Shown one piece after another: positions 1 through 64,000 of a stretch of DNA of 64,000 nt (positions are counted from its first letter, which is position 1; every line of letters starts with the position of its first letter). The translations under genes were made by a program, and so were the position numbers. The notes under the pieces were generated by a model, which saw nothing but the letters and a program-made list of their open reading frames with translations, was not told the DNA's origin and made no database searches. The DNA comes from Candidatus Heimdallarchaeota archaeon. Lineage in GTDB: Archaea; Asgardarchaeota; Heimdallarchaeia; Heimdallarchaeales; Heimdallarchaeaceae. Location: NCBI GenBank assembly GCA_030603365.1, contig JAUVXV010000004.1, positions 128,001 to 192,000 on the forward strand. The letters run 5' to 3'.

Positions 1-1
1 G

Positions 2-604
2 ATCACCAATAGTCTTCTTCCATTTGTCATGTAAGTGCTGTAAAACAACATCAATACTGCCTGATTTTTTATACATTCGTTTTAGTTTTTTAAACGATGG
101 GGACTCTGGGCTTTTGAAGTGTAAATTATTGTTTAGAATTATCTTGCATGTTTTCTCATCAACATTAGCTTCTAGACAGTCCATCATACATTTTGTCCAG
201 TCTGCTTTTCTTGCAGTTGTAGAGGTTTGCTTAATGGAACCACCAGCTTCCATGATTTGTTGCTGTAATTCTTCACCCACATATTCATTTAGTGTCTCTT
301 CGAGTCTAAATAGCCATGTTCCTCTACCTAACAGTTGATTCGAATTAGCAATTAAATTATTATTTTTTGTTGCTTTCCCATAACTTATCATAACTCGAAG
401 AAATCTTTTCTTCTTTTTCTTATCAACTTCCCACTGTTTGAGAAAAGCTTGTAAATCTTTCAAGTATGATTTATCTATCCCAAGAGATTTCTTTTCGTTT
501 TTAAGATAATCATCAATTTTTCTTACAAAAGCAACGTATATCTCTGTAGTGTTTTCTTGCTTGTTTTGTGATTTCAAGTAATTAATAAATTTCTCCTCTT
601 GCAT
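2..604 (-). CDS. Hypothetical protein, runs off the window edge; N-terminal integrase SAM-like helical segment plus DUF6144-like domain
   Basis: Not in the ORF track. Translated by hand from ATG at 604: MQEEKFINYLKSQNKQENTTEIYVAFVRKIDDYL...LEETLNEYVGEELQQQIME...KADWTKCMMDCLEANVDEKTCKIIL..., open to the window edge. Domain names are recalled resemblance only. Confidence 0.7.
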   Translation of the reverse strand, partial: MQEEKFINYLKSQNKQENTTEIYVAFVRKIDDYLKNEKKSLGIDKSYLKDLQAFLKQWEVDKKKKKRFLRVMISYGKATKNNNLIANSNQLLGRGTWLFRLEETLNEYVGEELQQQIMEAGGSIKQTSTTARKADWTKCMMDCLEANVDEKTCKIILNNNLHFKSPESPSFKKLKRMYKKSGSIDVVLQHLHDKWKKTIGD

Positions 605-690
605 TGTTTATACCTTATTACTGCATGAAGTAAATTCATATAACAGTTTAAGTTTTTGAATATATAAAGTAGTTAGAGGTTCTTAAGTTT

Positions 691-1683
691 TCAACTAATC
701 TCTTTGATTTCTTCTACCTTTCCACCTATATCTAGACCTGCATTTCTCCCCCTTCCCTCAAAAATCACCTTGTCTCCTTTTCTATTAAATTCTACTAGTT
801 TAATGTCTACTTGAGCAGTTATACTTTCCAAAATACGTCCAGTCATAGAACCCTCAATGGGTGAAGCAAGGTCTACGCCCTCTGATTTGTGTGCTTCAAT
901 TTCTAATCTTCTCTTTCGATCAGCAAAATGCATAACAATCTTTTTTTCTCCAATGTTTAATTTAGTTAATTTAGCACCAGTATAATTTGTAAAACGATAG
1001 ACTTTCCCTTTGTAGTAAAAACCTGCAACATAACCATCAAAAGCACTCCCTATCCAAGGTATTTTAGCAAAAGAAGCCATCAATGAAGTATCTGGAGTGT
1101 CAAAATGGTTTGATTGTAACCAAAGATAATAATGTGGGAAACTTCTACCGTAATCCTTCTCTATGTAACCCTTTCCGCCAGTAAAATCTATCTTGTTTGC
1201 ATTAATTTCTAATTCACCCTCTAGGACGTGATCAAATCCAAGAACACCGTGGTAACATTCCATGAAGGGAACAAACCTATACCAGCTCATAACTCCAGGA
1301 GAAAAAGCTTTGACTGGCCAATTCTTAAGGTTTGAATGTTTGATTCTTCCTTTTATCTTGTAGTTGTCTTTGTTGATGTTTAACTCAATGAATTCAGAAT
1401 TGAATCTATTTTCACCAATACTTACATCAAAGCTCTTCTTGGAGAATTGAAAATCAGAAAAGTCATACTCAAAGAAGTTCATTACAGCTTTTTTACCATC
1501 GAAAAACTGAATGAAAGAAATAGCTTTACCATCTTTCTCGAAAGAAACACCTGGAATAATGGCGTAGATATTCTCTTCCTTTTTATCTACGATCTTGAAA
1601 TACCATCCCTCAAAATATGATCGCATCTTCCTTTTGCCCTGATAATTTGCTGGTTTCCATATATTCCTGAATCTTCTAAACAT
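691..1683 (-). CDS. Tocopherol cyclase family protein
   Basis: YFEGWYFK, PFMECYHGVL and GKGYIEKDYGRSFP-x-x-Y-x-W-x-QSN motifs typical of tocopherol cyclase-like proteins. Confidence 0.85.
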   Translation of the reverse strand: MFRRFRNIWKPANYQGKRKMRSYFEGWYFKIVDKKEENIYAIIPGVSFEKDGKAISFIQFFDGKKAVMNFFEYDFSDFQFSKKSFDVSIGENRFNSEFIELNINKDNYKIKGRIKHSNLKNWPVKAFSPGVMSWYRFVPFMECYHGVLGFDHVLEGELEINANKIDFTGGKGYIEKDYGRSFPHYYLWLQSNHFDTPDTSLMASFAKIPWIGSAFDGYVAGFYYKGKVYRFTNYTGAKLTKLNIGEKKIVMHFADRKRRLEIEAHKSEGVDLASPIEGSMTGRILESITAQVDIKLVEFNRKGDKVIFEGRGRNAGLDIGGKVEEIKEIS

Positions 1684-1896
1684 CGAGTTCTCGCCAGGTA
1701 GTTATTAGAATGCTATTTTATAACGCTTATTGCTTTACAAAACAATTTTAGCTTATTTTCTCAAGAGTTTTGATTTTCTGTTTTTGGTGTTTTTATATTG
1801 TATTTAGTATATAAAATGAGGGTGTGAACATCTGCTCGTCTTTAGCCCTAGCTACCTTACAACAGATGAACGCCCAATAGAGAATGGTGAAATAAA

Positions 1897-2019
1897 ATGA
1901 GCAAAACAAAATATCAGCGTATGATAAGGCAAGCAGAAAATGAGTGGAAGTATTCCTTGGAGAACAAAGCGAAGCAAAAGAATCTTTACTTCTTTAACGG
2001 ACAGATGATTCTCTGCTAA
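1897..2019 (+). CDS. Putative 40-aa small protein MSKTKYQRMIRQAENEWKYSLENKAKQKNLYFFNGQMILC
   Basis: ATG preceded by GGTGA SD-like motif at 1886-1890; fills the intergenic gap; below the ORF-track cutoff. Confidence 0.5.
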   Translation: MSKTKYQRMIRQAENEWKYSLENKAKQKNLYFFNGQMILC

Positions 2020-2058
2020 ACTTTAAATTTGCATAGGATTTTCTTACTATGAAAAACA

Positions 2059-4134
2059 TTGAACAATGAAACACTACAACAAACTGTTCGGATTGGTATT
2101 GACACAGGAGGGACCTTTACCGACTATGTTATTGTTTCGGAGGGGTATATTCAAGCTTGGAAGACTCCAACAACCCCAAAAGACCCAAGCGAAGGTATAG
2201 TCTTTGGATTTAACGAAATAATGGAAAAGTTTCACTTTCAAAAAAATGATGTAGAAATCATTGTTCATGGAACAACAATAGGTACAAACGCTTTTTTGGA
2301 GGACAAATGTCCTCCTATTGCCTTTCTAACAACAAAAGGTTTCAAAGATATTATAGAAATTGGTCGACAACAGAGATCTGAGTTATATAATTTGAAGTTT
2401 AAACAGAAATATCCTGTTAATTTCAATAAGGATATACTATTCGAAATTGAAGAACGTATGGATAACAATGGCAAGATATTGACACAACTTGATTTGACTT
2501 CCTTGCCTAATTTTGCTTCAGCTTTAAGATCCAAGTCAATTGATACTGCAGCTGTTTCACTGTTATTTTCATTTCTTAACCCAACTCATGAAAATAGAAT
2601 TAGTAAATTTTTAAGTGAGGAAGGCTTCAACGTTTTTACTTCATTTGAGATTAGTCCTCAAATCCGAGAGTACGAACGCTCCGTTACTACAATAGTAAAT
2701 GCCAAAGTTAGTCCTGTAGTCAATTCGTATTTATCAAAATTACAAAGTAAATTAATAGAAAACAAAATTAATGCCCCTCTTTTAATCATGCAATCAAACA
2801 CTGGAATGAGTGATGTTGCAGCAATAGGTAAATCTGGGATACAAACCCTCTACTCTGGTCTAGCAGGTGGAGTTCTGGCTGCAGCTGAGAGTCTCAAACA
2901 TCTTAATCGTACTCATTTAGTGTCTCTAGACATTGGTGGAACTTCAACAGATGTTTCTGCTTTAATTGATGCCCCAGTTATTTTAAGAGAAAGAAATTTC
3001 GGAGGTTTTCCATTAGTTGCTAGTATGGTTGATGTAGAAACCATAGGAAGCGGAGGTGGTTCTATTGCCAAATTCAAAGATGGTTTACTGACTGTTGGTC
3101 CTGAATCTCAAGGAGCAAACCCTGGACCAGCTTGTTACTCGTTAGGAGGGAATTTGGTTACTTTAACTGATGCTAATCTTTACTTAGGTTATGTTCATGA
3201 AGATAACTTCGCAGGAAATTTGAATATAGATAAAAACAAATCTCATCTGTACTTGACCAAGCTCTATGATGAAATAAAATCTTCTTCATTTTCCCTTGAG
3301 ATGGATTCTATAGACGAACTAGCAATCTCAATAAGAAAAATACTGAACAATAATATTGCAAATGCAATAAGAATTGTTACAATCCAACGAGGGTTGGATC
3401 CAAGAGATTTTGCACTTCTAGGTTTTGGAGGAGCAGGACCTCTACAAGCTTGGGACATTGCTCAAGAACTAGAGATGGGAGGAGTAATTATACCTCCGTT
3501 CCCTGGAGTATGGTCTGCATTTGGTCTTATTTCTTCAGATATCAAACATGAAAAAACTCAATCATATCTTCAAACAACAGATAATCTTGAGATAAGTGAT
3601 ATTAACAGCAAAATGCAAGAAATTCAGCAAAAACTTGTTGAGATATTAGATAGTGAAGAAGTAGCAAAAGGAAACCAAAGATTTAGTTATTCTTTGGATA
3701 TGCGATATGTTGGACAATCTGATTTTCTTACACTAGATATCGAATTTCCTTTAAATAAAAGTCAATTAGATGAAATTATTAGTCGATTTCAAATCCTGCA
3801 CAACCAGAATTATTCTTGGTTTGATAAAGAACTACAAGTTGAAGTTGTGAATATATCAGTTAGTGGGATTGGTCTTGTACCAAGAACAAAATTACCTAAA
3901 CTCCAAGTAGGAAAGGAAAGATCACCACAAGATTCACACAAAACGAGTAGAAGGATTAACTTTGATGGAGATTGGACAGATACTCTTGTTTATGAAAAAT
4001 CTAGGCTTCTAGCAAATAATGTACTAGAAGGACCATGTATAATTGATCAGTTAGATACAACTACAGTAATCCCTCCAAAGGTTAAGGGTATAGTGGATAA
4101 GCTTGGATATATTTCAATGGAGGAAATAAAATGA
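2059..4134 (+). CDS. Hydantoinase A / 5-oxoprolinase subunit A family (ATP-dependent)
   Basis: GIDTGGTFTD, HGTTIGTNA, DIGGTSTDVS, GPESQGANPGPACY, FGGAGP motifs; TTG start. Confidence 0.92.
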   Translation: MNNETLQQTVRIGIDTGGTFTDYVIVSEGYIQAWKTPTTPKDPSEGIVFGFNEIMEKFHFQKNDVEIIVHGTTIGTNAFLEDKCPPIAFLTTKGFKDIIEIGRQQRSELYNLKFKQKYPVNFNKDILFEIEERMDNNGKILTQLDLTSLPNFASALRSKSIDTAAVSLLFSFLNPTHENRISKFLSEEGFNVFTSFEISPQIREYERSVTTIVNAKVSPVVNSYLSKLQSKLIENKINAPLLIMQSNTGMSDVAAIGKSGIQTLYSGLAGGVLAAAESLKHLNRTHLVSLDIGGTSTDVSALIDAPVILRERNFGGFPLVASMVDVETIGSGGGSIAKFKDGLLTVGPESQGANPGPACYSLGGNLVTLTDANLYLGYVHEDNFAGNLNIDKNKSHLYLTKLYDEIKSSSFSLEMDSIDELAISIRKILNNNIANAIRIVTIQRGLDPRDFALLGFGGAGPLQAWDIAQELEMGGVIIPPFPGVWSAFGLISSDIKHEKTQSYLQTTDNLEISDINSKMQEIQQKLVEILDSEEVAKGNQRFSYSLDMRYVGQSDFLTLDIEFPLNKSQLDEIISRFQILHNQNYSWFDKELQVEVVNISVSGIGLVPRTKLPKLQVGKERSPQDSHKTSRRINFDGDWTDTLVYEKSRLLANNVLEGPCIIDQLDTTTVIPPKVKGIVDKLGYISMEEIK

Positions 4135-5714
4135 GTACAGGATTTAGTTTAATCGAGGCACAAGTAATCAATCAAGCATTGACCAATGTAGCTTTAGAAA
4201 CAGGTATTGTTCTCCAACGTTCAGCTTTTTCACCAAATATTCGTGATAGATTAGATTTTTCAAGTGCTATATTGGATCAACATGGTCGTTTAATCGCTCA
4301 AGCAGAACACATCCCTGTTCATCTAGGGGCAATGCCAGAGGGTGTTAAAGCTTTAATCAAACATTTTGGTAAAGAGAATATACTTGATGGCGATATATAC
4401 ATTGCCAATAATCCTTACTTGGGTGGAACACATTTACCCGATATAGCAGTAGTAAAACCAATCTTCTTTGATCAAACCTTAGTTGGATATATTGCAAACA
4501 GATGTCATCATGCAGATGTTGGAGGTGTTGTCCCTGGGTCTATGCCAAGTGGAAAATATACTCTGGAAGAAGAAGGATTTGTTATTAATCCAACAGTTTT
4601 GGAACGAAATGGTGTTCTAAATCAAGATTGGTTCAATGAGTTTCTATCAAAAATACGAGTTCCAGATGAAAGAAAAGGGGATATTCAAGCACAACTAGCT
4701 TCCACTAAAATCGGTGAAAAGAAGTTTCATTCAATTCTTAAGAAATATTCTTTAGAGAGAGTTCAGCAAATTATTGATTTCCTTAATGAACGATCCAAAA
4801 ATGCTTCTTTAGAACTCATTAGAACCATCCCTGAAAACCAAAAGGTTAGTTTTACTGACTATATGGATAACGATGGAGTGAAAGAGGATCCTATAGGTAT
4901 AACAGCTGAAGTTGAAAGAAAGGGTGACAAACTAATAGTTGATTATAGTAAAACCGATAATCAAGTTGAAGGAAATATCAATGCTACTTATGCCGTAACC
5001 CTCTCAGCGACATATTATATTCTGCGTTGTTTGGTTTCTAGGGAGTATGCTACAAACAGTGGATTATATGAACCACTGGAGATTATAACAAAGAAAGGAA
5101 CATTGATTGATCCTCTTCCTCCCGCTGGTGTAGCAGCTGGAAATGTTGAAACTAGCCAAAGAATAACTGATGTGATGATCGGCGTTTTCTCACAACTATT
5201 CCCAGACGATATTCCTGCAGCTAGCAGCGGAACAATGAATAATATAATTATTGGAGGAGTAAACCCCAAAGGAGTGCAGTTCACTTATTATGAAACACTT
5301 GCCGGTGGGATAGGTGCAGGAAAGAATTACTCTCCTCCAAATGCAAAACACAGTCATATGACAAACACAAGAAATACTTCTGTTGAAGTTCTAGAGAAAT
5401 ATTATCCTCTAAGAATTCATGAATACTCTGTACTGCCTAATACAGGTGGTGAAGGAAAGTGGTCAGGAAGTAATGGTATTCGTAGAGCTGTTGAGTTGGT
5501 AGCTGATGAAGCTATTCTGTCTATTCAAAGTGAAAGAAGAAAATATTCGCCTTTTGGTTTGCTTGGTGGAAAGGATGGAGCGAAAGGTAAGAACATTTTG
5601 AAGACCCAAGAAGAGACAATTATACTTCCATCAAAAGTTACTAAGAAAATACTGAAGGGAGACATTGTCATTATAGAAACTCCTGGTGGTGGAGGATACG
5701 GAAAAGCAGAATAA
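4131..5714 (+). CDS. Hydantoinase B / 5-oxoprolinase subunit B family
   Basis: SPNIRDRLDFS, PVHLG, NNPYLGGTHLPD, HHADVGG, TPGGGGYG; overlaps the subunit A stop codon. Confidence 0.92.
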   Translation: MSTGFSLIEAQVINQALTNVALETGIVLQRSAFSPNIRDRLDFSSAILDQHGRLIAQAEHIPVHLGAMPEGVKALIKHFGKENILDGDIYIANNPYLGGTHLPDIAVVKPIFFDQTLVGYIANRCHHADVGGVVPGSMPSGKYTLEEEGFVINPTVLERNGVLNQDWFNEFLSKIRVPDERKGDIQAQLASTKIGEKKFHSILKKYSLERVQQIIDFLNERSKNASLELIRTIPENQKVSFTDYMDNDGVKEDPIGITAEVERKGDKLIVDYSKTDNQVEGNINATYAVTLSATYYILRCLVSREYATNSGLYEPLEIITKKGTLIDPLPPAGVAAGNVETSQRITDVMIGVFSQLFPDDIPAASSGTMNNIIIGGVNPKGVQFTYYETLAGGIGAGKNYSPPNAKHSHMTNTRNTSVEVLEKYYPLRIHEYSVLPNTGGEGKWSGSNGIRRAVELVADEAILSIQSERRKYSPFGLLGGKDGAKGKNILKTQEETIILPSKVTKKILKGDIVIIETPGGGGYGKAE

Positions 5715-5871
5715 AGTGTGTTAGTACCGTATTATTTTGGTATTACTGTTTTTCTTATTTTTTGCTTTTAAGCTCCCAAACATACACAACTGAGGTTTTT
5801 TGCTTTTAGAGCATTTTTGTCGTATATTCGCTACACAAAAGATTTAGATAGGACTAAACTAAATCTAGTTC

Positions 5872-6663
5872 ATGGCAGAGAATGAACCCTTACTAATTGT
5901 GGAAACTGTAGGTGAGAATAGTAATATTGTAATTATAACATTGAATCGCCAGAAGAAGTTGAATGCATTAAACAAAGAAATGCTTGAGTTACTTGATAAA
6001 AAAATCAAATCAATTAAACATGATCACAACATTAGAGCTATAATTATTTATTCAGAAGGTAAAAGCTGGTGTGCAGGTGTTGACTTAAAATGGGCATCAA
6101 GTTCAGTTTGGAAATTCGTAAAAGCGATTAAAATGGGTCGGAGAATATTTGCTAGAATAGAAAAACAACCGATTCCTGTAATAGCAGCTATTAATGGATA
6201 TGCAGTTGGTGGAGGAATGGAGTTAGCACTATCTTGTGATATACGCGTTGCAGCTGATATTGCTACCTTCGCACAATCTGAGGCAACAATTGGTTTACCT
6301 CCTGGATGGGGTGGAACATATCGCTTACCAAAGGTTGTTGGTTTAAGTACAGCTAAAGCTTTAATCTACACAGGTAGAAGATTTTCTGCAGAAGAAGCTC
6401 TTGAAATGAAGTTTGTAAGTAAGATTGTACCCGTAGAAGAGTTGAAAAATCAGGCTATAGAGATAGCTGAATCCATTGCTAGAAGTGCCCCAATGGCTGT
6501 CAAAAAATCTAAGAAAGCCATTAACAAAGGTATTTCGACTACTGCTAGGGGAGGATATAGGGCAGAGAAAAGAGGAGTTTGGCGTTGCATTAGAACTAAA
6601 GATATAAGAGAAGGAATAACAGCTGTATTCGAGAAGAGAAAACCTGAGTTCAAAGGCAAATAG
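5872..6663 (+). CDS. Enoyl-CoA hydratase/isomerase (crotonase) family
   Basis: LNRQKKLNAL, CAGVDL, AINGYAVGGGMELALSCD, GLPPGWGGT. Confidence 0.9.
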   Translation: MAENEPLLIVETVGENSNIVIITLNRQKKLNALNKEMLELLDKKIKSIKHDHNIRAIIIYSEGKSWCAGVDLKWASSSVWKFVKAIKMGRRIFARIEKQPIPVIAAINGYAVGGGMELALSCDIRVAADIATFAQSEATIGLPPGWGGTYRLPKVVGLSTAKALIYTGRRFSAEEALEMKFVSKIVPVEELKNQAIEIAESIARSAPMAVKKSKKAINKGISTTARGGYRAEKRGVWRCIRTKDIREGITAVFEKRKPEFKGK

Positions 6664-6691
6664 TTTCTCGTAAGAGTTAAGGGGATTCTCC

Positions 6692-7435
6692 ATGACTCAA
6701 ACTGAAGTAACACCTGCAGAAGAAGAATATCTAGAAACATTCTTTTGGTTTTTTGAATATGGGACTAAGCACGTAAAGACAAATCAAATAGCTGAAATGA
6801 TGAATGTAGATCCAGGTACTGTTACTTCAATGTTCAAGAAATTATCAAGAAAGGGATTCATAAATTACAAACCATATTATGGTGCAGAGTTAACTCCAAA
6901 GGGAGAGGAAATAGCTAGAAAAGTTGTAAGAAGACATAGGATATCTGAGGTCTTCCTTGATTGGCTAGGTCTTCCTTGGGCAAAGATTCATGAGGAAGCT
7001 TGTAAGTGGGAGCATATCCTAACGGATGAAATAGCAGAGATGATTGAACAAAAGTTAAAACCCGAGAAAACACCTTACGGTGCAACCATTCCTAGGAAAG
7101 AAGGTCTTGAACCAAAAACAGCAGAAAATAAACCTTTAGCATTATTCAGTTCAGGTAGAAAAGTAGAGATTGTAGAAATAATTGAAAGAGCTATTGCTAG
7201 ACATTTCCCACATGAAGCAACTTTACAAGAAGTATATTTTGAATTGGAAGAGAAAGAATTGAAACCAGGTACTGAATGGACAATTATCTCTACGAAAATT
7301 AGTAAAGACGCTATTGTGGAAAATTGGTCACTCTCTTATGATTTGGATATGACATTGGAAAATAAAGAGGGAAGAAAGGTAAAAGTTCCTTATTATCTGG
7401 TTAATATGATTTTAGCAAGAGAAGCTTCTTCTTAA
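6692..7435 (+). CDS. DtxR/MntR family metal-dependent transcriptional regulator
   Basis: EEYLE, SMFKKL, RRHRISE, EACKWEH motifs, plus a C-terminal FeoA-like region. Confidence 0.9.
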   Translation: MTQTEVTPAEEEYLETFFWFFEYGTKHVKTNQIAEMMNVDPGTVTSMFKKLSRKGFINYKPYYGAELTPKGEEIARKVVRRHRISEVFLDWLGLPWAKIHEEACKWEHILTDEIAEMIEQKLKPEKTPYGATIPRKEGLEPKTAENKPLALFSSGRKVEIVEIIERAIARHFPHEATLQEVYFELEEKELKPGTEWTIISTKISKDAIVENWSLSYDLDMTLENKEGRKVKVPYYLVNMILAREASS

Positions 7436-7464
7436 TATTATAGCTCCACTATGTTTTTGTAGTT

Positions 7465-7959
7465 TTATTTATCTAAATCTTCTTCAAATTCTTTCTTTAG
7501 TTCTTTATCTAGTTTTTCCTGTTCTTTTTTCTTTTTCCTTCTTCGATTTACGAGTATGTCAGCAGCAATTAAAGCTATTACAACAACTGGTATAGCAATT
7601 GCTTGAGCTATCCAATAATTAGTGCTGTATTCTTGTTCTAGAATAAAGAATCCTGAAAATATGATCAGATAAGTGGTGAGAGCAAAGACTGTGATTAATA
7701 TGATTCTAATTAGAGTTGAAATAACAATCTCTGCATTCCTGTCCCTTTTTTTCTTTCTAATAAATGCCATAGCCATTCCTGCGGAAATAAGAAAGCCAAA
7801 TCCGACAGCTGTTAAACTAGCAGCAAGTAAGAATGTCATCATATCAAACAAAGATACAATGAAAAACACTACGCCTCCTAGCATAAGACCAAGAGCAGTA
7901 TACATGTAAACTTGGTAATCTTCAGGAACACCAACAAATAGTGTCATTAGTAAGTTCAA
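7465..7959 (-). CDS. Hypothetical 4-TM membrane protein
   Basis: Four hydrophobic segments and a charged C-terminal tail. Confidence 0.7.
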   Translation of the reverse strand: MNLLMTLFVGVPEDYQVYMYTALGLMLGGVVFFIVSLFDMMTFLLAASLTAVGFGFLISAGMAMAFIRKKKRDRNAEIVISTLIRIILITVFALTTYLIIFSGFFILEQEYSTNYWIAQAIAIPVVVIALIAADILVNRRRKKKKEQEKLDKELKKEFEEDLDK

Positions 7960-8037
7960 TTTACCATGTTCTATAAATTCTTTTAGATGATTTTATTTAA
8001 AAAATTTAATGGATTAAGAAAGAGAGAAAAATAATTG

Positions 8038-9468
8038 TTATTCTTCAGTTAGTTTCCAAAGAATTCTTTTCGGAGTATCCTCTAGAGCGATTCCTGCTTT
8101 CTTCAAGTCATCTCTGATTTTATCGCTCATTTCCCAATTTTTTTCATTACGGAAGTTTTTACGAAGTTCAATAAGTAGTTTAACAAGTTGTTCTAAAGTT
8201 GCAAAAGAAGAATACTGGTCAAAGTTCTCAAATAAACCGAATATGGAACGAAATTCATCAAAGAATTGGTCAACTTCATGAATAACTGTAGCATTTATCA
8301 TTTCTGTTTTTCGGATATAATTATTCACTTCATGTGAAAGGTCAAAAATCACTGCAAGGGCAATAGAAGTATTGAAATCTTCATTCATACCCTTTAAGAA
8401 ATCTTCTCGAGACTTATTGGTTTTTTCAATCATTTTTTCATCCATCTCATTGGAAGATTCCAGGATCTCTTCACTTTTAGCATAGTGTTTGACTAGAAGC
8501 AAAGTATTGAACAGTCTATCAGCTGTAATCTGGGATTGGTCCATAGCATCTTCGGTGAAGATAATAGGACTGCGGTAATGAGTTTGAAGGACAAATAAGC
8601 GAACTGCATCTGGAGAATAGTGTTCCAGTAGTTCAACAATATTAACAAAGTTACCTAAAGATTTACTCATTTTCTCTTTATCGATGTTAACATAACCGTT
8701 GTGAAGCCAATAATTGACGAAAGGTTTTCCTGTAAGAGCTTCAGATTGAGCAATTTCGTTTTCATGATGAGGAAAAATGAGATCTTGACCTCCACTGTGA
8801 ATATCCAAGGTTTCTCCAAGGTACATCATGGACATTTGACTACATTCTAAAGACCAACCGACTCTTCCTTTTCCCCATGGTGATGGCCAATTTGGCTCTC
8901 CTGGCTTCATTGCCTTCCATAGTGCGAAGTCTGCTGGAAATCTTTTATTGGGATTCTTTGTATCTTCTGTTCCTTCTTGAAGAATATTCTCTAATTTCTG
9001 ATTTGACAGTTTTCCATATTCCTTGAACTTTCTAATATCGTAATATACGTCTCCTCCGCTCTCGTAAGCATATCCTTTCTCCACCAGTTTCTCCACGAAT
9101 TCTATCATTGGATTCATATGGAGCATTGCTCTTGGATGTACAGTAGCAGGTTTTAGGTTTATGCTGGCCATATCTCTTCGAAAATAGCTTAGGTACTCTT
9201 CTGCAACTTCAAGCACTTGTCGCTTTTCTTTGTTTGCAACCTCAATCATTCTATCCTCAATATCTGTAAAGTTCATAACATAGTCTACTTTGTATCCTCT
9301 ATATTCGAGATATCTGCGGATAGTATCAAATGCGATAGCAGATCTAGCGTGCCCTAGATGCATTAACCCATTAACCGTTGGACCACAGTTGTACCACTTA
9401 ACAACGTTAGGTTCAATAGTCTTGAACTCTTCAAGTTGACGGGTAAGAGTACTATAGATTTTAATCAT
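8038..9468 (-). CDS. cysS: Cysteine--tRNA ligase
   Basis: CGPTV, HLGH, DFALWK, DIHSGGQDLIFPHHENE, KMSKSLGN, THYRS. Confidence 0.93.
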   Translation of the reverse strand: MIKIYSTLTRQLEEFKTIEPNVVKWYNCGPTVNGLMHLGHARSAIAFDTIRRYLEYRGYKVDYVMNFTDIEDRMIEVANKEKRQVLEVAEEYLSYFRRDMASINLKPATVHPRAMLHMNPMIEFVEKLVEKGYAYESGGDVYYDIRKFKEYGKLSNQKLENILQEGTEDTKNPNKRFPADFALWKAMKPGEPNWPSPWGKGRVGWSLECSQMSMMYLGETLDIHSGGQDLIFPHHENEIAQSEALTGKPFVNYWLHNGYVNIDKEKMSKSLGNFVNIVELLEHYSPDAVRLFVLQTHYRSPIIFTEDAMDQSQITADRLFNTLLLVKHYAKSEEILESSNEMDEKMIEKTNKSREDFLKGMNEDFNTSIALAVIFDLSHEVNNYIRKTEMINATVIHEVDQFFDEFRSIFGLFENFDQYSSFATLEQLVKLLIELRKNFRNEKNWEMSDKIRDDLKKAGIALEDTPKRILWKLTEE

Positions 9469-9591
9469 AACATTACTTCAAAATCTGCTTAAAAAAGCGT
9501 TTCGCTCAGACAGAAGTTAAAATAATTTAGCTTCAGAGGTTTTTCTCTCTAAAAAAATATATAGAACCAATGAATCTTTCAGAGGAAGAAT

Positions 9592-10581
9592 ATGACCATA
9601 TTAGTTACTGGGGCAACAAGTGCTGTGGGTTATTTTATAGCTAAAAGAGTGAGAGAACAGTATCCAAAGACAGAAATTAAAGCTCTCTCTCGCTCAGGGA
9701 AGAAATCAAAAGAGCTAGAAGAGCTAGGAATAAGTATAGTTAAAGGAGATCTTACTGATAGAACTTCTCTTGAAAGAGCTTTGAAAGGAATTGATACAGT
9801 ATATAATGCAGCAGGAGAAGCTCGGGATTATATCCCCTCTAAACTCTATTATCAAGTTAATGTGGATGGAACAAAAAATTTGTTAGAAGCATTTGTTAAG
9901 AATAACGGAAACAGGTTTTTGCATGTTAGTACTGTAGGTATTTATGGATATCAAATAAAAAATCAACCCGTAAAAGAAACCCATCCCAAGAAATCAGATC
10001 ACCCTTATCATAAGACTAAGATGATTGCAGAACAGTTGGTTTTTCAATATGCAAAGGAGCGTGGGTTTTTTGCAACAGCTGTTAGACCCCCCTATATTGT
10101 GGGTCCAAAAGACAGACAGGTTGCACCAAAAATCTTTGACTATCTTTTGAAGGAACGAAAAATCCCGTTAGTAGGAGGAGGAGATGCAGTAGTGTCCTTT
10201 GTTCATCATGATGATGTGGCACAAGCATTAGTTATGTCCGGAGAAGTTGAAGATGCAAACGGGGAAGCTTTCCATGTGATAGGTGGAACATGTACAGCTA
10301 GAGAGTTATTTCAACTAGCAGGGGAAATCACTGGTAAAGAACCTATTTTCCAAGAAATTAGTTTTCCCTTAGCAATTACTGTGGCAATCATAAGTGAAAT
10401 CATGGCTAAGATAAAAGGATCAAAACCCAAGATCTCTCGAAGAAGGGTCAATCAATTTAGCAGAACACGTGTATATAGTACAGATAAAATAAAGGAAATA
10501 GTGGGCTTTGAACCCAAATACGATGTTAAGGCAGCGTTCCAAGATGCATTCAATTGGATGAAAGAACAGAAAATTGTTTAG
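9592..10581 (+). CDS. NAD-dependent epimerase/dehydratase (3-beta-HSD-like extended SDR)
   Basis: ILVTGATSAVG, HVST, YHKTK (YxxxK), FVHHDDVA. Confidence 0.85.
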   Translation: MTILVTGATSAVGYFIAKRVREQYPKTEIKALSRSGKKSKELEELGISIVKGDLTDRTSLERALKGIDTVYNAAGEARDYIPSKLYYQVNVDGTKNLLEAFVKNNGNRFLHVSTVGIYGYQIKNQPVKETHPKKSDHPYHKTKMIAEQLVFQYAKERGFFATAVRPPYIVGPKDRQVAPKIFDYLLKERKIPLVGGGDAVVSFVHHDDVAQALVMSGEVEDANGEAFHVIGGTCTARELFQLAGEITGKEPIFQEISFPLAITVAIISEIMAKIKGSKPKISRRRVNQFSRTRVYSTDKIKEIVGFEPKYDVKAAFQDAFNWMKEQKIV

Positions 10582-10588
10582 TTCCATT

Positions 10589-11332
10589 CTATTTGTTTTC
10601 AAAACCGTATTTTTCTTTTATTTCATATAATATCTTCTTGTTGGATTTTTCTTTATAGCCTTTCTTCATGATAAGATTAAACTTGAATAGATCAAACAAT
10701 CCTTTGAAAAGTCTTTTAGTACCATATTTTGATTTTCCACTTAATCTAGGTCGATGTGATACTTTTGTTTCAGATATCTTAAATCCTCTACTAACGATGA
10801 TGGCTGGTAAATATCTATGTGCTCCTTTAATCAACGAGAGTTCAGAAACAACATCTTTTCGATAAACTCTTAGCATACAATTATTATCGTGAATTTCAAT
10901 TCTGCTAAAGATTTTGTTAAGAATATTATATATTTTTGATAATGATTTCTTAATTGTGGTGTCTTGGCGTTCATGCCTCCACCCACATATCACATCATGA
11001 TCGTCTGTTAATGATGAAAGAAGAAGGGGAATATTACCCGGAAAATCTTGACCATCTCCATCTAGTGTGATAACTAGTTTTCCCTTAATGTGGTTAAATC
11101 CAGCTGTTAGCGCAGCACTTTTTCCAAAGCGACGAGTTAATTGAATTATACGTAAATTATCTTCTTTTGAAAGAAGCTTTAGGAGATTAGGTAAAGTGTT
11201 ATCATTTGATCCATCATCTATGAAGATAGTTTCGAACTCTTGAGATAGTTTAAGCATCACCTCCTTCAGCTCTTTATACAAAGGGATGATATTATCTTCT
11301 TCATTGAAAACCGGAATGATAACTGATAACAT
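10589..11332 (-). CDS. Glycosyltransferase family 2 (ArnC/polyprenol-P-sugar synthase-like)
   Basis: VIIPVFNEE, IDDGSND, FGKSAAL, LDGDGQD, HRPRLSGKSKY. Confidence 0.88.
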   Translation of the reverse strand: MLSVIIPVFNEEDNIIPLYKELKEVMLKLSQEFETIFIDDGSNDNTLPNLLKLLSKEDNLRIIQLTRRFGKSAALTAGFNHIKGKLVITLDGDGQDFPGNIPLLLSSLTDDHDVICGWRHERQDTTIKKSLSKIYNILNKIFSRIEIHDNNCMLRVYRKDVVSELSLIKGAHRYLPAIIVSRGFKISETKVSHRPRLSGKSKYGTKRLFKGLFDLFKFNLIMKKGYKEKSNKKILYEIKEKYGFENK

Positions 11333-11402
11333 AAGGATATAACATTGTGTGTTTATCCAAACAAAAGTTTTTCCAAAGCTCTTTAGAACATAAAAAGAAA
11401 GG

Positions 11403-11509
11403 TGGTGGACCAGTCGGGATATTCATTTAGCTTCCCACAAGAAACTAAAACTTGAACCCGAGGCCTCTTCGGTGCAAGCGAAGCGATCTTCCAACTGATC
11501 TACTGGCCC
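11403..11509 (-). tRNA. tRNA-Ala(TGC) with a 31-nt intron in the T-loop (position 59/60; intron at 11420-11450)
   Basis: Minus strand folds as GGGCCAG...CTTCG-CT TGC AC-CGAAG...TCGGG TTCAAG[intron]T CCCGA CTGGTCC A CCA; perfect bulge-helix-bulge (TTCA/TGAA helix, AGT and TAT bulges). Confidence 0.93.
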
Positions 11510-11641
11510 ACGTTGAACTGTTAGTTTGCTTTCTATTACTTCTTTTTTTAAAGTTTCGATATCGAAATTCTTTTTTGGATGAATATTTCTCATAAAACTG
11601 CATCTTTGTCTCTTTCCTTGATAATAGCGGGGTATTACATT

Positions 11642-11678
11642 TACCGACAAAAATGTGTTCACACAATACCGACAAAAA
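11642..11678 (+). repeat. Direct repeat TACCGACAAAAA x2, 25-bp period
   Basis: Copies at 11642-11653 and 11667-11678, separated by near-palindromic TGTGTTCACACA. Confidence 0.7.
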
Positions 11679-11718
11679 AGGTAAAATCGACGACTAAATT
11701 TATTTTGGCGTGAAACAG

Positions 11719-11744
11719 CCCCTCCCCATAGTTTCCAATGGAAA
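11719..11744 (-). promoter_or_regulatory. ORB-like element (candidate Orc1/Cdc6 binding site) with G-string
   Basis: Minus strand TTTCCATTGGAAACTATGGGGAGGGG resembles the archaeal ORB consensus TTCCAnTGGAAA...GGGG. Confidence 0.6.
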
Positions 11745-11820
11745 TTGTGGTTCCTTGTTGTTTCCGCCTCTCTCTTACGTAAATAGCAAATATACAAACT
11801 ATTTTCATGTATCTATTAGA

Positions 11821-11833
11821 TTTCCATTGGAAA
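11821..11833 (+). promoter_or_regulatory. Second ORB-like core, inverted relative to the first
   Basis: TTTCCATTGGAAA, identical 13-mer core. Confidence 0.5.
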
Positions 11834-11915
11834 AGTAAAGCGTTAAGTAAATATATTAGATGATTTTAAAAGTAAATATTATCTCAGTATAAATAGCAAA
11901 AACTGCAAGAAAGAA

Positions 11916-12236
11916 GTGATGATGATGGTAACAATCAGCGAAGCACAGAGAAAATTGCTCGAACTCATTAATAGTAGGAACAGTGTAAAACAATTAGATG
12001 TAATGAATATTCCAAAAACTCCTAGTAGAATAATGGGCGAAAAAATGTTGAATGCTTTCGCCACTCAAATATTGGATGATTGTGAAGGATTAGAATGTGA
12101 TCCAACTATTGAAGATGAATTAATTGAAAGTTTACTTAGTACACTAGCATTAGCAGGTGTAGTAGGAATAGATTTAGAAAGAAAGTTAGTAGAAATACTA
12201 GGTTTAATGGAAATAGTTACCGCTGATAGTTCATAA
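11916..12236 (+). CDS. Small helical protein, degenerate MazG-like fold
   Basis: TISEAQ N-terminus and EDELIESLLSTLALAGVVGIDLE resemble the MazG EELAD...LANxxGIDLE signature. Confidence 0.6.
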   Translation: MMMMVTISEAQRKLLELINSRNSVKQLDVMNIPKTPSRIMGEKMLNAFATQILDDCEGLECDPTIEDELIESLLSTLALAGVVGIDLERKLVEILGLMEIVTADSS

Positions 12237-12336
12237 GAATAATAGGCAAGGTCTCTGTCGGTGGGAGGGATTCCTTATCATTCTACTAAAATGAATAAAG
12301 GGAAACTCAAAATAAGCGATTTTTAAGATTGGTTTG

Positions 12337-12402
12337 ATAATTGACTCAAAACAAAGAATGGTTCAGTTAAAACCATATAATCTTTAGTGGGAGGAACTAT
12401 TC
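12337..12402 (+). pseudogene. 5' remnant of a GrpB-family gene
   Basis: Reads IIDSKQRMVQLKPYNL*WEELF, matching the N-terminus of intact GrpB at 13465 (MIGLKRGIVELKPYNPQWNAFY). Confidence 0.6.
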
Positions 12403-12468
12403 ACATTGTTGTTATACAATCAAACGTTATATATTATTTAGATCTGATTCATTGACAATTTAATGCTT

Positions 12469-13341
12469 CTAAGCTATTGATAGGCAATATACTGCAGAAT
12501 GACTTGCGGTATCTATAAATCTAATATGAAAATCATTGTCCTTTATTATTTCCTTCAACTTATCAGGATTAATGAAATTTCTTGTATTTCTATAAATCTC
12601 TCTTTCTTTTAATTCGTATTCTCGAGTTAGTCGGTTATATGTAGAATATGTGATTGCTTGCATTCCATAGTCCTTCTTAACTGCTGGAAAAAGGTAATGT
12701 TCGCCAGCGATAATATCATTACTTGGTTCTATTAGTAATTCTCCGCTGTAATCTCCTTTTAGATTTTTCGAATTGAATTTGTTATCAGTTGCTTTTGGTT
12801 TATAAGTTGAAAAAATCAATAATCCATTAGGATTCAATTGTCTCCTAGTAGCTGAGAAAAACTCTTTCAACATTGAAATAGGAAAACTTGGAAATGTATT
12901 CATTGGTAGAACTATAACATCAAACTGCCTTTGATACATGTTGTTGTTTTTTAAGAAATCATCAAAAAGGATATTACAATTCTCTAGCAATAAATTCTCT
13001 TTTGAATAAGCTTGGACGTATTTCTTACAATGTTTACAGATCTCTATTCCAAATAATTGTGCCTTTTTGGTTTGATTCTCGTTTTCTATTGCAATCTTGT
13101 TTAGAACTCTTCCATAAGCTGTACCAATCTCTAATATTGTTGTTGGATTGCTATCAAATATGAATTGAATCTCAGGATCATATCTATTAGCATGATTCTT
13201 CCTTCTTCTCCAAAAAACATCAGCCCAAAAACATGAAGAATGTAAATCGTTCCTTATATTTGATATTGATTCATTTGCCATTAAGAATCCAGAGTCATGT
13301 AGTTTCTGTAATTCAGATTCGATTTCCTGCTTGGAAAGCAT
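12469..13341 (-). CDS. Class I SAM-dependent methyltransferase
   Basis: ILEIGTAYGR motif I, FDVIV, LNPNGLLIF. Confidence 0.8.
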   Translation of the reverse strand: MLSKQEIESELQKLHDSGFLMANESISNIRNDLHSSCFWADVFWRRRKNHANRYDPEIQFIFDSNPTTILEIGTAYGRVLNKIAIENENQTKKAQLFGIEICKHCKKYVQAYSKENLLLENCNILFDDFLKNNNMYQRQFDVIVLPMNTFPSFPISMLKEFFSATRRQLNPNGLLIFSTYKPKATDNKFNSKNLKGDYSGELLIEPSNDIIAGEHYLFPAVKKDYGMQAITYSTYNRLTREYELKEREIYRNTRNFINPDKLKEIIKDNDFHIRFIDTASHSAVYCLSIA

Positions 13342-13464
13342 AAGATTCTACTGTTTATGATACTATATTAATTCATCTTATCTGAAACCCCGTTTTGAAA
13401 TGTTTCGATTTTTGAAGGCAAAAGATAGAAATATAAACACAACTAGGTCTCCTATTTTGATAAT

Positions 13465-13989
13465 ATGATTGGTTTAAAGCGGGGGATAGTGGAATTAAAA
13501 CCATACAATCCTCAATGGAATGCATTCTATATTCAAGAAGAAGAGCTAATATCCTCAGTGATAACTGATTTCCTAATTGAGATTCAACATATTGGAAGTA
13601 CTGCTATTCCAGATATTGTGGCTAAACCAATAATAGATATCGCGGTTGCGATTGATTCCCTCAGGAACATTGAGAAAATCATAGCTCCTTTGGAAGGAGT
13701 AGGTTATATTTATCGAGGGGAACAAGGGATTCCAGATAGGCATTTGTTTGTTAAAGGTGGAGAGGATTTTAGAACTCATCATCTTCATGTTATGGACAAA
13801 ACCCATTACGAATGGAAGAAGCACATTGTTTTCAGAGATTATTTAAGAAACCATCCTGAAGAAGCAAAACGGTATTCGGAACTGAAAATGAAATTAGCAA
13901 AAGAGTTTGAAAACGATAGAGAGTCCTATACTGAAAACAAATCAACGTTTATACAAAACATTCTAGAACAAGTACTGAAGAACCAATAA
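13465..13989 (+). CDS. GrpB family protein (UPF0157 nucleotidyltransferase-like)
   Basis: HIGSTAIP, AKPIIDI, THHLH, FRDYLR, Y-x-x-LK, YTENK. Confidence 0.9.
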   Translation: MIGLKRGIVELKPYNPQWNAFYIQEEELISSVITDFLIEIQHIGSTAIPDIVAKPIIDIAVAIDSLRNIEKIIAPLEGVGYIYRGEQGIPDRHLFVKGGEDFRTHHLHVMDKTHYEWKKHIVFRDYLRNHPEEAKRYSELKMKLAKEFENDRESYTENKSTFIQNILEQVLKNQ

Positions 13990-14007
13990 ACTCCACAATA
14001 AGTCTGT

Positions 14008-14340
14008 TTAATAGAGTTTTCCACCTAAAGGTACATCAGTATCTGGACTAATTAAGATGCAATCGCCTGACTCATCTGGTACTCCCACAACTAGCACTTC
14101 TGATTTTGAGGGACCAATTTGGCGTGGAGGAAAATTAACAACGGCCATAACATACTTGTCTTTTAACTCATCTTTATTGTAATTGGATACTAATTGTGCA
14201 ATAGATTTCTTTAAACCTATATTTTCTCCAAAATCTACAACCAATTTGTAAGAAGGTTTACGTGCAGCGGGATAATCATCAACACTAACAATTCTCCCAA
14301 CTCTAATTTCGACCTTTTCAAAATCAGCAAAAGTAATCAT
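14008..14340 (-). CDS. csaA: CsaA-like OB-fold chaperone / tRNA-binding protein
   Basis: DFEKVEIRVG, ARKPSYKL, VVNFPPRQIG, SEVLV. Confidence 0.85.
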   Translation of the reverse strand: MITFADFEKVEIRVGRIVSVDDYPAARKPSYKLVVDFGENIGLKKSIAQLVSNYNKDELKDKYVMAVVNFPPRQIGPSKSEVLVVGVPDESGDCILISPDTDVPLGGKLY

Positions 14341-14373
14341 GATGAAATATATTTCAGATAAGATAATATAAAT

Positions 14374-14910
14374 TTAACTTGAGTTCTTCCTGTCAAATAA
14401 TCTCTTGAGAAGGAGTATCTGACCTATATGCAATACCTCGTGTTCAATAATATGAAAGAGAATCCATTCAATAGTATACTTTTCAGTATCAGAACCAACA
14501 GTTTTTTCCAGTTCTTCATCCTTTAATTCAAGTAATCGGTGATAAACCTGAGTTCGTACTTCTGTTAGCTTTTCAATATAGAATTGCTTAGTTTTACCCT
14601 CAATTTGTGGAATATTTACTTCTGGTCTTAAAGCAAAAGCATGCTTAAATTCCTCAAAATCCATTTCTAGACCATCAATATCCTCAAAAATCCAGCTCCA
14701 TTCAATGGCAGCAATATGTAGTAGAAGTGTTCCAATAGTCTCAATATTCTTCTCATTTGGTGTATAATCAAAAGTTTCTTCTTCTAGATTCTCAACAATT
14801 AATAGTAGTCTTCTTCTTACACTTTCCATCATAGAATACCAATAAGAAACCTTGGTGGGAAGTTCAGTTGATCTCTCCAACCTTGTAGCCTTTATTTCAC
14901 CATTACTCAT
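14374..14910 (-). CDS. DinB/DUF664 family protein
   Basis: TIGTLLLHIA and WILFHIIEHEVLHIGQI histidine motifs. Confidence 0.85.
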   Translation of the reverse strand: MSNGEIKATRLERSTELPTKVSYWYSMMESVRRRLLLIVENLEEETFDYTPNEKNIETIGTLLLHIAAIEWSWIFEDIDGLEMDFEEFKHAFALRPEVNIPQIEGKTKQFYIEKLTEVRTQVYHRLLELKDEELEKTVGSDTEKYTIEWILFHIIEHEVLHIGQILLLKRLFDRKNSS

Positions 14911-14970
14911 AAGTTATCATCATGGAACTTATTATTATGATTTATTAATGAACAAATTTGAAAAAGTTAA

Positions 14971-15045
14971 TGGAGCCTCGGGGGGGATTTGAACCCCCGG
15001 CTAATTGATTACAAGTCAATCACTCTACCTCTGAGTTACCGAGGC
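14971..15045 (-). tRNA. tRNA-Thr(TGT)
   Basis: GCCTCGG...ATTGA-CT TGT AA-TCAAT...GGGGG TTCAAAT CCCCC CCGAGGC T CCA cloverleaf. Confidence 0.95.
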
Positions 15046-15120
15046 TGCTTTCAGCAAAGAGTTTTCAGCATAGTCCTATAAAAAATATTTTGATAGTCAC
15101 TACATTATTTTTCATACGTA

Positions 15121-15792
15121 TTAATCCCTTAGAAATATCTTATCTTCAGTTTTAATCCTTCCAACGCTTAAGTATGGTTTTACTGAAACAATTTGGATAT
15201 CATCTACAGACATCTCACCTATATTCACTTCTCTATACCTTTGTTCAACCTGATCTATCACTTCTTTTGCTTCTTCTGAAGTTATTCTAGCAATAGAAAT
15301 ATGGGGTATATATTCAGGAAAACGTTTTTCTAGAAACGAAAATTCTTCTAACATCCTATTGTAAATACTCCGTAGAACTCGGTTTTTATCAAAAACCTGA
15401 GCATAAATTATTCTTTCAAAACAGTTTAACCCCTTAATCTCCAAATTAAAGGGTGAGAAATCAAGAAGAATATCTTCCATTTTTTGTTTAATTTTGTTAT
15501 AATCAACTTGATCTTTCCAGCCAAATTCACTTAGAGTAATGTGAAAATAGATTGGGTGAAAAAATTCGTGTCTTGAATCAATTCTCTCAATATCTGCTTG
15601 TATATCCTGAATTTTCTTCCAAAGACTAGAATCAACCTTAACAATACTAGCAAGGAATGGTGGATTGGTTCTTTCATTCACCTTCTTACCAAGCCATACA
15701 TAGTTTTTATCCATAGGGGAGATTAAACCCTCTCTAATAATTCTACTATATTTGTTCCAATTCCTTTTATAACCATCAATCTGTTGTTTCAT
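15121..15792 (-). CDS. 2H phosphoesterase (2'-5' RNA ligase family)
   Basis: Two HxT/S motifs: FHITL and PHISI. Confidence 0.85.
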   Translation of the reverse strand: MKQQIDGYKRNWNKYSRIIREGLISPMDKNYVWLGKKVNERTNPPFLASIVKVDSSLWKKIQDIQADIERIDSRHEFFHPIYFHITLSEFGWKDQVDYNKIKQKMEDILLDFSPFNLEIKGLNCFERIIYAQVFDKNRVLRSIYNRMLEEFSFLEKRFPEYIPHISIARITSEEAKEVIDQVEQRYREVNIGEMSVDDIQIVSVKPYLSVGRIKTEDKIFLRD

Positions 15793-16163
15793 ATAGATTT
15801 ACCTTGAAATGATTGATATAGCATTGGCACAACTCTTCTTAAGAATGTTGCTGAAGAAAGATTTTCTGTTTTTTTGATTAGAAAACAACATATTCTTCTT
15901 CTGGTAACTGTTTTTCATTAAAAGGCAGGATACCAATTTGTATCAGCAACTCTTCTATTGTTGAAAAAACTATCAACTTCAAGTTTAATTTTTTTCCCAT
16001 CACAGGTTTGTCCGGAAAACAGTGATTGGATTTATGCAATAGATCATCACAAAATTAACAATTTGGTTTACGAAGCACTAGAAAAAAGTAACTAGTAAAA
16101 TAAGAGAATAGAAAAAAAGGTTTAAAAAGAAAAAGAAAGAAGAACGATTGCCGTTATTATATT

Positions 16164-16271
16164 GCCACCCTAGCTCAGTTGGTAGAGCCATCGGCTGTTA
16201 AGACAGTATGGAGCTTCCATTCGGTTACATAAACCGATAGGTCGCAGGTTCGAGTCCTGCGGGTGGCGCCA
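16164..16271 (+). tRNA. tRNA-Asn(GTT) with a 32-nt intron at 37/38 (16201-16232)
   Basis: GCCACCC...ATCGG-CT GTT A[intron]A-CCGAT...GCAGG TTCGAGT CCTGC GGGTGGC G CCA. Confidence 0.93.
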
Positions 16272-16289
16272 TAATTCTTCTCTCTGTTT

Positions 16290-17582
16290 TCAGCTATTTG
16301 CTATCGATTTTAAAGCTTGAAGGAATATTTTTACTTCTTCGAGAGTGTTATAATGAACCAAACTAATTCGGTTAATATTTGGTTTGTTATATACATCTTG
16401 AGCATAGGAATAATAATTACCTGCACGGGCAGCTATCCCTCCTTCTTTCCACAAACGAGCTACAATCACATCCTCAGGTACGTTAGCTACTTCGAAAGAA
16501 AATGTTGGATCTCTCTCACTCAATCTCTTTAGATCAGTTAGACCGTAAACTTTCACCTTGGGCATATCTAGTAAACCAGGTATATCATCAAATCCAGCAA
16601 GTATTGCTCTAGAAAATTCCATTTCATATTTTTCTATTGCATCCATTGCAATCTTTAGAGAGCGTTTATTTTCATCATATTCGGTATATTTTCCTTCGTA
16701 GTTGGTTTGAACTTCACCAGATATCCAATGAAAATGCTCAATTACACCTTTGATAGCTGCAAACATTGCTTGATTTCTAGTTCCCCATTCAAACTTCCCA
16801 GGAGGATCATTAGTTGAAGGCTTCACTTTGAAGGGTTTAAGAGCATCTAGATGTTCCTTTTTACCATAAAGATAACTTCCATGAGAACTAAAAAGTTTGT
16901 AACCTGAAAATACTAGAAAATCACAATCTAAAGCTTGAACATCGGTTTGACCATGTGCAATGTGATGCACAGCATCTACTATGAAGTAAGCTCCAACTTC
17001 TTTTGCCATTTTTCCAATTTCTTCTAACGGTGTTTTTGTTCCAAGCATGTTCGAAGCAGATGTTACTGTTACAACCTTTGTGTTAGAATCTATTATTTCT
17101 TGTAGATGTTTCATATCAAGAGTGCCTTCTTCCATGTTCAACTTCGCATATCGAATTTGTTGGATTCTTCCACGTTCTTCCAATTCAACCCAAGGGCTTA
17201 TGTTTGTATAGTGCTCATAATCGGTAGTTACAACATTTTCGGAACCCGAAAGCTCTTTTCCGATAGCATAACTTAAGTTAAAGAACAAAGATGTCGCTGA
17301 TTCACCTGAAACGATGGTTGACGGAGAAGGAGCATTTAGAAAATCAGCTACTGCTTCTCTCCCTTCCTGAATAACAACTTCAGCTTGTTTAGATTCGTCA
17401 AAGATAGCACCTACATTTGCACTACAATTTATACGGGCTTCAGCTTCAGCTTCTGCTGCTTTATCTACAACAAGCGTTGCTGTACCATTATCAAAAAAAG
17501 CACGTTTTCGACCATTGAAATCAGTAACTGCTCTAGGAAAGGCAGCCCTAATCTGATCTATTAATTCTTGATTGAACATCAT
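16290..17582 (-). CDS. Cysteine desulfurase-like class V PLP enzyme (catalytic Cys absent)
   Basis: FFDNG, DAVH, FSGYK (PLP Lys), FEWGT; RAGNYY where desulfurases have RxGHHC. Confidence 0.85.
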   Translation of the reverse strand: MMFNQELIDQIRAAFPRAVTDFNGRKRAFFDNGTATLVVDKAAEAEAEARINCSANVGAIFDESKQAEVVIQEGREAVADFLNAPSPSTIVSGESATSLFFNLSYAIGKELSGSENVVTTDYEHYTNISPWVELEERGRIQQIRYAKLNMEEGTLDMKHLQEIIDSNTKVVTVTSASNMLGTKTPLEEIGKMAKEVGAYFIVDAVHHIAHGQTDVQALDCDFLVFSGYKLFSSHGSYLYGKKEHLDALKPFKVKPSTNDPPGKFEWGTRNQAMFAAIKGVIEHFHWISGEVQTNYEGKYTEYDENKRSLKIAMDAIEKYEMEFSRAILAGFDDIPGLLDMPKVKVYGLTDLKRLSERDPTFSFEVANVPEDVIVARLWKEGGIAARAGNYYSYAQDVYNKPNINRISLVHYNTLEEVKIFLQALKSIANS

Positions 17583-17608
17583 ATGATAGTTTTTGAATCA
17601 TAATTAGA

Positions 17609-18457
17609 TTAAAAGTTTCTGACATAATCACTTAATTGTCCTAAAAACTCTAATCTTTCATCTGGTTTGATATCTCCTCTGGATAAATCAAGTATTACTC
17701 TATGAATTCCATTTTCTTTATATTCATTAATCAGCAGTTCTAAATCTGTATCTCTATAAACATCAACATGAACTGATAAATAGAAATCTCTATCTTTTAG
17801 CCTATTTTGATAAGGCTCAATTATTTGTTTGATTTCCTGCCCACTTGCGCCTGCTGGATGTAATCCATCACCATATTCTATTGCTGTTTCTACCATATAG
17901 TCAGACGTCCCTGCCACAATTAAGGGTAATTCAGAAAGCTCAGGTCTTAATGGTTTAAAGCTTACATTTTGAAACTGATAATATTCTCCTTCAAATGAAG
18001 TTTCACCATTCCATAAGGCTCTAATGATTTGAAGACTCTCACGAAGTTTGCTACCACGTTTCTTGAAATTTTCTCCAAGAAAACCAAATTCAGTTTCATT
18101 CCACCCAGCACCGAATGTCATCACAATTCTTCCATCAGTTAAGTAATCTAAAGTGGCTAGTTGTTTAGCTACGATGATGGGATTTCTTATTGGAAGAACA
18201 AGAGTAGATACTCCAAACTTAATTTTCTTGGTATGTCCTGCAAGAAAAGCTATCGTTGTTAAAGGTTCAGCAATATTATTGTAGAGTGCGGTAGTTGTGT
18301 CACCATAAATCGTTAATCCTTTCTCATCAGATTGCATGATATGATCAACCATCCAAAGAGATTCAAAACCTGCTTGTTCTGCTACTCTTGCGGTTTCAAT
18401 CAAAAAATCTCTTTTTAAGTTAGCATCAAAATTTTCTAATGTATATCCAAATTTCAT
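17609..18457 (-). CDS. LLM-class (luciferase-like) flavin/F420-dependent oxidoreductase
   Basis: AEQAGFESLWMVDH, LPIRNPIIVAKQLATLD, GAGWNETEF. Confidence 0.88.
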   Translation of the reverse strand: MKFGYTLENFDANLKRDFLIETARVAEQAGFESLWMVDHIMQSDEKGLTIYGDTTTALYNNIAEPLTTIAFLAGHTKKIKFGVSTLVLPIRNPIIVAKQLATLDYLTDGRIVMTFGAGWNETEFGFLGENFKKRGSKLRESLQIIRALWNGETSFEGEYYQFQNVSFKPLRPELSELPLIVAGTSDYMVETAIEYGDGLHPAGASGQEIKQIIEPYQNRLKDRDFYLSVHVDVYRDTDLELLINEYKENGIHRVILDLSRGDIKPDERLEFLGQLSDYVRNF

Positions 18458-18513
18458 TTCAAGTCACTTAATCCATTATCTTAAGATGTTTTTACATCTA
18501 GATGAGATTACCT

Positions 18514-18609
18514 TTATTTCTCAACTCTTTCAAGTTTGAAAATTACAGGCCTTATTCCATCTGGACAAGCTTTGTAAATTATATTTTCAATGAACAGAGG
18601 ATATTGTAC
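18514..18609 (-). pseudogene. 3' remnant of a TIGR04076-like gene
   Basis: Minus strand reads VQYPLFIENIIYKACPDGIRPVIFKLERVEK* with no start codon (in-frame TAA immediately upstream); C-x-DG-x-RPV-x-FKLER is the family C-terminus as I recall it. Confidence 0.55.
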
Positions 18610-18661
18610 TTAGACAGTTATAAACCAAACGTTCAAATTTGATTTCTTCTTGTTATAGTTA

Positions 18662-19687
18662 ATGAGCATAAAAGAAGTCGATGTTCTTTGTATTTGGCAA
18701 CCGAATGACAAATTAAAAGAATATTTGGAACAAGGATTAAGCGAATATCCTCAGGTTAAACTCATCTATCCTCCAGATACACAACCGGAAACTTTCCTTA
18801 AATTAGCACCAGAGGTAGATATTATTATGGGATGGAGACCAACATTAGAATTACTTCAAACTGCAAAGAATCTGAAGTTATTCATTAATCCTGGGGCAGG
18901 AGTGCAGCATCTTATTCCTATTTTTCAGGAAGCCACAAAGGAGAAATCTATAATCCTTGTTAATGGACATGGTAATGCTTATTTTACAGCTCAACATACT
19001 GTTGCTCTTCTCCTATCATTGATGAATAAAGTCATTCTTCATCATAATTGGATGGTTGAAGGACTCTGGCGAAGAGGAGATTCTTTCGCTACTTCTATTC
19101 CACTTCGTAGTAAAACAGTAGGTTTGCTAGGTTATGGTGCTGTTAATAGAAGAGTTCACAAATTTCTTTCTGGTTTTGATATTGAATTTGCTATACTTAG
19201 GCAAGATTGGAAGAAACAAAATGAACCCCTTTGTACATCTGTAACAAAGTACGCCTTTGGTGAATTACATAGGTTTTTGGAAGAAATAGATGTATTGATT
19301 ATAGCTGTACCTTTAACCTCTAAAACTGAGGGACTAATCGGAAGAAATGAACTAAAACTCCTTGGAAAAAACAGTTTCCTTGTTAACGTTGGAAGAGGAT
19401 CTGTTATTGATGAGGCAAGCTTATACCAAGCTTTGAAAGAGAAAGAGATTGCTGGAGCAGCAATAGATGTATGGTATAATTATCAACCTGATGAATACGA
19501 ACAAGGAAAGAAATTCCCATCCAGTCAGCCGTTTTATTCTCTAGATAATGTTGTTCTATCCCCACACAGAGGTGCTTCTCCTATGGGAAATCTAAAAAGA
19601 TGGGATGAGCAGATAGAAAATATTAGCCGTTTTGCAAGAGGGGAAAAAGAGTTTATTAACATGGTTAATTTGGAGGAAGGCTACTAG
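18662..19687 (+). CDS. D-isomer specific 2-hydroxyacid dehydrogenase
   Basis: GLLGYGAV, VPLT, NVGRG, AAIDVW, SPH. Confidence 0.88.
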   Translation: MSIKEVDVLCIWQPNDKLKEYLEQGLSEYPQVKLIYPPDTQPETFLKLAPEVDIIMGWRPTLELLQTAKNLKLFINPGAGVQHLIPIFQEATKEKSIILVNGHGNAYFTAQHTVALLLSLMNKVILHHNWMVEGLWRRGDSFATSIPLRSKTVGLLGYGAVNRRVHKFLSGFDIEFAILRQDWKKQNEPLCTSVTKYAFGELHRFLEEIDVLIIAVPLTSKTEGLIGRNELKLLGKNSFLVNVGRGSVIDEASLYQALKEKEIAGAAIDVWYNYQPDEYEQGKKFPSSQPFYSLDNVVLSPHRGASPMGNLKRWDEQIENISRFARGEKEFINMVNLEEGY

Positions 19688-20261
19688 AATTTTTCCAAGT
19701 AGTATATTTCTTATTAAAGATTTTAACAAAAGGAAAAGCAAGCGAATAAATAAACAACTCAAAGAGGAAAGATCCTTTTTCAGGGGGTAAACCCTTTAAT
19801 CTACTCTCAAATGCATCTAAGGTGTTTCCTAAGAGATTTCCCATTGTAATCATTTCAATAAAAAGCTGAATATCTTTAGCTTTTTCTTCTCCATAAAATT
19901 CCAGAACCTTTTGCCATGCTTCAGTTGTATTTTTTCCTTCAGCTTCTGCATAATACTGAGCATAAGCTAAAGCTACAACTTCTTCAGGATCACAGGAACT
20001 GAAATCATTAATCATTATTTGCTCTATTTCTTCTTCACTGCATCCTATATCAAGTGCTGATTTAGTGTGACCCCACTCACAATATCTACAACCATTAACA
20101 GCTGTTACTGTTAGAATTATGCGTTTTTCAAATTGTGGACTAATACGACCTGCTTTCTTTGTTTCTCGAATCAAAGGTGTTTTTTTTATCATTCGAAATA
20201 TATCTTGAAAGAAACTTTTGAATGTGTATGATCTTTTTTTGAAATATTGAGTACCATACAT
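19665..20261 (-). CDS. AhpD/carboxymuconolactone decarboxylase family protein
   Basis: VTAVNGCRYCEWGH (CxxC-x3-H); ATG at 20261 is the likelier start; 3' end overlaps the convergent gene. Confidence 0.85.
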   Translation of the reverse strand: MYGTQYFKKRSYTFKSFFQDIFRMIKKTPLIRETKKAGRISPQFEKRIILTVTAVNGCRYCEWGHTKSALDIGCSEEEIEQIMINDFSSCDPEEVVALAYAQYYAEAEGKNTTEAWQKVLEFYGEEKAKDIQLFIEMITMGNLLGNTLDAFESRLKGLPPEKGSFLFELFIYSLAFPFVKIFNKKYTTWKNSSSLPPN

Positions 20262-20356
20262 TGAGAGAAATTTGAAACACAAGATAAAAACATCGCTATT
20301 TAGTAAAAATCATTCAATAATCAGAACTGAAATGAAAAAGAAAAGAAAAAAGAGTG

Positions 20357-21397
20357 TTAAATTTCTGGAAAATGGCAAGCAATATAGTGATTAGGTTCTA
20401 CTTCCTCAAGATCAGGAGTTACTTTAGAACAGATTTCTTGTACTTTGTAACATCTTGGATGGAATGGACATCCTGAGGGAGGATTAATTGGACTTGGAAC
20501 GTCTCCTTCCAGAATAATACGATCCATTTTCAGACGAGGATCTGTACGGGGAATAGCTGAAAGCAGTGAAACCGAATATGGGTGTCCTGTCTTTCGGAAT
20601 AATTCACCTGTTGGAGACATTTCCATTATTTTTCCAAGATACATTACTGCTACCCTATCTGAAACATGTTTGATAACACTGAGATCATGTGCAATAAACA
20701 TGAAAGTTAGATCGAAATCTCCCTGCAAGTCGTGTAATAGGTTCAGGATTTGTGCCTGTACTGAAACATCTAGAGCAGATACGGGTTCATCTAACAAAAT
20801 AACTTCAGGATGAATAGCTAATGCTCTTGCAATTCCTAATCTCTGTCTTTGCCCACCACTAAATTCGTGAGGATATCTTAAAGCATGATAATCTTCTAAT
20901 CCTACTTTAGCAAGCATTTCGAGAACCCTAGCTTCCTTTTCTTCATATAACATGTCTGGAAAATGTATGTCAAAGGGTTCTTTGATTAGATCAAGAACCA
21001 TTCTTCTTGGATTCAAACTGGAATAGGGATCTTGGAATACCATCTGAAGCTGTCTTTTAACTGTAAGTTCTTCTTCCCTAGTCATAGGTTGAAAAATATC
21101 TATTCCTTTGAAATAAACTGATCCTTCAGTTGGTTTTTCAAGCTTAACTGTAACTTTTGCAGTTGTACTTTTTCCACAACCTGATTCTCCTACAAGACCA
21201 AGAGTTTCACCTTTATTGAGGAAAAGGTTTACTCCATCTACAGCTTTTATGTGAGCTACAACTCGAGAAAATAAGATAGATTGTTGGCTAACTGGGAACC
21301 ATTTTTTCATGTTATCAATAGTAATAATTGGTTGAGTCTTTGCATCCCAGCTGGAGAATAGATCAATAGTCTCATATTCTTCAAATGTTGATGCCAT
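20357..21397 (-). CDS. oppF: Oligopeptide/dipeptide ABC transporter ATP-binding subunit (OppF-like)
   Basis: GESGCGKS, FSGGQRQR, DEPVSALD, C-terminal GCPFHPRC...ACH. Confidence 0.92.
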   Translation of the reverse strand: MASTFEEYETIDLFSSWDAKTQPIITIDNMKKWFPVSQQSILFSRVVAHIKAVDGVNLFLNKGETLGLVGESGCGKSTTAKVTVKLEKPTEGSVYFKGIDIFQPMTREEELTVKRQLQMVFQDPYSSLNPRRMVLDLIKEPFDIHFPDMLYEEKEARVLEMLAKVGLEDYHALRYPHEFSGGQRQRLGIARALAIHPEVILLDEPVSALDVSVQAQILNLLHDLQGDFDLTFMFIAHDLSVIKHVSDRVAVMYLGKIMEMSPTGELFRKTGHPYSVSLLSAIPRTDPRLKMDRIILEGDVPSPINPPSGCPFHPRCYKVQEICSKVTPDLEEVEPNHYIACHFPEI

Positions 21398-21398
21398 T

Positions 21399-22430
21399 TT
21401 AGACTTCCTCCTTTATCATTGTTCGCTCACGCATAGTTTCTTCACCTATATGAAGGTCTAATTCTTCAAAGTGATGACATGCAACTCTACGGCTCCTGCC
21501 AAAATTATGCTCAGGGGGACGAATACGAGAACAAATTTCGGTGGCATACTTGCATCTAGGATGGAATCTGCAACCTTTTGGTGGATTGATAAGTCTTGGA
21601 ACGTTACCTGGAATTGTTACCAATCGTGTTTTATCTTTCTCTAAACTTGGAATACTCTCGAAAAGTGCGTATGTATAAGGATGTGCTGGATTAAGAAATA
21701 TGTCTTCAGTATATCCTGATTCAACAACTCGACCTCCGTAGAATATGTGCACTCTTTTTGTAATTTCAGCTACTACTCCAAGATTGTGTGTAATGAGCAT
21801 CATACCTAATCCTAGCTTCTGTTGCATCTCCTTAATAATTTCAAGAACTTGTGCTTGAATTGTTACGTCCAAAGCAGTGGTGGGTTCATCAGCAATTAGT
21901 AAACTTGGTTGCAGAGCTAGTGCTCTTGCTATGAGTATTCTTTGCCTCATACCCCCACTGAATTGATGTGGGTAATCAGTTATACGGGTTTCAGGTTCAG
22001 AAATTCCAACTTGATCTAGCGATTCAATAGCTAGCTCTAATGCTTCTTTCTTACTACATTTCCTATGGAGAGCAATAACTTCTGTCATCTGATCAGCAAT
22101 CCTGAAGATAGGATTTAAGCTTGTCATAGGGTCTTGGAAAATCATAGCTATCTCTTTTCCTCTAATTCTTCGCATCTGAAGATCTGGTAATTCAAGTAGA
22201 TTTACTCCTTTGTAGATTATTTCCCCTGAAATTGTTTTTCCATTTTTAGGTAGAATTCTGAGTGTTGAATGTGCTGTCACAGTCTTGCCACAGCCAGATT
22301 CCCCTACAATTCCAACAGGTTCTCCTTTCATAACATCAAAGGATACTCCATCTAAGGCCTCTACTATACCAGATTCGGTGTAGAAATAGGTATATACATC
22401 ATTAAGTTCTAATATTGGTTTTTCGGTCAC
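21399..22430 (-). CDS. oppD: Oligopeptide/dipeptide ABC transporter ATP-binding subunit (OppD-like)
   Basis: GESGCGKT, FQDPMTSLNP, FSGGMRQR, DEPTTALD, GCRFHPRC. Confidence 0.92.
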   Translation of the reverse strand: MTEKPILELNDVYTYFYTESGIVEALDGVSFDVMKGEPVGIVGESGCGKTVTAHSTLRILPKNGKTISGEIIYKGVNLLELPDLQMRRIRGKEIAMIFQDPMTSLNPIFRIADQMTEVIALHRKCSKKEALELAIESLDQVGISEPETRITDYPHQFSGGMRQRILIARALALQPSLLIADEPTTALDVTIQAQVLEIIKEMQQKLGLGMMLITHNLGVVAEITKRVHIFYGGRVVESGYTEDIFLNPAHPYTYALFESIPSLEKDKTRLVTIPGNVPRLINPPKGCRFHPRCKYATEICSRIRPPEHNFGRSRRVACHHFEELDLHIGEETMRERTMIKEEV

Positions 22431-22436
22431 TTTGTA

Positions 22437-23699
22437 TCACTCTCTCAATCTTGGATCTAAAGCATCCCTTAATGCATCTCCTAGTAAGTTAAACGCCAAT
22501 ACTACGAAGAATATAGCGAAACCAGGAAGCAAAGCTAACTCTGGATTCGTTTTCAATACTGTTTGTGCATCATTAACCATCTGTCCCCAAGAGATTGTCG
22601 TTGGACTTCCTAAACCAAGGAAAGTCAATCCTGCTTCTGCAAGGATTCCTCCTGCGATAGAGATTGTTGCTATAACAATAATTGGTGCTAAGATATTAGG
22701 CAGAATATGAACTAAGATAATTCGCCTATTACTCGCCCCCAATACTCTTGCTGCATTAACGTAATCTAAATTGTAAATTTGCCGCGTGTTCGCACTTACT
22801 AGCCTACATAATCCCGCCCAACCGAATACACCAAGTACTACGATGATAACGATCGATTGCGGAATTTGTCTCAAGAAAACTAATCTTCCTCTTCTAATGA
22901 AGGAAACAGCTAGAATTGCAATCACAAGAAATGGTAATGCAAGAAACATATCTGTTAATCTCATGATTATTTCTTCTGTCCAACCTCTGTAATATCCTGC
23001 TAAAGCACCTAATGTAACTCCAATCAATACTGCGAGTATTGATGAGAATACTCCAACAGTTAGAGATACTTCACTTCCTGCTAATAATCTTGAGAATTCA
23101 TCTCTTCCTAGTACGTCAGTTCCTCCAGGATATTTTAAGTTAGGATTAGCGAGGGAACCTCCTCCATTCCAAGCATCGAATAAGGGTTCAGTCATTACAG
23201 GACTGAAAGGCATTATTATTGGATAAACTATTGCTAAGATAGTAATTCCAATTACAAGTACGCCAGATAATATCGCCACTTTGTTTTTACTATATCTTCT
23301 CCAAACTAGTGACCATTGGGATGGACTTCTTTCCCTTAGAGTTCCATCTTTTGCAATGATAACTTCTTTCTTAGATGTTGTTCTTTTGTAATATCCCCAT
23401 GCGAATTTGGCGCCAACCCAGATTAGGGCCAATACTACTACGAAAATGAAGTACATATACCAACCTGTTGCTGATCCAAAGCCGACATTCTTTACTGAGA
23501 CCCCAAAAAGTGGTACAATAACTCCAACTACTAATACAATACCTAAAAACTCTACAATATAATTTAGATAGTAATGTTTCCAAAGTATTGCTAGTTTGCC
23601 AACCCAAGACATTGATTTAGGTAATCTGTTTTCTACTAGATATTCGTCTAATCTTTCAGCGAAAGATAATTTTGTTGTTTCTGCTGCTACTCTTTGCAT
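22437..23699 (-). CDS. oppC: Oligopeptide ABC permease (OppC-like) with extra N-terminal TM helices
   Basis: GTDVLGRD, YVNAARVLGAS (EAA loop), HILPN, GDALRDALDPR. Confidence 0.9.
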   Translation of the reverse strand: MQRVAAETTKLSFAERLDEYLVENRLPKSMSWVGKLAILWKHYYLNYIVEFLGIVLVVGVIVPLFGVSVKNVGFGSATGWYMYFIFVVVLALIWVGAKFAWGYYKRTTSKKEVIIAKDGTLRERSPSQWSLVWRRYSKNKVAILSGVLVIGITILAIVYPIIMPFSPVMTEPLFDAWNGGGSLANPNLKYPGGTDVLGRDEFSRLLAGSEVSLTVGVFSSILAVLIGVTLGALAGYYRGWTEEIIMRLTDMFLALPFLVIAILAVSFIRRGRLVFLRQIPQSIVIIVVLGVFGWAGLCRLVSANTRQIYNLDYVNAARVLGASNRRIILVHILPNILAPIIVIATISIAGGILAEAGLTFLGLGSPTTISWGQMVNDAQTVLKTNPELALLPGFAIFFVVLAFNLLGDALRDALDPRLRE

Positions 23700-23714
23700 T
23701 TTTCATCCACCTTA

Positions 23715-26327
23715 TCATAGTTCTATTCGAGGGTCTACTGCCACATAAACAATATCTGTTATCAGATTTCCTAGTAATATTAATATTGTAAGCAATGCTG
23801 TCGTTCCCAGTATCATTGGAAAGTCTAATAGGATCACCGCGCTTACATACTTGAATCCTAATCCTGGCCACGTAAAGAGTGTTTCAGTGATTGGAGCTCC
23901 TGCAAGTGCTGTAGCTAGAAATAGTCCAATGTAAGTAACAACTGGAATTAAAACATTCCTGAAAGCATGTCTCCAAGTAATGGATCTTTCTGAAAGTCCA
24001 TTTGCTCTAGCTGATAAAATATAATCTTGTCGAAGAACCTCAAGCATTGTTGATCTAACCAATCTGGTATATAATGCAATAGATGCAAATGTTAATGCAA
24101 TGATTGGTAAGACCATATGGAGCATTGAATCTAACAATCTTTCCGACACATTCGCCCACCACGTAGACATATTCCCTGACCAGAATAAACTCCAATTCGT
24201 ATCACTGAATACTGGCATGGGTGCTGGTACACGATGAGCTTTTGCAGCTGGGAACCAGCCCAGACCATATCCACTAAATATGTAAATCAATAATAATCCA
24301 AACACAAAAATTGGCATTGAAAGACCTAATAGTGCAAATGCACTAGCTGCTGAATCAATCCATGAATTTTGATTTTTTGCTGCTAAAATTCCTAGAGGAA
24401 TTGCTATTAAGAGGGCAAACACAAATGATGCCAATTGAAGTTTTAGTGTTTCCCAAACTAATCCTCCAATCATGTCATTAATAGATTGACCAGATTGGAA
24501 GCTAGTTCCCATATCTCCGTGAAGCAGGTTGTAAAACCAAACTACAAATTGTACATAGATTGGTTGATCTAAGCCTAATTTCCGCGTCAGATTTAATCTA
24601 TCTGCTTCCGTTACTCTTTGTTTTCCTAGAAGAAGTAAAGTTACTGGGTCTCCCATTCCACTAACCATTACAAATGTCATAACACATATCGCTATGAACA
24701 GAGGAATGAGGGTCAGCAATCTTCTTGTAATATATGTTGTTAATCTTAAAGTAGCAACATTCTTAATCCATTTAATTACACCAGTCTCACCTACTCTTCT
24801 AGTCATTGTTGAATCTGAGGGTTTTTGCCAGTCAACGGGTAAGAAAATACCTGTGAGCATCACAAAGATTCCTATCACAAACAAATAGAAACCTGGTTCA
24901 ATAGTTCCTGTAAGAGCTATGTTGAAGAAAGCAGGATTCGAATCATTAGGATTAAAGGTTATCGGGCTGAAGGTTATCGCATCTTGTCCAGAAATAATCG
25001 CTTCATATCTTCCAGCAGCAATTATCATCGATCTATTCATCGCTAGAATTGCGGCTACAAGCGATGTAAGCAAGAGAATACCACCGGCTATATCGGCAAT
25101 TATACCTCTTGATTTTAACTCTCCACTTTGGAATACTTGTCCTAAAACAATCGCCATAAGAGCAAAGAGAATAGTAAACCAAACAGCAGCTGCTAAGATT
25201 ATTATGCTACTAGGTGTTTCTGCTTGTAAAAATCTTGCTTGTGTTATGTTATCTGCGCTGTCATAGGTTATGAGTCTATAATCAACACTAAAACTATATA
25301 TTTCAACAAGGTTTCCAAAACTATCTTTATTGTAACGTGGTCTCACACTATAAACTTCTAAACCTGTTCCTGATTCAGCCACATATGCATATCCATCTAT
25401 AACAAACAATGCAACTGACTCTGCAGAAGTGTTATATGAACCTGCACTTTGTAAAACAACTGGGTTAATAATTGAAACAATGTGTAACCCATAGCTTGAA
25501 TCAGTAATATAGGCGTGTTCATTATCTATATCTATCCCTTTAACATCTCCTGAAACATCATATTGATTCCCGAATATTGGGACTTCTGGATTTGTCAAGT
25601 TAACAGATTGCAATCCGAAGTTTGCACCTACAATATATGCATAATCACCTTGAACATCAACATCATACACAGGATTACCTGCTTCATATGTTCCAATTAA
25701 AGTTGGATCGGTTGGATCACTCACATTCAAGACATGTAATCCTACTGTTGAATCTACAACATATGCAACGTCCTCTTGAACTACTACGCTATTTACATCA
25801 CCAGAAATACTGTATGTGCCTTCTTGAGATGGTGTTGCTGGAGTACTTACATCAAGTATTTGTAATCCTATTGTTGAATCTACAACATAAGCATAGTCGT
25901 TTAAAACATATACATTGTTCGCACCGCCAGCGATGCTATAAGTTCCTAAACTTGTTGGTGTTGTTGGATCTGTTACATCTACAGTTTGTAACCCTGTATT
26001 GGTATCAGCAATGTAAGCAACATTATCTGCAACAAATATACCATTGGAACTACCCGTTATACTGTAAATTCCAATAATGTCTATTGTCTGTGCATCAGTT
26101 ACATTTACAATAACTAATCCTGAATCAGAATTCAAAACATATGCAAAGCCACCATCATAATAAACTGCTGTTAAATTACCTACAATGATTTGTGTATTTT
26201 CAAGTACAATGGGTTCTGGTTCTGCAGAAGTTGAATCAAAATCAAGACCATACAAAGGTACAAAAGCTGCGATAAAAATAAGAGCAAAACCAACAATTTT
26301 AAGAGAAATTGCTACACTTTTATCCAT
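23715..26327 (-). CDS. OppB-like ABC permease fused to an extracellular LVIVD-repeat domain
   Basis: C-terminal YITRRLL...GLDQP...GDMGTS...QDYILSARANGL...HAFRN...DPRI; N-terminal ~42-aa repeats AYVxD-x3-GLxIxDVS-x-P. Confidence 0.9.
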   Translation of the reverse strand: MDKSVAISLKIVGFALIFIAAFVPLYGLDFDSTSAEPEPIVLENTQIIVGNLTAVYYDGGFAYVLNSDSGLVIVNVTDAQTIDIIGIYSITGSSNGIFVADNVAYIADTNTGLQTVDVTDPTTPTSLGTYSIAGGANNVYVLNDYAYVVDSTIGLQILDVSTPATPSQEGTYSISGDVNSVVVQEDVAYVVDSTVGLHVLNVSDPTDPTLIGTYEAGNPVYDVDVQGDYAYIVGANFGLQSVNLTNPEVPIFGNQYDVSGDVKGIDIDNEHAYITDSSYGLHIVSIINPVVLQSAGSYNTSAESVALFVIDGYAYVAESGTGLEVYSVRPRYNKDSFGNLVEIYSFSVDYRLITYDSADNITQARFLQAETPSSIIILAAAVWFTILFALMAIVLGQVFQSGELKSRGIIADIAGGILLLTSLVAAILAMNRSMIIAAGRYEAIISGQDAITFSPITFNPNDSNPAFFNIALTGTIEPGFYLFVIGIFVMLTGIFLPVDWQKPSDSTMTRRVGETGVIKWIKNVATLRLTTYITRRLLTLIPLFIAICVMTFVMVSGMGDPVTLLLLGKQRVTEADRLNLTRKLGLDQPIYVQFVVWFYNLLHGDMGTSFQSGQSINDMIGGLVWETLKLQLASFVFALLIAIPLGILAAKNQNSWIDSAASAFALLGLSMPIFVFGLLLIYIFSGYGLGWFPAAKAHRVPAPMPVFSDTNWSLFWSGNMSTWWANVSERLLDSMLHMVLPIIALTFASIALYTRLVRSTMLEVLRQDYILSARANGLSERSITWRHAFRNVLIPVVTYIGLFLATALAGAPITETLFTWPGLGFKYVSAVILLDFPMILGTTALLTILILLGNLITDIVYVAVDPRIEL

Positions 26328-26676
26328 AATTTATCACTCGAGTGGAATGAATAGAATCATCTATTCTTTTATAGAAAGACTGTTGAAGTTTTTATAAATG
26401 TTGCCTAGTGTTATAAGATATAAAGAAAATGTATAGAATCTGTATTTGAGTCGGAAAATATCGAAAGTATCAACCAAATTTATTTTTCATACTGATTCTA
26501 CGCTTTTTAGAGTGTTCTTTACAAGTATATCTTAATAATTAGAATGAAAAATGTCTATCTAATCTAATAGGTAATATTATAGCAATCTGTGTTAGATAAA
26601 CAACAATTAAGCTTGGTAACAAAAAATATTTAAAGCAACCTTGAAAGAAAAAGATGACATTAGCCTATCGGTAATA

Positions 26677-26754
26677 GGGGCAGTGATCTAGCCTGGCTAT
26701 GATACCTCCTTGACGTGGAGGAAGTCGCAAGTTCGAATCTTGCCTGCCCCACCA
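26677..26754 (+). tRNA. tRNA-Val(GAC)
   Basis: GGGGCAG...CCTCC-TT GAC GT-GGAGG...GCAAG TTCGAAT CTTGC CTGCCCC A CCA. Confidence 0.95.
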
Positions 26755-26764
26755 TTCTTGATTT

Positions 26765-27679
26765 TTAACGAAACAGATTCTCAACACTTAGGTATCTCTG
26801 ACCAGTATCAGCCAGTATGGTCACGATAGTTTTATCTTTACTACTAGGACGTTGAGCAATTTTCTCTGCAGCTACACTTACTGCTCCCGAACTAATTCCT
26901 ACCAAAATCCCCTCTGTTTTTGCTATACGCCTACACATGTTAAATGCTTCTTCTTGTTTTACAAGGAAAATTTCATCAATTATCTCTTTGTCAAGTGTTT
27001 CTGGTATAAAACCTGGAGCTGTTCCCATCATTTTATGAGGATTGAAAATCCCCTTAGAAATATAGGGTGATTCGTGAGGTTCAACCGCTATAAGTTTTAC
27101 AGAGGGATTTTTTTCTTTGAGGTATCTTCCAGCTCCACAAATAGTACCTCCTGTTCCTAAACCTGCAATAAGAATATCTATTTTTCCTTCTGTATCCTGC
27201 CAAATTTCGGGACCAGTAGTAAGATAATGTGCTTTTGGATTTGATTGACTCACATGCTGTCCTACATAGAAAAAATCTGGGTTTTCTTCTAATATTTCTT
27301 TTAGTTTCTTACGCGATCCTTCTGTACCTAACTCAGCAGGGGTTAGGATTAGTTGTGCTCCCAATGCACTTAAAATCTGACGCCGTTCAATACTTTGTAT
27401 TTCAGACATAACTAAAATTGCTTTATAATTCCTGATACAAGAAATAAATGCCACTGCCATTCCAGTGTTCCCACTTGTACATTCAATAACAGTATCACCT
27501 GGTTTCAACCTACCTTCCTTTTCAGCATCTATAAAAATTTGAAGAACGGGTCTATCTTTTATGCTTAATGGGTTCATAAATTCGCATTTCCCATATATAG
27601 TGCTACTTGGAAAGGTTCTCTTCATTCTTAGAAGAGGCGTATTTCCAATAAGTTCTGATATATCTTCAATAATTCCCAT
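26765..27679 (-). CDS. cysK: Cysteine synthase (PLP-dependent, CysK/CysM family)
   Basis: IGNTPL, SIKDR, TSGNTG, GLGTGGT, GISSGA, DTGQRYLS. Confidence 0.88.
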   Translation of the reverse strand: MGIIEDISELIGNTPLLRMKRTFPSSTIYGKCEFMNPLSIKDRPVLQIFIDAEKEGRLKPGDTVIECTSGNTGMAVAFISCIRNYKAILVMSEIQSIERRQILSALGAQLILTPAELGTEGSRKKLKEILEENPDFFYVGQHVSQSNPKAHYLTTGPEIWQDTEGKIDILIAGLGTGGTICGAGRYLKEKNPSVKLIAVEPHESPYISKGIFNPHKMMGTAPGFIPETLDKEIIDEIFLVKQEEAFNMCRRIAKTEGILVGISSGAVSVAAEKIAQRPSSKDKTIVTILADTGQRYLSVENLFR

Positions 27680-27724
27680 TTTTTACTCACCATTTAATTC
27701 ATATCTTGACTTTTAGATTCATGA

Positions 27725-28561
27725 CTAAAAGACATCCAAATCATTTCCCGAAATAATTTTTCCATCATATCTTTCCTTTATTTCATCAAGAAGTTGATTT
27801 TGGGATATGCCCCAAAAGAGTTGATGATATAAGATTAATAGTTCAGGTCCTGCTCTTGAAGCTATCTCCGCTAACTCATGAGTTGATGTGTGTACGTTTT
27901 TATGATATTCTTGCCATTCTTTGGGTCTTTTTCGCAACCCATTAACAGAGTATACTTCGTGAATCAGAATATCGCATCCCTTCGCTTGTTTCTCAAGCTC
28001 TTCTGAAGGTGCTGTATCTCCAGAAATCACAATTGTTTTATCAGGAGTATAAAATTTGAAACCATATGCTGTCCAGGAACCATGATTAACAGGAAAAGCT
28101 TCCACTCTTAGATGAATATCAGAATAGATGAGACCTGGGCTAATTTCGTGAATATTAACTTGAGTTCCTTCATGATTTATAGGTTCTAAACCTTCAATTC
28201 TTTCTCTTATGTCTTCTTTGAATGCTTCAACAATGTGTTCTGTTAGGTGTTTCAACCCTTCAGGGCCATATACCTCAAGTGATTTTTTTCTACCCAAAAC
28301 CCATGGAGTAAAGATTAAATCAGGATATCCGATTGTGTGATCTGAGTGAAGATGAGTTAAAAATGCAGTTTCTATTTTTACAGGATCAATACTTGCAGCT
28401 TTAACACGCCTTATTACACCGGGACCAAAATCGACAAGATATGGTCTTTCACTAACAATTATTGCGATTGACGAACCAGATCTTTCAGGAAATGCATTGG
28501 GAGTTCCTGTTCCCAAGAGAATGATTTTCGTTTTATTGATATTCATTTCAGATTCATTCAT
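27725..28561 (-). CDS. MBL-fold metallo-hydrolase (RNase Z/AtsA-like)
   Basis: LLGTG, THLHSDH, SGDT, LIHE, HTS. Confidence 0.85.
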   Translation of the reverse strand: MNESEMNINKTKIILLGTGTPNAFPERSGSSIAIIVSERPYLVDFGPGVIRRVKAASIDPVKIETAFLTHLHSDHTIGYPDLIFTPWVLGRKKSLEVYGPEGLKHLTEHIVEAFKEDIRERIEGLEPINHEGTQVNIHEISPGLIYSDIHLRVEAFPVNHGSWTAYGFKFYTPDKTIVISGDTAPSEELEKQAKGCDILIHEVYSVNGLRKRPKEWQEYHKNVHTSTHELAEIASRAGPELLILYHQLFWGISQNQLLDEIKERYDGKIISGNDLDVF

Positions 28562-28604
28562 TAAATGGTATGTATCTTTAAAACTTAAATAGAAATCGAC
28601 TGTA

Positions 28605-29576
28605 ATGTACTTGAAAAGTATGAATTTATTACAAGAAATCTTAATTGCTGAGAAAAGAGTTAGAAAACATATAGATAAAACACCTCTAATACATTCTCCT
28701 TATCTTAGTGAACAAGGAAATTGTAATGTTTATTTGAAATCTGAAAACCTTCAAAAAACTGGTTCATTCAAGATAAGAGGAGCTTTCAATGCAATACTTT
28801 CTCTTTATGAGGAACAAAATATAACTGATTTTGTAACTTCTTCTTCTGGAAATCATGGTAATGCTTTTGCACACGTTATACAAGAGTTAAATCTTAATGG
28901 ACTAATATTTCTGCCAGAAAATGCATCTCAGGCAAAAACTGATACTTTGAAGGAATGTAGTTCAGAAATTAGATTTTATGGAACTGATTGTGTAGAAACT
29001 GAAGTCTTTGCTAGAAATTTTGCTTTAGAACAGAGTTTGCCATTTATTTCTCCTTACAACGATGTGAATATTATTGCGGGACAAGGAACTATAGGAGTTG
29101 AACTTGAAGAAGATTTAGCACAAATAGATTGTGTTTTCGTTCCAATAGGTGGTGGAGGTTTGATCTCAGGAATAGCTTGCTATATGAAAAACAAGCGAGA
29201 TGCTATTCACATAATTGGATGTCAGCCACAAAATTCCCCAGTGATGTATGAATCAATTAAAGCGGGAACTATTATTGAGATGAAATCTGAACCCACTCTA
29301 TCTGATGGCACAGCTGGAGGAATCGAACCCAATTCAATAACATTTGATTTTTGTAAAAAATATGTAGACGATTATGAACTGGTTACAGAAGATGAAATTA
29401 AAAATGCAATAAGATTGGTTATGACTGAGCACAATATGATAATTGAAGGAGCTGGAGCTTTAAGTATAGCTGCTTTTCTGAAGAAGAAAGATGAATTCAT
29501 TGAAAAGACTGTGGTTTTAGTTATTAGTGGTTCAAAGATTAACCCCAAAGAATTCAACGAGATTATAAGCAAGTAA
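28605..29576 (+). CDS. Threonine/serine dehydratase family PLP enzyme
   Basis: ENLQKTGSFKIRGA, SSGNHG, AGQGT, PIGGGGL. Confidence 0.9.
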   Translation: MYLKSMNLLQEILIAEKRVRKHIDKTPLIHSPYLSEQGNCNVYLKSENLQKTGSFKIRGAFNAILSLYEEQNITDFVTSSSGNHGNAFAHVIQELNLNGLIFLPENASQAKTDTLKECSSEIRFYGTDCVETEVFARNFALEQSLPFISPYNDVNIIAGQGTIGVELEEDLAQIDCVFVPIGGGGLISGIACYMKNKRDAIHIIGCQPQNSPVMYESIKAGTIIEMKSEPTLSDGTAGGIEPNSITFDFCKKYVDDYELVTEDEIKNAIRLVMTEHNMIIEGAGALSIAAFLKKKDEFIEKTVVLVISGSKINPKEFNEIISK

Positions 29577-29588
29577 TGATGTTTTTAG

Positions 29589-30086
29589 TTAATATTCAGT
29601 TAATGTGCCGATTCTTAAATTATCATCATTCTCAAACAAATCTAGTTCTATAATGGAGTTCATCTTTTCTCTACCTAATAGTTGGGTAATCATATAATAA
29701 TCAGATGGAATAATATTCTCTTTTTCGACAGATATTTCTTCTTTAGTAAACCATCGTAATTCTCCTTCGGCAGTTTCTTTCAATATATCTGAATCTGCTA
29801 TAGTTAAACAAAGAATAATTAAGAATTGTTTATGTGTTTTAGCAGTTATCCCGTCTTTCAATTTCTCATTCAAAATAGCTTTTATCCCCTTCCATTTAAC
29901 AGATAAGCCTGTTTCCTCTTGTATTTCTCTAAGAAGTGCTTCTCTAATTCCTTCATCAAAGTTCATTTTTCCTCCAACTAAAGCCCATTTTTGTTGATAG
30001 TCTCCCCTTTTTCTTTTGATAAGTAACCACTTATTATTGCGTTCAATCCCTCCTATAACTATGTTAAGAATTCGTTTTTGTTCCAT
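29589..30086 (-). CDS. NUDIX hydrolase
   Basis: GGKMNFDEGIREALLREIQEETGL Nudix box. Confidence 0.9.
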   Translation of the reverse strand: MEQKRILNIVIGGIERNNKWLLIKRKRGDYQQKWALVGGKMNFDEGIREALLREIQEETGLSVKWKGIKAILNEKLKDGITAKTHKQFLIILCLTIADSDILKETAEGELRWFTKEEISVEKENIIPSDYYMITQLLGREKMNSIIELDLFENDDNLRIGTLTEY

Positions 30087-30196
30087 TATTAAGTTCTAAA
30101 ACATTATAATTCTAAACTTTTACTCTAGTATTTTAAAAATCTTTAAAGTCATAACATTCTTAAACATTCAAAGTTCATGCTCTTTAGCGAAGCCCA

Positions 30197-30799
30197 ATGA
30201 CTAACTTCATTCAGAATTTCAGACGTTCAATTCGTAGGAAACTAGGCTACCCAGAAGTTTCTATCCTTGTTTTAGGAGATAATAATCCTGCTACTAGGAA
30301 TCGGGCTCTACTAACTAAATCAGAAACATCTCTTAATGAGTTTATCATTGATAACTCTTTAGTAGAACTGCCTTATGCTTTGAACTTTAAATTCAAACAT
30401 AATCTATTTGTTCCATTTGAAGGCTTACTGTATTTCATTGATTCAACAAAAGAAGAAATGATAAAACATGAAAGAAATTTCCTTTGGGAGAAAATCGTCT
30501 GGAATGCTGAAACTCAGAATTTACCTATTGCTCTCTGCGCATATAACTCAAATTTACAAGGAGCATTATCCAGAGGGGAATTAATAGAAAATCTTTCTTT
30601 GATTCGATTAACAGATAGACTCTGGAATCTCTTTGAGACACCAGAAGTGCCATCTATAATTGAAGCACTAAAGTGGCTGAAAAAGGTAATTCATATAGGC
30701 TATGTTAAGTCATGGGAAGAAAAAGAAAAATTATTATTAAAAATTAAACCTGTAGAAATTCAGATCACTACAGAAGAAGAAAATGATCTAGATGTATAA
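30197..30799 (+). CDS. Degenerate Arf-family GTPase-like protein (pseudo-GTPase)
   Basis: Arf-like segments EVSILVLG, GLLYFIDS, LPIALCA, LSLIRLTDRLW and IIEALKWL; P-loop GKT, DxxG and NKxD are all lost. Confidence 0.7.
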   Translation: MTNFIQNFRRSIRRKLGYPEVSILVLGDNNPATRNRALLTKSETSLNEFIIDNSLVELPYALNFKFKHNLFVPFEGLLYFIDSTKEEMIKHERNFLWEKIVWNAETQNLPIALCAYNSNLQGALSRGELIENLSLIRLTDRLWNLFETPEVPSIIEALKWLKKVIHIGYVKSWEEKEKLLLKIKPVEIQITTEEENDLDV

Positions 30800-30816
30800 T
30801 AAAAGAGGTACCTCTA

Positions 30817-32367
30817 ATGACACTCTCAATACAGAATTTAATGAAAGACGGGTATGAAGGATTTTCCGTTAGATCGATTTTAATGAATCCTGAATTCCGA
30901 GACAGAGTTTTAAAAGATGTTAGCGTAAGAGGAAACGAAGTAGGTAAGAACCTTGTGATGGATAAACTCGCAGTTGGTGGAAAGGTTCTACTTACAGGTC
31001 CAACCGGTGAAGCTAAAACACTGTTTGCTAGAGTACTACTTGACCATTTAGTCAGAGAAATCAACAATTTCAAATACCACATAGCTGATTGTCCATTTTT
31101 AGAAGATGCTGGATATATCATTGATATTATAGAAAACTTTCCTGCAAATCCTTTTGCTGGTATTCGTGTTATGCAATCCCTATGTCCTTATTGTAGGAAT
31201 AACATTGAAACTATTCTATCAAAAGATGGAAACGTTGTTCAACTAGATAACACCAACAGTGTTCTAGAAATTTCTCCAAAGGAAATAGTAAGTAGATTAG
31301 GAAAACTGGAAGCAGGTAAAACAACTGTTCGTAGATCACAACTAGACCCAAGAACTGATCCTGAAAGTCTTTATATGTTATTGGCTGGAGTTGAAAACTT
31401 AGAAGAATTATTCGGAAAAGATACTTCAACAACATTTGCAGCTACTTCACATAAAGTAGGAGTTCTATCTCACGGATTCATTGTAGTTAACGAAATCCAA
31501 AGACTCCCACTTAGTCTGCTAGAATCCCTCATGGGTTTTCTTGAAGAACCAATGGGTATCAAGTATAACATTCAAGGAGAACCAGTTTATATCGATGGTG
31601 CAGTTCTTTTCACTTCAAATGCTCCTTTAACAGTTTTTGGAGAAGAAAGTCAACCTATTATCAATCGTATTCCTGAAGTTCTTTGGCCCGCACGTTCAGT
31701 AGAAAGCAGAGAACAAATCCTCAAAGATATGTTCGATGAACAATTAGTTCTAACAAGAAAGAAAATTACTGCTAATCCTTCAATTATTCAATTGCATGAA
31801 CTTGGAAAAGAAGCAACTGACTATGTAAGCAGACTAGCACTGGATTTCTTGGCTTTCTTGGGAAACAATTCACTTCCTGAATCACTTAAGACCAAAGGAT
31901 TACGTTCTGAAAGTAGATTGGCTCGTAATGATTTTTACTCAGGTCTTGATGAAGTTCACGACCCACAAAGGAACCCACATATTGACCTTCGTACTATGAA
32001 TAACATCATTGGAGAAACTGTGTTGTTCCAAATAAGAGAAGGCAAAGATTCAGATATAAACGTTATAACACTGGAAAAAATACGAAACACTATGGGTGCA
32101 TATGATGTTCCTGCTTCAATGATAAATGATGCTTTACAACAATTAAAAATCGTTTTACGAACAGCCATTAAGGAAGCTGAAGTCTCAATCAATGTTAAAG
32201 ATATATCAGAAGACATTTCAAAAATGAAAGCTTTAAGTGATGCTGAAATGTCAGAACTCATTGTAAAGTTTGAAGGTCTTGATAGATTCAAAGAGAATAT
32301 TCGTAACAAAATAGTGGAAAAACTCCAATTATCATATGAACAGTTACTAAAGGTAGATTATATCTAA
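30817..32367 (+). CDS. PrkA/YeaG-like AAA+ ATPase
   Basis: Walker A variant GPTGEAKT, YHIADCPFLED (cf. PrkA YAIKGCPMHED), LCPYCR, Walker B variant FIVVNE, sensor-1 FTSN, Arg finger IINR. Confidence 0.75.
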   Translation: MTLSIQNLMKDGYEGFSVRSILMNPEFRDRVLKDVSVRGNEVGKNLVMDKLAVGGKVLLTGPTGEAKTLFARVLLDHLVREINNFKYHIADCPFLEDAGYIIDIIENFPANPFAGIRVMQSLCPYCRNNIETILSKDGNVVQLDNTNSVLEISPKEIVSRLGKLEAGKTTVRRSQLDPRTDPESLYMLLAGVENLEELFGKDTSTTFAATSHKVGVLSHGFIVVNEIQRLPLSLLESLMGFLEEPMGIKYNIQGEPVYIDGAVLFTSNAPLTVFGEESQPIINRIPEVLWPARSVESREQILKDMFDEQLVLTRKKITANPSIIQLHELGKEATDYVSRLALDFLAFLGNNSLPESLKTKGLRSESRLARNDFYSGLDEVHDPQRNPHIDLRTMNNIIGETVLFQIREGKDSDINVITLEKIRNTMGAYDVPASMINDALQQLKIVLRTAIKEAEVSINVKDISEDISKMKALSDAEMSELIVKFEGLDRFKENIRNKIVEKLQLSYEQLLKVDYI

Positions 32368-32401
32368 GGTGATCTTACTTTAACTTTGCAGAGTTGATAA
32401 A

Positions 32402-33787
32402 ATGCCCCATCGAATAAATTTCGTAACTGAAGCAGAATTTGCTGATCCATTGCAACACTACAGTAACCAAGAGTTTGTTCTTGAGTTTGAAGATGCTGCT
32501 CAAGTGTTAAAATTATGGCGAAATCCACATTTGGGTAGAAGTTCTCGTGAAGGTGCAGTTTTATCCATTGCTTCTAAAAATGCTGTTGCAGTAGAAAACA
32601 TAATACAGAAAATTATGAATACATACTTGACTGCTGCTGAAGAAGAACGACTAGTTAATGAAATTAAACTCCTTCGTTTTATTGGTGAACGCGTACTTCC
32701 AGATGTTTTGGAAAGAGTAAATCGTAACGAACTTCAAACAGTAGAAGATATTCTAAAGTATATTCAGGAACTTCTGAAGGAAATAAAACATGAAGGGTCT
32801 GTTGACCTTCAACGTTTAGCAGAAAAACTCAATCAACTGAAGGATATTGTAGATATTGAAATTACTGATGCTTTTGGAAGGAAAAAGAGAATCTCACGAG
32901 AAAGTGTCATGGACCTTCTAGGGAAAATCCTCGGTAGATATTTAGTGAAACAAATATCTGTTGCACCAATTGATGAAGTTCAAAAGCGCCCTAGAGGCAC
33001 AATTAGATTAAAAGAAACTTATCGTAGAGCGATATTAAGTTCTCAATCTGTTCCTCCTACTAAAGTGAAACAAGAAGATATAATGAGAGTTAAGAAAGAT
33101 CGTCGATCTTTAGTGTATCTAATTGTTGATATGAGCCAATCTATGCGGAAAAGTGTTTTTGAAGGAGGGATGTCTCGTTTAGATGGGGCACTTCTTACTA
33201 GTCTCAGTTTATACTACTATTTCAAGACACTCAACAGAAGAAAAAGGAAAAGCTATGATATGTTCAAACTTGCTGTTGTTCCTATTAGAAAGAATCCTAC
33301 AGTTATAGATGGTGATAACAACATGGAGCAACTTCTACTCACAGCTGAAGCACGTGGAAAAACATATATGGTTCAAAGCGTTCTCGCTGCGATTGAGCAT
33401 GCAAAAAGTCAATATATAGAGAAAGATATTGACGTTCAGTTCACAATTGTAACAGATGGAATGCCTAATGTGCCTTCTTATCCCTTCAAGCACCGCACAA
33501 ATAAAGAACTCAAGAAGTATTTCGATGAGATTGATACTAAAACTAGACCAAATACTATAGAATGCTTACTACAACTTAACGGAATCTTTTCAAGTTTAAA
33601 GAATGACCGGTCAAGAAACTGGAATGTGTCTTATTTCTTAATGGGGCCAGATTCACTAAGAAACAAGGAAATCTATATACATACCAAAAGAATGCTGAAA
33701 GGAATCACAAGGCCTATATTAGTAGACCCAGCCCAAGTTAGGAATCTTGGAGAACAGATACTAAGGGAGAGTATTTTATATGCTTAA
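32402..33787 (+). CDS. vWA-domain protein (YeaH/CoxE-like)
   Basis: MIDAS DMSQS...T...TDG, preceded by GTIRLKETYRRA. Confidence 0.85.
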   Translation: MPHRINFVTEAEFADPLQHYSNQEFVLEFEDAAQVLKLWRNPHLGRSSREGAVLSIASKNAVAVENIIQKIMNTYLTAAEEERLVNEIKLLRFIGERVLPDVLERVNRNELQTVEDILKYIQELLKEIKHEGSVDLQRLAEKLNQLKDIVDIEITDAFGRKKRISRESVMDLLGKILGRYLVKQISVAPIDEVQKRPRGTIRLKETYRRAILSSQSVPPTKVKQEDIMRVKKDRRSLVYLIVDMSQSMRKSVFEGGMSRLDGALLTSLSLYYYFKTLNRRKRKSYDMFKLAVVPIRKNPTVIDGDNNMEQLLLTAEARGKTYMVQSVLAAIEHAKSQYIEKDIDVQFTIVTDGMPNVPSYPFKHRTNKELKKYFDEIDTKTRPNTIECLLQLNGIFSSLKNDRSRNWNVSYFLMGPDSLRNKEIYIHTKRMLKGITRPILVDPAQVRNLGEQILRESILYA

Positions 33788-35354
33788 AGAAGAACTTGCG
33801 GAGATAATTGTTGTTTATCAAAATGCTCGTGAGGATTTCAAAACTCTTGTAGGAGAAACTCCTGAAAATTATAGAGTTCTTATTTTTCTTGACCCTGAAA
33901 TGCATGTTTCTGTTAATCGAGTGGTAGAGGTCACAGGAACTCCTCAAGCTATACTAACTTCTGAGCAGATAACAAATCTTAGATCTGCAAGGATAAGTGA
34001 ATTTCTTCCTACTGGAAAAGAAACTGTCTATAATTCTCTTCCTACACTAATTTATCTATCAGTACCCTCCTACGAACTAACAATGGAGGAAGAACTGACC
34101 TTAAGAGTGATGCTTATTCATGCTTTTGCTCATGCTCTTATGAATGAGAAAACTGAATCAAATTCAGCGAGAGTTTTGGCTCAACTATATCAATTGGATG
34201 TTATACTCAAGGAACTAATGAGTAACAATGTTTTCCAGTTGAATAAAGTATCAAAAGACAAACATGTTTGGGCTTGGCAGTATTTCCAAGATTTAATTGG
34301 TGTAATAAGATTATTTACAGAAGCAGGTGTGGACGATTTCTATACTCCTCCTGAAGAAGCAAGAAAGTATACTCTGTTCAATAACTTTTCAATTGAAGCA
34401 ATAAATCTCATAGGAGAACGAGCAAAAACTGCAAGAAAGAAACATCTTCACGATATTATAGATGAAGGATTTGCTCATTATATACAACAAAAAGCAATAG
34501 AATACTTGTTAAAGAAAGATGAATACAAGCTTCCAAAAAGACATGAAGATAGATCCATAATATATCCAAATGGATTAAAAGCATTTTTAGCTCCTCCAGT
34601 AGGAGTTTTCAGTCAAGTAGCTATTAACAAACTTCTTACTAAATATAAAGATGAAAAGGAGATGTTTTCTAAATTATTCTCCTACAAATCTGATATAGAG
34701 TTTCTTGAAGAATTTACTTGGGATGAAATAAAGGATTTATTGGCAGTTAACAAAAATGCTCATTCAGAATATGTTGTAGATCATTGGCACTCATCAATAA
34801 GTAGATGGTCAGATATATGGTCTGTCTATGCTTATGGATGGAGGCAGATAGAAGAATACGTAAGTAAAGTTTTCAGAAGAAAATATTCTACTTTTGGTCA
34901 ACTTCTTGATGAAAATCCAAGTATTTCTTTTAAAGGATATGTTAAAGTGGATAACAAGAAAGTATATGTTTTTGAGGCTAATGATTATGGTATTGGAATA
35001 GATCAATTAGTCATTCTTCACAATCATATGTCTCTTTATAGAGATGATTTCAAAACAATTCTTCCTGCTTTTGCTGATGTGATTGTCTTTAAGAAAGTTG
35101 GAGGAATTCATGTTGCTACTTTATTTGCAGTCCACAAGGCCAAGTATAAATCTCTCTCGCCATATAACTTACCAGTTATAACCAGGGCAGTTCAAGTGAC
35201 AAAAAGAAAGGATGCATATAAGTTTGATTTAGACGAGGAAAAGGAAGCAAAATTCGAAATTAGAAATATTGACTATACACATCTCAGAAAGTTGACTCAA
35301 CCTCAACGAGGTGCTATTAGTTATCTAATAAAGGAGGGGTTGTTTGAATTATGA
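33780..35354 (+). CDS. SpoVR/YcgB-like zincin-fold protein
   Basis: ETVYNSLP, HAFAH and IIDEGFAHY parallel SpoVR ELVINSDP, HVxxH and MNEGWASY. Confidence 0.65.
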   Translation: MLKEELAEIIVVYQNAREDFKTLVGETPENYRVLIFLDPEMHVSVNRVVEVTGTPQAILTSEQITNLRSARISEFLPTGKETVYNSLPTLIYLSVPSYELTMEEELTLRVMLIHAFAHALMNEKTESNSARVLAQLYQLDVILKELMSNNVFQLNKVSKDKHVWAWQYFQDLIGVIRLFTEAGVDDFYTPPEEARKYTLFNNFSIEAINLIGERAKTARKKHLHDIIDEGFAHYIQQKAIEYLLKKDEYKLPKRHEDRSIIYPNGLKAFLAPPVGVFSQVAINKLLTKYKDEKEMFSKLFSYKSDIEFLEEFTWDEIKDLLAVNKNAHSEYVVDHWHSSISRWSDIWSVYAYGWRQIEEYVSKVFRRKYSTFGQLLDENPSISFKGYVKVDNKKVYVFEANDYGIGIDQLVILHNHMSLYRDDFKTILPAFADVIVFKKVGGIHVATLFAVHKAKYKSLSPYNLPVITRAVQVTKRKDAYKFDLDEEKEAKFEIRNIDYTHLRKLTQPQRGAISYLIKEGLFEL

Positions 35355-36124
35355 GTTTCCTAGATTTCTTACGCGGATTAACAATAGGAAGAAAACTAAA
35401 AAGTGAAGATCCATTAGATCGTGCATATTTCTCTCTTTTCATACGAAGAAGAGGAAAAGCTAAGGATATTAAAAGAATTTACCCTTTGATTGAGGATTCG
35501 GATTGGAATGTGAGAAATGCAGCAGCAGCTACCATTATAGAATTAGCTTCTAAATATCCAGAAATCAAAAAGAATGTTCTTAATCACCTTCATAATCTAA
35601 TTGAAAATAGCTCTTTGGCAATTAAACTTTCTACTTTGGAAGTTTTAGGTCATCTGAAAGATTATGGTTCAAAACCTTACTTAGTTAAGATTTTGGAAGA
35701 AAGTGATTATGATCTTCAATATGCAGCTATACGCGCAATTGGTTATTTAGATGATGTTGATGTTCTTAATCCACTTAAAAACGTAGTTTATGCAAGAGAT
35801 TATATCACAAGAAGAGCAGCAATACTCTCCGTTGTCAGAATTGCAAATTCAGTTAAAGAGGAAGAACAAGTCGGAAAATTAACCGATCATATGCATATTG
35901 TAATGGAATCTTACCTTGAATTAGAAGAGTTAGGGGAGACTATTTGTAAGATAATGGATTTTGCAGAAGTAGATAAACTACCTGAAATGAAAGGATATTC
36001 AGAATCAGAAATTGTTAAATTGGAAGGATTAATTGAGCAAAAAGATTATAGCGTTGAACTCTACCAGAATTTCGCTAGATTGATTTTTCCTGTATATTTC
36101 CCACTTGATGAGGAGGAAAACTAG
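35351..36124 (+). CDS. HEAT-repeat protein
   Basis: DSDWNVRNAAA, ESDYDLQYAAIRAIG, RDYITRRAAI; ATGA overlap with the upstream gene. Confidence 0.85.
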   Translation: MSFLDFLRGLTIGRKLKSEDPLDRAYFSLFIRRRGKAKDIKRIYPLIEDSDWNVRNAAAATIIELASKYPEIKKNVLNHLHNLIENSSLAIKLSTLEVLGHLKDYGSKPYLVKILEESDYDLQYAAIRAIGYLDDVDVLNPLKNVVYARDYITRRAAILSVVRIANSVKEEEQVGKLTDHMHIVMESYLELEELGETICKIMDFAEVDKLPEMKGYSESEIVKLEGLIEQKDYSVELYQNFARLIFPVYFPLDEEEN

Positions 36125-36390
36125 AACCTTCTCCTTCTAAATTTGTCTGTGCAGAAATCCACAAACTCTTTTCCTATTTCATTCAAGTCTTTTTCTTGTT
36201 TCCATTTCTTTTCAGTATGTTCTTGTATTTCTAGACCACAAAGATGAAAACATGTTGATATTAAGGCAAATCCCATCATTCTTTCTCTAAGGTTGTCAGA
36301 ATCTATCAGTTTCAAAGCTCTCTTTTGGTGGGGATTTATCACTTCAGATTCTTCGTAAAAAACTTGATCTGTCTCTGTGGTAACAATCAT
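36121..36390 (-). CDS. Hypothetical protein
   Basis: ORF with protein-like composition; ATG at 36390 is the likelier start. Confidence 0.55.
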   Translation of the reverse strand: MIVTTETDQVFYEESEVINPHQKRALKLIDSDNLRERMMGFALISTCFHLCGLEIQEHTEKKWKQEKDLNEIGKEFVDFCTDKFRRRRF

Positions 36391-36467
36391 TATTATTATA
36401 GAATCGTTATTTGAGTATATAAAACTACAATAAACGGTAAGCAAGGCTAGAAAATTTTTGTATTACT

Positions 36468-36677
36468 CTACCTGACTACTTTTCTTTCTTTCATTTGGTC
36501 AATTGAGTAGAAAACACAGATACGTTTCATATCTTTATCTTCATGAGGTAAAGAGTACCAAGCACGAACTCTTCCATGGGGAGCTTCAATACTTCTGTAA
36601 AGTTTTTCTAAGTAACTCATAATATTTTGATCTTCTAATTCGTCTTTCGGAATGTCGAAGTAATTTATGAATTCCAT
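36468..36677 (-). CDS. Hypothetical small protein
   Basis: 69-aa ATG ORF filling intergenic space. Confidence 0.6.
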   Translation of the reverse strand: MEFINYFDIPKDELEDQNIMSYLEKLYRSIEAPHGRVRAWYSLPHEDKDMKRICVFYSIDQMKERKVVR

Positions 36678-36814
36678 ATAATGTTAATTGTCAAATATCT
36701 TTTTTAAAGAGTGTATTACATAGCTGTTACATTTAGAAAGAGAAATATCTACTTTATATTGTGAAATCTTTCTTCAAAATAAACATCCTTTTTAATTTGA
36801 AATAGATAGGAAAG

Positions 36815-38797
36815 ATGATAATGACACTAGACATTGAGACTCCCTTAAAACCTAGAGGGGATCAACCAAAGGCAATAGAAAAACTAGTTGATGGAATAAA
36901 GAAAGGACATCAAAAACAAACTCTCCTTGGAGTTACTGGATCTGGTAAAACTATGACCATGGCACGTGTTATTGATAAAATAAAGAAACCAACCTTGGTT
37001 ATTGGTCCTAATAAAACCCTTGTTGCCCAGTTGTTTGGAGAATTTAAGACGCTTTTTCCATCAGCAAGTGTTAACTATTATGTTTCCTTTTATGATTATT
37101 ATCAACCTGAAGCATACTTGCCTTCCAAAGATCTTTACATCGAAAAAGATGTAGATATCAATCGCGAAATTGAACGCTTACGACATACGGCTCTTGAAGC
37201 TTTGGCTACCAGGGATGATGTAATTGTTTGTGCTTCAGTGTCTTGTATTTATGGAACAGGTCATCCCGATGTTTATCGTTCTAGACGTATAGCATTAAGT
37301 GTAGGAGAGAATCTTGATCGTCAAGATTTAATGTTAGAATTAGTGAAGAATCAGTATGAAAGAAATGATATCAGTCTTGAACGTAAAAATTTCAGGGTTA
37401 GAGGAGATTCCATAGATATTTTTCCGCTTTATGGTGATTATGTCTATCGTATTGAGTTCTTTGGAGACGAAATAGAACGTTTAACAGCTCGACATCCAGT
37501 CACTGGAGAGAAAATCAAAGAATATCCTCAAATGTCGATTTTTCCAGGTACACAATATCTTGCAAATGATGCTTTCTTCGAATCTGCTTTAGGCGATATT
37601 AAATTAGAACTTGATATGCGTTTAGCTGAATTCCAAAAAGAGGGTAAAGTTGTAGAAAGCCATAGACTAAGACAGAAGACTCTTTATGATTTAGAACTTC
37701 TAAGAGAAACAGGAGGCTGTTCTGGAATAGAAAATTATTCCCGTCACTTCGACAGAAGAAAACCAGGAGAAAAACCCTTTACTCTTCTTGATCACTTCCC
37801 AGATGATTTTCTATTAATTATAGATGAATCACATCTTACAATTCCCCAACTTCATGGTATGTATGGGGGAGATTTTTCAAGAAAAAAGAATCTAATTGAT
37901 CATGGTTTCAGGCTTCCATCAGCAGCTGATAACAGACCTTTTAGATTTGAAGAAACCGAGAAATATATGAGAACTGTTGTTTTTACAAGTGCTACTCCTG
38001 GGCCATATGAACATAAGTTTTCTCAGCAAATTGTGGAACAGATAATTCGACCCACAGGACTTATTGATCCTAAAATAGATGTCAGACGTAATGAAGGGCA
38101 AATACTTGATTTAGTTAGCGAAATAAATCAGAGAGTAGCTAAAGCGGAAAGGGTACTAGTTACTACACTAACAAAACAGAGCGCAGAAATGCTCTCTGAT
38201 TACCTGCTAGAGATGAAAATAAAATCAATTTATCTACATCATGAAGTTGATACTCTTGATAGAATAGAGATATTGAAGGACCTTAGACTTGGAAAGTATG
38301 ATGTAGTAGTTGGAATTAATTTATTGAGAGAAGGTTTAGATCTTCCTGAGGTAGCTTTAGTAGCTATACTTGATGCAGATAAAGAAGGATTTCTAAGATC
38401 GAGGAGATCACTGATTCAACTTATGGGACGAGCAAGTAGAAATGTTCATGGGAGTGTCATTCTCTATGCTGATAAATTGACAGATTCCATGAAACAAGCG
38501 ATTAGTGAAAATAATAGAAGACGAATTATTCAGCAAGAATATAACAATAAGCACGGCATAAAACCTACTACTATTCAAAAAGAAGTCAAATCAATCGTAG
38601 AACATTTGATGCAAGTTACTCCAAAGGAAGAAGAGAAAATAGACGTTCCGGATGGTTTAGCAACTGAAGATATCTTCCTTATTATCGATGATTTAAAAGA
38701 AAGAATGGCAGAAGCAGCAGGAACACTAGACTTCGAAAAAGCTGCTATCTATAGAGATAAAATTAAAGAACTTGAAAAAATGGTGAGCTCTAAATGA
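36815..38797 (+). CDS. uvrB: Excinuclease ABC subunit B
   Basis: GDQP, GVTGSGKT, YDYYQPEAY, DESH, GINLLREGLD, C-terminal UVR domain. Confidence 0.97.
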   Translation: MIMTLDIETPLKPRGDQPKAIEKLVDGIKKGHQKQTLLGVTGSGKTMTMARVIDKIKKPTLVIGPNKTLVAQLFGEFKTLFPSASVNYYVSFYDYYQPEAYLPSKDLYIEKDVDINREIERLRHTALEALATRDDVIVCASVSCIYGTGHPDVYRSRRIALSVGENLDRQDLMLELVKNQYERNDISLERKNFRVRGDSIDIFPLYGDYVYRIEFFGDEIERLTARHPVTGEKIKEYPQMSIFPGTQYLANDAFFESALGDIKLELDMRLAEFQKEGKVVESHRLRQKTLYDLELLRETGGCSGIENYSRHFDRRKPGEKPFTLLDHFPDDFLLIIDESHLTIPQLHGMYGGDFSRKKNLIDHGFRLPSAADNRPFRFEETEKYMRTVVFTSATPGPYEHKFSQQIVEQIIRPTGLIDPKIDVRRNEGQILDLVSEINQRVAKAERVLVTTLTKQSAEMLSDYLLEMKIKSIYLHHEVDTLDRIEILKDLRLGKYDVVVGINLLREGLDLPEVALVAILDADKEGFLRSRRSLIQLMGRASRNVHGSVILYADKLTDSMKQAISENNRRRIIQQEYNNKHGIKPTTIQKEVKSIVEHLMQVTPKEEEKIDVPDGLATEDIFLIIDDLKERMAEAAGTLDFEKAAIYRDKIKELEKMVSSK

Positions 38798-40602
38798 GTC
38801 TTTTCTCTGATCTTGAAGAGATACCGGACGACCCAGGAGTATATTTAATTAAAGATAAAGATGAAAAGGTAATTTACGTAGGTAAAGCCAAGAATTTGAA
38901 GAACAGAGTTAAACAACATTTCCAAACCACCTCTCTTCCAAAAGAAGACAAACTTCAAGAATTAGCTCATAGAGTTAATTGGTTTTTAGTAAGAAATGAA
39001 TCAGAGGCATTGATTTTAGAGAGGAAATTGATAAGACAACTATCTCCTAAACTTAATAGCATGCTAAAGGACGATAAGTCTAATTTACTTGTTAGAATAA
39101 CTATGGAAGATACATTCCCTCAGATACTTATTGTTAGAGAAACAGATTCACGTGTAAGTAAGAGTGTATACTTCGGTCCTTTTACTAATAACACGATGCT
39201 CAGACAGACAGTTAAATTGGTTTTAAGGTTATTTCCAATATGTAACTGTGGTAAAAATTTTGAAAGAATCAGAGAAAAAGGTTCTACAATTCGATGTATG
39301 CGGGCAAGGTTGGGAAGATGTTTAGCTCCTTGGAAGAACGATATTACTTCAGAAGAATATCGAAAAACAGCCAAAAATGTAATTTCTTTTCTCAGGGGAG
39401 ATGTAGCTCAACTATTAGATAATATTGAAAAAGAGATGTGGGTAGCTTCAAAGGATTCAAATTATGAAAAAGCAGCATCTTTACGAGACCTCACTCGAGC
39501 TGTACGTACAATTTTGAATATTCAAGAAGATCTTAAATCTGTAAGAAAGAATGTAGATGTATTGGCTTATATTGAGGAAGAGGATGACATAGCTTTCTGC
39601 AAATTAGAAATTAGAGCGTATCGCATACATAACATCATGAACGATGTTTTTCCAAAAGAGGACGGGAAGTTAAAGAAACTAGGTGAAGTGTTAGCATTTA
39701 TTTATGGTCAAGAAAAACCAAAATTTTCAATTTTACTAGATAAGAATTTTACAAATCGTTTTAAAATAAATATTGAATTACCCATAAAATATCCTACAAA
39801 CACTGTTTCAGAGCAATTGTGTAAGATAGCAGAAAAAAATGCTCGTAGTGAGATGCAGAAATATAAACGAGATGTTCAATATCTGAAAGAATCCGAAAAT
39901 GTTCTAGAGGAAATGCAGAAACAATTTCAGCTATCAGACTTACCTGAAATCATTCACGGGTATGATATTTCTACTCTCGGAGGAGAACATTCTGTTGGTT
40001 CCTGTGTTGTTTTTCAGAATGGTAAACCTCAGAAGAAATTATATAGACGTTTTCGAATTAGAAAAACCTATTCTGAACCAAATGATTATGCAATGATGGA
40101 GGAAGTTATTTCTAGAAGATATAAGTCTGAGGCTTTGAAAAATGATCCTTCACCTCAATTACTTATCATTGATGGTGGAAAAGGACAACTAAATATTGCT
40201 ATTAAGGTACTAAAAAAACTCAAAATTGATGTACCAATTATAAGCATCGCTAAGAAGAAAGAGGAAATCTATACTAAATGGTCAGATGACCCCCTAAGTA
40301 TTGAAAAAGATTCTAGTGTGCAACGTTTAGTTCAATATGTGCGAGATGAATCACACCGTTTTGCAATTAATTACCATAAGACATTGAGATTAAAATCAGT
40401 TAAAGATTCTGCCTTAGAAAAAATAAAGGGAATAGGGAAAGCTAAGGTTTCAATGCTTTTTCAAGAATACAAAAATCTACAAAATATATCTAATGCAACA
40501 AAAGAGGAAATTATGAAGAAAATAGGTGTAAACGAGGAGATAGCAAAACAGGTCTTATCCATGACTCAAAAAATTCTGAAAAAGAGCCCATACGATGATT
40601 AA
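38794..40602 (+). CDS. uvrC: Excinuclease ABC subunit C
   Basis: GIY-YIG (PGVY...YVGKA), YDIS, DGGKGQ, RDESHRFA, HhH. Confidence 0.95.
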   Translation: MSLFSDLEEIPDDPGVYLIKDKDEKVIYVGKAKNLKNRVKQHFQTTSLPKEDKLQELAHRVNWFLVRNESEALILERKLIRQLSPKLNSMLKDDKSNLLVRITMEDTFPQILIVRETDSRVSKSVYFGPFTNNTMLRQTVKLVLRLFPICNCGKNFERIREKGSTIRCMRARLGRCLAPWKNDITSEEYRKTAKNVISFLRGDVAQLLDNIEKEMWVASKDSNYEKAASLRDLTRAVRTILNIQEDLKSVRKNVDVLAYIEEEDDIAFCKLEIRAYRIHNIMNDVFPKEDGKLKKLGEVLAFIYGQEKPKFSILLDKNFTNRFKINIELPIKYPTNTVSEQLCKIAEKNARSEMQKYKRDVQYLKESENVLEEMQKQFQLSDLPEIIHGYDISTLGGEHSVGSCVVFQNGKPQKKLYRRFRIRKTYSEPNDYAMMEEVISRRYKSEALKNDPSPQLLIIDGGKGQLNIAIKVLKKLKIDVPIISIAKKKEEIYTKWSDDPLSIEKDSSVQRLVQYVRDESHRFAINYHKTLRLKSVKDSALEKIKGIGKAKVSMLFQEYKNLQNISNATKEEIMKKIGVNEEIAKQVLSMTQKILKKSPYDD

Positions 40603-40749
40603 TATCAATAATCTATAACTCCTCTAGAAAGCTCTTTAGCCTTTCAAAATCCAGTTCTATGGAAGAGTATAATAGTAATAAGGAATAGTATATAAAGGAA
40701 AATAACCCTTAATTGTAATAGTTAAGTTTTTTCTTAACTCGGTGATTAA

Positions 40750-41607
40750 ATGAAAAGAAAAGAAATAATTACAAGCGGGGTTCTAATTCTTATATTCTCA
40801 TTAACCTTTGTGTCTCCTGCGAATGCAGCGACAAATTGGGGATTTGAGATAGACGAAAACTATGTTTATGAACTAAATAAACTGACGGTCTTTGAAACAC
40901 CTCTTGCTTTTGAATTCAAAGATGAAGCAAGATTACGAATTGTTTTCAATGATTTCAATGATACTGGTTATTCTTATACTGTATACAATGAAACACATTT
41001 GTTAGCAGAAACATCTACAGTTTTCTTACCAACAGAGGTAGAAAGTGAAACACTTGTTCTGCCACAAGGGTTACCAATTGCACTCCCATTAGCAATAGGA
41101 GAAATATCTGATTATATGGAATACTTTGGACTTATTATTAATCAAACAGTATCCATGATAGTTTTAGATGATTTCGTAGAAAATATAACAGACTATATGG
41201 ATTTAACATATTTGAATGTCTATTCAGTATATGATACAAATTTTCTAAGTGCAAATCTCGATTTGTTTGCACCAACAGTTAATGCTTCGATTCTTACTGA
41301 ACTTCTCGGAGAAATGGACTCAGGAGCTATACCAATTTCAATTCCTACTAATATTACTGATTTCAAGCTAAATGCTACATTAGCTTTTGATGCTACAACA
41401 GGTTTGTTTGATCATTTAACAATCAAAATACGATCTATATCAACAGACGAGTTTAACTATGTAGATAATTTTAACGCTGATGTAGAATATGAGTTGTATA
41501 AACCTGAAGAAACTGAACCTACTACAACAGTATCTTATGCTTGGATAGTTCCAATAGCAGTGGTTGTAATATTTGCAAGCAGTTTATTTACAAGAAAGAG
41601 GAAATAA
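40750..41607 (+). CDS. Secreted/surface protein with C-terminal membrane anchor
   Basis: Signal peptide (…PANA), acidic N-x-T-rich body, PTTT linker, TM helix, RKRK tail. Confidence 0.8.
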   Translation: MKRKEIITSGVLILIFSLTFVSPANAATNWGFEIDENYVYELNKLTVFETPLAFEFKDEARLRIVFNDFNDTGYSYTVYNETHLLAETSTVFLPTEVESETLVLPQGLPIALPLAIGEISDYMEYFGLIINQTVSMIVLDDFVENITDYMDLTYLNVYSVYDTNFLSANLDLFAPTVNASILTELLGEMDSGAIPISIPTNITDFKLNATLAFDATTGLFDHLTIKIRSISTDEFNYVDNFNADVEYELYKPEETEPTTTVSYAWIVPIAVVVIFASSLFTRKRK

Positions 41608-41665
41608 CCCTCTTATCTTTTTCTTTTTTTTACAAATCCTTTTTAATCCGATATACTAATCAAAA

Positions 41666-42790
41666 TTGAGTAAATTGAGTCTTAGACCTGAGGAGTATTT
41701 AATTCTGAATCATATTTTTCAAGATCCTATTATTCCTTATAGTAGACTGGCTGAGAAAATTAAACTGTCGGCTCCTACTGTTAAAAAAAGGGTTGAAAAT
41801 CTCCTCACAGAGTCTGTAATAAGAAAATTTCGTGCTGAATATCATCCTGAATCTTTAGGTCTTGAAAGTCATATTTTTCTTTTAAAAATCAACTCCATTG
41901 ATAAATACAAAATTGTTGAACGAATAATTGATTATCATCCTTATCTCGTGGTTAGACAGAGATGTTACGGTGGAATAACAGGAATTTTTCTTAAAGTACA
42001 TGTCCCTATTGGATCTATTGATAATTTTTGCACATTTTTAGGTCATTTAAAAGATAGTGATCTAGTTGAAGAAATCGTTCATTCTACGACTATTGGACCA
42101 GGAATTAAGACAAGGATAGATCTAACTTTCTGGGATCCTAATCAAAATGTATGGTCTTTCAAGTGGGATATGTGGAAGAAAAACATAGATGTTGTTGATT
42201 ATGTTCCTCAATTTGACTATTTTCAGAAAATCTCTCGAGAAAAATCAAAAAATGTTTTACAACAACTGACTTATTTAGATTTTCAGATTTTGAAAGAATT
42301 AGTACATAATCCTATTCAGAAATATGCACTATTATCTAAGCAGTTAGGAATACCTCAATATACGTTATCGAGAAGAAAGAAATTTCTAAGTAAATTTGTA
42401 ATAAGAAATTATCTGGTAGAGTTTAATCGCTCTTTTTTTGGTCTTGAGGATGAGCTGGTTTTCAAAGCTATTTGTGGGCAAAGAGCAATGTCCAAAATCA
42501 TCTATCTTATCAGAGAGCTAACACTTCCTTTCGAATCAGATTTTCGTGAAACTGATAAGGGATTTCTTTGGAAAATCCTTTTACCTCCAAAAGATAAATT
42601 AGAGTTATTTAACATACTTTGGTCTTTATTTCCTGATCTTCAGATTATGATGTTAGACCCTCATACAACGGTGACTAAGGCATTTAATCCAGATAATTAT
42701 TCTTTTATCAATCACTCTTGGAAGGATACACAGGATTTTATGATAGATCAAATATTGGAAAAAGCAAGAGGAGAGCTTTTGCTTGCCTGA
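41666..42790 (+). CDS. Tandem Lrp/AsnC-like winged-helix transcriptional regulator
   Basis: Two HTH modules (YSRLAEKIKLSAPTVKKRV; YALLSKQLGIPQYTLSRR), each followed by GLE-linked domains. Confidence 0.8.
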   Translation: MSKLSLRPEEYLILNHIFQDPIIPYSRLAEKIKLSAPTVKKRVENLLTESVIRKFRAEYHPESLGLESHIFLLKINSIDKYKIVERIIDYHPYLVVRQRCYGGITGIFLKVHVPIGSIDNFCTFLGHLKDSDLVEEIVHSTTIGPGIKTRIDLTFWDPNQNVWSFKWDMWKKNIDVVDYVPQFDYFQKISREKSKNVLQQLTYLDFQILKELVHNPIQKYALLSKQLGIPQYTLSRRKKFLSKFVIRNYLVEFNRSFFGLEDELVFKAICGQRAMSKIIYLIRELTLPFESDFRETDKGFLWKILLPPKDKLELFNILWSLFPDLQIMMLDPHTTVTKAFNPDNYSFINHSWKDTQDFMIDQILEKARGELLLA

Positions 42791-42812
42791 TAATGAAATT
42801 GTTTATTTCACT

Positions 42813-45764
42813 TCAGACTATTGCTCGTAACTCTTGAACAATTTCATATTTCATTTGTTTTCTTATAATTGGTATCATTCCAAGTAAAGCTGCAAGACAT
42901 AGTGACGCAAGGATGATAAAAAGCGCCACAACATCGATGTGGATATTCAATATTATAACCTCTTTTGCAATTAATAAAGGCTTTACAAAAAGCAGAGAAA
43001 ATGCTGTAGCTGCTATACCTAATGGTACTCCTATTAAAACGGTAATTAATATAAAAGTCGATACCTCACTAATAAGTAGCCCTCTCACTTTCGTTTGATT
43101 TCCACCTAGTGCAAGTAAAACTGCATTTTCTCTTCTTCTTTGTTCTAATATGAAATCAGTTGAGATAAGAATGTAAATAATTCCAACTACATTGAGTATA
43201 ATTGCCCCAACAAGAAGGATAATTGTTACTGGGGGGATATATTTATCGATGAAATAACCAATATAATCGGGATTAATCTCTTCAGGGTTGACAGTTAAAA
43301 GCGGAAATAAACTCTCTATTTCTTGTTTGATTTGATTAGGATCAGCTCCTTCCTCTATTGAAGCTAAAAGAAGAGATCCGTTATGTGCATCCAATTCATC
43401 AGTAAGTACGTCTTTATTCAAAAGAACCCAATCATCAGTATCTCTATTCATCTTGGGATCATAACCATGTGCAACACCCAAACCTGGAGCCGATTGAATA
43501 ACTCCTGTGATAGTTAAACTCTGTATTTGTCCAGATCCAGTAAAACCCGAAACTTCGATTTCTTCACCTATAATAAAATCTAGCCTGTTAATCAAATAAC
43601 TACTAATTATAACTCCTTTCGCAGTGTCATTGAGTGTCAGAAGACCTTCTGCTGGGGTCATATTGATAAAACTCGAATCCGTCCACCTCCCAATTTCTAA
43701 AAATTTATCGGGATCAACACCAAAAACTTCAATTTGTAGTTGAGTTCCCCACAATGCTCTTATTGTTCGAAAACCTGTAATTTCTTTAATACCCTCAATT
43801 TGCCCAAGTGTTTCTTCCATTTCAGAAATGTTTACCGGTATAAGAGAATCAATTCGAATGTCTGCCCCCATTCTATACAAATCTTCAATATCATTGTTGT
43901 GGATAACAGAAGATCTCATGGTTACTAACATAGTAAGAAGGCTTACGGTTAATACTAAGAAGAATGTAAGATCTGTAAGATTTTTAGTGTGACGTTTAAG
44001 GTTTTTAAGAATCAAGAATGAATTTTTCTTGAATATAACTTTATAGACCTTTCCAAGTTTCTTGATTAATTTATTTATTCCTTTTGAAATGAAATAACAG
44101 ATGAAGAATAGTAGACAAATGAATACTAGTAGAGCTTGAATACTAACCGAAACCATACTAAAACCAAAACTGGAAACTCCTCCTACTTGTTTGAAATATT
44201 CAATCAATAGGAAAATGAAACCCGCTAAGATTAGTACAAATGAACCAACTGTAACACTTGTTTTGATTATTTTCTGACCTCTCTTAGTCATTATCTGTGA
44301 TTCGTGAATATCCTTCCTAACAAAATTTATGACATTAAAAAGCGTTATACTCAGATATATTCCCAGAACTAGGACCGTAAAAATCTCTATTTCATAAGGA
44401 GATATCTCTAAATAACTGAAATATCTATTGAATAATTCTTTACTAAAGAATCCATCATGACCAAAAGATGGAATTAAAGCTGACAATAAGATACCTATTC
44501 CAATACTCAAAATTAAAGAAATGCTACTAATCAGAACGAATTCTCCAAAAAACATTCCTATAATTTGGCCACTTACTGCACCTTTGGATCTTAAAAATGC
44601 AATTTCCTCTTTTCTTTTTTTAACAGTCATTTGTGTTGATAAGATTGTAAGTATTATTGCTATTGCAATTGTAGGTACAAATACGACAGTTGACCCAAAA
44701 CTTCTGGTATATTCATCTGCCATTGCTTGAATTTCCTGAGAAAGAATAAAGGCGAATGCATGCCAATATCTAAATTCTATTCTTTCTTTTAGCGCATACA
44801 TGGTATCGGGCATATTAGATATTCCATTCTTCCTTAATTCTTGTCCATTTGCTTTAACAAGCAATTTGGGGAGCATTCTATTAGCATCCATAATGCTAAG
44901 ATCCTCTGTTTGTAAATCTTCTATTGGAAAGAAAATTGAATCTAGAAGAACTCCTCCAGTATTTCCAAACCCTCCAAGCATTCTAGCGATAACGGTATTC
45001 TTGCCAACATAGGTGTAAATCCCAGAAATAGTATAATTTTCAAATATGGTTTCACTGATATCGTAGGACTGCATGGTCGTTTCCTCACGATCTGTATAGG
45101 GGATGTATCTAGTAATTGCAACACTAATTTCATCTCCAGGGGATATAGTTTTATTATAAACAACTTCAAGCTGTTTTGCTTGGAAATAACTTATCATTAG
45201 CTCTCCTTGATTTAATGATGCTTGACCATCAACCTCTAAATTCAGCTTAATTCTTTCCATTGCTGCAGAAGATACAATGTGTGCTGCCGATATTGATAAC
45301 GGATTGTTCATGTCATCTTGTTGATCCTCTGGAAACCACGTGTAATTATCCGCCTTATCTTCAAAATTAAATAGTGCAACAGAAGGATAATACCAATGCA
45401 CATAGTCTACGAGGGGATCATCAAGCACATATGTAAAAATTGGTTGCATCACACTGGGGAGGAAAGTTGAAACATACATCTCATAATCTAATGTCTGTAA
45501 ATAATCATCTGCGATGATTTTTTGTGATGTGCTCGACCATATTGATGCAGTAAAAAGAACTGACATTGAAAAAACTAAACCTAAAATGATTATAGTGATA
45601 CTTCTTCTCCGATTTGTAATGTTCTTCCAGATTAATTTGATATTAAAGTAGAAAGAAGCAACTGCTTTTTGATATCTGGTAGTTTCTTCTTCCTCACTAA
45701 CGTAGTTATCTAGTTCATTCACCAGATTCACCTCCAACAAGAAATTGAAAACTTTCTTTATCAT
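42813..45764 (-). CDS. FtsX/MacB-like ABC transporter permease
   Basis: Duplicated RKEEIAFLRSKG / RRRENAVLLALG FtsX motifs; likely true start GTG 45722 behind GGAGGTGA. Confidence 0.88.
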   Translation of the reverse strand: MIKKVFNFLLEVNLVNELDNYVSEEEETTRYQKAVASFYFNIKLIWKNITNRRRSITIIILGLVFSMSVLFTASIWSSTSQKIIADDYLQTLDYEMYVSTFLPSVMQPIFTYVLDDPLVDYVHWYYPSVALFNFEDKADNYTWFPEDQQDDMNNPLSISAAHIVSSAAMERIKLNLEVDGQASLNQGELMISYFQAKQLEVVYNKTISPGDEISVAITRYIPYTDREETTMQSYDISETIFENYTISGIYTYVGKNTVIARMLGGFGNTGGVLLDSIFFPIEDLQTEDLSIMDANRMLPKLLVKANGQELRKNGISNMPDTMYALKERIEFRYWHAFAFILSQEIQAMADEYTRSFGSTVVFVPTIAIAIILTILSTQMTVKKRKEEIAFLRSKGAVSGQIIGMFFGEFVLISSISLILSIGIGILLSALIPSFGHDGFFSKELFNRYFSYLEISPYEIEIFTVLVLGIYLSITLFNVINFVRKDIHESQIMTKRGQKIIKTSVTVGSFVLILAGFIFLLIEYFKQVGGVSSFGFSMVSVSIQALLVFICLLFFICYFISKGINKLIKKLGKVYKVIFKKNSFLILKNLKRHTKNLTDLTFFLVLTVSLLTMLVTMRSSVIHNNDIEDLYRMGADIRIDSLIPVNISEMEETLGQIEGIKEITGFRTIRALWGTQLQIEVFGVDPDKFLEIGRWTDSSFINMTPAEGLLTLNDTAKGVIISSYLINRLDFIIGEEIEVSGFTGSGQIQSLTITGVIQSAPGLGVAHGYDPKMNRDTDDWVLLNKDVLTDELDAHNGSLLLASIEEGADPNQIKQEIESLFPLLTVNPEEINPDYIGYFIDKYIPPVTIILLVGAIILNVVGIIYILISTDFILEQRRRENAVLLALGGNQTKVRGLLISEVSTFILITVLIGVPLGIAATAFSLLFVKPLLIAKEVIILNIHIDVVALFIILASLCLAALLGMIPIIRKQMKYEIVQELRAIV

Positions 45765-46470
45765 AACCTACTTCAGGAAACTCCTTTTGAGTATATTTCT
45801 TAATTTTACCCTTTTGCAATACAATGATCTTATCTGCTACCTTTGTGAGATAAGGATCATGAGATGTATAAATCATTGACATCTTATTCTTCTGAACTAA
45901 CTTGAGTAATAACTCCATAATATCATCACCTGTCTTTGTGTCCAGTGTTCCGGTTGGTTCATCTGCTATTAATATAGAGGGTGAATTAGCTATTGCTCTT
46001 GCAACACATACTCGCTGCTTTTCTCCTGAACTTAGCTCTTGTGGTAAATTTAATGCTTTCCTTCCTAAACCTACACTATGCAAAAGATCAACTGCATATT
46101 CTTTAGCAAAATCTTCAGTTTCTCCCCTAAGAATTAAGGGTATCATAATATTTTCAAGAGCTGTTAAATGTTCTAACAAATAGAAATCTTGGAAAATAAA
46201 ACCTATTTCATTTAATCTATACTCTGATAAGTGATTCAATGTCCAAGAATGAATTTCATTTTCGTCATAGAGTATTTTACCAGCTGTAGGTTTATCTATA
46301 CCAGCGAGTAGATTAAGAGTGGTTGTTTTTCCTGATCCTGAGGTTCCCAATAGACAAACAATCTCTCCTCTACCTATTTTAAAATTTATTCCACTTAAAA
46401 CCACTAATTCTTCTGCTTTTGAAGAATATGTTTTAATTAGATTTTTAACACTAATATATGAATCATCCAT
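45715..46470 (-). CDS. ABC transporter ATP-binding protein (LolD/MacB-like)
   Basis: GTSGSGKT, LSSGEKQR, DEPTGTLD, SHD. Confidence 0.92.
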   Translation of the reverse strand: MDDSYISVKNLIKTYSSKAEELVVLSGINFKIGRGEIVCLLGTSGSGKTTTLNLLAGIDKPTAGKILYDENEIHSWTLNHLSEYRLNEIGFIFQDFYLLEHLTALENIMIPLILRGETEDFAKEYAVDLLHSVGLGRKALNLPQELSSGEKQRVCVARAIANSPSILIADEPTGTLDTKTGDDIMELLLKLVQKNKMSMIYTSHDPYLTKVADKIIVLQKGKIKKYTQKEFPEVGYDKESFQFLVGGESGE

Positions 46471-46531
46471 GGGAGTAATCGAATGTTATCCCAAACACTT
46501 AAATGATTTTGCTTTTCTCATTCAAAATTTT

Positions 46532-46705
46532 TTATACGGCACTTGTTATTATATACCATAAGACTACAACTATCAAAACAAACGCAACAGCTATTATCAT
46601 TTTATTCCATTGTCGTCCTTCGTATTCTTCTTCTTCAGCGTCTTCTTCTCCATTTTCCTCAATAGAATCTTTTTCAACCACTTTTTGTTTTTTCTCTGTA
46701 GTCAT
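46532..46705 (-). CDS. Small acidic tail-anchored membrane protein
   Basis: MTTEKK...EEDAEEEEY followed by a C-terminal TM helix; GGAG upstream. Confidence 0.6.
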   Translation of the reverse strand: MTTEKKQKVVEKDSIEENGEEDAEEEEYEGRQWNKMIIAVAFVLIVVVLWYIITSAV

Positions 46706-46806
46706 TGTTATTACTCCATAACCAGAAATACTGTTTAAACTTAGGATTCTTACTTTACTTAAATATTTTATTAAACACAATGTTTGAAATTAATCTCTAT
46801 TATGTT

Positions 46807-47274
46807 TCATTCTGGTGGTTGAATCAGACTATCTGAGACAAAAATATCTACATTAGCAATTAATGCTAAAAGAGTTGCATGGCTTGGGATCATTTGAAAA
46901 TGATGAATTTCTGAAAAACCTTCTAGTCTGATTTCTACTGATGCTTGATATGCATTTGAGTAAGGTACGATAGAATCTATAGTTATTTTCTCGACTATAC
47001 AAATTTCTGGTACTAATTCACCTATTGTCAGTCGTGCATCAGTTCCTTCTATACCATTTAATCTTCTTGCAATATCCACTGCAATTGAGACAGGAATGCC
47101 TGTCATAAGGAAATTTTCCCCATTTTCAAGCTCAAAATTCAATAATGGTATTTCGGTAAATTGAGCATTGTTTATTTCCTCTTCTGTAGTAAAGATATCT
47201 GGGCTTGCTGTAAGAACATCAATTTTGATTACTTTGTGTAGTTCTTTAGCTTTTGAAGAGGATTTTTCTTCCAT
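46807..47274 (-). CDS. Bifunctional nuclease (DUF151)-like protein
   Basis: R-x-T-x-x-EL, V.KI.ID, Y-x-A and PSHATLLAL-x4-IFV correspond to the DUF151 RPSDAIALA signature. Confidence 0.65.
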   Translation of the reverse strand: MEEKSSSKAKELHKVIKIDVLTASPDIFTTEEEINNAQFTEIPLLNFELENGENFLMTGIPVSIAVDIARRLNGIEGTDARLTIGELVPEICIVEKITIDSIVPYSNAYQASVEIRLEGFSEIHHFQMIPSHATLLALIANVDIFVSDSLIQPPE

Positions 47275-47423
47275 GAAGTGAATCCTTTTACAATATTGAA
47301 AAGTGTTGAGTTAGTCTCAACAGCTTGATGATAGAGCGAATGAAATATTCAGAAAGGAAAAACACTAATATCTTTTGAGTTTAAATCTATTAACAGTCTA
47401 ACAAAAGGAACAGACTTTGCTGG

Positions 47424-48083
47424 ATGTTCAAAATGAAAAACAAAATTAAGAAATGGGGTCAAACAAATAAAATCGAAACCATATTAAAAATGGCTATATC
47501 AGCTTCATTGGGTAGTTTAGGAATCGTTTTGTCCACAATCGTAGTCTTTATTCCAAATTTTGAACTTATATCAGTAACTATTTTCTTAGTATCAATATTA
47601 TTCGGCGTCTACTATGGTCTGTTAACTGCTATTTCTGTTGCTTTGATGTATGAATTTGTTGTTACAGCTATATTTGGACCTGCTTCGTATCTTTTTGTCT
47701 TTAAGCTTGTAAGTTATATTATTTTAGCTCTCATAGCTGGATTGGCTAGAAAAGGTTTCCTTAAGCTTTCTTTCTGGGAATTAGGTATATTTGGTTCCCT
47801 TTTTGCTTTGTTTTATGATATCCTAATCACTTTAGGATTTCAAATAGCTGTTATACAGGAAAAAGTTGTTTTTAGTTACCTGTTACTACTTCTCGTGCAA
47901 GGCATTCTCTTTACAATAACTCATGTGTTTAGTAATTTTGTTTTATTTAGCTTGACAAAGACAATACTAAATTGGATAATGTCTGCTTTCCAAGTGAGAG
48001 GACTAAAACAATTGATGTTGCCTTCTTTCAGTAAGAATGAGGAAGAAACTACTAGTTTGATCTCAAATGGGGATAAAATATGA
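47424..48083 (+). CDS. ECF transporter S-component (CbrT-like)
   Basis: IPNFE motif, six TM helices, H-x-x-SN near the C-terminus; coupled to a DUF4430 gene. Confidence 0.7.
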   Translation: MFKMKNKIKKWGQTNKIETILKMAISASLGSLGIVLSTIVVFIPNFELISVTIFLVSILFGVYYGLLTAISVALMYEFVVTAIFGPASYLFVFKLVSYIILALIAGLARKGFLKLSFWELGIFGSLFALFYDILITLGFQIAVIQEKVVFSYLLLLLVQGILFTITHVFSNFVLFSLTKTILNWIMSAFQVRGLKQLMLPSFSKNEEETTSLISNGDKI

Positions 48084-48502
48084 AGCGTTCAAGAATCCTT
48101 TTTCTCACTGTTGCTGTTCTTTTAATCGTTCTTTTAAGTGTTGGATTATTTCTGTATATTCAAAATCGAATGGTGATTGAAAGTGACAAAGAAGTGGAAA
48201 TTTTAGCTGTGATAAACTTTGGAACATTAAAAGCAACAGAAAATCTTGAAGAACATTACATCAATGTTACAGAAGGAAGTTCTGCACTGGAAGCTTTTTC
48301 TCTTGTTGCAGAATTAACAATTGTAAATTTTCCATTTGGAGCTTATATACAAGGAGTTGATGGCTATCTTGAGGAAGGAGCTGATTTTTGGTTTTTCTAT
48401 TATTATGATAATGGCCTAGAAGAATGGGTTTATTCCTCTGTGGGTGTTAGCCACTATTATTTACATGAAGGAGACAGAATTAAATTACAATACAGTGGAT
48501 AA
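48080..48502 (+). CDS. DUF4430 (transcobalamin-like C-terminal domain) membrane-anchored protein
   Basis: FGAYIQGVDG, FWFFY, SSVGVSHYYLHEGDRI. Confidence 0.8.
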   Translation: MKRSRILFLTVAVLLIVLLSVGLFLYIQNRMVIESDKEVEILAVINFGTLKATENLEEHYINVTEGSSALEAFSLVAELTIVNFPFGAYIQGVDGYLEEGADFWFFYYYDNGLEEWVYSSVGVSHYYLHEGDRIKLQYSG

Positions 48503-48552
48503 CGAAATAATAGAAATAATACTTATGAAAAACACATTAATGGAGTTTAATA

Positions 48553-49431
48553 ATGACACAAAATAAAGGCACTTTCGTATTGATTGTCTATAAAACAAGC
48601 AAACCAACAATTTTTGTGATACTGCCTTTATTATTGATTAGCTTCATTGTAGGCATTCTCTACTCAAATATAGATTCACTTTTGAGTTTGTTCTCAACAA
48701 GTGGAGAAGACTACTCATTTCAAATTCTGGAGGGGGTAATTTTTATGTCTGTAACTGTTGTGAGTGCTTTTTTGATAGTTATTGCTATTCGAAAAAATCT
48801 TGTTCAGTTATTAAAAATGTTTTTTACTTTTATTTTTTTCATTTCATCAGTTAGTATTCTTTGGGTTCATGGGTATCTATTAGAACTTACGTTTTCGATT
48901 AATTCCTACTGGTTAGAAATAATCTTTGCTATTGTTGGTGGGATAGTAGGTATATTTACTGTGTATGTTGTAATCTTTGAGAAATCTGGTGTTAGATTGA
49001 AGAACATAATTATTTTTATTTTGGGTATTGCTATGGGTACTGTCTTTGGTGCAGTTTTCTCAATAGCTTCCTTTCTTACACTTATAATCTTGATTTCTTT
49101 GTTTGATATTTATTCGGTTTTCAAAGGTCCCATTAACCAACTTCTGAAAAAAACGAACATGTCCCTGTCCCAAAATACATCTTCTAGTATAAAACCTACG
49201 ATAGCAATCGGAATCGGGGATTTTGTGTTTTATTCATCACTTGTTACATTCATTACAAAGGAACTAGGACCAAATCTTGGTTTTGCTACCATTATTGGAA
49301 TTTTGGTGGGGATAAAAATGACAGAGAATTTACTAGTGAAATATGGAAAATTTCCTGGCTTACCCCTACCAATTTTCCTTTCTCTATTATTGGTTTTAAT
49401 TGGTTGGTTAGTAACAAAATATGTCATATAA
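48553..49431 (+). CDS. Presenilin-like GxGD intramembrane aspartyl protease
   Basis: LFDIYSVFKGP, IGIGDFVFYSSLV, PGLP (PAL equivalent); about 9 TM helices. Confidence 0.88.
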   Translation: MTQNKGTFVLIVYKTSKPTIFVILPLLLISFIVGILYSNIDSLLSLFSTSGEDYSFQILEGVIFMSVTVVSAFLIVIAIRKNLVQLLKMFFTFIFFISSVSILWVHGYLLELTFSINSYWLEIIFAIVGGIVGIFTVYVVIFEKSGVRLKNIIIFILGIAMGTVFGAVFSIASFLTLIILISLFDIYSVFKGPINQLLKKTNMSLSQNTSSSIKPTIAIGIGDFVFYSSLVTFITKELGPNLGFATIIGILVGIKMTENLLVKYGKFPGLPLPIFLSLLLVLIGWLVTKYVI

Positions 49432-49506
49432 TACCCTTTATCTAATTTCATTTGATGCGAACAAAAATCAAAAGGTTTAAAATGGCAGATAAGGCTAACA
49501 GCTCGG

Positions 49507-49929
49507 TTGAATAAGGTGTCTAGTCGAAAGTTTAGATATAGAGGATATACACTGGAAGAATTAAAACAGATGTCCATGGATGAAATATTGGGTTTATTAC
49601 CCTCTAGAAGAAGGAGAAGCTTATCTCGTCAAGAATTTTGGACACCAAGAAGGAAGAAACTCTTAGAAGATATAAGAAAAGCAATGGAAGCTCAAGAAAA
49701 AGGAGATAGATCTGTAGTAAGAACTCATGTTAGGGATATGCCTATTTTGCCTGAAATGGTTGGAGCTACTATAGGAGTATACAATGGTCGTGAATTCTTA
49801 GAAATTGAAATTCAGCCACAAATGATAGGACATCTATTGGGAGAATTCTCTCCAAGTACTAAAGTAGTTAGACATGGTGCTCCTGGAATAGGTGCAACAA
49901 GGTCATCATTATATGTCCCTCTTAAATAA
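49507..49929 (+). CDS. rps19p: 30S ribosomal protein uS19 (archaeal)
   Basis: FRYRGYTLEEL, RTHVRDMPILPEMVG, GATRSSLYVPLK. Confidence 0.96.
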   Translation: MNKVSSRKFRYRGYTLEELKQMSMDEILGLLPSRRRRSLSRQEFWTPRRKKLLEDIRKAMEAQEKGDRSVVRTHVRDMPILPEMVGATIGVYNGREFLEIEIQPQMIGHLLGEFSPSTKVVRHGAPGIGATRSSLYVPLK

Positions 49930-49982
49930 CCTTTTTCGTTCTTTTCTACTCAAATTTTTTAAACAAGCTTATATTGATTTAG

Positions 49983-50369
49983 TTGATGAATTCTCCTGAT
50001 GATGTAGTTGAAATAAAAGTTCCTAGAGAATCAAAAGCATTTCAAAGATTAGTGAAGAACTTAACTATTGATCTGCTTTGGATATGGATTCTAAAACTTC
50101 TTAGAAGTGGACCCAAATATGCTTATCAACTAAAACAAGAGATTCAAGAGCATTTTAATTTTAGTCCTGCTACTGTTACCAATTATACGATATTATATTT
50201 ACTTGAAAAAGAAGGATTGGTAGAAAAGACAGAAATGACTAACAGTATTGAAAGAATAGATAGAAAATACTATGTAATTACTGAATATGGGGAAGAAGTA
50301 ATGAGCGAGGCTGAACAATATCTTGCAGCAACTTATAAGAAACTATTTTCAGAGAATATTAGTATATAA
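49983..50369 (+). CDS. PadR family transcriptional regulator
   Basis: LWIWILKLL, YAYQL, LEKEGL, RKYYVITEYG. Confidence 0.88.
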   Translation: MMNSPDDVVEIKVPRESKAFQRLVKNLTIDLLWIWILKLLRSGPKYAYQLKQEIQEHFNFSPATVTNYTILYLLEKEGLVEKTEMTNSIERIDRKYYVITEYGEEVMSEAEQYLAATYKKLFSENISI

Positions 50370-50454
50370 ATAAAGTTGCTCTTTTTTCAACAAACTTAAA
50401 AATTCATAATTAGCAAGAGAGTTAGGTGTAGCACAATGAAGGTGAATATTTAAA

Positions 50455-50727
50455 ATGCCTAAGAAAAGAAAATCGGGAGGAAGATCTGGAGGCAAAAGAG
50501 GAAGAGCTTCTGGTATTCAGTGCCATTCATGTGGAAAACTTGTTCCTTCTGATAAAGCAAAAAAATTCTCTATTTATACTAGTGCAGTAGATTATCGTTT
50601 AGCAAAGGAGCTTAGAGATGAAGGTACGATAATTCCAAGAGAAAAGAAAATAGTATATTACTGTATTTCTTGCTCAATTCATAGAGGAAGAACGAACATT
50701 AGAGCAAAGGATCAAAGAAGAAGTTAA
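50455..50727 (+). CDS. rps26e: 30S ribosomal protein eS26
   Basis: MPKKRKSGGR, CxxCG, P-x-DKA, YCISCSIH. Confidence 0.95.
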   Translation: MPKKRKSGGRSGGKRGRASGIQCHSCGKLVPSDKAKKFSIYTSAVDYRLAKELRDEGTIIPREKKIVYYCISCSIHRGRTNIRAKDQRRS

Positions 50728-50770
50728 AACTTTTTTCTTATTTATTTTTCTTTCTTTTTCCTTTTCATTT
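50728..50770 (+). terminator. T-rich archaeal terminator-like tract
   Basis: Several oligo-T runs immediately after the rps26e stop. Confidence 0.45.
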
Positions 50771-50784
50771 CAGGAGCTAATTAC

Positions 50785-51354
50785 ATGTTAACTTTTGTTA
50801 TTGTTTCTTCAACAGTGAGAAAAAACTCACAACGAACAATTAAATCAGTTGTAGGAGGTCAAGAAAGATTTGATGTTTTAGCTAGGTGTCTTCTAAATTT
50901 AGATAGATGGAAGAGTAGAATCGGACATGATTTGAATCTTATTATATTTCTTTCTCATCCAGAAGAACAAAAAGCACTAAATATTCCACTGAAAAGTCTC
51001 CCTAATCCTCTAAAAAGTGAGTTAGACTCTGTAATTCACTTAATAGAAATCTTTTCCAAACCAGAGCAATTTAACTCAAGATTTACCACTATGAATTTCG
51101 AGAATCTTATTGGTGATTTCTCCAATTCTTCAACTATTTACTACCTAACTCCAGATGGCGTACAAATTCAAGAAATTTCTAAAGAATTTAACCAAAATAA
51201 GGAAATGTGTTTTATATTGGGAAGCCAACATGATTTATCCGAAATTCAAGAAAATGCTTTACAAAAAATTGGGGTAATTCCCGTTAGCTTGGGGGAAAAG
51301 GATTATCTTGCTTCTCATGTGATTACAATTATCTGCCATCATTTTCTATCCTAA
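50785..51354 (+). CDS. trmY: TrmY-like SPOUT tRNA (pseudouridine54-N1) methyltransferase
   Basis: GGQERFDVLARC, FILGSQHDL, VSLGEKDYLASHVITI. Confidence 0.7.
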   Translation: MLTFVIVSSTVRKNSQRTIKSVVGGQERFDVLARCLLNLDRWKSRIGHDLNLIIFLSHPEEQKALNIPLKSLPNPLKSELDSVIHLIEIFSKPEQFNSRFTTMNFENLIGDFSNSSTIYYLTPDGVQIQEISKEFNQNKEMCFILGSQHDLSEIQENALQKIGVIPVSLGEKDYLASHVITIICHHFLS

Positions 51355-51419
51355 ATAAGAGCTGATGGTTGCTTCTTTGGCAAAAATTTTAATTTAGGAA
51401 CTACAACTATCAAAATGAA

Positions 51420-51659
51420 ATGGAAGAAGATAAACCCCCAATTATCACAAAGAAAATCTTAGCCTTGGGTTTTACAGCTCCCTTTTTATTTAGTGTATTG
51501 GGAATGATAATTGCTTATTTTGCAACTAGAACTCTTTCTGAACGTATAAGGAATATTTCGCTGATCGTTGCTACATTTGTTGGACTATTTGTGTCAATAG
51601 GTTTGATATTCCTCATGCAATGGCACATTAATAGGAAAATAGCAAAAACCGATAGTTAA
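51420..51659 (+). CDS. Small 2-TM membrane protein
   Basis: Two hydrophobic helices. Confidence 0.65.
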   Translation: MEEDKPPIITKKILALGFTAPFLFSVLGMIIAYFATRTLSERIRNISLIVATFVGLFVSIGLIFLMQWHINRKIAKTDS

Positions 51660-51780
51660 AATTTTGATTGATTTGTTTCTTGGTAATTTATGTTATTTAC
51701 AATACTTTTGATTTGCGTGTAAAACGGAAATTTTTTAAAATCAGTTAAGTATTCAAAATATAACTTCGAGGGCTTTTAAA

Positions 51781-53106
51781 ATGTCTACAAAACGAAGAAA
51801 AATACTTATAATGGGTGCTGCAGGTCGAGATTTTCATAATTTCAATACTTATTATAGAAACAATGAGTCATATGAAGTAGTTGCATTTACCGCAACTCAG
51901 ATTCCTGACATAGTTGACCGCAAATATCCTTCTGAACTTTCTGGAGATTTATATCCTGAAGGTATTCCAATATTTGATGAGAGCGAACTCATTGACCTAA
52001 TAAAGAGATTTGATGTTGATGAAGTAGTATTCTCTTATTCAGATGTTACTCATGAATATGTTATGCATAAAGCTTCTTTGGTTAATGCAGTAGGTCCAGC
52101 TTTTTCACTCTTAGGAACAAAAGGTACAATGATAAAAAGCACAAAACCCTTGATTAGTGTATGTGCAGTTAGAACAGGGAGTGGAAAATCTCAAACTTCC
52201 CGAAAAATAGTTCAACTTTTACATGATTCTGGAAAGAAGATTGTAGCTATTCGTCACCCTATGCCTTATGGTGATCTAGCTAAACAAGCTGTCCAAAGAT
52301 TTGCTGAATATTCTGATTTAGATAAGCATGAAACCACTATAGAAGAGAGAGAGGAATATGAACCATATATCGACAAAGGTTTAGTTATTTATTCTGGCGT
52401 TGATTATGAAGCTATATTGCGAGAAGCTGAAAAAGAAGCTGATGTAATTCTATGGGATGGTGGCAATAATGATTTTTCATTCTATGAAAGCGATTTAAAT
52501 ATAGTTGTTGCAGATCCTCATAGAGTTGGACATGAACTTACATATCATCCAGGAGAAACTAATTTGAACCTCGCGGATGTGGTTTTAGTAAATAAAATTA
52601 CTACAACTTCATACGAGAATGTCATGCAACTTGAAGAGAATATAAGAAACACCAATCCTAAAGCTATCATTATTGAAGCCGCATCACCGATATTCTTAGA
52701 TAAACCAGATTTAGTAAAAGGTAAAAGAGTACTAGTCATTGAAGATGGACCAACGTTAACTCATGGTGGAATGAAGTATGGTGCTGGTGTAGTTGCAGCT
52801 AGACGATATGGTGCAAAAGAGTTAGTAGATCCTCGTCCATATCTTGTTGGTAGTATGAAGGAAACTTTTGAACATTATCCTGAAATAGGAACACTCTTAC
52901 CTGCTATGGGTTATTTTGAGCAGCAACTAAAAGATATGGAGGAAACAATCAACGGTACTGATTGTGATGTTGTGGTATCAGCAACACCAATTGATATAAC
53001 TCGTCTTATCAAAATCAATAAACCAATAGTCAGAGTAAAGTATGAACTTGAAGAAATAGGTTATCCTACATTAGAAGACATTCTTAGAGACAAGGGATTT
53101 CTTTAA
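51781..53106 (+). CDS. Cyclic 2,3-diphosphoglycerate synthase-like P-loop protein
   Basis: GAAGRDFHNFN, RTGSGKS, RHPMPYG, WDGGNND, EDGPTLTHGGM. Confidence 0.85.
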   Translation: MSTKRRKILIMGAAGRDFHNFNTYYRNNESYEVVAFTATQIPDIVDRKYPSELSGDLYPEGIPIFDESELIDLIKRFDVDEVVFSYSDVTHEYVMHKASLVNAVGPAFSLLGTKGTMIKSTKPLISVCAVRTGSGKSQTSRKIVQLLHDSGKKIVAIRHPMPYGDLAKQAVQRFAEYSDLDKHETTIEEREEYEPYIDKGLVIYSGVDYEAILREAEKEADVILWDGGNNDFSFYESDLNIVVADPHRVGHELTYHPGETNLNLADVVLVNKITTTSYENVMQLEENIRNTNPKAIIIEAASPIFLDKPDLVKGKRVLVIEDGPTLTHGGMKYGAGVVAARRYGAKELVDPRPYLVGSMKETFEHYPEIGTLLPAMGYFEQQLKDMEETINGTDCDVVVSATPIDITRLIKINKPIVRVKYELEEIGYPTLEDILRDKGFL

Positions 53107-53215
53107 TTCTGCCTTTTATTCCTTCTTTTTTTTCCTCATAATTTTCTAATAATCTATATTAAAGAATTGTTTGAAAGGTCTTAATCTTATTAAATTCACA
53201 TTTTGAATTTCAATT

Positions 53216-53656
53216 ATGGCTGATAAACACGTTCCTCCCTTGAAAGATCTATTATGTTTAACCATACCTGATTTGGTCGAACCATCTCCAAAAGGAACCA
53301 ATGTTGCTTACATTGTAACTAAGACAAATTGGCGTGTAAATAGATATTAAAGAGAGTGTTTTGTTTATAATACTCAAACAAAACAAACACATAAGATTAC
53401 TGATGCTTTAACAATTTCTAATCTTCGTTGGTTAAATGAGAATAGAGTTCCATTATTAAACACTACTGAGCTTCACAGAGGTTTGAAGCATCAAGGAGTT
53501 CCAGTTGGGTTCCTTATGTATCCGGGTATGCCCCATGGAATAAACAAACCTCGTGAAAATCATGCAGTTTTATCACAAAATCTTAAGTGGTTCTCTCATT
53601 ATCTTCTAGGTGAAGGGATAGATTTCTTCTCAGAAAATAAAGAAGAATCATCTTAA
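53216..53656 (+). pseudogene. S9 family (acylaminoacyl/dipeptidyl) peptidase pseudogene with large internal deletion
   Basis: In frame: N-terminal propeller start (SPKGTNVAYIV), TAA at 53348, then ...LRWLNEN joined directly to catalytic C-terminus RVPLLN...MYPGMPHGINKPREN...WFSHYL. Confidence 0.8.
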
Positions 53657-53720
53657 CCTTTTTTTTAATTATAAAAAACAAGTTTTATATTCAAATCTGA
53701 TTATTTGAATATGAATTTAC

Positions 53721-54521
53721 ATGACCTCAATAGAATTAAGTGAGATTATTGAAGATGGTTCAGATGTTTTAATTGTTCTTGATTCAAGAAAGCGTTGGTT
53801 AACTAAAGCTATTACTGGAAAGCAATTTCATTGCCATAAAGGTTTTTTTGACTTTGATCAAATTATGGGAAAACCATATGGTATTAGTGTTAAGACAAAC
53901 AAATCCATTGAACTAACTATTTACAAACCAATCCCAAGTGACTTTTTAAAACAAATTCCACATAGTTCTCAGATAATTTATACTAAAGATGCAGGTCTAA
54001 TTCTACTGAATGGTGGGATACATCCAGGTTGTATTGTTCTAGAAGCAGGAACAGGAAGTGGAGCTTTAACCTCGATTTTGGCTAAGTATGTGGGTTCGGA
54101 AGGTCATGTTTATACTTATGAAAACAGAGAAGATGCTTACAATAATGCGAAGAAGAATTTGGAAAGGTTAGGATTGGAATCCCAGGTAACAATGAAATTT
54201 CAAGATGCGTCAAATGGATTTGATGAACAAAAGGTTGATGCAGTCGTATTAGATCTGGGAGATCCATGTGAAATCATACCTCATGCCCGCACAGCATTAA
54301 AATCAGGTGGAGTTATCACTATATTTATGCCAACTTATAATCAAATTGAAAGAGTATATGTCCAATTGGAAGAATATAATTTTGGAGATATTCAAGCTCT
54401 AGAGTTAATTCTTCGAGGTATACAATTAAAAAGAAATGCCATTAGACCAAATACAAGGATGATTGGACATACAGGATTTTTGATATTTGCACGTAAGCTT
54501 GTTGGAGAAAAAGACCTATGA
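53721..54521 (+). CDS. trmI: tRNA (adenine-57/58-N1)-methyltransferase
   Basis: QIIYTKD, LEAGTGSGALT, LDL, MIGHTGFL. Confidence 0.92.
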   Translation: MTSIELSEIIEDGSDVLIVLDSRKRWLTKAITGKQFHCHKGFFDFDQIMGKPYGISVKTNKSIELTIYKPIPSDFLKQIPHSSQIIYTKDAGLILLNGGIHPGCIVLEAGTGSGALTSILAKYVGSEGHVYTYENREDAYNNAKKNLERLGLESQVTMKFQDASNGFDEQKVDAVVLDLGDPCEIIPHARTALKSGGVITIFMPTYNQIERVYVQLEEYNFGDIQALELILRGIQLKRNAIRPNTRMIGHTGFLIFARKLVGEKDL

Positions 54522-54988
54522 ACATAGTCTTTAGATGTAATCTTTGTGAAACAATTAATGAAATTCCTAGTGAATTTAGATATCGATTATGCAGAAAATG
54601 TGGTGCTATAGTAACATATGTTACAGGAGAATCGATAATTTGTGAAGAAGCCAATTATGATTGTGACGACTTCACTAAGGAAACAAGCTTATCTCTAGAA
54701 TTAGCAGAAAAATTTTTTCTTCTTGCCGAATCTCAAACAGAACTAGTTTCCAGTATAATTCAAAAACATGAAAATAAATCGTCAAAACTCTTGGATATTC
54801 CAGCTGCTTCCTTACCTGATACAGTTTTACTTCTGCTTAAAGAGAATAGCACAGAAACTTTTGATGAATTAGTAAGAAACTGCCAATTGTTTAATATCAA
54901 TTTGAAAAAATTGGAACAGATAATTAAAAGAATGAAAAATGAAGGTATAGTTTACCACCCGCAAGGATGGTTAATACGTTTGATTTAG
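54518..54988 (+). CDS. Zn-ribbon plus C-terminal winged-helix protein
   Basis: CNLC...CRKC and C-terminal IKRMKNEGIVYHP; overlaps the trmI stop. Confidence 0.7.
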   Translation: MNIVFRCNLCETINEIPSEFRYRLCRKCGAIVTYVTGESIICEEANYDCDDFTKETSLSLELAEKFFLLAESQTELVSSIIQKHENKSSKLLDIPAASLPDTVLLLLKENSTETFDELVRNCQLFNINLKKLEQIIKRMKNEGIVYHPQGWLIRLI

Positions 54989-54998
54989 TAGTTTACAT

Positions 54999-55604
54999 CT
55001 AATATTTTCTTTTGGCCAATTTTTCTTTAATCCAACCATATAAGATGAAAACAATTACTCCTAATACTGCAACCGCAAAGGTTATACCAACACCTATAAT
55101 AACGTTAGAAGGACCTCCGTAATCAACTATTGAAACTGTAATATTTTCAGCAGCAATATACTTCCTTCCATAAGCTCCAAAACTTGGATGAGGGTGATAT
55201 ACATCAACTGCCCAAAAATAAATAGTAACATTATACTCAGCTTCTGGATTTGTAATTTCAGCTCGAAGCGTTCCTGTCAGACTCGCACCAGGTTCTAGCG
55301 AATTATGGTCTGTATCAAACTTTTGTGTATATGTGCTGTTGAGTCTAGCGTTTCCTCCATTGTGAACAAATTCTGCTTTTAATGATTCCACTGTTATGGT
55401 TTGATCTCCAAAATTAACGATTGTAGCAAAAATACTAACTACATTATTTCTGGTGATGCTTGTTTCTGACATTCTACCATTAAAGGCAGCAATATACTGT
55501 TCTGACTGTGCTTGAGTTAATCTTGTGACTGGATTTAGTGATAATGTAAAGAATATTACAAAAGTACTTAATTTTATTAACAGCTTCTTGTTCATTGAAA
55601 TCAT
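54999..55604 (-). CDS. Secreted Ig-like (CARDB-like) protein with C-terminal TM
   Basis: Signal peptide, ATIVNFG...LEPGAS beta pattern, C-terminal TM and basic tail. Confidence 0.7.
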   Translation of the reverse strand: MISMNKKLLIKLSTFVIFFTLSLNPVTRLTQAQSEQYIAAFNGRMSETSITRNNVVSIFATIVNFGDQTITVESLKAEFVHNGGNARLNSTYTQKFDTDHNSLEPGASLTGTLRAEITNPEAEYNVTIYFWAVDVYHPHPSFGAYGRKYIAAENITVSIVDYGGPSNVIIGVGITFAVAVLGVIVFILYGWIKEKLAKRKY

Positions 55605-56233
55605 CCTTCTTCTATAAGTAATAATGAAAGCTCTCTTTTCAGGTTGCTTAATGACCTTTCAATTCTCTTCTCATAAGTATTATCAATGCTGATTTTTCCA
55701 TCAGCTGTTTTTACTATTATTCCACCCATGCTTGTAATATACTCACTTGAAAGACTTATTTTAGCATCGAATTTGTGTTCTTTCAGCTGTTTTGCGACCT
55801 TCTCGAAGAATTGATTTGTAAAAATCTTCTTATCATCTTCCCTACAATAAACTATAATTTCAGGCTGTTTAAGGGAAAAAACTGCTTCTACTGCAAGTTT
55901 TTCAAGGTTTTTCTTGTATTCAACAGTTCCAGCAACTGATTTTAATTTTTCTTTAGCTTTATCAATAAATCCAGCAACTAAATCATCGCGATATTTTGTG
56001 ATTTTTAGCTTGAGTTCTAATTCATATTTTGCCTTTTCTTTCATGAATTCTGAATCAGCTTTAGCTTTCGATCTTTCTACTATTTTTTCCTTTACGTTTT
56101 GGATTTTAGTAGCTGTTTCTTTCTTAATCGCGTCTATAGATTTCTTTTGTTCAGCAACGATTTCTTTGATCAGCTTTTCTGTATTTTCCTCAATCTTCTT
56201 AGTTATTTCAGGATTAGTATGTTTCTCATTCAT
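55601..56233 (-). CDS. atpE: A/V-type ATP synthase subunit E
   Basis: Long N-terminal coiled coil followed by MGGIIV...ISIDNTYEKR; ATG at 56233 is the likelier start. Confidence 0.82.
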   Translation of the reverse strand: MNEKHTNPEITKKIEENTEKLIKEIVAEQKKSIDAIKKETATKIQNVKEKIVERSKAKADSEFMKEKAKYELELKLKITKYRDDLVAGFIDKAKEKLKSVAGTVEYKKNLEKLAVEAVFSLKQPEIIVYCREDDKKIFTNQFFEKVAKQLKEHKFDAKISLSSEYITSMGGIIVKTADGKISIDNTYEKRIERSLSNLKRELSLLLIEEG

Positions 56234-56340
56234 TGTAATCCTCTCAAGGGTGGGAGAATTTGTTAAGGACTTCATAAATCGGCATATAAGAATTTTGGTT
56301 AGGAATTGAAATTTGATTCCTAATACATTAAGCAGCTTAT

Positions 56341-57420
56341 CTACTCTTCAAACAATGTTTCATCTGTTGCATATTTGTAAGCAACTAAAAACAAACCGAA
56401 GAATATGACAGCTGAGAGGGCTACAATAACTGTAACAAATATTTCTGGATGTGTGAAGGTTCGGATAAAGAAATTCATAGCTATAAAAATTGGAACCATT
56501 AATGAGCCTGCTGCTCCTCCTGAACTACCACCTTTAGGTGTTTTCTTTCTCCATCTGATGATAGTTTCGAAAGCACTCAGTGATACTGCTACAATGTTTA
56601 TGACAAGCATTGCAATACCTGTTGTTGTCCAATCAGTAATTGGGGAACTAGTATTGTTATCTACAAAAAGATACAAAACTAGAAAAATTGCGAACAGCGC
56701 GATTTTGATTAACATCCCAATTCTCTCTCCTAATTCTTTTTTATATGACACTTGAGATGCTCCTTCTCTCAGGAAAACGAAGAAATTACCAACTGCTATC
56801 GCGCAAGCTAGACATAGAACAATTCCATAAAAGACTGGTGAGTAATTGGCCCACATTGTCCAGATCGGTTCTAAAAGCTCATTATATTGAGCAAAAAACG
56901 CTATAGCAACCATTAACGGAATTGCTGCTAGGAATAGTCCTGGAATAACAATAAGTATCGCTGGAACATTTTTCTTTACACCGAAAGCATATAATATCAA
57001 TTTTACAGCAAAGAAGGCCCCAAATACGGCAATTATTGGACCTGCAAAAGGCAGTATCAAGAAAAACAAACAGAATATTGCATTTACCATATAAAAAATC
57101 TTAGTGTCAATTCTTACCTTACCAAGTGCTCTCCACATCAGTTCATATGAATTAGCTACCCTTGTAGCTCTAATTGCTGAAACTAATACAAAAGGTAAAG
57201 CAAAAATAAGGGGGGCAATAAACTGCAGTATTACATCTTCTGCTCCCAATACTGCTGGTGGTTTTGGTGCCCAAGGATTTGTTCCCCAGAAGAAGAACCC
57301 ATCAAGGGTCATATCTACCATTGGTTGAACATTCATCCAAATATAGAAGTATGCTGGAAAAATGAATATTTGTAATAAAACTAATAGTCTGTTAACCATT
57401 AACCCTCTTAATTCTACCAT
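56341..57420 (-). CDS. Hypothetical polytopic membrane protein
   Basis: About 10 hydrophobic segments, no recognised motif. Confidence 0.75.
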   Translation of the reverse strand: MVELRGLMVNRLLVLLQIFIFPAYFYIWMNVQPMVDMTLDGFFFWGTNPWAPKPPAVLGAEDVILQFIAPLIFALPFVLVSAIRATRVANSYELMWRALGKVRIDTKIFYMVNAIFCLFFLILPFAGPIIAVFGAFFAVKLILYAFGVKKNVPAILIVIPGLFLAAIPLMVAIAFFAQYNELLEPIWTMWANYSPVFYGIVLCLACAIAVGNFFVFLREGASQVSYKKELGERIGMLIKIALFAIFLVLYLFVDNNTSSPITDWTTTGIAMLVINIVAVSLSAFETIIRWRKKTPKGGSSGGAAGSLMVPIFIAMNFFIRTFTHPEIFVTVIVALSAVIFFGLFLVAYKYATDETLFEE

Positions 57421-57525
57421 GAGAGCACCTTGATAAAGAGTGACTTGCTAAATAAAAAACGTTTCCTTTTAAAGCCATCAACTAAACTTTCTTAAATTAA
57501 TTTTTACTATAATCTACTGAGGGTA

Positions 57526-58755
57526 ATGTCAGAAAATGTTAGTTCTATAGATGAACTTCTCAAAAAGTATAATATTCAATCCCATGATTTAGAATACATT
57601 TTAAACTTCATGCAAAAGGAAAGCATCTCACCCCAATTAGCAATGCGAAGAATAAAACTTTTTGAAAAATTACAAGAAAAAATGTCTCAAACTCAATCTG
57701 ATGAAAAAGTTAGAGAACTTACAACTGAACTTGATCATCTATCCAAGTTAGTAGAAGATTTACAAAAAGAAAAAGCTGATTTGGACAAAGAAATAGAGGA
57801 TACAAGGTTACAACAAGATTTATTCAATGCTGAAAGAGAAGAGCTAAAAATACAAATGCATGCTTTAATGGGTTCGATTGAATCAATTGAAACTGAAGCA
57901 GAACAAGGTGAAGAAACCCTTAAGGTGGAAAACCAAGATCTCAAGAAAAAGCTAGAAATTATGAATGCAGGATGTCAAACCCTAAAAGACAAAGTGCTGA
58001 AATTTGGATCTGAAACCCCCGTTCTTAACCCTCTAATAGACTCCATACAAAGGAGTTTGGATGCAGTAATTGCAGCGAAACAAATCCCTAACGATGTGAA
58101 TTTTTCTGTTCCGCAAGAACTCTTAGCTAGTCCTCAAAAATCAGCACCCATTTCCGTAACCCCTAAAGCTCAAACATCCTCATCAGAAACCATCTCTCCT
58201 GATCAGATAAAATTTGCCACTCCTCCTAAAATTACAGAAAAACAATCTACACCATCGAGTACTAGTTCACCAGCTCCCGTTAGAAAAGAATCAGCTCCAG
58301 CTCCTACAATTTCTAGTTCAGGAAAACTCACAATTAAAGAAAATATTTTTGCTGAGCCAGAGGAAATGGAAAAAGATATATCTCAACCAAAACCTGAGTC
58401 TCGTTCAGCACCAGAACCGGTGCCAATGTCTGAACCTCGACATCCAGCAGAACACAAACCTAAGGCGAAACCTACAAAAGTAGACACCAGAGCAAAGCCA
58501 TCAACAGATGATACAATTGTATCTGCAAAAATTGAAAAAATACTCAAATTATTTATTTCATATGGTCAACAAGCAGATTCGGATGAGAACTGGAAAGCGA
58601 GAATATCTGCAATTTGTGATATGGATGAAGCCTATGTTGAATTAGGTGGATTAGCAATGTCTCAGATTTATGCATATCAAACCCAATCAATAAAGAAGAA
58701 AAAGGAATTTGAAAGACTTCTTAATTCTTGGATGGAAAATGGTTTACCCAGATAG
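57526..58755 (+). CDS. Coiled-coil protein with Pro/Ser/Thr-rich linker and C-terminal helical domain
   Basis: Heptad-rich aa ~45-160, low-complexity aa ~200-330, globular-looking C-terminus. Confidence 0.8.
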   Translation: MSENVSSIDELLKKYNIQSHDLEYILNFMQKESISPQLAMRRIKLFEKLQEKMSQTQSDEKVRELTTELDHLSKLVEDLQKEKADLDKEIEDTRLQQDLFNAEREELKIQMHALMGSIESIETEAEQGEETLKVENQDLKKKLEIMNAGCQTLKDKVLKFGSETPVLNPLIDSIQRSLDAVIAAKQIPNDVNFSVPQELLASPQKSAPISVTPKAQTSSSETISPDQIKFATPPKITEKQSTPSSTSSPAPVRKESAPAPTISSSGKLTIKENIFAEPEEMEKDISQPKPESRSAPEPVPMSEPRHPAEHKPKAKPTKVDTRAKPSTDDTIVSAKIEKILKLFISYGQQADSDENWKARISAICDMDEAYVELGGLAMSQIYAYQTQSIKKKKEFERLLNSWMENGLPR

Positions 58756-58848
58756 AAACCTCATTTATTCTTTTATTTCCTATTTTTACTGGTAATTAAG
58801 CTCTCATCAGAAGAAATAAAAACAGAAAGAAAAACAAGTTACTAAAAT

Positions 58849-58944
58849 GGGCCAGTAGTCTAGCATGGATAAGGCACCGGCCTTCGGAAGTTTATAACTG
58901 AAGACAGTCGGAGGTCGCAGGTTCGAATCCTGCCTGGTCCGCCA
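58849..58944 (+). tRNA. tRNA-Arg(TCG) with an 18-nt intron at 37/38 (58888-58905)
   Basis: GGGCCAG...CCGGC-CT TCG G[AAGTTTATAACTGAAGAC]A-GTCGG...CTGGTCC G CCA; strict BHB (CTTC/GAAG). Confidence 0.94.
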
Positions 58945-58961
58945 ATTTGAGGTTATTATAA

Positions 58962-59711
58962 ATGAATCATAAAACTGTTAAAAATTATTCTGTTTCATTT
59001 TTGTTATTTTTCACGTTCCTGTTGATAATTTTCAATTCTAATCCAATCTTAGCAAATCCTAATCTAAAAACTGACGATTGGTTATCCTACAGCGTTCTAT
59101 CTGCTAGTGAGACTACAAATGCATTCTTTGGTAATTTCCCTCCTGGAACCTATTATGGAGAATGGTCAGTTGTGGATGGTGACAATATCAACTATAATAT
59201 AACTTCAGTTAGAGAAAATGAAATTAATGGAACACTGTTTTTAGGAAATGTATCTAACAATGTCACTTTCTTTGACGTAAGAAATATAGATGTAGCTTTT
59301 GGATTAACCTTAGGTATATACCCTTGGAATGGAGGATTTCTAGCAAATGCTTCCAACTGGGAAACTATTCAAACATTGATTCAAGGAACTAATACCACTG
59401 TTACAGAAATAGATAATTTTAATCATGAAATTGAAGGAGAACAACATTTTTACTCTGTAATTCAATTTAATACTAGTAATTATTATGGGCAGTTCTCTCT
59501 ACTTCATTACCATAGTACCAGTGGTGTTCTTCTCAGAGCTTCCACATCTTATAGTTTGTATGAGCTTAGTATCTCTCTCAGTTCAACAAGTTTAGAATTA
59601 GAGGTTCAAACTCAAACCGCAGGTACTAAATTAGTTTCCTTACTCCCCATTATGCTTTTGATACTCGCTTTTCCTATATTTAGGAGGAGAAATTCCAGAG
59701 GAATAAAATAA
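58962..59711 (+). CDS. Secreted/surface glycoprotein with C-terminal membrane anchor
   Basis: Signal peptide, several N-x-T sequons, C-terminal TM and RRR. Confidence 0.78.
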   Translation: MNHKTVKNYSVSFLLFFTFLLIIFNSNPILANPNLKTDDWLSYSVLSASETTNAFFGNFPPGTYYGEWSVVDGDNINYNITSVRENEINGTLFLGNVSNNVTFFDVRNIDVAFGLTLGIYPWNGGFLANASNWETIQTLIQGTNTTVTEIDNFNHEIEGEQHFYSVIQFNTSNYYGQFSLLHYHSTSGVLLRASTSYSLYELSISLSSTSLELEVQTQTAGTKLVSLLPIMLLILAFPIFRRRNSRGIK

Positions 59712-59798
59712 TTTTTTTCTTTTTTCCCCATTACAATTAACACAAAGGTTTTCATTAACTAGCCGTAAGAGATATTAAACCCAAACCAATATAGAGAA

Positions 59799-60644
59799 TT
59801 GAGAATCATGAGTGAAAGCACACAAACATGTCCTAGTTGTTCTGAAACTGTGCCTTTAGAATACTCTGTTTGTCCCTTTTGTGGATTCGGTCTATTAGAA
59901 TATGAGCTTAGAAAATTCTCGTTTAAGCCATCATTAAAAGAAGTTTTTGTCAGATTGTACAATTTTTACAGACGTCCACTCCAAACCAGTGAAGAAATTG
60001 CTGTAGCTACTGAGAAAAAAGGTGCAAATATAATTTTGTTATTGTTTTCACTGTTTCTTGCACTAAGATTCTTTGTAGTACTAATGAAATTTGGAATCAC
60101 TTTTAGTACAATAATACAGATACCTGCTAATCCTGAACCCGATAAATTCTCTATGGAAATTCCAATGCATTTACTGGTTTTCCTTGTTGCTTTATTATTA
60201 ATGCCTTTAGTAATTTGGATAATGCTCAAAATCTTTATTTTTATCACAACATGGTTTATGGCAAAATTCGCAGCAATGCTAGGATCGGATGCATCAACTA
60301 AACAGTTTCGTTCCATTATTGGCTATTCCTTGGGTGCTATAACTGCCGGAGAGTTACTTGGAATTTTATTTATGCTATTTTTACCGAGTGCAAATATTGG
60401 TAGCTCTGAATATGCAACGTATTCTGATTTTGCTATTTATATGGCTGATATTAGCTCTTCTGCTGGTATGTGGATCTATCGAGTGATAATGCTCGTTTTG
60501 TGGCTTGCCCTAATCATCTACTCTTCTATTTCCTTAAGGATAATAGGAAAAATGGCTTGGGTAAACGCATTTGTAGCAATAACAGTACCTATTGCACTGT
60601 TTGTATATTTCTTCTATTTCGCAGGATTACTCACCGCAGTTTGA
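59799..60644 (+). CDS. Zn-ribbon plus Yip1-domain membrane protein
   Basis: CPSC...CPFC followed by a Yip1-like TM pattern (LG...F.SIIGYS); ATG 59808 possible. Confidence 0.7.
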   Translation: MRIMSESTQTCPSCSETVPLEYSVCPFCGFGLLEYELRKFSFKPSLKEVFVRLYNFYRRPLQTSEEIAVATEKKGANIILLLFSLFLALRFFVVLMKFGITFSTIIQIPANPEPDKFSMEIPMHLLVFLVALLLMPLVIWIMLKIFIFITTWFMAKFAAMLGSDASTKQFRSIIGYSLGAITAGELLGILFMLFLPSANIGSSEYATYSDFAIYMADISSSAGMWIYRVIMLVLWLALIIYSSISLRIIGKMAWVNAFVAITVPIALFVYFFYFAGLLTAV

Positions 60645-60725
60645 TGGTGACCCTCTCTTTTCTTTCATATATTTTGTTTAGAAATTCTTTTGAAATGTTG
60701 TACGATAATCTAATTAGAGGATACC

Positions 60726-61721
60726 ATGAACAAGAAACCAAAAAAAATGATGGGTGATATAGGCGAAAGAAATTTTTTACTTGATATAGCAAATCTTGTT
60801 GATAGTCCAGTTTTAAGTTTTAATGAAGATGCGTCTGCTTTACAATTATCTGAAGATACTATTTTAGTAATAAATGCAGATATGCTAGTCAACTTGACCG
60901 ATGTTCTACCTGGAATGACATCTAATCAGATTGGGCGGAAAGCAGTTACTATGTCTGTAAGCGATATAGTTGCTAAAGGTGTCAATCCAATTGGCTGTTT
61001 GGCAAGTGTTGCTTTTCCTGATGATTTAGAGGTTGTGTCTGCAAAGGAGATAATCAAGGGAATTAAAGATCAATGCACTGAATATAATATCCAATTTTTG
61101 GGTGGAGATCTTAATGAGAGTAGTGACATCATTATAGATGCTATTTCATTTGGAACTTGTTCTAAAGAATCACTGATTCCAAGAATAGGAGTTGATGCAG
61201 GGGATATTTTGTATACAACTGGATATTTCGGTTTGACATCACTTGGCTTTCAATTTTTATTAAGAAACATATATTTGACTGAAGAACTAAAATCTATTGT
61301 CTTAGAATCAGTCTATAATCCTAAAGCGAAAATCCAATATCTGTCGTTATTTCAGAAAATAAAAGTAAAAATCTGTATGGACAGTTCTGATGGGTTAATT
61401 GTAACTCTAGGGGATTTATCCAAGCTTAACGGAATGGGTATTAAAATAACAGAGATACCTATTCATCCAAAAGTCTCTGATTATGCAAAAGCAACTAAAG
61501 TCAATCCATTAGCATTAGTTTTTGGTGGTGGAGAGGAATTCGAACTTGTCTTCGCTATCTCTCCAGATGATGAACAACAACTCATTGAAGAAGCCCAAAA
61601 ACAAAACCTAGTACTAAAAAGAATAGGGGAGTTTTCAGATAAATTTGAAGGTGTTAAAAATCAAGATAATAAGTATAAAGACTATGACTTACCTTTGAAA
61701 GGATATGAACACTTTTCATAA
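60726..61721 (+). CDS. thiL: Thiamine-monophosphate kinase
   Basis: GE-x-x-F, EDAS, SDIVAKG, GGDL, MDSSDGL, GGEEFEL, GYEHF. Confidence 0.92.
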   Translation: MNKKPKKMMGDIGERNFLLDIANLVDSPVLSFNEDASALQLSEDTILVINADMLVNLTDVLPGMTSNQIGRKAVTMSVSDIVAKGVNPIGCLASVAFPDDLEVVSAKEIIKGIKDQCTEYNIQFLGGDLNESSDIIIDAISFGTCSKESLIPRIGVDAGDILYTTGYFGLTSLGFQFLLRNIYLTEELKSIVLESVYNPKAKIQYLSLFQKIKVKICMDSSDGLIVTLGDLSKLNGMGIKITEIPIHPKVSDYAKATKVNPLALVFGGGEEFELVFAISPDDEQQLIEEAQKQNLVLKRIGEFSDKFEGVKNQDNKYKDYDLPLKGYEHFS

Positions 61722-61778
61722 CGTTATAGTTGTGTAAAAATCTTTAATAATTGCTCTTTGTTTTTTCTCTTGATAAAT

Positions 61779-63029
61779 ATGGGTAAAATAACTAAAGTTA
61801 TTCCAAGAGAGATTATTGATTCAAGAGGTAATCCTACTGTTGAAGTTGATATTTATACAACTGGTGGTTTCGGAAGAGCTCTTGTCCCTTCTGGTGCATC
61901 AACAGGAGAGCATGAAGCTTTAGAGCTCAGAGATAAAGACTCTCGATTCCTTGGTAAAGGTGTACTTAAAGCTGTTAATAACATTAGAGAGAAAATAGCT
62001 CCAAAGATTATAGGATTGGAAGTTACAGAACAAGAAGCTATTGATGAACTCATGCTTGAGTTAGATGGAACAGATACTAAATCAAACCTGGGTGCAAATG
62101 CAATGCTCGGGGTGTCTATGGCTGTTTGTAAAGCAGCTGCTAATGAACTTGGTTTACCAATTTATGCTTATTTGAATAAAGAATCTGTTACCTTACCTGT
62201 CCCAATGCTCAATGTAATTAATGGAGGAGAACATGCTGGGGGTAATCTTAGAATCCAAGAATTCATGCTAATACCTCATGGTTTTACTCAATACAAAGAG
62301 GCGTTGAGATCCATTTGTGAGGTTTATCAGATTTTAAGAAATAACTTAAAGAAATTCGGTCCTTCTGCAATTAACTTAGGCGATGAAGGTGGTTTTGGTA
62401 GCCCTGTGGATACTGCACCTGAAGCTCTAGATATGCTAGTTGAAGCTATAAATGAAGCTGGATATACTCCTGGAAAGCACATATCAATAGGTTTAGATTC
62501 TGCTGCATCTGAATTCTATGAAGATAATTTATATGAAGTAGATGGTAAAAAGCTTACTGGAGAACAGTTGGTTGATTATTATATTGATCTTGTTGAGAAA
62601 TATCCAATTATCTCAATAGAAGATCCTTTTGATGAAAATGATTTTGAATCATTTGCTCAATTACTTGTTAAGTTACCTCAAATTTCAATTGTAGCTGATG
62701 ATTTAACAGTGACTAATCCTATTAGAATTAAAATGGCTATAGACAAAAAGGCAGCCAATTATCTACTCCTAAAAGTAAACCAAATCGGTACATTAACAGA
62801 AGCTATCCAAGCAGCTGAACTAGCTAGAAGCAATGGTTGGGGAATAAATATTTCTCACAGATCTGGAGAAACAGAAGATACTTTCATAGCTGATTTAGCA
62901 GTTGCCCTTGGTGCTGAAAGGATCAAAACTGGAGCTCCTGCTAGAGGAGAACGTACAGCTAAATACAATCAACTACTTCGTATTGAAGAGCAATTGGGAA
63001 ATAAAGCAAAATATCTTGGAACCAAATAA
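61779..63029 (+). CDS. eno: Enolase
   Basis: DSRGNPTVE, VPSGASTG, GDEGG, KVNQIG, SHRSGETED. Confidence 0.97.
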   Translation: MGKITKVIPREIIDSRGNPTVEVDIYTTGGFGRALVPSGASTGEHEALELRDKDSRFLGKGVLKAVNNIREKIAPKIIGLEVTEQEAIDELMLELDGTDTKSNLGANAMLGVSMAVCKAAANELGLPIYAYLNKESVTLPVPMLNVINGGEHAGGNLRIQEFMLIPHGFTQYKEALRSICEVYQILRNNLKKFGPSAINLGDEGGFGSPVDTAPEALDMLVEAINEAGYTPGKHISIGLDSAASEFYEDNLYEVDGKKLTGEQLVDYYIDLVEKYPIISIEDPFDENDFESFAQLLVKLPQISIVADDLTVTNPIRIKMAIDKKAANYLLLKVNQIGTLTEAIQAAELARSNGWGINISHRSGETEDTFIADLAVALGAERIKTGAPARGERTAKYNQLLRIEEQLGNKAKYLGTK

Positions 63030-63104
63030 TTGATTTCAATACCATTTTTTTATTCCGTTGGATAATATTTTTAACATTACATGTACTTCTAAAAACGAAA
63101 ATAA

Positions 63105-64000
63105 ATGAAAACATCATACGAACAGCTTCTTGAAAGATATCAAGAAATTCAATTGTTAAATTCTATAAGTGGAGTTCTTTATTGGGATATGAATGTTCAT
63201 ATGCCTCCTGCAGCAGTAGGACATAGAGCGAAACAATTTCAATATATTAGTCAAAAGGTCCATAGTTTAATAACTGATTCTGAAGTAGGTTCGTTATTAA
63301 ACAAATGTAACCAAGATACTTCACTAGATGACCTGCAAAAGCGAAACGTAGAACTAATTCAACGGTCTTATGATAGTAGAACAATATTACCATCTGAATT
63401 AGTGGGAAAACTAGCTGTTCAATCAAATAAAACTCTTGAAATTTGGAAAAAAGCAAAAGCTAAAACTGATTTTCAAATGGTTTTACCAGATCTAGAAGTT
63501 CTTTTTGATCTAAACGTAGAGTCTGCTCAATTATTAGCCAAATCAAAAAATATGAATGACCCTTTTGATGCTTTGATTGATGATAGAGATAAGGGTTTTA
63601 GCGTTAGTCTATTAACCAAACTTTTTGATGAAGCTAAATCATTTTTAGTTCCATTTATCAAAAAATGTAAAGAATCAGGCACACAGCCAGATAGATCTTT
63701 TCTCACAAGACCAGTTCCACGCTCAACACAAGTTAAAATGGTTGAAAATCTTGCCAAATTTCTGGATTATGACTTTCATTCAGAAAATGCTGTGGGTAAT
63801 ATAGCTGAAGTAGAACATCCACTTACAATAGGTGGTGGTTTCAAAGATGTCAGAGTTACAGTCAAATATCACGAAGATAATGTTCTAGCAGCTTTCCTAG
63901 CAGGAGCCCATGAGTGTGGGCATGCTATCCATAGTTTACAAGGAAAAGAAGAGTGGTACAACCAACCCATTTATCGGATGTCCTCTCCTAGTTTCGGAGA
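63105..64000 (+). CDS. Carboxypeptidase M32 (Taq-type), truncated at the window end
   Basis: Not in the ORF track. Hand translation gives MKTSYEQLL...LYWDMNVHMPP...HRAKQ at the start and EHPLT...DVRVT...HECGH near the end. Confidence 0.9.
   Translation, partial: MKTSYEQLLERYQEIQLLNSISGVLYWDMNVHMPPAAVGHRAKQFQYISQKVHSLITDSEVGSLLNKCNQDTSLDDLQKRNVELIQRSYDSRTILPSELVGKLAVQSNKTLEIWKKAKAKTDFQMVLPDLEVLFDLNVESAQLLAKSKNMNDPFDALIDDRDKGFSVSLLTKLFDEAKSFLVPFIKKCKESGTQPDRSFLTRPVPRSTQVKMVENLAKFLDYDFHSENAVGNIAEVEHPLTIGGGFKDVRVTVKYHEDNVLAAFLAGAHECGHAIHSLQGKEEWYNQPIYRMSSPSFG

Follow-up and report, generated by a model that had tools for sequence, protein, structure and literature searches.

The PrkA/YeaG (PF08298 with PF06798), YeaH/YhbH (DUF444, PF04285) and SpoVR/YcgB (PF04293) proteins form a stress module, a triad that occurs in bacteria, haloarchaea and some large phages, and kinase activity, protease activity and neither have all been reported for it. 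In the CbbQ-CbbO and NorQ-NorD pairs, which offer a mechanistic model, a ring-forming ATPase is paired with a vWA protein whose MIDAS metal grips an acidic residue of the client. The canonical triad behaves genetically as one unit, with cofitness of r>0.7 in six bacteria, and a phosphorylation-signalling role has been proposed for YeaG-YeaH-YcgB (bioRxiv 10.1101/072470; bioRxiv 10.64898/2026.07.20.739708 for the signalling proposal). Kinase likeness has been assigned to the C-terminal domain of PrkA, and pure PrkA of B. anthracis shows no protease activity and negligible kinase activity (PMC13001217). A third point of comparison is the ArfR GTPases of Asgard archaea (bioRxiv 10.1101/2024.02.28.582541; PMC11914678).

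We compared these systems with a five-gene operon of Heimdallarchaeia, and we favour, at a probability of about 0.55, the reading that its products form a single complex that uses ATP to remodel proteins, a divergent variant of PrkA/YeaG-YeaH-SpoVR/YcgB with a short ATPase. No prior description of the operon was found in the literature, which was searched mostly without subscription papers.

Layout and distribution of the operon

The window, that is, the whole stretch of 64,000 nucleotides that was analysed, holds five co-oriented open reading frames (Table 1). Their coordinates agree with the originally predicted spacing of 17, 34, -8 and -4 bp, and all of the motifs quoted in that prediction (YHIADCPFLED, LCPYCR, the MIDAS, ETVYNSLP, HAFAH and DEGFAHY) are present. 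Judged from this spacing, the five genes probably form a single transcript; a scan for sigma-70 promoters and terminators, a type of scan ill-suited to archaea, gave results at chance level. The unit comprises exactly five genes, because it is flanked by a divergent Nudix-like gene and a convergent ORF. An extension into the upstream Nudix/threonine-dehydratase genes was rejected, as the Nudix gene lies on the opposite strand.

Table 1. Genes of the operon and the reading frames that bound it (positions in the window)
Feature	Position	Strand	Length
Nudix-like gene, divergent, upstream boundary	29589-30086	-	
Pseudo-Arf	30197..30799	+	200 aa
AAA+ ATPase	30817..32367	+	516 aa
vWA/MIDAS adaptor protein	32402..33787	+	461 aa
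SpoVR-fold protein	33780..35354	+	524 aa
HEAT-repeat protein	35351..36124	+	257 aa
ORF, convergent, downstream boundary	36121-36444	-	107 aa

Gene order is identical in every sufficiently long related locus of the source family (Heimdallarchaeaceae), and dN/dS against two close relatives is 0.03-0.07 for all five genes, so the operon is not a chance arrangement. All five genes are co-retained and under purifying selection. The ATPase is present in one copy each in 55 of the 83 Heimdallarchaeia genomes and absent from all of the other Asgard genomes searched (317/317). Positive genomes number 55 for the ATPase, 54 for the vWA protein, 54 for the HEAT protein and 57 for the pseudo-Arf, and the positive and negative families coincide. 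The system had been called Asgard-specific; among the Asgard genomes searched it is indeed confined to Heimdallarchaeia, but it occupies only part of that class and is not Asgard-wide. Co-occurrence across related genomes is non-independent and may reflect a single gain followed by vertical descent. Homologs of the ATPase at three further loci (L087, L142 and L143) have no partner genes adjacent.

The pseudo-Arf and the HEAT-repeat protein

The product of the first gene exceeds the Pfam Arf cut-off (25.9 against 22.3 bits) and matches the profiles of Arl1 (3e-10) and the Asgard Arf 8OUK (6e-9), its closest solved relatives being Arl1, Arl3 and Asgard Arf 8OUK/8OUL. It shares with Asgard ArfR and eukaryotic Arf/Arl proteins the fold, the N-terminal amphipathic helix and a conserved C-terminal half, and differs from them in its operonic association with an AAA+ module and in its degenerate G1, switch, G3 and G4 motifs. 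G1 (GxxxxGKS/T) and G3 (DxxG) are found in 0 of 32 copies, as against 5 of 5 canonical ArfR proteins of the source genome, and the lysine column of G4 (NKxD) holds Lys in 1 of 26. The conserved C-terminal half carries W97, W102, L135-x-R137-x-T-D140-R141 and W160, of which W97/W102 and the LIRLTDR surface are invariant features new to this protein. The predicted Arf-fold protein with lost nucleotide motifs is therefore borne out, and the protein is ArfR-derived and appears nucleotide-blind; having lost G1, switch I, G3 and the lysine of G4, it has no GTP switch. W160 is the equivalent of the back-side Trp172 of Arf1, a residue with an allosteric effect on the HEAT-based AP-1 complex (PMC5540999), which is a parallel by analogy only; the conservation of W160 may also be structural, because canonical ArfR proteins share it. 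The N-terminal helix is basic and amphipathic (hydrophobic moment 0.98 for residues 4-14). This predicted feature is strong across the source family (0.5-1.0) but elsewhere mostly weak, at 0.3-0.5 for the most part in families f4 and f7, where many copies have a weak helix or none.

The HEAT protein (Pfam HEAT_2, 7e-24) was described in the original prediction as eukaryote-flavoured, which is contradicted by its prokaryotic PBS-lyase/alphaRep type: its best NCBIfam matches are NblB/CpcE/CpcF and its best PDB matches alphaRep, with eukaryotic adaptins far weaker, and we reject it as a eukaryotic signature on these grounds. Its gene lies immediately 3' of the SpoVR-like gene in every locus that is long enough.

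The two outer genes differ in how closely they keep to the triad. The order of triad and HEAT genes expected in related genomes is kept, but in 9 of the 25 genomes outside the source family the pseudo-Arf gene lies away from the operon, and this raises the alternative of a four-gene AAA+/vWA/SpoVR/HEAT core with the pseudo-Arf as a functionally separate neighbour that only synteny and shared transcription keep upstream. Consistent with such an arrangement, the pseudo-Arf adjoins an FKBP-membrane gene in Kariarchaeaceae-like loci even when apart from the ATPase, it is not adjacent at L088 or at L100 (a distant three-gene relative on a metagenomic contig), and it has diverged faster than the ATPase over the same distance (22-31% against 51-59% identity). 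Against this stand its single copy in 55 of 55 ATPase-positive genomes, including those in which the gene has left the operon, and the failure to find it in 24 genomes of two ATPase-negative families. In three separate families its gene also immediately precedes the others in the same orientation, across a gap of 17 bp in the source genome, and a dead GTPase kept at a dN/dS of about 0.06 needs a binding partner. We regard the neighbour explanation as unlikely and lean towards the pseudo-Arf as a physical subunit of the complex. A complex prediction for the ATPase, HEAT protein and pseudo-Arf scored 0.78, against 0.70 for the control with the ATPase replaced and 0.00 for controls with the pseudo-Arf replaced, and counts neither way. 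At L088 the SpoVR-like gene is followed by a weakly HEAT-like gene whose product has two predicted N-terminal membrane helices, which, with no pseudo-Arf adjacent, fits a need for membrane attachment; because this protein does not align with the operon HEAT family (0.4%), it can be no more than an analogous partner.

The core proteins and their relation to the triad

The ATPase model has an AAA+ fold, and its catalytic motifs all read as intact, with a Walker A of GPTGEAKT, a Walker B of VVNE and a Cys-bearing insert after Walker A. K67, N225, E226, T266, N268, R284 and R392 are invariant in 57 homologs, and C92, C123 and C126 are kept in 55 of these. Profile comparison places the ATPase about equally close to PrkA (hhalign 97.9%, E 6e-13, 248 columns, against 12 strict PrkAs) and to short archaeal ChlI-like ATPases (96.7-98.3%), whereas the match to a small reference set of three archaeal MoxRs (19.7%) covers Walker A only. 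In the tree, PrkA and, as its sister group, the operon ATPase are split from the ChlI-like and MoxR proteins (branch 98/92, with long branches and few taxa), and the named non-family matches of the profile among 1.84 billion proteins contain PrkA domains (P0120, P0123 and P0124). The ATPase had been predicted to be PrkA-like, and it is PrkA-adjacent by profile and tree, but it lacks a match to AAA_PrkA (PF08298; none in Pfam, nor in four carrier genomes at E<=1) and to the PrkA C-terminal domain (PF06798; none in Pfam or in the four carrier genomes). It is about 100-200 aa shorter than PrkA, and the C-terminal parts of the two align at 0.13%. Structure searches returned HslU as the best Foldseek match (TM about 0.3) and, with VIA, many AAA+ folds tied at Z 11-13, including NorQ and CbbQ2 at Z 11.6-11.8; these matches do not place the family, and no PrkA chain is among the matches listed by Foldseek or VIA.

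The likeness to ChlI could point to a ChlI/ChlD- or CobS/CobT-like machine of the chelatase type, which inserts metal or matures a cofactor and in which the SpoVR-like protein would be the large subunit that binds metal or tetrapyrrole. The Atlas feature neighbours of the ATPase are archaeal Mg_chelatase/AAA_5 clusters (score 0.97), the hhalign scores agree, and the vWA-protein segment before the MIDAS presumably resembles ChlD. Short archaeal ChlI/Mg-chelatase-like ATPases also share the length, the NE-type Walker B, the Cys insert and a downstream vWA gene (for example P0124 with a DUF444-like vWA, L104), but no SpoVR-fold, HEAT or Arf gene is recognised there and they occupy a separate branch. 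A chelatase is improbable given that the fold of the third subunit is SpoVR/gluzincin and not ChlH/CobN, that the loci examined show no tetrapyrrole genes, and that the tree puts the ATPase with PrkA. The MoxR pairs (NorQ-NorD, CbbQ-CbbO, RavA-ViaA) likely share with the operon an AAA+ ring that remodels a client together with a MIDAS adaptor, although the operon ATPase is not MoxR by profile and has the Cys-bearing insert and a C-terminal extension.

The vWA protein has a helical N-terminal half and sits in the YeaH position, directly after the ATPase. Its MIDAS (D243-x-S245-x-S247/T321/D352) is invariant in 27 of 27 copies, and so is intact as predicted. The protein falls below the Pfam cut-off for DUF444 (PF04285); its weak match to the YeaH profile (hhalign 60.8%, E 8e-5) does not separate YeaH from other vWA families, and its distant homologs match VWA_2.

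The AF2 model of the SpoVR-like protein (pLDDT 79.5) aligns in the ESM Atlas over 375 residues (span 6-522, TM 0.54, both sides predicted models), and SpoVR families are the sole ones listed among its 30 nearest Atlas models, so that its predicted place as third protein of the triad is upheld at the level of fold. Sequence likeness to SpoVR is weak (12-61%), the protein is below the Pfam cut-off for PF04293, Foldseek against the PDB gave nothing at E<=0.001, and an Atlas feature search gave unnamed clusters only; single-sequence hhalign comparisons with E. coli YeaG/YeaH/YcgB were too weak. Motif alignment pairs YEiV.Ns.P/aHv.gH and nEG.A of SpoVR with ETVYNSLP/HAFAH and EGFA of the operon protein. 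Residues 1-338 match M1/M32 gluzincins at Z 7-8, and this gluzincin-like N-terminal domain holds H114-A-F-A-H118 and E229. Such a fold, the joint presence of H114, H118 and E229 in 16 of 26 copies and the first rank of HslU for the ATPase would suit an ATP-dependent protease with the SpoVR-like protein as peptidase chamber. However, position 115, that of the catalytic Glu, is occupied by A/S/L/T and never by Glu in each of the 26 copies, 10 of the 26 do not keep the full set of metal ligands, and canonical SpoVR likewise lacks the Glu. The SpoVR-like protein thus reads as a pseudo-peptidase with a Glu-less gluzincin site, and the proteolysis allowed for in the original prediction is unlikely because the catalytic Glu is missing in 26/26 copies; the purified B. 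anthracis PrkA also speaks against a protease, which we consider highly improbable. Least probable of all is a phosphorylation-signalling pathway of the kind proposed in the literature for the canonical triad, given that the kinase-like PrkA C-terminal domain was not detected in the ATPase and the kinase activity of B. anthracis PrkA is negligible.

Taken with the canonical triad, the operon has the same order of ATPase, vWA and SpoVR genes (seen for the canonical triad in Thermomicrobium and Pontibacillus), an AAA+ core with a CP.xED...LCP..R insert, a MIDAS vWA protein, and a SpoVR fold with a Glu-less H-x-x-x-H...EG.A site. It differs in its ATPase length (516 aa against about 600-740), in the missing PrkA C-terminal domain, in the atypical Walker A (GEAKT) and Walker B (VVNE), and in the extra pseudo-Arf and HEAT genes. 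No core gene reaches the cut-off of its Pfam family; the match to the triad holds for the SpoVR fold, the PrkA-adjacent ATPase and the MIDAS but not for Pfam membership, and of the expected folds those of SpoVR and Arf were recovered, while PrkA was reached by profile and tree and not by a structure match. The operon core is very probably a homolog of PrkA-YeaH-SpoVR, and it likely acts by remodelling rather than by proteolysis or phosphorylation.

Proposed mechanism and implications

In the remodelling complex that we favour, the ATPase would form a ring and the vWA protein would grip an acidic client residue through its MIDAS metal, both by analogy with CbbQ-CbbO and NorQ-NorD. The HEAT protein would act as a scaffold for the SpoVR-like protein, which may bind peptides without catalysis, as a receptor or co-adaptor, or may itself be the client. 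The pseudo-Arf, unable to switch, would act constitutively as a docking subunit through its conserved back-side half (helices 3-5); tentatively, it may anchor at the membrane, with the basic amphipathic helix of the source family keeping the complex against the inner face. A client would be unfolded or remodelled, and so activated or inactivated; analogy suggests that this probably serves nutrient or stationary-phase adaptation.

The triad is widespread, and a variant that keeps the ATPase motifs, the MIDAS and the SpoVR fold without the 'kinase' domain suggests that the core activity is remodelling; the operon is a compact system for testing the biochemistry of the triad. A more specific proposal, which we hold to be rather doubtful, is that a genuine Arf-family GTPase was inactivated in Heimdallarchaeia and co-opted as a constitutive membrane anchor, with its back side on the HEAT solenoid, and recruits the SpoVR/vWA/AAA+ remodelling machine to the membrane. 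If true, this would be an archaeal Arf-alpha-solenoid pairing parallel to eukaryotic Arf-adaptin coats, and the PrkA triad would then be shown to function in the absence of the domain supposed to be its kinase. An Arf-family protein, of a eukaryotic-signature class, appears to have been repurposed as a pseudo-GTPase in Heimdallarchaeia, the archaeal class closest to eukaryotes, and such use of Arf would escape motif-based GTPase surveys.

Operon layout and distribution

The five genes lie between a divergent Nudix-like gene on one side and a convergent 107-aa ORF on the other, and their ORFs contain every motif cited in the original prediction, which had read them as a PrkA-YeaH-SpoVR-like triad bracketed by a pseudo-Arf and a HEAT protein. 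Each gene is present in one copy in its own genome, and all five are under strong purifying selection (dN/dS 0.03-0.07 against two close relatives, with dS partly saturated). A uvrB-uvrC pair lies downstream, and pairs of that size adjoin the operon in several family members, probably as synteny unrelated to it. The window also encodes an 870-aa protein in which an extracellular repeat domain (LVIVD-like by eye) is fused to an oligopeptide ABC permease; genes of similar size occur near the operon in several relatives.

The ATPase is carried by 55 of 400 Asgard genomes (30/31 Heimdallarchaeaceae, 16/16 from the order's other families and 9/12 from one further family) and was not found in two other Heimdallarchaeia families (0/22, 0/2) or in the 317 Asgard genomes that belong to other classes; the labels on related contigs are Heimdallarchaeota, Heimdallarchaeaceae and Kariarchaeaceae. 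The vWA and HEAT profiles, with 54 genomes each, give the same pattern, and so does the pseudo-Arf. Because the carrier genomes are kin, we treat co-occurrence as one pattern rather than as a series of independent tests. Every sufficiently long related locus keeps the order ATPase-vWA-SpoVR-like-HEAT. The pseudo-Arf, found in 55 genomes plus two divergent copies recovered with a closer query, is displaced in 9 of 25 more distant genomes (2-5 kb off or on another contig), as a bystander might be; it is directly upstream in Heimdallarchaeaceae and in the other 16, it is carried by 55/55 ATPase-positive genomes, and we consider the bystander reading unlikely.

Canonical PrkA-YeaH-SpoVR genes exceed the cut-off in only two of the 400 Asgard genomes, both fragmented bins, possibly through transfer or contamination; one SpoVR of bin G079 contains a long insert that is probably an intein. 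At the rearranged locus L088 the ATPase is divergent from a vWA, a SpoVR-like and a 391-aa weakly HEAT-like gene, the last with two predicted N-terminal membrane helices, and there is no pseudo-Arf next to these genes. The ATPases of L087, L142 and L143 have no adjacent partner genes at the locus; in the first two, a 192-aa winged-helix protein precedes the ATPase in the pseudo-Arf's place. An unassigned metagenomic Logan contig (L100) carries a distant ATPase (510 aa, E 3.5e-18), followed by a vWA protein (456 aa, profile E 6e-20) and then by a 505-aa protein that is probably SpoVR-like (E 0.004) and has no further homolog in a 5.8-billion set, and the short-ATPase triad may therefore occur outside Heimdallarchaeia. 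This triad sits within a long co-oriented run of unannotated genes, several encoding apparently helical-repeat proteins (237, 730, 509 and 324 aa).

Coordinates of the operon, related loci and neighbouring genes
Feature	Location	Strand	Remark
Gene 1, pseudo-Arf	30197-30799	+	
Gene 2, ATPase	30817-32367	+	17 bp gap after gene 1
Gene 3, vWA	32402-33787	+	34 bp gap after gene 2
Gene 4, SpoVR-like	33780-35354	+	8 bp overlap with gene 3
Gene 5, HEAT	35351-36124	+	4 bp overlap with gene 4
uvrB-uvrC	window:36815-40602	+	
Repeat-permease fusion	window:23715-26327	-	
Rearranged locus	L088:3894-9530		
Winged-helix protein	L087:7365-7943; L142:5973-6551		
Distant triad	L100/L140:928-5352		
Canonical triad genes	G079:C578 and C713/C418 (L092, L097, L115, L120, L125, L126); G151:C416		
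FKBP-membrane helix-Cys ribbon gene	L056:4220-4852; L058:9216-9887; L063:6356-6994; L108:5435-6079; L110; L111; L061:9444-10193		
Similar FKBP-type genes, own genome	C1:24074-25379		
Cys-ribbon/short helical protein replacing pseudo-Arf	L067:9623-10207; L068:8203-9006; L069:9510-10091		

The ATPase, vWA and SpoVR-like proteins

Pfam gives only generic AAA+ matches for the ATPase, and its AF2 model (pLDDT 82.8) has an AAA+ fold that PDB searches place in no family. Across 57 homologs, K67 (Walker A), N225-E226 (Walker B), T266/N268 (sensor 1), R284 and R392 never vary, the roles being named by position, and C92/C123/C126 are present in 55. Outside the family, matches of its profile among 1.84 billion proteins were P0113 and P0116, a pair of true PrkAs and a protein of AAA_PrkA/chelatase-like type. 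A chelatase-like machine would agree with the language-model neighbours (Mg_chelatase/AAA_5 clusters) and with profile-profile scores of 96.7-98.3% to short ChlI-like archaeal ATPases; strict PrkA scores 97.9% (E 6e-13) and MoxR 19.7%. In a maximum likelihood tree of 34 AAA cores, limited by long branches, thin sampling and a midpoint root, the family groups with P0113/P0116 (97/90) beside PrkA (99/97), and a 98/92 branch parts it and PrkA from ChlI-like and MoxR proteins, so that we regard the chelatase-like reading as improbable. Neither a PF06798 search nor alignment of the C-terminal parts detected the PrkA C-terminal domain. The sequence comparisons favour a PrkA-adjacent placement over a MoxR-like one, and the ATPase is probably a sister family of PrkA, not PrkA itself.

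The MIDAS of the vWA protein is invariant in 27/27 copies. DUF444 does not match it, and a YeaH profile built from triads of bacteria, phages and Asgard bins does so weakly (60.8%); we take it as the YeaH equivalent because of its position and the other two genes.

Gene 4 has no Pfam match and is not recovered by PF04293. Its AF2 model (pLDDT 79.5) aligns over nearly the whole chain with SpoVR-family models in the ESM Atlas (TM 0.54, 375 residues), SpoVR families being the only ones among the matches listed, and SpoVR motifs align locally to it. Over its first 340 residues the protein resembles M1/M32 gluzincins (middling Z of 7-8), as a protease might; Glu never occupies the catalytic Glu position, and the three metal ligands occur together in 16/26 copies. 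By these residues gene 4 is a pseudo-peptidase, as canonical SpoVR apparently is too, and kinase and protease activity were negligible for pure B. anthracis PrkA (PMC13001217). We judge a protease very unlikely and a kinase pathway slightly more so. Asgard proteins of ~1300 aa at L094, L095, L096 and L098 contain a weakly SpoVR-like stretch around an EG.A motif (E 1e-5 to 7e-4).

The pseudo-Arf, the HEAT protein and a working model

The pseudo-Arf scores above the Pfam Arf cut-off, and the best solved relatives of its profile are Arl1, Arl3, Arf1 and Asgard Arf 8OUK. G1 and G3 are present in 0/32 copies, versus 5/5 canonical ArfR-like proteins encoded by the same genome. The C-terminal half is the better conserved (mean column identity 0.52 vs 0.35), and its conserved residues include W97 and W102, absent from most canonical copies. 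The N-terminal helix resembles that of the ArfR proteins of its genome; in the window it is basic and strongly amphipathic (moment 0.98), and it is weaker in distant families. The Asgard Arf preprint (bioRxiv 10.1101/2024.02.28.582541) left divergent sequences aside, and term searches of it found nothing on operons, neighbourhoods or HEAT partners.

At Kariarchaeaceae-like loci the pseudo-Arf has as its neighbour a gene for a secreted-type FKBP-membrane helix-Cys ribbon protein, frequently accompanied by a ParB-like gene, and the two stay together even where the pseudo-Arf has left the operon; in genome G010 the FKBP-type gene is immediately upstream of the ATPase. In the window's own genome, comparable genes are located elsewhere. 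Within one genus, three genomes with a displaced pseudo-Arf have a Cys-ribbon and short helical protein (193-267 aa) upstream of the ATPase instead.

Gene 5 matches HEAT_2 (Pfam, 7e-24). It had been thought eukaryote-flavoured, a description that does not hold: because it most closely matches PBS-lyase-type proteins of prokaryotes and alphaReps, and further PBS-lyase-type repeats are present in its genome, it is not a eukaryotic signature.

The analysis shows the domain identities, the intact motor and MIDAS, the missing peptidase and GTPase catalytic features and the co-retention. We propose as the most likely mode of action that the five proteins would form one complex. Its AAA+ ring would use the MIDAS adaptor to remodel a client, which the SpoVR-fold receptor, scaffolded by the HEAT protein, would present. 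The pseudo-Arf would be a non-switching docking subunit, possibly at a membrane, for which the action of the Arf1 back-side Trp172 on AP-1 (PMC5540999) is only a loose precedent. The canonical triad behaves genetically as a unit, and its phenotypes depend on nutrients (10.1101/072470). The literature searched yielded no publication describing this operon, which is a variant of the known, poorly understood PrkA-YeaH-SpoVR module. The surprising addition to this PrkA-type module is a dead Arf.

Follow-up and report, generated by a model that had tools for sequence, protein, structure and literature searches.

The window, by which we mean the whole 64,000-nucleotide stretch of DNA analysed here (G+C ~34 %), carries at positions 30197-30799 on the plus strand an uninterrupted open reading frame that runs from ATG to stop and encodes a protein of 200 residues (P0001). 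From the open reading frame, a Pfam Arf match, hhalign comparisons, an AF2 model, VIA structural alignments and dN/dS values, we describe this protein as an Arf-derived pseudo-GTPase (henceforth pseudo-Arf). Four genes follow on the same strand in close succession: 17 bp after pseudo-Arf begins the gene for a ChlI/MoxR-type AAA+ ATPase of 516 residues (30817..32367, assigned from Pfam and language-model neighbours); after a gap of 34 bp comes that for a 461-residue vWA protein with an N-terminal helical region and an intact MIDAS (32402..33787, from Pfam and invariant residues); an orphan protein of 524 residues is encoded next (33780..35354), the vWA gene and its own sharing 8 bp; and a HEAT-repeat protein of 257 residues (35351..36124), recognised by Pfam HEAT_2, closes the set with a 4-bp overlap with the orphan gene. 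Both the orphan and the HEAT gene are syntenic across the class.

Upstream of pseudo-Arf, on the opposite strand, lies a NUDIX gene. The region between these two divergent genes (30087..30196, taken from reading the sequence) is AT-rich, leaves a spacer of 110 bp upstream of pseudo-Arf, and contains a TATA-like TTTAAAAA ~58 nt 5' of the ATG, features that make it the probable promoter region of the operon. At the other end, uvrB and uvrC begin ~690 bp past the HEAT gene and are unrelated. The closest database proteins to pseudo-Arf have 60-94 % identity, fall into 41 clusters and come from Candidatus Heimdallarchaeaceae MAGs; at NCBI a part of them bear the name 'ADP-ribosylation factor-like protein', while the rest are entered as 'hypothetical protein'.

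Pseudo-Arf is a homologue of the Arf family

A first-pass annotation of this DNA had proposed, by eye, that the protein aligns end to end with Arf. The segments on which it relied are all present: MTNFIQNFRRSI (residues 1-12), EVSILVLG (20-27), GDNNPATR (27-34), EGLLYFIDSTKEE (75-87), LPIALCAYNSNLQGALS (109-125), LSLIRLTDRLW (133-143) and IIEALKWL (154-161). Pfam Arf (PF00025) is the sole family match to pseudo-Arf: residues 70-163 reach 25.9 bits, where the gathering score is 22.3. A phmmer search against all PDB chains (E<=10) returned 74 distinct sequences, and the 60 of these that were listed are Arf/Arl, including two unnamed 'GTP-binding protein' chains (8OUM/8OUN) that the Foldseek listing identifies as GerdArfR1; the best match among those listed is the Asgard protein HodArfR1 (8OUK/8OUL, E 8e-6). 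A profile built of motif-less members only likewise found Arf/Arl chains exclusively in the PDB, down to E 1.4e-9.

We then compared profile with profile, setting 33 motif-less sequences (alignment A3) against 13 bona fide Asgard ArfRs (A8). In this comparison hhalign aligned the pseudo-only and the true-ArfR profiles over 150 columns with a probability of 98.6 % (E 1.2e-15), pairing residues 16-169 of pseudo-Arf with residues 12-183 of a bona fide ArfR with all motifs that the same genome also encodes (L026). Plain HMM similarity to Arf is limited to the C-terminal half of pseudo-Arf (~67-167), and the N-terminal half aligns to Arf only via the profile-profile comparison and the structure model. 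The proposed end-to-end alignment thus holds for the whole G domain in hhalign, but at the HMM level for the C-terminal half alone. We conclude that pseudo-Arf is an Arf-family homologue and that the resemblance is statistical, beyond what is visible by eye.

The predicted structure is an Arf-type G domain

The AF2 monomer model reached a pLDDT of 86.9 and a pTM of 0.81 from a 49-row alignment of 36 motif-less members from five GTDB families and 13 true ArfRs, and the presence of these true ArfRs may have drawn the modelled N-terminal half towards the Arf fold. Given the 27 close homologues alone, AF2 produced a poor model (pLDDT 48.5), for which Foldseek returned nothing at E<=0.001 and placed weak Arf/Arl/SRβ matches at the top of its list. 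In the confident model the N-terminal part consists of an N-terminal helix (N-helix, 2-15), β1 (21-28), α1 (31-43), a single strand (49-56) and an ordered non-regular segment (57-75), and the C-terminal part of β4 (76-82), α3 (86-101), β5 (111-116), α4 (126-132), β6 (143-147), α5 (151-168) and a further helix (173-183). This last helix belongs to a C-terminal extension past the G domain (30701..30796), delimited by model secondary structure and pLDDT, which ends in a low-confidence acidic tail.

Searched against the PDB with Foldseek, the confident model has HodArfR1-GDP as its top match (E 1.7e-9, prob 1.00, TM 0.63/0.67), followed by Arf/Arl only. VIA-align superimposed 140-148 residues on ScArf2, Arf6 and Arl6 with a Z of 18.4 and an rmsd of 2.0-2.2 Å, and all 50 entries that it listed are Arf/Arl. 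Structure prediction with Foldseek, a check that the first-pass annotation had proposed, and VIA therefore yield a small-GTPase fold of the Arf type, and as modelled pseudo-Arf keeps the Arf G-domain fold. A fold of another kind, which that annotation had named as an outcome that would refute it, is thus not what is predicted. The model departs from Arf between α1 and β4, where one strand (49-56, DSSP) replaces the β2-β3 interswitch hairpin; it also has no switch II helix (α2). In Arf proteins these two elements couple the nucleotide state to exposure of the N-helix.

The nucleotide-binding motifs are lost throughout the family

The first-pass annotation held that all nucleotide-binding motifs of the protein had been erased, and both a regular-expression scan and the alignments agree. 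We scanned 65 family sequences, covering pseudo-Arf with its ~40 close homologues (P0001-P0042) and 25 more distant family members; orthologues cut from other genomes contributed 13 sequences. No GxxxxGK[ST] P-loop was found in pseudo-Arf or any of these family members, nor was DxxG at the G3 position or [NT]KxD at the G4 position; the true ArfRs recovered in the same searches carry P-loop, DxxG and NKxD. In the hhalign columns, G1 of the true ArfRs, GLAAAGKT(T), stands opposite GDNNPATR(N), so that the degenerate P-loop position GDNNPATRNR of pseudo-Arf (residues 27-36, 30275..30304) faces GLAAAGKTTL of the ArfR of the same genome, with no GKT, just as first read. At G3, DVAGQ stands opposite ELPYA, and at G4, NKQD opposite YNSN (residues 116-119, 30542..30553), an equivalence found in both the MAFFT and the hhalign alignments. 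The G5 (SA-type) position of pseudo-Arf reads ETPE.

The switch region is shortened, as the first-pass annotation also had it: in the hhalign columns switch I has lost ~11 residues, and the PTIG threonine region is among them. MAFFT puts a deletion of ~11-15 residues in either switch I or switch II and shifts it with the sequence set, so the exact position of the deletion is uncertain; hhalign assigns it mostly to switch I. Because the P-loop, the switch I Thr region, DxxGQ/switch II, NKxD and G5 are lost and the hairpin is reduced, pseudo-Arf most likely binds no guanine nucleotide and, judged from sequence and model, most likely cannot work as an Arf-type switch.

Pseudo-Arf occurs in part of Heimdallarchaeia

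We searched 83 genomes of Heimdallarchaeia, whose GTDB families we number f1 to f7, f1 being the family of the window (Heimdallarchaeaceae). Full-length orthologues of pseudo-Arf are intact in 29 of the 30 f1 genomes, and orthologues at 30-38 % identity occur in f7, f4 and f2. The f3 member, found by a family-profile search, is more reduced (158-170 residues). Reading frames are intact in ~55 genomes across these five families. No pseudo-Arf was found in f5 or f6, where the best matches are HodArfR1-type true ArfRs in which every motif is present. A search of 1.84 billion representative proteins returned only 29 matches at E<=0.001, the intermediate ones being likewise motif-less, and a wider protein search with the family profile gained just two new clusters.

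Phylogeny with Asgard Arf-related proteins, which the first-pass annotation had also suggested, separates the two groups. In a maximum-likelihood tree, 36 motif-less sequences and 13 true ArfRs split at one branch with a support of 100/100, in a tree that has long branches and limited ArfR sampling, and the subclades of pseudo-Arf match the GTDB families. The single-branch split together with subclades by family fits one ancient loss of the motifs followed by vertical descent, that is, an origin of pseudo-Arf on one occasion, in the ancestor of part of Heimdallarchaeia.

Purifying selection and conserved surfaces

The loss of all catalytic motifs could mean that pseudo-Arf is the remnant of an ArfR in decay and has no function. 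Pairwise Nei-Gojobori estimates give a median dN/dS of 0.095 (range 0.03-0.29, 36 usable orthologue pairs), and the neighbouring AAA+ gene has a median of 0.072. These values, the intact frames described above, the 50 positions that are invariant among the 27 close homologues and the conserved place in the operon all stand against decay, to which we accordingly give practically no chance: dN/dS and conservation together lead us to reject a decaying pseudogene. Pseudo-Arf is a functional gene under purifying selection.

Across the wider family (33 sequences), W97, W102, L124, L135, R137 and D140 never vary, and near-invariance extends to G27, E131, S134, R141 and W160. The residues conserved family-wide map to α3, the α4-β6 loop and α5, the side opposite the former switch regions, and include the family signature SLIRLTDRLW in the α4-β6 loop (residues 134-143, 30596..30625; conservation among the 33 pseudo-family sequences). 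Other positions are fixed in the close family, among them Y116 and N117 and, in the C-terminal extension, G168, K171, W173, K176, E177 and L179.

At the former P-loop, T33-R34-N35-R36 is invariant in the close family but not in the wider orthologues. An invariant TRNR at this place could mark a new ligand site. On this account, a nucleotide or another anionic ligand would still be bound, in a non-canonical manner, via TRNR at the start of α1, where these four residues, unchanged in all 27 close homologues, occupy the position of the Lys-Thr of the true-ArfR P-loop. We regard such binding as very unlikely, given that TRNR is not conserved in the f7, f4, f3 and f2 orthologues, that no equivalent of G4 or G5 is present for base recognition, and that both switch regions have been deleted or replaced.

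The N-helix follows a different pattern. The cationic amphipathic helix covers residues 2-16 (30200..30244; helix 2-15 in the AF2 model) and has a hydrophobic moment of 0.98 over residues 4-14 (z 2.6 against shuffles) and a net charge of +4. Residue 2 of the protein is Thr, in agreement with the earlier remark that there is no Gly2 for myristoylation. The amphipathic N-helix is conserved in f1 and absent from the f7 and f2 orthologues; the acidic tail, too, is not conserved outside Heimdallarchaeaceae. Membrane association without myristoylation has been reported for Asgard ArfRs, and the sequence of the f1 N-helix fits membrane association of the same kind. With the helix restricted to Heimdallarchaeaceae, membrane targeting cannot be what the family as a whole does and is at best particular to that lineage.

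Pseudo-Arf is inherited with an AAA+/vWA operon

Using tblastn on fetched loci, we recovered all five genes with their order unchanged in f1 and f7; in f4 this holds in part. The AAA+ gene is lineage-specific: it occurs in f1 (29/30), f2, f3, f4 and f7, and was not found in f5 (0/22), in f6 (0/2) or in a further 22 Asgard families, for which 190 genomes were searched. The presence pattern of pseudo-Arf is that of the AAA+ gene, down to the lone f1 genome without pseudo-Arf (G008), which is also without AAA+. In 45 of the 55 AAA+-bearing genomes pseudo-Arf lies directly upstream of AAA+ and in the same orientation. Unlinked or divergent arrangements are seen in f2, in f3 and, within f4, in g13. 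Neither a fused pseudo-Arf/AAA+ nor any other longer form of pseudo-Arf was found, which is weak evidence, and a comparison with the PADLOC defence models gave no meaningful match.

The genomes without linkage (f2, f3 and some of f4), together with the presence of a bona fide ArfR in the genome of the window, would suit an alternative in which pseudo-Arf is a decoy or competitor for the regulators or effectors of true ArfRs and its place in the operon reflects co-regulation only. We hold this to be highly improbable: GEFs, GAPs and effectors recognise the switch regions, the very parts that pseudo-Arf has lost, and its presence tracks AAA+ and not ArfR, f5 and f6 having ArfRs but no pseudo-Arf.

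We next asked what the partner proteins are. Pfam matches among nine AAA+ orthologues are to Sigma54_activat (9/9), AAA_5 (8/9) and Mg_chelatase (3/9), and the language-model neighbours of the ATPase are archaeal Mg_chelatase/AAA_5 families (0.97, 215/256 shared features). From the Pfam matches and these neighbours together we assign it to the ChlI/MoxR-type, helix-2-insert clade. Its Walker A (GPTGEAKT) and Walker B (VVNE) motifs are unusual and both invariant in the class, and it carries a Cys-containing insert of ~115 residues; a search of the PDB with the AAA+ profile gave nothing significant. The vWA orthologues match VWA_2 (7/9) and VWA_CoxE (3/9), and the MIDAS residues D243, S245, S247, T321 and D352 (DxSxS...T...D) are invariant. 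Against the PDB, the vWA profile matched only a generic vWA domain (TRAP vWA domain). The 524-residue orphan has no Pfam, NCBIfam or PDB sequence match, and the HEAT protein matches HEAT_2 with 84 bits, with a sub-threshold match to Adaptin_N (24 bits).

The gene order of ATPase, vWA-like protein and third large protein is reminiscent of the PrkA(YeaG)/YeaH/SpoVR(YcgB) triad. At the sequence level we reject this relationship. Even at E<=10, PF08298 (AAA_PrkA), PF04285 (DUF444) and PF04293 (SpoVR) match none of the operon proteins, and in hhalign comparisons the E. coli proteins YeaG and YeaH reach probabilities of 2.6 % and 0.2 %, respectively. Unlike PrkA, the ATPase of the operon has no kinase-like C-terminal half and groups with Mg_chelatase/AAA_5.

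Discussion

A major question raised by an Arf-fold protein that has shed its nucleotide-binding motifs is what it does instead. The first-pass annotation had suggested that it is no nucleotide switch but an Arf derivative that acts as a scaffold or in membrane targeting. The fold, the motif loss and the selection on the gene fit this suggestion; membrane targeting does not carry over to the family, the N-helix being confined to f1. The conserved five-gene operon gives the scaffold reading a concrete partner, and we consider it probable, if well short of assured, that pseudo-Arf is a nucleotide-independent Arf-fold subunit, or a dedicated client, of an AAA+/vWA machine. The link of pseudo-Arf to the machine is a genomic one, and the physical partnership is putative.

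Pseudo-Arf has been inherited along with the AAA+, vWA, 524-residue orphan and HEAT genes, usually as the first gene of the operon. As a subunit or client, it would bind its partner with the side on which α3, the α4-β6 loop and α5 lie and where the residues conserved family-wide are found (W97, W102, E131, S134-L135, R137, D140-R141 and W160). In characterised couples of MoxR and vWA proteins, the vWA protein is docked on the ring of the AAA+ partner and its MIDAS grips an acidic residue in the target, which the ATPase then remodels (PMC9976466). By analogy with these other couples, an invariant acidic residue of pseudo-Arf, D140 or E131, would be a candidate ligand for the vWA MIDAS. In Heimdallarchaeaceae the N-helix may additionally place the complex on the membrane, either constitutively or under the control of the AAA+ protein, but not of GTP.

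A bolder proposal is that pseudo-Arf is still switched, as a client of the AAA+/vWA motor, with ATP-driven remodelling taking the place of GTP, GEF and GAP and resulting, for example, in exposure or retraction of the N-helix. That MoxR/vWA couples remodel a MIDAS-held target (PMC9976466) speaks for such a motor-driven switch, as do the invariant acidic D140 and E131 in an exposed loop region, the tight co-inheritance with AAA+ and the retention of the N-helix in f1. We nevertheless think it unlikely, since the interswitch hairpin, which in Arf couples the nucleotide state to exposure of the helix, is cut to one strand and the f7 orthologues are entirely without an N-helix. Quite unlikely, in our estimate, is a full cycle in which a ChlI/MoxR hexamer would grip the nucleotide-free Arf via the vWA MIDAS, ATP would drive a conformational/membrane cycle, and the HEAT protein and the orphan would form a cargo or coat-like layer. 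If true, it would be a Heimdallarchaeia-specific alternative to the eukaryotic Arf-GEF-GAP-coat logic.

Returning to pseudo-Arf as a subunit or client, three known systems offer points of comparison. The first is that of eukaryotic pseudo-GTPases such as CENP-M, a Rab-like kinetochore component. In CENP-M, as proposed for pseudo-Arf, a G domain that has lost its nucleotide motifs is retained for a structural role within a larger complex, and CENP-M is among the language-model neighbours of pseudo-Arf (score 0.88), which we take as a lead only; CENP-M is eukaryotic and shows no detectable specific sequence relationship, whereas pseudo-Arf is archaeal and Arf-derived. The Asgard ArfRs (HodArfR1 and GerdArfR1; 8OUK/8OUL/8OUM/8OUN; 10.1101/2024.02.28.582541) are the closest to pseudo-Arf in both sequence and structure. 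They share with it the G-domain fold, the length, the ELW-type α3 motif, the archaeal class and an amphipathic helix at the N terminus that has no glycine for myristoylation. What sets the ArfRs apart is that they carry GxxxxGKT, the switch I Thr, DxGGQ and NKQD, and they bind GTP/GDP; none of these motifs is present in pseudo-Arf.

The third comparison is with NorQ/NorD, CbbQ/CbbO, RavA/ViaA, CoxD/CoxE and BchI/BchD, which resemble the operon in combining a helix-2-insert AAA+ protein with a vWA protein whose MIDAS is intact. MoxR/ChlI AAA+/vWA pairs of this kind act on a dedicated target, remodelling or maturing it (PMC9976466). In the literature searched, we found no small-GTPase-fold protein in the described MoxR/vWA couples. 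The set described here differs from the known couples in the Cys-containing insert of its AAA+ protein and in the form of the Walker motifs (GxxxxAKT / hhhhNE), and it adds the 524-residue orphan and the HEAT protein.

Pseudo-GTPases and Asgard ArfRs are both already known. What is new, as far as the literature searched goes, is an archaeal Arf-derived pseudo-GTPase that is tied to an AAA+/vWA operon: in the literature on Asgard Arf, on pseudoGTPases and archaea and on MoxR/vWA we found no description of such a protein or of its operon link. The preprint of Vargová et al. (10.1101/2024.02.28.582541) mentions unannotated and divergent Asgard GTPase sequences, and these may include such pseudo-Arf proteins; accession and motif look-ups in the part of its supplement that was accessible gave no match to the pseudo-Arf family.

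Whether membrane trafficking in eukaryotes has possible forerunners in the Asgard Arf-family GTPases is under study. For such work the present family carries a caution, in that the annotation 'ADP-ribosylation factor-like' in an Asgard genome need not mean a switch. It adds a prokaryotic, Arf-derived case to the pseudo-GTPases, which in the literature searched are otherwise mostly eukaryotic, and it offers a concrete candidate for a five-protein complex. If the model holds, then one lineage of Arf proteins, in the archaeal class that stands nearest to eukaryotes, would long ago have become a nucleotide-free structural protein tied to an ATP-driven AAA+/vWA/HEAT module.

Operon neighbours and genes further downstream

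The AAA+ ATPase encoded with the pseudo-Arf (window:30817-32367, plus strand) is non-canonical in both Walker motifs: Walker A reads GPTGEAKT, with Ala at the position of the second Gly, and Walker B reads VVNE, in which Asn replaces Asp. The two motifs are separated by an insert, roughly 115 residues long, that contains cysteines (CPFLED ... CPYC). The unusual Walker A, the unusual Walker B and the Cys insert were invariant in the nine orthologues compared across Heimdallarchaeia.

The 524-aa protein (window:33780-35354, plus strand) carries a HAFAH motif and had no match in Pfam, NCBIfam or PDB sequences. Its synteny is kept class-wide, at 35-70% identity; among the operon's components it is a genuine orphan. 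The protein encoded at window:35351-36124 (plus strand) gave strong matches to HEAT_2 repeats and a sub-threshold one to the Adaptin N-terminal region (24.1 bits, cut-off 37).

Directly downstream of the operon, a 690-bp gap precedes uvrB (660 aa) and uvrC (602 aa; together window:36815-40602), both with strong NCBIfam matches. Further along, the minus strand encodes a 983-aa protein with two FtsX-like permease domains (window:42813-45764).

Motif-less Arf relatives in other families

In family f3, the Arf-like protein is further reduced, to 158-170 aa (L042:1492-1965 in genome G034, L044:1372-1881 in G032 and L045:1378-1863 in G033). Its gene is unlinked from the AAA+/vWA cluster of this family, whose upstream neighbour encodes a membrane protein. 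Among the f4 orthologues (proteins P0047, P0048 and P0065 and locus L024:7716-8357), the string VGKT[SA] is kept after β1 in some, and VGNT, IGQA or TGRA stands there in others. In the alignment, VGKT[SA] could be what is left of a decaying P-loop Gly-Lys-Thr, or the resemblance could be coincidental.
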